Positions 1 to 20,089 of a stretch of 20,089 nt of DNA are shown in pieces (the first letter of the stretch is position 1; each line of letters begins with the position of its first letter). Under the pieces are notes generated by a model. The model saw only the letters and a program-made list of their open reading frames with translations. It ran no database searches and had not been told where the DNA came from. The translations under genes and the position numbers were made by a program. Source of the DNA: Bdellovibrionales bacterium (lineage in GTDB: Bacteria > Bdellovibrionota > Bdellovibrionia > Bdellovibrionales > UBA840); assembly GCA_037969075.1 (NCBI GenBank), contig JBBKWS010000003.1:1-20089 (forward strand). Direction: 5' to 3'.

Positions 1-78
1 TCCGAACTCAGAAGTTAAGCCCGTCAGCGGCGATGGTACTGCAGGGGAGCCCCTGTGGAAGAGTAGCACGATGCCAGC
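1..78 (+). rRNA. rrf: 5S rRNA, 3' portion (5' end lies before the window)
   Basis: Conserved 5S motifs CCGAAC..GAAGTTAAGC, CGATGGTACT and GAGTAG..ATGCCAG, with a GCAGGGG/CCCCTGT helix. A terminator follows. The 3' end is approximate. Confidence 0.95.
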
Positions 79-88
79 TTTATTTTTT

Positions 89-117
89 AACCCGATCGAA
101 AGATCGGGTTTTTTTTT
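89..117 (+). terminator. Rho-independent terminator of the rRNA operon
   Basis: Perfect stem AACCCGATC-GAAA-GATCGGGTT (GNRA loop) running into a T tract. Confidence 0.92.
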
Positions 118-183
118 GCCATTACAGCATGACAAGTAATTGCCATTTCGCTTTAATAACTAAAATTTTAAGGAGGATAAATA

Positions 184-675
184 ATGTTTAGATCACTTGT
201 TGTTTTACTAAGTCTACTTTTTATTTCTTGTGCAACTTCATATCAGAAAACAGGATTCTCTGGTGGCTATTCTGAAAAAGAAATCAAAAAGGATTTATGG
301 AAAGTTACATTTGGCGGAAATGGTTTTACCACAAAAGACTCCGCTCAAACTTACTGGTTATACCGTGCTTCGGAACTAACTATAGAAAAGGGATATGATT
401 ATTTTGAAATCCAAAACACATGGATTGGTGGTATTCCGCTTTGGAAGGAAAATTTAAACTTCATCATGGTTGCCCAAGTGATATATATTCCGATGGCTGA
501 TGTTTATAAACCAGTAGTAGAGCTAGACATTAAGCTTTATAAGAAACCGTTTCGCCCTAAGGCGCCTAAAAGTTTTGATGCTAAAAAGTTACTATCCACG
601 CTTGATCCTTATGTAAAGGGTAAAAAATGTAGTGATAATAACGTATGTGCGCATGAAAAGACCTATTTGAAATAG
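184..675 (+). CDS. Lipoprotein, resembles the CC0125/CC1285 family
   Basis: SD AGGAGG at 171-176; hydrophobic signal with lipobox FISC; CATxYQ..GGYSE..VTFxGNGFT..LYRAAE-like..GYDYF pattern. The family assignment is from recall of the pattern, not a search. Confidence 0.8.
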   Translation: MFRSLVVLLSLLFISCATSYQKTGFSGGYSEKEIKKDLWKVTFGGNGFTTKDSAQTYWLYRASELTIEKGYDYFEIQNTWIGGIPLWKENLNFIMVAQVIYIPMADVYKPVVELDIKLYKKPFRPKAPKSFDAKKLLSTLDPYVKGKKCSDNNVCAHEKTYLK

Positions 676-750
676 CCCAAAGTCCAGCATTCTTTGTTTT
701 TATTGGAATCATCTGACGACTATTAGAAAATAAAACTTACAGAGGTGAAT

Positions 751-1509
751 ATGATTTTTTCTATTTTTTTAAGTCTAATGTTACAGTCGCCAATGCCATC
801 TTATGCTCAAGACGATGGAGAGTTTGAAATTGAGGCAGAGCACATTGAAATAGAGGATTTAGAAGAAGAGCAAAAGGTTGCACAAGAGCAAGCTCAGCAA
901 AAAGAAGATGAAGCGAAAAAAATGGAGCAAGAATTAAAAAGTGTAAAATCAGAAAAAGAAAAAGTTAAAAAGAAAGCCGAGATAGATATTAAAAGAGCCG
1001 AAGCTCGTAGAATGAAGGCCGTTGTTCGCGAAGGCAAAGCTAAGGATGAGACTAAAAAGTTAAGACTTGAGATTGAAAAAACTCTTAAAAAGGTTGCTGA
1101 TACAGAAGCGAAAGCAAATACAGCTGAAGATAAATTGCGCGCAACAGAAGAAGAGAAGTCCCAGACGATATCTAAGAGAAAAGATGCAAATGGTCGTTTA
1201 GCTGATGCGCAAGAGAAGAAAGCAGATTTAGAAAAGAAAATAAAAAAACTTAGAGAAGAAGTTAAAGTCGAAAAGGCTGCTGCGGTAAAAGCTGAAGCCA
1301 ATGCGAAAAATGCTGAGGCTGTCGCTATTAAAACTGAAAAGCTAGCTAATAAAGAAGAGGCTATAGCAAATAAAGCTACGGCTGCGGCTGAAAAAAGAGC
1401 AGAAGCTGCTAGAAAAAGAGAGTCCGCTGCAAAAGCAAAAAAAGAGGCTGCTGAAAGAAAAATGAAGGCGGCAAAAGAGAGAGCTAAAAAAGCCAAAAAG
1501 GTTAAGTAA
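751..1509 (+). CDS. Secreted K/E/A-rich coiled-coil protein of unknown function (TolA-like composition)
   Basis: ATG 751 follows AGAGGTGA (the ORF track start is GTG 745). Signal peptide ends at SYA|Q. An acidic N-terminus grades into a basic AKK/AAE C-terminus. Confidence 0.8.
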   Translation: MIFSIFLSLMLQSPMPSYAQDDGEFEIEAEHIEIEDLEEEQKVAQEQAQQKEDEAKKMEQELKSVKSEKEKVKKKAEIDIKRAEARRMKAVVREGKAKDETKKLRLEIEKTLKKVADTEAKANTAEDKLRATEEEKSQTISKRKDANGRLADAQEKKADLEKKIKKLREEVKVEKAAAVKAEANAKNAEAVAIKTEKLANKEEAIANKATAAAEKRAEAARKRESAAKAKKEAAERKMKAAKERAKKAKKVK

Positions 1510-2209
1510 AATAAATCTCTTGAAATATGTGGGCTTTTTCAACACCTTTAATTTGTAAAAGCTCTTTAATTTCTTTTATCATTTCACCATTTCCACAAAG
1601 ATAAAAATCGGCATTGTCCCAAGTGGCATGGTGATCACGCAGGAACCCACTAACTCTTCCTCTAAAACCTTTCCAACTAGGACCAGCTTGAGACACGCAC
1701 GGTTGCCAAGTAAGACCTTTGATTTCCTTAAAGTATTGGTCGTATAATACTTCATCTTCACTTCTTACGCCTAATAAGCAGAGAGCTTCAATAGGTAGTT
1801 TTTCGTAGATCGAAAGACTATTTAACATAGAGTAAAATGGCGCAATTCCAGTGCCTGTCGCAATAAATACAGGGTATCTATCTGGTTCGGTTTTAAATGT
1901 AAATTTGCCAAAGGGCCCAGAGCATTGAATGACATCGCCAACTTTTAAGCTTTTTAATTGAGGCGTACCTAGTCCGTCAGCCACAAGCTTTATACATAAC
2001 ATTACAGATTTTTTTTCGGGATTCGAAGCTATTGAATATGACCTTTTTATTGTCTTACCTTCTTGTCTAGGATCTGGAAGGGCAATTTGTAAAAACTGAC
2101 CGGCAGTGAATGGGAAGTCGATATCTGGTTGAAACTCGAGTTCGAATACAGTCGGTGTTATATTTTCATTGCGAATGACTTTTGCTGTAAATTTAAGTAG
2201 TTTGTTCAT
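1502..2209 (-). CDS. Ferredoxin-NADP reductase-family FAD/NAD(P)-binding oxidoreductase
   Basis: FTAGQF, RSYSIAS (FAD), GPFGKF, ATGTGIAP (NAD), YLCG and C-terminal ExYF motifs. Confidence 0.92.
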   Translation of the reverse strand: MNKLLKFTAKVIRNENITPTVFELEFQPDIDFPFTAGQFLQIALPDPRQEGKTIKRSYSIASNPEKKSVMLCIKLVADGLGTPQLKSLKVGDVIQCSGPFGKFTFKTEPDRYPVFIATGTGIAPFYSMLNSLSIYEKLPIEALCLLGVRSEDEVLYDQYFKEIKGLTWQPCVSQAGPSWKGFRGRVSGFLRDHHATWDNADFYLCGNGEMIKEIKELLQIKGVEKAHIFQEIYFT

Positions 2210-2217
2210 TACTTAGC

Positions 2218-2245
2218 AATATACTTTTAAACTTATCGGGGTCAA
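2218..2245 (-). promoter_or_regulatory. Putative sigma70 promoter for the oxidoreductase
   Basis: Minus strand TTGACC-N16-TATATT, ending 8 nt before the ATG; no SD. Confidence 0.45.
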
Positions 2246-2248
2246 CCT

Positions 2249-3367
2249 TTGTCAGTTTCTGAAGCGTTACATTGTAAATATGCAGGAAGATGTGGGGGGT
2301 GCCCACAAATAATGACGCCTTATAGTGAGCAAATAATAGATAAGCAAAAATTTTTGAAATCACATCTCGGTATAGATATAAAAATTCACACTGTGGATAT
2401 TGGACATTTACGGGATCGCTGTGATTTAAGCCTTATTGAACGGGATGGAGAGAAAATATTAGGTTTATATGATATTGATAAAAAGATTATTTTAGATTTA
2501 GAAGAATGCCCGCAAATGAGTGAGTCTCTCTGGAGAGCAGTCAGTAAATTTCGCGCTGATTTACCGCCGATTACTTTAGGAAGCGTTAGAATTCGGGTTA
2601 GTCCAAATGGGCAAGTAGGAATTTGGTTAGATTTGCCGAATCTAACGGTTAAGGATCTACTTATTGAAAAAAGCTGGTTTGAGCGCACATTAAAATGGGC
2701 GTATGTAGAAATTGGGCAAAAGAGAAAGAAGTTAGTGTACGAAAATGGAAAGCACCAACTCTTAGAAAATCAGTTTGAGACTTGGTTTGAAACTTACATT
2801 GGTAAAACATTAGATCCATTTCCAATATATGGTTGTGTCGGTGGATTTACGCAGCCAGGGTTTCGTGCAAATAAGAAATTGATAGAAGTGATAGACTCTC
2901 TGTTGCCCGACAAAAAGTTAAATATTCTTGAGCTTTGTTCAGGATCGGGTAACTTTTCTATAAATCTAGCTTCATTGGGCCATAATGTCACAGCTGCAGA
3001 GGTGGATAACTCTTCATTAGAGGCGATGCAGTTGTCCTTAAATGAATTTGATAATAAAAAATTAATAGATATTCACCGAATTAATATCCACAGTAAAAGT
3101 CCTAAAATAAAAGACTTATTTGTAGATAAAGACCTTGTTTTAGTTGATCCTCCCAGATCAGGGCTAGGACGAAGTCTAGATGCTATGATGGAGTTGAAGG
3201 TGCTTCCTAAAAACTTTATATATATATCTTGTTATCCAGAGTCTCTAGCTCAGGATCTGCAAAAATTAGAAATTTTAGGATATAGATTAACTAAAGCAGA
3301 GGCTGTAGATCAGTTTCCTCAAAGTAAACACATTGAGGTTATCTGTTTATTAGAAATGCAAAGTTAA
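2249..3367 (+). CDS. TrmA/RlmC/RlmD-family RNA (uracil-5-)-methyltransferase, 4Fe-4S type, no TRAM domain
   Basis: N-terminal CKYAGRCGGC and a later EECP Cys; GGFTQ; LELCSGSG SAM motif; DPPRSG; YISC catalytic Cys; DQFPQSKHIE. TTG start. Confidence 0.9.
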   Translation: MSVSEALHCKYAGRCGGCPQIMTPYSEQIIDKQKFLKSHLGIDIKIHTVDIGHLRDRCDLSLIERDGEKILGLYDIDKKIILDLEECPQMSESLWRAVSKFRADLPPITLGSVRIRVSPNGQVGIWLDLPNLTVKDLLIEKSWFERTLKWAYVEIGQKRKKLVYENGKHQLLENQFETWFETYIGKTLDPFPIYGCVGGFTQPGFRANKKLIEVIDSLLPDKKLNILELCSGSGNFSINLASLGHNVTAAEVDNSSLEAMQLSLNEFDNKKLIDIHRINIHSKSPKIKDLFVDKDLVLVDPPRSGLGRSLDAMMELKVLPKNFIYISCYPESLAQDLQKLEILGYRLTKAEAVDQFPQSKHIEVICLLEMQS

Positions 3368-4086
3368 ACTTTAAATCTATTAGGTTCAATACTGTCTACC
3401 CAACTTTTATAATTTTCAAATACTACATTGATTTCAGCGGGCTCTTGTACCGGCCCGATATGAACCATTAATTTTCCACGTTTTGCGAAACCTTGACCTT
3501 TAGGCCATAGCTTATTTGCGTTTTCTAAATATAAAAATAAAATGGGCGCGTGTGATTTTTGTGAAAACACACTTACTCCTCGTTTAAACTTATGTATATA
3601 ACCATCTGGTGTTCTAGTTCCTTCTGGAAATAGAATCATCCATATTTCTTTTAGGTCTGTTAACATTCGCATGCAAAGACGAATAGCCTCTCCATTTTTA
3701 CCTTTTCTATCTATTGGAATGGCTCGAATACAGTGTTTTGAAAAATAACTAATTACTGGATTAGAAAAAAAGTAATCCTTCGCAGCGGCTGAATACTGTC
3801 TATGCCAATAACGAAGAGGGATCGCAGCTGCGATAGATATAGCATCTAGATGTGAGGAGTGATTTGATATAATAATTAATTTTGGATACTTTTGATAGAT
3901 CTCTTTAAAGCTTCCTTTAACCTCTAGCTTAATATAAAAACGAAAGAATATACGCTTAAGGAAGTATGCCCAAAGCCATTCTATAAGGCGTTCGAAGATA
4001 GAGGGGTTTTCACTAATTAGTGGTAAGTGTTGCAAATGCGAGGGAAGCTGGGTCCATTGTTTATTTTTGTATTCCCATTTTTTCAT
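3364..4086 (-). CDS. plsC: 1-acyl-sn-glycerol-3-phosphate (lysophospholipid) acyltransferase
   Basis: NHSSHLD (HX4D), AAAKDYFF, IPIDR and FPEGTR motifs; ATGA overlap with the upstream gene. Confidence 0.88.
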   Translation of the reverse strand: MKKWEYKNKQWTQLPSHLQHLPLISENPSIFERLIEWLWAYFLKRIFFRFYIKLEVKGSFKEIYQKYPKLIIISNHSSHLDAISIAAAIPLRYWHRQYSAAAKDYFFSNPVISYFSKHCIRAIPIDRKGKNGEAIRLCMRMLTDLKEIWMILFPEGTRTPDGYIHKFKRGVSVFSQKSHAPILFLYLENANKLWPKGQGFAKRGKLMVHIGPVQEPAEINVVFENYKSWVDSIEPNRFKV

Positions 4087-5006
4087 GTATACTTCTGGAT
4101 AAGGATTAATGCGTAGTAATAAATAGGTGCAACATAAATTAGTCTGTCCATACGATCTATAATACCACCTCTACCAAAAATATAGGCTCCCACATCTTTA
4201 ATACCTAAATCGCGCCTTAAGACTCCCATTGATATATCACCTAATCCACCAACTAGAGAGGCGATCAGACCAGCTGTGATCCAATAAATGTCGCCATCTA
4301 CTGGTAAAATATTGCGAATTCCGCGCGCTAGTAAAAGTGTGCAAATAATTCCGATGACCATGCCTTCTAAACTTCTGCGTGGTGCTATCTTTTCGATATA
4401 GTTAATTTTACCGTATAGCTTACTCCAACTTAAAATGATCGTATCATAGAACTCAGTTAATATTACTATATATACAATGTATCTAGCGCCATCTTGCCAC
4501 TTTGTAAGTATCGCAAGATGTAGGAATGACCAGCTAATAAAAATATATGCAATTACAGAAAGTGAAGTGAACTGTAGCATTCCTTTGAATTCATTCTTTA
4601 AAAGAGGAATTAAAAATACTAGGCCTAATAAGAACATGGGTAAGATATTGTACAGATAATAATATTCATAATGTATTAAGAAAATGGCGCCTATTGTCGC
4701 TGCGTATATTGTCCATGCAAATAAGTACTGCGTGTACAGCCCTGTCATTTTAAAAAATTCTTTGAGAGCCAGTAGAGCAATAATTGCAAAACCTATTAAA
4801 GGTATAGGGTAACTTAACCCAAGTATTATACAGACAATTGGCAGTGCACCTAACCAGGATAGATAAATCATCCAAGCTGTTTTTAAATTAACAGTACGTT
4901 TTCTAAATGGGAATAGAATAAGGCCAATAATTCCCATGTATGAAAATATACCTATAATTGTTTTTTGATATATAGGATCTAGCCATGCTCCTAAATATTG
5001 ACTCAT
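4083..5006 (-). CDS. cdsA: Phosphatidate cytidylyltransferase (CdsA/YnbB-like), divergent
   Basis: Multi-pass membrane protein with APRRSLEG and GD..RRDLGIKD.G....GRGGIIDRMD, matching the CdsA C-terminal signature. Confidence 0.82.
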   Translation of the reverse strand: MSQYLGAWLDPIYQKTIIGIFSYMGIIGLILFPFRKRTVNLKTAWMIYLSWLGALPIVCIILGLSYPIPLIGFAIIALLALKEFFKMTGLYTQYLFAWTIYAATIGAIFLIHYEYYYLYNILPMFLLGLVFLIPLLKNEFKGMLQFTSLSVIAYIFISWSFLHLAILTKWQDGARYIVYIVILTEFYDTIILSWSKLYGKINYIEKIAPRRSLEGMVIGIICTLLLARGIRNILPVDGDIYWITAGLIASLVGGLGDISMGVLRRDLGIKDVGAYIFGRGGIIDRMDRLIYVAPIYYYALILIQKYT

Positions 5007-6343
5007 TTTTTTACCTCTATAGAATAGTCGCTGATTTTTTTATATAAGCTTGAGCGAGAAATTCCAAGTATTTTTGCGGCAGAGTCAATGTCACTATCTA
5101 ACTCTAAAGCTTTTTCGATCACCTTTTTTTCATATTGATTTAATAAATTCGATAGACCAACATTAAGATCGAGGCCTTCTGCAGGAGAAGATAATAGTTT
5201 ACCCCTGATAATAGTCTCTACGTCTTCGGCGCGTATGATTGGTAGGGGCGAAGAAAAGCATAGCTGTTCACAAACTCTTTTTAGTTCACGAATATTCCCT
5301 GGCCAATCATATTTTTTCAGTTGCTCAATAGCTTCATCTGAAAGCATTTTATTTCTTCTGGGCTTTTCATTCTCTAAAAAATATTTGGTAAGTTCTTTTA
5401 TATCGTCAAGCCTGTCTCTAAGTGGGGGTAATATAAGTTTTTTACCATTAAGCCTCCACATTAAATCCTCTCTGAACTTACCTTCTTTTACCATCTTCTC
5501 TAAATTTTTATTCGTGGCCACGATCACTCTTGCCGTAACCTTGATTACATCTTTACCGCCAACGCGTCTGATTTCTCCATTTTCTAGAAAACGCAGTAAC
5601 TTTGCTTGTAATGTAAGTGGCAGGGCCTCAATCTCATCTAAAAATAAATCGCCGCCGTTTGCTGCTTCCGCCAAGCCCATTTTATTTTGATCGGCTCCTG
5701 TGAATGCTCCTTTTACATGGCCAAAAACTTCTGATTCAAAAACTGCTTCGGGTAGGGCCGCTACGTTTACAGAAATAAAGGGTCTGTTATTATTTGAGCT
5801 ATACAGTAGCTTTGATACTACCTCTTTGCCGGTTCCAGATTCTCCTTCAATAAGAATGGGACCAGGCTCTCCTGCTAGTTCGGCTATTTTTCGCTTTATC
5901 TCGACAGACTCTCTGCTGCTTCCGATCCACGGGATAAAGGATTGCGAGCTACGAACCGTGGCACTATTGAGTAAAAAGTGGTACTCAATTTTTTCTAAAA
6001 TTAAATGAATTTCTTCGGTAGTTAAAGGTTTTGCTAAAAATCTTGTGGCCCCTGCTTTTAGACAATCTTCCATTAAGTCGCGATCTAAATTACCTGAGAT
6101 TGTTACAATTTCAAGATTGCTTTGTTCTTTTGCTAAGTATCTTACTACTTTTAAGCCTTCCGGTTTAGTGATATCGCCTGTTAGATGCATGTCTACAAAA
6201 GCAGCATGAAAAAAATCCTTAGGTATATCTTCTAGTTTGTATACACTCGTCATAAGCCAATTTTCTGGTAATACTAAACGAATTGATTGATGAATCAAAT
6301 CATCATCATCGACGACTAAAAGTTTTAGCTTTTGATTTGGCAA
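5003..6343 (-). CDS. Sigma54-dependent response regulator (NtrC/AtoC type: REC-AAA+-HTH)
   Basis: VVDDD..FVDMHL receiver; GESGTGKE; GAFTGA; LFLDEI; WPGNIREL; Fis-type HTH AAKILGISRSSLYKK. Start moved to TTG 6343, which has AGGAG 7 nt upstream (ORF track start 6361). Confidence 0.93.
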   Translation of the reverse strand: MPNQKLKLLVVDDDDLIHQSIRLVLPENWLMTSVYKLEDIPKDFFHAAFVDMHLTGDITKPEGLKVVRYLAKEQSNLEIVTISGNLDRDLMEDCLKAGATRFLAKPLTTEEIHLILEKIEYHFLLNSATVRSSQSFIPWIGSSRESVEIKRKIAELAGEPGPILIEGESGTGKEVVSKLLYSSNNNRPFISVNVAALPEAVFESEVFGHVKGAFTGADQNKMGLAEAANGGDLFLDEIEALPLTLQAKLLRFLENGEIRRVGGKDVIKVTARVIVATNKNLEKMVKEGKFREDLMWRLNGKKLILPPLRDRLDDIKELTKYFLENEKPRRNKMLSDEAIEQLKKYDWPGNIRELKRVCEQLCFSSPLPIIRAEDVETIIRGKLLSSPAEGLDLNVGLSNLLNQYEKKVIEKALELDSDIDSAAKILGISRSSLYKKISDYSIEVKK

Positions 6344-6378
6344 AGTAACACTCCTGTACAATAATATGTATGTCCTAT

Positions 6379-6407
6379 ATTATTTTTTCTCTTAGTAGAT
6401 TAGTCAA
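6379..6407 (-). promoter_or_regulatory. Putative sigma70 promoter of the regulator-cdsA-plsC operon
   Basis: Minus strand TTGACT-N17-AATAAT. Confidence 0.5.
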
Positions 6408-6425
6408 ATACTTGAAGGAATACGA

Positions 6426-7622
6426 ATGAAGATATTATTACTAGAAAATATACATCCTAAAACAGTTGAAATTTTAAAAAATGAGGGCTTTGAATTAGAG
6501 TTATTAAAAACAGCTCTTAGTGAAGAGGAGTTGTGTCAAAAGCTAAAAGGGTTCCAAGTCCTTGGTATTCGTTCTAAAACCCAAATCACTGAGAAAGTCT
6601 TAACATCCTGCCCTGATCTACTAACTATAGGTGCATTTTGTATTGGTACTAATCAGATTGATGTTTCTACAGCATATCGCCAAGGGGTGCCTGTTTTTAA
6701 TGCTCCATATAGTAACACTAGAAGTGTGGCAGAGTTAGTGCTTTGTGAAATCATAGGGTTGTCTAGGAAGCTATTTTATTTAAATATGCAGGCACAACAA
6801 GGCGTGTGGTTGAAATCTTCGTCGGACTCTTATGAAGTTAGAGGAAAGACTTTAGGAATCATTGGTTATGGACATATTGGGAGTCAGATAAGCGTATTGG
6901 CAGAGTCCCTTGGCCTACAAGTTTACTACTATGACGTTATCAAAAAGTTACCACTGGGTAACTCGAAATCTGTTTCAAACTTATCTGATCTATTAAAGAT
7001 ATCTGATTTTGTTACATTGCATGTTCCTGAGACAGAGCAAACTAAAAATATGATTGGTGAAGTTGAATTAGCTCAAATGAAAAAAGGAAGTTATTTAATT
7101 AATGCTAGTCGAGGAACGGTAGTTGATATTGAAGCTTTGGCACTTGCGATTAAATCAAAACATATTGCAGGCGTTGCTATTGATGTCTTTCCTCAAGAAC
7201 CAAAAAATAATAACGAAGCATTTTACACACCACTTCAAGGTCTAGAAAATGTTGTACTAACTCCTCATATTGGTGGCAGCACAGAAGAAGCGCAGGAGGC
7301 TATTGGTATCGAGGTGGCTGATAGTTTTGTTAGGTTTTTAAAAAGAGGGGCCACGCTGGGTGCGGTTAATTTTCCTAATGTAGATTTACCAATGCTCCCA
7401 ACTTGTCACCGAATTGTGAACGTACATAAAAACGTTCCTGGGGTGCTTTCTGAAATAAACAAAGTAGTGTCTAGCATGGGAATAAATATTAGCGCGCAAT
7501 ATCTATCAACCTACGCAGAGATTGGTTATTTGGTTATGGACGTAGACCAAGCGGATGCTAGACAGTTTAGAGATGAAATTTCTAAATTGCCCACCAGTAT
7601 TAAAACTAGAGTGCTTTTTTAA
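6426..7622 (+). CDS. serA: D-3-phosphoglycerate dehydrogenase (E. coli-type, C-terminal ACT domain)
   Basis: GIRSKT, FCIGTNQID, NAPYSNTRSVAE, GIIGYGHIG, INASRG, TPHIGGSTEEAQ, ACT-domain HKNVPGVL. Confidence 0.96.
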   Translation: MKILLLENIHPKTVEILKNEGFELELLKTALSEEELCQKLKGFQVLGIRSKTQITEKVLTSCPDLLTIGAFCIGTNQIDVSTAYRQGVPVFNAPYSNTRSVAELVLCEIIGLSRKLFYLNMQAQQGVWLKSSSDSYEVRGKTLGIIGYGHIGSQISVLAESLGLQVYYYDVIKKLPLGNSKSVSNLSDLLKISDFVTLHVPETEQTKNMIGEVELAQMKKGSYLINASRGTVVDIEALALAIKSKHIAGVAIDVFPQEPKNNNEAFYTPLQGLENVVLTPHIGGSTEEAQEAIGIEVADSFVRFLKRGATLGAVNFPNVDLPMLPTCHRIVNVHKNVPGVLSEINKVVSSMGINISAQYLSTYAEIGYLVMDVDQADARQFRDEISKLPTSIKTRVLF

Positions 7623-7631
7623 AATAAAAAC

Positions 7632-9008
7632 TTAAGCATCAAACATTTTTCCAGGATTTAATATAAGTCCTGGATCGAAAACTTTTTTTATTTTTTTCAT
7701 GTAAATGATTTCTTCTTCGGATCTAGTAAAATTGAGAAATGATTTTTTACTAAGGCCAACTCCATGTTCGGCAGATATACTACCTTTAAATTTTTTGATA
7801 GTATCAAAGAGAGCTAAATCGGACTGTCTACATTTTTTGATGAAGTCATCCATCAGCATATCTTTAGGTTTTAATATACTAATATGCAAGTTTCCATCAC
7901 CGATGTGACCAAACCAAACTACTTCAAATTCAGAATATTCTTTTTTATAAATTGCATCTATGGCCTGCATAAATTCAGGGACATTTGATATTTTTACAGA
8001 CACATCATTTTTATAAGGAGTTGCAAATGCTAATGATTCAGTAATGTCTTCTCTAAAACGCCAGAAAATTTTAGCCTGCTCGGCACTTTGTGACATCACT
8101 CCGTCTACTACAAGGTTTTGTTCCATACATACTTCAAAGCATTTTAAGATATCTTCCTCTGCTGCTTCGGTGGTTTTTTCAACCTCAACAAGTAAATAGA
8201 TGGGGGCATCTGTAGCCAGTGGTTTTGGTAGGCCAGTACTTTTTGCGACGTGATTCATGGCAATATCAGTAAACATTTCGAATGCCATTAGTGAAGTATG
8301 CTTTCTAAATAAAGAAAAAATCTTCATAACAGAGTCAAGATCAGGAACTGCTAGAAGTAATGATTGTAAATCACCGTGTGGATGAGTAAATCGAATCTCT
8401 GCCTCAGTAATAATACCAAGCGTACCTTCGTTGCCAATGAATAAATGTCTAAAATCGTAACCGGTAGCATTTTTAACAAGAGACTGATTGAGCTTTAATA
8501 TTTCTCCATCACCAGTAACAACTGTTAGACTGCTAACCCAATCTCTTGTTAAGCCGTATCTTAATACTTTGATTCCCCCTGCATTGGTGGAAATATTTCC
8601 ACCAATATGAGAGGAGCCGCGAGCCGCAAAGTCTACTGGAAACAGATAAGCCTTTTCTTGTAAGTGCTGTTGGAGAGCTTCAGTTATGACGCCCGCTTCT
8701 ACATGTATAGTCATATCGAGTTCGTTGAGGGCGTGTATTTGATTCATCTTCTCTAAGGAGACCACCATCTCATTGTCTTTTGCGACGGCACCGCCACTTA
8801 AGCCAGTTCTTCCGCCTGATACTACTAGCTTCTGCTTGTTTAGATTGGCCCACTTAACGATTTTTTGTACTTCTTCAGTAGTCTTTGGGAAAAGAATAGC
8901 CTTGGGGTTTGGCTGATAGTACCTAGTCCAATCTTGGCCATATGTTTTTAAATCTTCTGTATTGGTTGATATTTGATCTGGATTTAAAAAATTCAGCAGT
9001 TTTTCCAT
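7632..9008 (-). CDS. FAD-linked oxidase (VAO/PCMH family), probable D-2-hydroxyglutarate dehydrogenase
   Basis: SGGRTGLSGGA, IGGNISTNAGG, KNATGYD, EGTLGIIT, FGHIGDGNLH, SAEHGVG, LNPGK; adjacent to serA; SD AGGAG. Confidence 0.85.
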   Translation of the reverse strand: MEKLLNFLNPDQISTNTEDLKTYGQDWTRYYQPNPKAILFPKTTEEVQKIVKWANLNKQKLVVSGGRTGLSGGAVAKDNEMVVSLEKMNQIHALNELDMTIHVEAGVITEALQQHLQEKAYLFPVDFAARGSSHIGGNISTNAGGIKVLRYGLTRDWVSSLTVVTGDGEILKLNQSLVKNATGYDFRHLFIGNEGTLGIITEAEIRFTHPHGDLQSLLLAVPDLDSVMKIFSLFRKHTSLMAFEMFTDIAMNHVAKSTGLPKPLATDAPIYLLVEVEKTTEAAEEDILKCFEVCMEQNLVVDGVMSQSAEQAKIFWRFREDITESLAFATPYKNDVSVKISNVPEFMQAIDAIYKKEYSEFEVVWFGHIGDGNLHISILKPKDMLMDDFIKKCRQSDLALFDTIKKFKGSISAEHGVGLSKKSFLNFTRSEEEIIYMKKIKKVFDPGLILNPGKMFDA

Positions 9009-9026
9009 AAACTTCTCCTGAGGAAA

Positions 9027-9055
9027 AGAATCTGCAATTTTATGATAAAATGCAA
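9027..9055 (-). promoter_or_regulatory. Putative sigma70 promoter overlapped by a palindromic operator
   Basis: Minus strand TTGCAT-N17-GATTCT; ATTTTAT-G-ATAAAAT palindrome at 9037-9051. Confidence 0.4.
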
Positions 9056-9082
9056 GTCGATGGTGTGGATTAGCTCATTGAG

Positions 9083-9358
9083 CTATAATGCTTTATAGGC
9101 ATCTTCGAGTTTATTGACGAATTCAGTGGCTGCTGCATACCACTGTTTAGCCTTTGGTATCTCATATTCAGCCTGTTCTGAAATCTCTGAAAACACTGAA
9201 AAACCGTAGGTTTTGCCTGAACCTTTTATTTGATGGAATAGCTGTATTACTTCCTCTTGCTTTTTCTCAGTGATTTTATTTCGAATTTCATGGATTTTAA
9301 AATGAAATGTGTCTAGATATTCAAATTTTAGTTTTTCCATAATTTCATTTATATTCAT
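9083..9358 (-). CDS. Stand-alone Hpt (histidine phosphotransfer) protein
   Basis: FHQIKGSGKTYGF matches the HxxKGS..xG Hpt motif; 91 aa helical protein; ATGA overlap with the kinase. Confidence 0.88.
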   Translation of the reverse strand: MNINEIMEKLKFEYLDTFHFKIHEIRNKITEKKQEEVIQLFHQIKGSGKTYGFSVFSEISEQAEYEIPKAKQWYAAATEFVNKLEDAYKAL

Positions 9359-10695
9359 GCAGCAGCATTCTCCTTGCTATCCATCTCATCGCGGTATTCA
9401 GGTATGGTAAAGTAGAATTCACTTCCTTTGCCTACCTCCGATATAACATTAATTTTTCCTTCATGTGCCTCAACCAATGCTTTGGCAATTGATAGTCCTA
9501 ATCCTGTGCCCTTTACTAGTGGACGGTCAGGGGAGCTGGCTTGCCTAAATTTTTGAAATATTTTTTGTTGATTTTCTTCACTAATGCCAGGGCCTTGATC
9601 TTTTATCCGAATAAAAACTTTACCCTCAAAGATATCTGTTTGTATAAAGACAGAGCCTTGTTCTGGTGTAAATTTCATAGCATTACTTAATAGGTTAACA
9701 AGTACTTGTTGAATTTTATCAGCATCTACATTTACTTCAATTTCAGGTGAATTAACAATCTGTATGTGGACATTAGCTTTTTCTTGTAATCCTTTTAAGC
9801 TTTCGACAGATGAAATAAGTATTTTATGCAATGAGACCCAAGATTTTTCTAAAAAATAATTCTTTGCTTCAATTTTTGCTAAGTCTAGAAAGTCGTTAAT
9901 CAATCGGATGAGTCTATTGGACTCTACTTCTGCGATGTCGATTAATTTTTTGACCTTGTCATTTAGGACGCCCATTCTTCCGCTCGAAATTAAGCCTAGA
10001 GACCCTTTTATGGAGGTCATAGGTGTTCTTAACTCGTGACTGACGATATTCATAAACTCAGATTTAGCTTGATCTAAGGCTTGTAGTTCTTCCATGTTTT
10101 TTATAACTTCTTCAGCCATCAATCGAAAAGATCTTTCTAGGTTTCCAATTTCATTATCTGGGGCTGTTGTAAAGCGATATGAATATGAGCCACTCATGAA
10201 ATCATTAATCTTTTGAGTTAAATGAGCAATGGGGTTTAACATCTTTTTTTGCATAGATCTTAAATATAAGAAGATGTTTAAGATTTGCAGAATAAGCGCG
10301 CCAAAAACAATTAAAAATATTTGATCGCTTTTAGCTTCAATCATTTTCTCGTTATGGCTTACGTAAATTTGCTCATAACTCATAAGCTCATGGTATCTTC
10401 GCTCAAGTATAGTTTTATTATTGCTGTTGTAAGCTTGTATAAAGTTACTAATGTGGTTCGCTCTATCTTGTATTAGCGAGTAGGCACGAGATTTTTGTAA
10501 TTCATAGCTAATTTTTTTTGAATATGGCTGAGTTCTAGCTTCAAATAATAATTTTGTTAACAGATTGTGACTATGTAAGCTATTTTTAGCGGAGACAATC
10601 TCTTTTGATAGGCTAAATGTGAAGTAAGTAGCGATTAGCATTAAGAATAATGCAACGTAGAACTGTAGCTGAAGTGATCTATAGATACTGTTCAT
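9355..10695 (-). CDS. Membrane sensor histidine kinase (2 TM, HAMP, HisKA, HATPase)
   Basis: NEIGNL HAMP; SHELRTPMTSI H-box; NLLSNAMKF; DQGPGI; FQKF; GTGLGL. Confidence 0.95.
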   Translation of the reverse strand: MNSIYRSLQLQFYVALFLMLIATYFTFSLSKEIVSAKNSLHSHNLLTKLLFEARTQPYSKKISYELQKSRAYSLIQDRANHISNFIQAYNSNNKTILERRYHELMSYEQIYVSHNEKMIEAKSDQIFLIVFGALILQILNIFLYLRSMQKKMLNPIAHLTQKINDFMSGSYSYRFTTAPDNEIGNLERSFRLMAEEVIKNMEELQALDQAKSEFMNIVSHELRTPMTSIKGSLGLISSGRMGVLNDKVKKLIDIAEVESNRLIRLINDFLDLAKIEAKNYFLEKSWVSLHKILISSVESLKGLQEKANVHIQIVNSPEIEVNVDADKIQQVLVNLLSNAMKFTPEQGSVFIQTDIFEGKVFIRIKDQGPGISEENQQKIFQKFRQASSPDRPLVKGTGLGLSIAKALVEAHEGKINVISEVGKGSEFYFTIPEYRDEMDSKENAAA

Positions 10696-11063
10696 TTATC
10701 GCTACTTTCTATGATCGCATCAATCTGAGCACATACTAAATTCGGATCGAAAGGTTTTTCTATGTAGCCAATGGCTCCTAGATCTTTTCCAGTTTTTTTT
10801 GAACCTTCGTCTGATTTTGCACTTAAAAAAATAATTGGCATATTGAGATTCAAGTCCATCTTCATTTTTTTACAAGTTTCGAATCCATCTAGTCTTGGCA
10901 TCATGCCATCCAGGATAACTAAATCAAAATCTTGTCTTTGAACTTGCTCCAGAGCGGCAACACCATCTTCTACGACAGTAACTTGATGATTACCAATTTG
11001 CTCTAATGTTATAGACATTATAGTTGAAATGTTAATATCATCTTCTGCTAATAAGATTTTCAT
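10692..11063 (-). CDS. Single-domain response regulator (CheY-like)
   Basis: MKILLAEDD, ILDGMMP, FLSA, KPF. Start moved to ATG 11063, which follows GAGG overlapping the upstream stop. Confidence 0.92.
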   Translation of the reverse strand: MKILLAEDDINISTIMSITLEQIGNHQVTVVEDGVAALEQVQRQDFDLVILDGMMPRLDGFETCKKMKMDLNLNMPIIFLSAKSDEGSKKTGKDLGAIGYIEKPFDPNLVCAQIDAIIESSDK

Positions 11064-11070
11064 TTTTTCC

Positions 11071-11766
11071 TCAGGCCACTTCGGATCTAGATTTCTTAAA
11101 GATCCAAGCTCGAATTTTTGACAAATCTTTTTCTTGAACACCTAAGAACTGCAATTTGATGTTATATGCATGTTCTTTTCTACTTTCAATACAGCTTAGA
11201 ACTTTCATTATGGGTTTATTTATTCCTATGTCATCAAACAGTGTGGTTTCTAAGTTTACCTTTAGGCCAATTGACATTTTCTCACTACAACCAAGCTCAA
11301 GACCAACTTCAGATAAGCTTAAGATCTCAATTTCAACAAGGAGCTTTGCTTTCGATAGAAGTTTAGCCGTTGCGAGTTGTACTGATGGGCTATCTACATT
11401 TTGATCTAATAAAATCTGATTTATTTTTTGAAGTAACAAAAAGGGATCTAGTGGTTTTACGATGTAGTCAGTGACGCCAAGTTTTACAGCAAGCTCTATG
11501 TCCTTTTTTTCTTTTCTTCCTGTTAAAAATGCGACAGGTATCGCCTTTAAATTTTGGGACTTTTTAATGGTTTGTAATAAATCAAAGCCACTATGCCTTG
11601 GCATGTTAGCGTCAGTAATAATAAGATCTATTTTTTTTGCATTTAGATGGTCTAATGCTTGCTCAGCATCCATAGCAGTAAATACAAAATGTCCTGCAGC
11701 GGACAAGACATGGGATCCTAGTTTAAGGATATCGCTGTCGTCATCAACTAAAAGTAAATTTGCCAT
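11071..11766 (-). CDS. Response regulator with C-terminal degenerate PilZ-like domain
   Basis: LLLVDDD, ITDANMP, FLT, KP receiver; C-terminal SLSEVG..IKLQF resembles the PilZ D/NxSxxG barrel without RxxxR. Start ATG 11766 after AGAGGGG. Confidence 0.85.
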   Translation of the reverse strand: MANLLLVDDDSDILKLGSHVLSAAGHFVFTAMDAEQALDHLNAKKIDLIITDANMPRHSGFDLLQTIKKSQNLKAIPVAFLTGRKEKKDIELAVKLGVTDYIVKPLDPFLLLQKINQILLDQNVDSPSVQLATAKLLSKAKLLVEIEILSLSEVGLELGCSEKMSIGLKVNLETTLFDDIGINKPIMKVLSCIESRKEHAYNIKLQFLGVQEKDLSKIRAWIFKKSRSEVA

Positions 11767-11783
11767 TATGACCCCTCTTATTT

Positions 11784-11810
11784 GTATCGGATTGGGATGA
11801 GTCATAGTAA
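11784..11810 (-). promoter_or_regulatory. Putative sigma28 (FliA) promoter of the phosphorelay operon
   Basis: Minus strand TTAC-N15-TCCGATAC versus consensus TAAA-N15-GCCGATAA. Confidence 0.45.
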
Positions 11811-11839
11811 AGCATGGAAATTGATTTATGGACTATAAT

Positions 11840-12154
11840 CTAGCTTTTAGGTGTGCCAATTGCTGTCTGTAACTCTCCGGCTTGAAACATCTCAAGTAGG
11901 ATATCACTACCGCCAACTAGCTCTTTACCAATGTAGAGTTGTGGTATCGTCGGCCAGTTACCGTAGGCCTTAATCCCTTCTCTGATTTCAGGATTCTCAA
12001 GCACATCTATATGATGAAAATCGGCGCCAATTTCTTTTAATATTGCTACTGCGCGGGCAGAAAAACCACACTGTGGAAATGAAGGATTACCCTTCATAAA
12101 TAATACGACTTTGTGAGCTTGTAAAATGTCTTCAATTTTTGCTTTAGTATCCAT
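11840..12154 (-). CDS. grxD: Monothiol glutaredoxin (CGFS type)
   Basis: LFMKG..PQCGFS, WPTIPQLYI, GGSDI. Confidence 0.96.
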   Translation of the reverse strand: MDTKAKIEDILQAHKVVLFMKGNPSFPQCGFSARAVAILKEIGADFHHIDVLENPEIREGIKAYGNWPTIPQLYIGKELVGGSDILLEMFQAGELQTAIGTPKS

Positions 12155-12165
12155 AGTTTTGATTC

Positions 12166-12393
12166 CTATATAGTTTTGGTTTTAATTGTAAGGGCATGTA
12201 GATCACCAGTAGCTAGCTCGGTCTGAAATACACCCATTACTTTTTGATGTTGCTGGATTCTAGTAAGGCCTTGAAATAACTGACTGGCGATTTCAATTTG
12301 AACTTTACTGGCATCACCTGACAGATCTACTACATTGATTGCAGCATTGGGAAAGTTTTCATGTAGGCGCTTTTCTATGTCTTGTATGTTCAT
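12166..12393 (-). CDS. bolA: BolA-family protein
   Basis: FQGLTRIQQHQKV..LHALTIKT; directly upstream of grxD, the canonical pairing. Confidence 0.92.
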   Translation of the reverse strand: MNIQDIEKRLHENFPNAAINVVDLSGDASKVQIEIASQLFQGLTRIQQHQKVMGVFQTELATGDLHALTIKTKTI

Positions 12394-12542
12394 GACCTAT
12401 ATATAAACAAAAAGCCTCACTTTATCTATAAGTTTGTAAAAAAGTTTTTCATAAAAGTGATCTTTAGGTTTTTGGGCGAAATAATGGAAAAAAAATCGAC
12501 GAAATTCCTCAAAGAAACTCTAAGTATGAGGCTTTTTATCCT

Positions 12543-12569
12543 TAAACTTTCGTCTAGTCTTGACGATTA
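12543..12569 (+). promoter_or_regulatory. Putative sigma28 (FliA) promoter
   Basis: TAAA-N15-GACGATTA, followed by SD AAGGAG and ATG 12592. Confidence 0.55.
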
Positions 12570-12591
12570 GCATTATGGGTAAGGAGCGTAT

Positions 12592-13626
12592 ATGAATAGG
12601 CGTTTAATAGGACCGATACTTATGATTTCCCTGGGTGTAAACCTTCTGTTTGGATATCAGAATTGTGGTCAGGTTGATCCGGCATTCGTGTTTAATGAAG
12701 ATAACAAGTCTGAAAAAACGACTGATGTAGCAGATGCTACGGTTGTCCCAATGCCACAAAAGAAAGTTAAGCCGTATGTGTATGTTTCAAAAGTTAAGGT
12801 AACAAAAAGTGAATTGACTAGATTTCAAAGAAGCGTCAAATATGATTTTAATCTAGAGTTCAGATTGAAATACACTACTCAGTATATAGGTGTTGAGCCA
12901 GTACTAGTAAAGCCGCTACAAATTCTAGATTCTAAAAACAATACTCTAGCGAAGTTAGCTTTAGATGATGTGGAGTTTTTAGAGAAAGAATGTATAGAAT
13001 CTATTGATAAAAATCAACAGACTTACTTTGACTGTCATTATTTGATGAAAGTTAGTAAGGGCTTAGATGTTGCGGCTACCAGTGCTATTAAACAAAAATA
13101 CAAAATTGAAAACTCTAAGAAAGGCATAGAATTTGAGTTAGTTAATAGAGGAAAAACAATTGCTAGTAAGCAGTTTAAAACATCTATTAACTATATTGAT
13201 AAATATGTCGCTCAGGTAAAATATACTGCAAAAAAAGCAAAAGCTAGGTTACCGAAGGTGGCGGTTAAGGTGAAATCTAAATCTAAAGGAAAGTCAGTGG
13301 CTCTTGATACTAAACCTGCAAAAAAATTATCATTAAAGAAAAAGATGATTGAGCCTGAGGTGAAGTTGGTAGAAGGAGTTTATTGCCATATTAAAGTTTT
13401 AAACCCACCACACCTTGAAATCCTTTCGGATGTTAAAAAAGTGGGGACTTACTACGAGGATGCGGAGACTTGCAGAGAGGTGGCTATTAAATTATCTAAA
13501 ACCTATTGCAGTCATTCATTGATGGGTGAAATCGATATTAACTGGAGCCTAAAAGATAAACGACAAGAGGGTGAAAAAGTCCTAGATAAGAATATAGAGA
13601 GTATAGAGTGTGCCGGTTTAAATTAA
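12592..13626 (+). CDS. Hypothetical lipoprotein with a Bdellovibrio-type F/YQNC N-terminal motif
   Basis: Signal peptide ending LFGYQNC; internal Lys-rich linker; C-terminal domain with 4 Cys. Confidence 0.8.
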   Translation: MNRRLIGPILMISLGVNLLFGYQNCGQVDPAFVFNEDNKSEKTTDVADATVVPMPQKKVKPYVYVSKVKVTKSELTRFQRSVKYDFNLEFRLKYTTQYIGVEPVLVKPLQILDSKNNTLAKLALDDVEFLEKECIESIDKNQQTYFDCHYLMKVSKGLDVAATSAIKQKYKIENSKKGIEFELVNRGKTIASKQFKTSINYIDKYVAQVKYTAKKAKARLPKVAVKVKSKSKGKSVALDTKPAKKLSLKKKMIEPEVKLVEGVYCHIKVLNPPHLEILSDVKKVGTYYEDAETCREVAIKLSKTYCSHSLMGEIDINWSLKDKRQEGEKVLDKNIESIECAGLN

Positions 13627-13700
13627 GCTGAGGGGCTTCTTTCCTTCGTATAATTAGTATAAACCAATAAAATGCCTTTAAATAAAGCAAGAACTAGTGT

Positions 13701-13722
13701 AGTAATCCATTAATGGATTACT
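13701..13722. repeat. Perfect 22-bp palindrome covering the HNH start codon
   Basis: AGTAATCCATTAATGGATTACT equals its own reverse complement; the ATG is at 13713-13715. Confidence 0.9.
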
Positions 13723-14009
13723 TTATAGCAGCACCTACAGATCATATAAAAAAACAGCGAAATATAGCAAGAGAGCTCAGGCAGACCCAGTGGTGGAAGC
13801 AAAAGCTTGGCTTGGGTATCTGCTACTATTGTGAGATGAAATTTACTAAAGAAGAACTTAGCATGGACCACGTTGTAGCATTGGCTCGTGGCGGATTTTC
13901 AACAAAGTCGAATATAGTTGTGTGCTGTAAGGATTGTAACAGCAAAAAAAAATATTTCACTCCCGCTGAGTTGGAGCTACAAAAGCTGTCTACTAGAGAA
14001 ACAGAATAA
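13713..14009 (+). CDS. Small stand-alone HNH endonuclease (zinc-binding)
   Basis: CYYC..MDHVV.LARGG.STKSN.V.CCKDCN: HNH core with two CxxC pairs. Confidence 0.88.
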   Translation: MDYFIAAPTDHIKKQRNIARELRQTQWWKQKLGLGICYYCEMKFTKEELSMDHVVALARGGFSTKSNIVVCCKDCNSKKKYFTPAELELQKLSTRETE

Positions 14010-14124
14010 AACCAAACTGCTCATCTCGTTAGCAACTAGTGTTTGAAACATCATTACCGCTTGCCAAGAATCAAAAATGCCCGCTTAATGAAAATTGCTA
14101 TCTATTTTCTGTAAGGGGTTGAAA

Positions 14125-15912
14125 TTGTCACAACAAAAGATTGTATCTAGTAGTACGGCAGAATATTTTGCAAAAAATCTACAGCAAGTAGGTTTTTCAT
14201 CGCCTACAAAAGCCGTGTTAACAACTTTGAAAGAAGCTGTGGATAACTCACTAGATGCGTGTGAATCAGCTGGTATTTTACCCGAAATAATTATCTCAAT
14301 ACAAAAAGTAGGCACTGGTTCACAAAAAAATACTGATTTAGTTGAAGTGACAGTTGAAGACAATGGCCCGGGGATTGATCCAGATGATTTAGCTCGTGTT
14401 TATGGAGAGTACCTTGCGTCATCCAAATTTGGAAAAGGGCAGTGTTCGCGTGGACAACAGGGTATTGGTATTTCTGCGGCCACCACTTGGGCGCAATTAA
14501 CGAATGCAAAAGGTGTTGTGGTAACGTCTAAGACAAAGCGCATGAGAAAAGCTCTTCGTGGAATTATTAACGTAGATATTAAAAGCAACCGGGGAATGTT
14601 GATCAACAAAGAGATGATTGATTGGCATAAAGAACATGGCAATCGAGTTGAATTTACTATAGATGGTAGAATTCAATTAAATGGTGAGGGTGGTGTGTTA
14701 ACCTATTTGGAGGGTACTACCTTATTGAACCCTCATATGACCCTTCGTTATAAACTTGTGGGTGGAGATGAAGTTGTTGCTGAGCGAGTTACACAAGATG
14801 CACCATTGATACCACCACCAGCTGATCCGCATCCTCATACGATGAAATTAGGTGAGTTTATGACTCATGCCCATTTATTTGGAAATATTAAACTAAGCAA
14901 GTGGTTACGCACGGGTTTCTCGCGGGTATCAGAAAGTTCACTTAAAGAATTTACTAAAAATGGTCTTAAAAAAAATGTGTTAGATCAGTCATTACAAAAA
15001 GTATCAGAAGAAGAATTTAAAAAGGCATATTCAGCCATTCAAAAAACTGATTTGATGGCTCCTAGCACGAAATCTGTATTAACTATTGGAGAAGAAGCTT
15101 TAGCTAAAAGCATACAAAGATTAGGCGAAGTGGACTTCTTTTCAGTAGTTACCAGAAAACCTCGTATTTGTGATTTTAAGCCAGTTGTCGTTGAAGTAGC
15201 TATAGCTAGATTTATCCAAAAGCAAAGTGGCGAAGATAGTGATGAGCCAGTTAGACTTTTACGATTTGCTAACCGAGTTCCATTACAATTTGATAAAGGT
15301 AACTGCGCTATAACAAAAGCAATTGAATCTGTGAACTGGAGAGCTTACGGCTTAAATCAACCTAGGAATGCATTACCTAGAGGGAATTTTGTGTTCGCAA
15401 TCAGTGTAGTATCTCCATTTATTAAGTTTAAGAATGCTTCAAAAGAAACAATTGATGCCAGCGATGAATTGGTTGAAGAATTGCGTCGTGCGCTTATGCA
15501 GGCTGGGCAAAATCTTTCTCGACATATTAAACGAGAGATGAAGGCTGCAGATGTTGAAAGAAAGAAATCACATATTGAAAAGTTTGGCCCAATACTCGTG
15601 GACACATTGGCGAGAATCGTTGGTGCCAATGATAAGCGTCGTAAAAAAGCGATGGATGGTCTGGATGTAATTTTAGGACGTGATACAGAGAGAATTGAGG
15701 AAGCGCTAGAAGTAGCTGAAACAAGACTTCAAAATATGAAAGATAAAAATGCTCACATACATGGTGACGATGAAGACTCTGCGACTGATTCAGAATCTAA
15801 TGAGAGCAAAGTAACTAAAAAAGCTACGAAAAAAGCCACAAAAAAAGTAGCTAAAAAGACAGTAAAGAAAACAGCAAAAAAACCGGCGAAGGCAGTCGCT
15901 AAAAAGAAATAG
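14125..15912 (+). CDS. top6B: DNA topoisomerase VI subunit B with acidic patch and Lys-rich C-terminal tail
   Basis: GHKL motifs KEAVDNSLDA, DNGPG, SSKF..SRGQQGIGIS; YLEGTTLLNPH; transducer RFANRVPL. Start TTG 14125 follows AAGGGG (ORF track start 14095). Confidence 0.95.
   Translation: MSQQKIVSSSTAEYFAKNLQQVGFSSPTKAVLTTLKEAVDNSLDACESAGILPEIIISIQKVGTGSQKNTDLVEVTVEDNGPGIDPDDLARVYGEYLASSKFGKGQCSRGQQGIGISAATTWAQLTNAKGVVVTSKTKRMRKALRGIINVDIKSNRGMLINKEMIDWHKEHGNRVEFTIDGRIQLNGEGGVLTYLEGTTLLNPHMTLRYKLVGGDEVVAERVTQDAPLIPPPADPHPHTMKLGEFMTHAHLFGNIKLSKWLRTGFSRVSESSLKEFTKNGLKKNVLDQSLQKVSEEEFKKAYSAIQKTDLMAPSTKSVLTIGEEALAKSIQRLGEVDFFSVVTRKPRICDFKPVVVEVAIARFIQKQSGEDSDEPVRLLRFANRVPLQFDKGNCAITKAIESVNWRAYGLNQPRNALPRGNFVFAISVVSPFIKFKNASKETIDASDELVEELRRALMQAGQNLSRHIKREMKAADVERKKSHIEKFGPILVDTLARIVGANDKRRKKAMDGLDVILGRDTERIEEALEVAETRLQNMKDKNAHIHGDDEDSATDSESNESKVTKKATKKATKKVAKKTVKKTAKKPAKAVAKKK
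15808..15909 (+). repeat. Degenerate 12-bp (KKxx) repeats encoding an H1-like tail of Top6B
   Basis: Translates to KVTKKATKKATKKVAKKTVKKTAKKPAKAVAKKK. Confidence 0.85.
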
Positions 15913-15920
15913 AGGGTTTT

Positions 15921-17081
15921 ATGGCAAGGTCAGCATCTAATTTTTCAACAAATGATATTATTAAAGAATCAAAGCGTCTTTGTGACTCTATGTTGTCAGA
16001 CCTAGAGGGTGCAAAACGGCCTGTACTCGAGGCTATTAAGTGTTCTTTAGATAACTCTATCTATAATCCTAGTGTCGGTTACTTAACTCCGGGTGATAAA
16101 AGGGTTCGGACGGAGCTCAATGTTTCTTCTGTGCAAAAACTTTCTCGTACGGCTTTTATGCTAGAAATTTTACTAAGAAACTTAGGCTCTGGTCAGGTAA
16201 ATACTAAAAGAGAGCTTTATTATATCTCTAAAGGTATGGTTAAGAACGAGAAAGAATTAAAAGTTTTAGACTTTGATGATCAGGTAGAAAGTGATGCTAT
16301 TGTTGATTTTATCTCTGATATGCTAGAAGTTTACCGTGAAGAGCTGAATTGTTTTGCCAATGACCGCGGTGGACAGACCTATTCTAAAGAGTTGATAGTC
16401 ACTGAGACATTACCAAATGGTAAAATAGCTACTATTGACTTAGGTAGTTTAGGTACAGCGCCATTTCAGCCTAAAAACAAACCTCAAAATTTAAAACTAA
16501 AATCTAGAAAAAAAATTGAGTTCGGTTTAATCGTTGAATCTGAAGGTACGGCCAATACTTTAGTAGCTAATGGTTTTACAGAAAGAAACAAATGTATAGT
16601 AATCGGTGCTCAAGGTGTTCCTAGTAACGGAGTAAGAGGTTGGGCACAATTGATTCAGAATGAATTAAAAATCCCGCTTTATTTTTTCGGTGATCTGGAT
16701 GCGTACACTCTACAAAATATCTACCGTACATTGCGCGCGGGCTCTGCGGCTTCATTGATTAGAAATAAAGATTTCTCAGCTCCATCGGTGAGATTTTTGG
16801 GCGTTTTGCCTGAAGATGTTACTAAATACGATTTGCATTTTTATGATGTTAATGAGAGAGATGCCGGCGAATCTAGAGCTATTAAGAAAGCACAGGATGC
16901 TTTAAAGAACGATCCATTTTTCTTAGATAAAAAAAATAAGAAGTTAGCGGCCATTTTACATTGGTTGGTAAAAGAGAAAAAGCGTTGTGAGCAGCAGGCA
17001 TTTTGGATGGTGGACCCTAAAGATCCACAAGCACCAGAAAAAATCATATTAGATAAAATTCGTAAAGGCTCTTGGGTCTAA
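15921..17081 (+). CDS. top6A: DNA topoisomerase VI subunit A (Spo11 homologue)
   Basis: TKRELYY catalytic-Tyr motif; TOPRIM IVESEG and FGDLD; G.P; CEQQA; 8 nt after top6B with SD GAGG. Confidence 0.93.
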   Translation: MARSASNFSTNDIIKESKRLCDSMLSDLEGAKRPVLEAIKCSLDNSIYNPSVGYLTPGDKRVRTELNVSSVQKLSRTAFMLEILLRNLGSGQVNTKRELYYISKGMVKNEKELKVLDFDDQVESDAIVDFISDMLEVYREELNCFANDRGGQTYSKELIVTETLPNGKIATIDLGSLGTAPFQPKNKPQNLKLKSRKKIEFGLIVESEGTANTLVANGFTERNKCIVIGAQGVPSNGVRGWAQLIQNELKIPLYFFGDLDAYTLQNIYRTLRAGSAASLIRNKDFSAPSVRFLGVLPEDVTKYDLHFYDVNERDAGESRAIKKAQDALKNDPFFLDKKNKKLAAILHWLVKEKKRCEQQAFWMVDPKDPQAPEKIILDKIRKGSWV

Positions 17082-17083
17082 GT

Positions 17084-17566
17084 TTAAGGAAACTTTCTCT
17101 TGTTTTTAGGAACACGAGGTCTTTCTGATACATCAAAATAATTAGCAGGTAGCCTAGAGACTTCCTGCTGCATTTTTGCTAATTGTTTTTGACGTGTTTC
17201 CATACGAGTTTGGCTATCTTCGTCTCTTTTTTTGATGAATTTCTCTCGACTTTTTTCGATCTTCTGTCTTCGCGACTCTCTTTTCTCGACATATTTTTCG
17301 AAGCTTTTCTTGTCATTTTTAGCATTTACTTCTTGCTGCTCATTGCGAGTTTTAATGAATGCAAGTCGTTGCGCTTCTTCTTTTTCAAGGCTTTTAGCAG
17401 TGGTTTTTCGTTGGTCTGCTTGCGCTTTTTTCTCAATTTGTAATTTCTTAGCTTTTTCATCAAGATACGAGGCATAGTATGGATCTTCTTGATAGCGAAT
17501 TTCTTCGTCAAGGTTTTCGAAGTAAACTTGTGCACTCGCAATTTGTAAAAATAGTAATAATATCAT
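17084..17566 (-). CDS. Hypothetical secreted charged coiled-coil protein
   Basis: Very short signal MILLLFLQIASA|Q; K/E/R-rich helical body; sigma28-like promoter directly upstream. Confidence 0.75.
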   Translation of the reverse strand: MILLLFLQIASAQVYFENLDEEIRYQEDPYYASYLDEKAKKLQIEKKAQADQRKTTAKSLEKEEAQRLAFIKTRNEQQEVNAKNDKKSFEKYVEKRESRRQKIEKSREKFIKKRDEDSQTRMETRQKQLAKMQQEVSRLPANYFDVSERPRVPKNKRKFP

Positions 17567-17573
17567 GTGCTAT

Positions 17574-17600
17574 TTATCGGTATTTCTGAGTACAGGTTGA
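17574..17600 (-). promoter_or_regulatory. Putative sigma28 (FliA) promoter
   Basis: Minus strand TCAA-N15-ACCGATAA, ending 7 nt before ATG 17566. Confidence 0.65.
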
Positions 17601-17650
17601 GAGGCTTTCGTCTAGTTCTATAGATAGGAACTGACACCCCGCAAATTCCA

Positions 17651-17679
17651 TTGAGAAGAGAGTCGGGGTGCTATACATT
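17651..17679 (+). promoter_or_regulatory. Putative sigma70 promoter of the aconitase
   Basis: TTGAGA-N17-TACATT; SD AGGAG at 17697-17701. Confidence 0.45.
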
Positions 17680-17706
17680 ATATACGTCTAGAATATAGGA
17701 GTTATT

Positions 17707-20089
17707 ATGGCTATTGAAACTACATCTCAGTTAGTAAAATCAACATATAAGAAAATGCAATCCAATTTAAAGATTATACGCTCTCGCCTTAAGCGCCCAC
17801 TTACATTGGCAGAAAAAATCATGTTTGGGCATCTGGTTGATCCTAAAGGGCAGGATCTAACTAGGGGTGAAAGCTTTTTACTTTTACAACCAGACAGAGT
17901 TGCGATGCAAGATGCGACTGCGCAGATGGCATTACTGCAATTCATGTTGGCAGGAAAAGTAGAAGCGGCCGTACCTTCTACTGTTCATTGTGATCATTTG
18001 ATCCGCGCGAATGCTGGTGAAGAAATAGATATGCAAATTGCAATGTCAGAAAATAAAGAAGTTTTTGATTTTTTACAAAGCGTATCTAGTCGATACGGAA
18101 TTGGTTTTTGGAAACCTGGCGCTGGTATTATCCATCAGGTTGTACTTGAAAATTATGCATTTCCAGGTGGATTAATGATAGGGACTGATTCGCATACTCC
18201 TAATGCTGGTGGCCTAGGCATGTCAGCAATAGGCGTGGGTGGAGCGGATGCTGCTGATGTGATGGCGGGTCTTCCGTGGGAAGTAAAAAACCCTAAATTA
18301 ATAGGGGTACATCTGACAGGAAAACTGAATGGTTGGACATCATCAAAAGATGTTATTTTAAAGCTTTTGGACATACTTACAGTGAAGGGTGGAACTAACT
18401 GTATCGTTGAATATTTTGGTGAAGGTACAAAATCATTGTCTTGTACTGGTAAGGGCACAATTTGCAATATGGGCGCAGAGCTTGGTGCTACAACATCTAT
18501 TTTTCCGTATGATGATCGTATGTCATCTTACCTTGGTGCGACTAAGCGTAGTGAGCTAGCGGATATAGCTGCTGCTCATGAAGAGTTATTGACGGCTGAT
18601 CCAGAAATTGAAAAAGATCCATCTAAGTATTTTGACCAAGTGATTGAAATAAACTTATCTACATTAGAGCCGCATCTTGTGGGTCCACATACGCCTGATT
18701 TAGCGCATACAATTTCTAATATGGCTGAGAATGCAAAAAAGAACTCATGGGAAACTAAACTTTCAGCGGCATTAATTGGTTCATGTACTAATTCATCTTA
18801 CGAAGATATTGGCAGAGCAACTCATGTTGCTAACCAAGCAATTGAAAAAGGGATGAAAATTAATATTCCTTTTTTTGTTTCTCCAGGATCTACACAAATT
18901 CATCAAACAGTACAGCGCGATGGACAAATGGAAATTTTAAATAAAGCTGGCGCTACAGTACTTGCAAATGCTTGTGGACCTTGCATTGGTCAGTGGAAAC
19001 GCGATGAAATGAAAGCTGGCACTAAAAATACAATTGTAACTTCATTTAATAGAAATTTTAGAGGAAGAAATGATTCTAACCCGGAAACCTTAGGCTTCAT
19101 AGGTAGTCCAGAGCTAGTTATAGCTTTGGGATTGGCGGGTAGAGTTGATTTTAATCCACTCAAAGAAGAGTTAACAGCACCAGATGGTACAAAGTTTAAA
19201 CTAATTCCACCAACGGCTCCTGAGTTTCCGGAAAAAGGTTTTGTTGCTGATATGCAAGGCTACGCAGCACCTAAAGGTAGTAGTGCAAATGTAAATGTAG
19301 ATCCTAACTCTAATCGCTTACAATTGTTGACACCGTTTACTCCATGGGATGGTAAAGATATCATTGATGTACCATTACTTCTAAAGGCAAAGGGCAAGTG
19401 CACAACAGATCATATTAGTCCCGCAGGTCCTTGGTTAAAGTATAGAGGTCATTTAGATAATATCTCAGATAACATGTTAATTGGTGCAACGAATGCGTTT
19501 ACCGGTGAAACAGGTACAGTAAATGATCCGTTTACTGGTGAAAAGAGCATCAACGTCTCTAAGCAAGCCCGCGAGTACAAGGCGCAGGGTAAGCAATGGA
19601 TTATTGTTGGAGATGAGAACTACGGAGAAGGTAGCTCAAGAGAGCACGCAGCGATGAGCCCAAGATTTTTAAATGGCATAGCTGTTATTGTTAAGTCATT
19701 TGCTAGAATCCATGAAACCAATCTGAAGAAACAGGGAATGTTAGCGCTTACTTTTGCTAGAGCCTCGGATTATGAAAAAATTAAAGAAGATGATTTATTG
19801 TCAGTTATTGGCGTAAAAAACTTTTCGCCGGGTGAAAATTTAATATTACGGGCCTTGCACGCCGATGGTAGCGTAGAAGATATTGCTTTGGCGCATACCT
19901 ATAGTAAGGAGCAAATTAGTTGGTTTAAGGCAGGGTCAGCGTTGAATATGTTACGCAAAGTAAAGCCTGCAGCCGAAAAGAAGTCTGCGACTAAAAAGAA
20001 GGCTCCATCTAAGAAGAAGGCTCCATCTAAGAAGAAGGCTCCATCTAAGAAGAAGGCTCCATCTAAGAAGAAGGCTCCATCTAAGAAGA
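17707..20089 (+). CDS. acn: Aconitate hydratase, mitochondrial-type, 3'-incomplete, with Lys-rich repeat tail (missing from the ORF track because no stop falls in the window)
   Basis: Hand-translated open frame of 794 codons: [52 protein letters not shown] (Fe-S Cys), [35 protein letters not shown]. Confidence 0.97.
19993..20089 (+). repeat. 18-bp tandem repeat AAGAAGAAGGCTCCATCT encoding KKKAPS
   Basis: One unit with a single mismatch (19993-20010), four identical units (20011-20082) and a partial unit at the window end; in frame with the aconitase. Confidence 0.97.

What the first reader, a model, noticed from the sequence alone, without database searches (positions are those of the whole stretch)
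19954..20089. Aconitase fused to a histone-H1-like (KKKAPS)n tail: a candidate nucleoid- or RNA-tethered TCA enzyme
Seen: after the conserved terminal WFKAGSALN motif the frame does not stop. It reads ..[13 protein letters not shown](KKKAPS)x5+ to the window end, encoded by identical 18-bp units. Established: mitochondrial-type aconitases normally end a few residues after this motif. K/A/P-rich tails bind DNA in histone H1, mycobacterial HupB and Ku, and actinobacterial TopA. Aconitases moonlight in nucleic-acid binding (yeast Aco1p in mtDNA nucleoids, IRP1, B. subtilis CitB). Inference: this catalytically intact Fe-S enzyme may be anchored to the chromosome or RNA, linking iron or metabolic state to the nucleoid. 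The codon-identical units suggest a recent or still-variable expansion. I do not know of a described bacterial aconitase with such a tail.
Basis: partly seen in the sequence, partly recalled or inferred. Interest (0 to 1): 0.75.

Follow-up and report, generated by a model that had tools for sequence, protein, structure and literature searches.

The report
Aconitase with a lysine-rich tail
The only aconitase of this uncultured Bdellovibrio-like bacterium really does end in a long, floppy, strongly positive lysine-rich tail, which a few relatives share, which appears separately in other bacterial groups, and which probably sticks the enzyme to RNA, DNA or another negatively charged polymer.

Summary
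The window is a whole contig (C3) that breaks inside a perfect 18-nt repeat. Contig C109 starts with the same repeat and supplies the end of the gene: KKKAPARKKK, a stop and a terminator-like hairpin. Same-genus synteny and an independent assembly of the reads support the join. The protein is at least 808 aa with a tail of at least 61 aa. Word depth hints at roughly 10-17 units.

The enzyme body is an intact mitochondrial-type aconitase and the only aconitase found in the genome. The tail is predicted to be disordered.

Three close relatives carry tails of the same composition but different sequence. One of these is an old array of 22 KKKAT units held constant at protein level. Most relatives have no tail. 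Similar tails occur sporadically on aconitases labelled Bacteroidota or Ignavibacteria, with at least 4 state changes on the tree. This scan noted such tails before on other DNA (Zixibacteria-like, planctomycete; unchecked notes).

In this genome comparable tails sit mostly on proteins that handle DNA or RNA. An electrostatic tether to nucleic acid is therefore the best reading, but it is inferred only, and polyphosphate is not excluded. I found no paper describing this. It is a new variant of a known kind.

The parts
17707..19947 (+). Catalytic body of a mitochondrial-type aconitase, from the ATG to the end of the WFKAGSALN motif (747 aa)
   Evidence: Pfam Aconitase PF00330 (residues 36-478, E 3.3e-140) and Aconitase_C PF00694 (557-685, E 4.2e-38). 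Residues 14-752 align to 18-751 of the 754-residue pig/bovine mitochondrial aconitase chains, E 1e-289, with the [18 protein letters not shown] and GSSREH stretches conserved. AlphaFold2 pTM 0.83. It is the only aconitase match in G000.
19948..19992 (+). Non-repetitive head of the tail, [15 protein letters not shown]
   Evidence: It resembles the head of the same-genus tail (G001: LIRKVKASPKKASAT). pLDDT falls below 50 from residue 754.
19993..20089 (+). Tandem 18-nt units encoding (KKKAPS)n, cut off by the contig end. The gene continues on G000:C109:1-125 with more units, KKKAPARKKK and a stop, then a terminator-like hairpin at C109:133-153
   Evidence: TRF period 18, 5.5 copies, 98% matches. 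C109 start, stop and terminator. The unit is unique to these two contig ends. Exact overlaps are 81/63/45/27 nt, and the minimal join gives 808 aa with a 61-aa tail. G001 synteny confirms the adjacency. Independently assembled contigs of equal depth (18.2 and 19.1) enter and leave the repeat, and repeat pieces have 8-15 times the flanking depth.

Best explanation
The gene encodes a catalytically normal mitochondrial-type aconitase, the cell's only one. A disordered polycationic tail of at least 61 residues, and probably about 85-125, is fused to its C-terminus. The tail is translated and maintained by selection on composition and charge, not on sequence. It turns over by amplification of short in-frame units, and in this genome one 18-nt unit was amplified recently. 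The most likely function is an electrostatic tether that keeps part of the aconitase pool on a cellular polyanion, most probably RNA or DNA. That is where this organism's other proteins with the same kind of tail work. Shown here: the tail is real, complete and disordered, it is conserved in a small clade, and it recurs elsewhere. Inferred: what it binds and what that achieves.
For: The gene is real and complete. C109 provides the stop and a terminator-like site. The unit is unique to the two contig ends. On one G001 contig the aconitase tail is followed by the orthologue of C109's first gene. An independent assembly agrees, and the contig leaving the repeat carries C109's sequence.

The tail is conserved. 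The three closest homologues have K-rich tails: P0080/G001 (90% identity, 91 aa), P0001 (82%, 67 aa) and P0002/G003 (75%, 128 aa). G000, G001 and P0001 form a clade with support 100.

The tail is under selection. G003's 22 KKKAT units have nearly invariant first and second codon positions, while all four bases occur at the Ala and Thr third positions. Between unit pairs there are 551 synonymous and 103 nonsynonymous codon differences.

The tail recurs. Six more tailed aconitases (60-122 aa tails) fall in a separate clade. The tail state needs 5 changes on a 142-row tree, at least 4 of them forced by well-supported branches. In named Bacteroidota/Ignavibacteria genomes, 2 of 73 evaluable loci carry a tail.

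The tail is disordered: pLDDT 32-44 and no secondary structure for residues 754-794.

Context points to nucleic acid. Among 21 G000 ORFs scanned, those with K-rich tracts that matched a Pfam family are Topo VI-B, TopA, two DEAD-box helicases, RNase R, L17, L21, IF-2, a SWIB protein and a PBECR2 nuclease. The exceptions are an OmpA-family and a TPR protein.

The gain is specific. K-tract load per genome does not track the aconitase tail: G005 has 49 hits and no aconitase tail, while 7 of G000's 11 hits and 9 of G001's 10 are the aconitase tail itself.

There are precedents. Aconitase is a component of the Caulobacter RNA degradosome (PMC3045602, passages read). The H1-like KPAA tail of AlgP binds DNA and localises to polyphosphate granules (PMC9239181, passages read).
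Against: No binding or localisation data exist for any of these proteins. Most relatives manage without a tail: 117 of 120 homologues, G002, G004, G005 and G006 in the same family, and all 23 other long open frames in the phylum sample, 4 already read and 19. The tail is therefore dispensable for aconitase function. G000's units are DNA-identical, so this particular array is young and shows no selection signal of its own. An OmpA-family protein also carries a K-rich end, so such tracts are not strictly tied to nucleic-acid proteins. PPK1 is present, so polyphosphate is an available alternative target. The only RNase E/G homologue sits in a 552-aa open frame without a long scaffold domain, so a Caulobacter-type degradosome contact is unlikely. 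Lysine codon choice gives no consistent signal (AAG in 19 of 21 for G000, 49 of 70 for G003, 21 of 46 for G001). The body's net charge does not differ between tailed and tail-less enzymes.
Confidence: 0.5

Rival explanations
1. The tail is a polyanion tether, but its target is not nucleic acid. Candidates are polyphosphate granules, the anionic inner face of the membrane, an acidic protein partner such as other citric-acid-cycle enzymes, or local concentration of the tri-anionic substrates.
For: G000 encodes PPK1. The H1-like KPAA tail of AlgP localises to polyphosphate granules (PMC9239181, passages read). Aconitase was reported on PHB granules in Herbaspirillum (PMC3783465, passages read).
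Against: In G000 no other citric-acid-cycle enzyme turned up in the K-tract screen. Most identifiable carriers of such tails act on DNA or RNA. No PPK2 was found, in a genome that is 90% complete.
Confidence: 0.22
2. The tail is a tolerated by-product of slippage-prone A-rich repeats at a permissive, surface-exposed C-terminus. It has no specific function.
For: G000's units are DNA-identical, which means recent expansion. Tail sequences differ completely between relatives. Most relatives have no tail. The family's genomes carry many K-tract repeats.
Against: Tails persist across four species-level sequences at 75-90% body identity. G003's array is old and its units differ mainly at synonymous sites (551 against 103). 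The head and the RKKK end are kept between G000 and G001. Tails were gained on the same enzyme in separate clades. K-tract load does not predict the aconitase tail.
Confidence: 0.2
3. The tail is an assembly artefact, an over-extended repeat with the true stop close to the aconitase end.
For: The contig ends in the repeat, and no single read or contig in hand spans the whole array.
Against: A second assembler gives the same junction with no differences. C109 continues the frame to a stop and a terminator-like site. G001 and G003 carry complete tails on unbroken contigs. G001 synteny matches the join.
Confidence: 0.02

Closest known systems
Histone-H1-like Lys/Ala/Pro-rich disordered tails of bacterial proteins: AlgP and PhaF of Pseudomonas (KPAA repeats). 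Mycobacterial HupB and actinobacterial TopA are recalled from my own knowledge.
   Same: A C-terminal, intrinsically disordered, strongly positive tract built from short tandem units rich in K, A and P, and variable in copy number. AlgP's tail binds DNA and localises to polyphosphate granules (PMC9239181, passages read).
   Different: Here the tail sits on a citric-acid-cycle Fe-S enzyme, not on a nucleoid protein, a phasin or a topoisomerase. The unit is KKKAPS, with three consecutive lysines, not KPAA. Nothing has been tested for binding. The resemblance is one of composition, not of demonstrable homology.
Pig/bovine mitochondrial aconitase (PDB 7ACN, 1ACO, 1B0J and others)
   Same: Aligned end to end, E 1e-289, with the stretches holding the cluster ligands and the active site conserved.
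   Different: The solved 754-residue chains end three residues after the aligned region. This protein goes on for at least 56 more residues.
Aconitases with nucleic-acid-related second roles: Caulobacter degradosome aconitase (PMC3045602). Yeast Aco1p in mtDNA nucleoids, IRP1, and B. subtilis CitB are recalled.
   Same: An aconitase physically associated with RNA or DNA machinery.
   Different: Those associations use the folded protein (apo-form RNA binding, or docking on the RNase E scaffold) and mostly AcnA/IRP-type enzymes. Here the enzyme is mitochondrial-type, the proposed contact is a generic polycationic tail, and the RNase E/G homologue has no long scaffold.
Earlier notes of this scan on other DNA: lysine-rich tails on aconitases of a Zixibacteria-like bacterium and a planctomycete (AI notes, unchecked by me)
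   Same: The same kind of enzyme with the same kind of tail, and the same proposed role.
   Different: Different phyla, and in the Zixibacteria case a LeuC-like aconitase-family enzyme. The planctomycete tail is said to end in a conserved mini-protein. I see no such module here beyond a short RKKK-type end.

Membership tests
Mitochondrial-type aconitase (aconitate hydratase, Pfam PF00330 + PF00694) | Aconitase catalytic domains followed by the swivel Aconitase_C domain, full length | tested here: met
   PF00330 covers profile positions 1-463 of 463 and PF00694 covers 3-130 of 131. The protein aligns to 18-751 of 754-residue mitochondrial aconitase chains, E 1e-289.
Mitochondrial-type aconitase (aconitate hydratase, Pfam PF00330 + PF00694) | Three cysteine ligands of the 4Fe-4S cluster and the catalytic serine (residue roles recalled; conservation read from the alignment) | tested here: met
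   [18 protein letters not shown] and GSSREH are identical to the pig/bovine enzyme in the printed alignment. C360, C423, C426 and S643/S644 are invariant in the 25-sequence alignment.
Mitochondrial-type aconitase (aconitate hydratase, Pfam PF00330 + PF00694) | Enzymatic activity | not testable with these tools
   Inferred from conservation and from its being the only aconitase match in a 90%-complete genome.
IRP1/AcnA-type RNA-binding aconitase | Full-length similarity to IRP1/AcnA (about 890 aa, four-domain IRP architecture) | tested here: not met
   IRP1 chains match only over query residues 84-341, at E 1e-53. The AcnA/B-type genes of relatives are only 30-39% identical, in fragments.
Histone-H1-like Lys/Ala/Pro disordered tail (AlgP/PhaF/HupB/TopA kind; a class defined by composition, not by homology) | Composition dominated by K, A and P with almost no acidic or hydrophobic residues | tested here: met
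   The 61 residues of the minimal joined tail are K 28, A 11, P 8, S 7, R 2 and one each of M, L, V, E, T.
Histone-H1-like Lys/Ala/Pro disordered tail (AlgP/PhaF/HupB/TopA kind; a class defined by composition, not by homology) | Intrinsic disorder | tested here: met
   AlphaFold2 pLDDT 32-44 and no secondary structure for residues 754-794, next to a confident body. This is a prediction only.
Histone-H1-like Lys/Ala/Pro disordered tail (AlgP/PhaF/HupB/TopA kind; a class defined by composition, not by homology) | Built from short tandem repeat units | tested here: met
   18-nt / 6-aa units, 98% matches. G003 has 22 five-residue units.
Histone-H1-like Lys/Ala/Pro disordered tail (AlgP/PhaF/HupB/TopA kind; a class defined by composition, not by homology) | Binds DNA (or another polyanion) | not testable with these tools
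The claim is inferred from charge and from the other tail carriers in the genome.
Degradosome-associated aconitase (Caulobacter type) | An RNase E with a long C-terminal scaffold that docks aconitase | tested here: not met
   The single RNase_E_G match in G000 lies in a 552-aa open frame, which is too short for a scaffold domain. The genome is 90% complete.

The most novel reading that the evidence does not exclude
Polycationic tails have been recruited onto aconitase again and again in unrelated bacteria: Bdellovibrio-like, Bacteroidota/Ignavibacteria and, by earlier unchecked notes of this scan, Zixibacteria and Planctomycetota. On this reading, bacterial aconitase has a general and so far unrecognised job on RNA or the nucleoid. 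In lineages whose RNase E/G lacks a scaffold domain, shared lysine-rich tails on aconitase, DEAD-box helicases and RNase R could assemble a scaffold-free, degradosome-like cluster on RNA that couples RNA turnover to iron or citric-acid-cycle state.
Probability: 0.15. Interest if true: 0.85.

Novelty: new variant of a known kind. Interest (0 to 1): 0.58.

Why it matters
Aconitase is the classic moonlighting enzyme: an RNA-binding regulator as IRP1, a protector of mitochondrial DNA in yeast, and a degradosome component in Caulobacter. A tail that looks built to hold nucleic acid, fused to this enzyme and gained independently in several bacterial lineages, would be natural evidence that placing aconitase on a polyanion is useful. 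It also offers a simple experimental handle, full-length against tail-deleted protein, for asking why. More broadly, it adds a central metabolic enzyme to the list of bacterial proteins carrying histone-H1-like tails, which so far consists mostly of DNA and RNA proteins. It also shows how such tails evolve, by amplification and replacement of short in-frame units while charge is conserved.

Tried and rejected
- **Lysine codon choice (AAG against slippery AAA) as a sign of translation.** G000's tail has 19 AAG of 21 lysine codons against 29% genome-wide, but all come from one duplicated unit. G003 is enriched (49 of 70 against 15 of 48 in the body). G001 is not (21 of 46 against 21 of 48). Other G000 tails mostly use AAA. 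I dropped it as inconclusive.
- **Charge compensation in the enzyme body.** Tailed bodies range from -22 to +7. Tail-less Bdellovibrio-group bodies average -3.2 with sd 8.6 (n 77). No difference.
- **A proteome-wide drift towards K tracts as the cause.** Pattern counts per family genome do not track the aconitase tail. L21, however, has a tail only in G001 and G003, the same distribution as aconitase.
- **Expression.** No RNA holder was listed.
- **Exact copy number.** The only holders are two runs of one sample that may be the source, kept as 31-mer contigs. No piece spans the array. The depth ratios (about 8 times and about 15 times) disagree between the runs and may include other strains.
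- **One gain or two within the family.** G003's position is unresolved. The branch uniting all tailed rows has support of only 35.
- **My first motif pattern** missed 24 of 120 proteins and 41 of 80 loci. I read those C-termini directly.
- **Literature.** 'aconitase' + 'lysine-rich' returned 22 papers. 'aconitase' + 'C-terminal extension' + 'bacteria' + 'DNA-binding' returned 16. 'histone H1-like' + 'aconitase' returned 4. 'lysine-rich' + 'Bdellovibrio' returned 8. I judged them from titles and abstract openings only for the rows each call listed (15 of 22, 12 of 16, 4 of 4, 8 of 8), and from passages for PMC3783465. None describes a tailed aconitase.

Full report
**What is in the sequence.**
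The ORF 17707..20088 (+) is open at the window end. After the aconitase end motif WFKAGSALN it reads [15 protein letters not shown], then (KKKAPS)x5 KK. Tandem Repeats Finder reports 19991-20089 with period 18, 5.5 copies and 98% matches. The units are DNA-identical apart from one A/G in the first.

**Where the gene ends.**
- The window is the entire contig G000:C3, so the frame is cut by the contig end and not by biology.
- The 18-nt unit occurs in only one other place among the genome's 211 contigs, the first bases of C109.
- There the same frame reads (KKKAPS)x6 KKKAPARKKK and a stop. A 9-pair GC-rich hairpin with a T run follows.
- Exact suffix/prefix overlaps of 81, 63, 45 and 27 nt exist. 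The longest gives a minimal protein of 808 aa with a 61-aa tail: K 28, A 11, P 8, S 7, R 2, and one each of M, L, V, E, T.

Three independent lines support the C3 to C109 join.
1. In the same-genus genome G001 a single contig carries the aconitase, its tail, and then the orthologue of C109's first gene (the minus-strand ORF 157..1332), in the predicted order.
2. Contigs made by another assembler from two runs of one sample (possibly the source) run from the aconitase body into the repeat with no differences. A second contig of equal depth (19.1 against 18.2) leaves the repeat with exactly C109's sequence.
3. G001's tail ends KKKASRKKK, like KKKAPARKKK here.

The collapsed repeat pieces have about 8 times (X1) and about 15 times (X2) the flanking word depth. 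Taken at face value that is roughly 10-17 units, or a tail of about 85-125 aa. The two runs disagree and other strains may contribute, so this is only a hint.

**The enzyme.**
- Pfam finds full-length Aconitase and Aconitase_C domains.
- Residues 14-752 align to 18-751 of the 754-residue pig/bovine mitochondrial aconitase chains at E 1e-289.
- The stretches that hold the cluster cysteines and the catalytic serine are conserved. The residue roles are recalled; the conservation is read and from the invariant columns.
- The solved chains end three residues after the aligned region, so the tail is a pure addition.
- It is the only aconitase match in a genome that is 90% complete, so it must serve the citric-acid cycle.
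- AlphaFold2 folds the body with pTM 0.83. Residues 754-794 have pLDDT 32-44 and no secondary structure.

**Relatives.**
- Of the 120 best homologues, 117 end within 12 residues of the motif. Twenty-four of these I read by eye because my pattern was too strict.
- The three exceptions are the closest relatives: P0080 (90% identity, which is G001; 91-aa tail of KKKAS/KKKVA-like units), P0001 (82%, 67 aa) and P0002 (75%, which is G003; 128 aa of KKKAT units).
- Among the related genomes, 2 of 25 loci with the motif have tails (G001, G003). G002, G004, G005 and G006 of the same family do not.
- In a sample of 401 genomes of the phylum, 168 have this type of aconitase. Of the 148 listed matches, 25 had an open frame long enough (at least 777 aa) for a tail of 25 residues. 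Only G000 and G003 have one; the other 23 do not, 4 already read and 19 read.
- Ten listed matches on frames cut by contig ends, and 20 unlisted matches, were not evaluated.
- On a tree of the enzyme body alone, G000, G001 and P0001 form a clade with support 100. G003 lies in the same family-level clade (support 99), but its position is unresolved. One gain or two are both possible.

**Evidence of selection.**
G003's array has 22 five-residue units. First and second codon positions are nearly invariant. The third positions of Ala and Thr use all four bases. Between unit pairs there are 551 synonymous and 103 nonsynonymous codon differences. That array is old and is held constant at the protein level. 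G001's tail is also encoded by diverged DNA.

G000 keeps the head ([13 protein letters not shown]) and the RKKK end seen in G001. Its middle is a young amplification of a single unit. The pattern is conservation of charge and composition with rapid turnover of sequence.

**Recurrence elsewhere.**
- A search with only the last 105 residues found six further aconitases with K-rich tails of 60-122 aa: P0121, P0122, P0123, P0128, P0137 and P0141. One of them is named Bacteroidetes/Bacteroidota bacterium by NCBI.
- They sit in a separate 12-row clade with six tail-less members. On the 142-row tree the tail state needs 5 changes, at least 4 of them forced by well-supported branches.
- Among 80 loci from named Bacteroidota/Ignavibacteria genomes, 72 reach a stop. 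One of those has a 68-aa tail (L109). A further locus, L092, runs off its contig with at least 80 K-rich residues. That is 2 of 73 evaluable.
- Earlier notes of this scan report lysine-rich tails on aconitases of a Zixibacteria-like bacterium and a planctomycete. I did not check them.

**What the tail probably does.**
I screened the genome for K-rich tracts and scanned 21 ORFs against Pfam.
- The identifiable carriers are Topo VI-B (the gene just upstream, window 14092-15909), TopA, two DEAD-box helicases, RNase R, ribosomal proteins L17 and L21, IF-2, a SWIB-domain protein and a PBECR2 nuclease. There are also small histone-H1-like proteins that consist almost wholly of such sequence.
- An OmpA-family and a TPR protein are exceptions. 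Eight of the 21 ORFs had no Pfam match.
- Aconitase is the only metabolic enzyme in the set.

Within the family, TopA is tailed in all five relatives examined. L21 is tailed only in G001 and G003, the same distribution as the aconitase tail.

K-tract load does not predict the aconitase tail. G005 has 49 pattern hits and no aconitase tail, while 7 of G000's 11 hits and 9 of G001's 10 are the aconitase tail itself.

The simplest reading is an electrostatic tether to nucleic acid. There are precedents for aconitase on RNA machinery (Caulobacter degradosome, PMC3045602, passages read) and for H1-like tails binding DNA (AlgP, PMC9239181, passages read). All of this is inference. The AlgP paper also shows such a tail on polyphosphate granules, and G000 has PPK1, so polyphosphate remains a live alternative. 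A Caulobacter-style docking on RNase E is unlikely, because the only RNase E/G homologue lies in a 552-aa open frame.

**Novelty and verdict.**
My literature searches listed no title or abstract opening about a tailed aconitase (passages of PMC3783465 read; two of them listed 15 of 22 and 12 of 16 papers). Public databases hold several such proteins, annotated simply as aconitate hydratase.

The feature is real, complete, selected in at least one relative, and recurrent. It is a new fusion partner for a known kind of tail, not a new kind of system, and its function is untested. Interest is moderate to good. The proposed link to iron has no evidence.

Noticed in passing
window 14092-15909 (+) and 15921-17081 (+): A bacterial topoisomerase VI operon lies directly upstream of the aconitase. 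The B subunit (Topo-VIb_trans, HATPase_c) ends in a 38-residue K/A/T-rich tail encoded by 12-nt repeats (TRF 15808-15883). The A subunit (TP6A_N, Toprim) follows. The Topo VI-A / aconitase adjacency is kept in G003.
   Followed up: partly
window 17084-17566 (-): A 160-aa ORF between Topo VI-A and the aconitase, convergent with Topo VI-A. It has a hydrophobic N-terminus and then a highly charged K/E/Q/R-rich sequence. I did not scan it against any library.
   Followed up: no
G000 contigs C55 (11977-12588, -), C145 (805-1344, +), C182 (35915-36643, +), strand coordinates: Three small proteins consist largely of K/A/T/P-rich, histone-H1-like sequence. They are likely nucleoid proteins.
   Followed up: no
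G000:C178:15408-15827 (L049): A SWIB/MDM2-domain protein with a lysine-rich N-terminal tail of about 58 residues.
   Followed up: partly
G000:C142:18810-19349 (L039) and relatives L076-L080: Ribosomal protein L21 has a K-rich C-terminal tail in G000, G001 and G003 but not in G004 or G005. This is the same distribution as the aconitase tail.
   Followed up: partly
G000:C142:20538-21347 (L168): The only RNase E/G homologue lies in a 552-aa open frame, with no long scaffold domain, about 1.2 kb from the L21 gene.
   Followed up: no
window 19996-20058, run X2 (records 7, 8, 9, 11): Short repeat contigs with one or two other letters, at depths 19-101 beside a flanking depth of 77. These may be variant units inside the array or co-occurring strains with different units.
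   Followed up: no
L109 (record titled Synechococcus sp. UW140 MAG): A tailed aconitase closely related to Bacteroidota/Ignavibacteria enzymes sits in a bin labelled as a cyanobacterium. The contig may be mis-binned.
   Followed up: no
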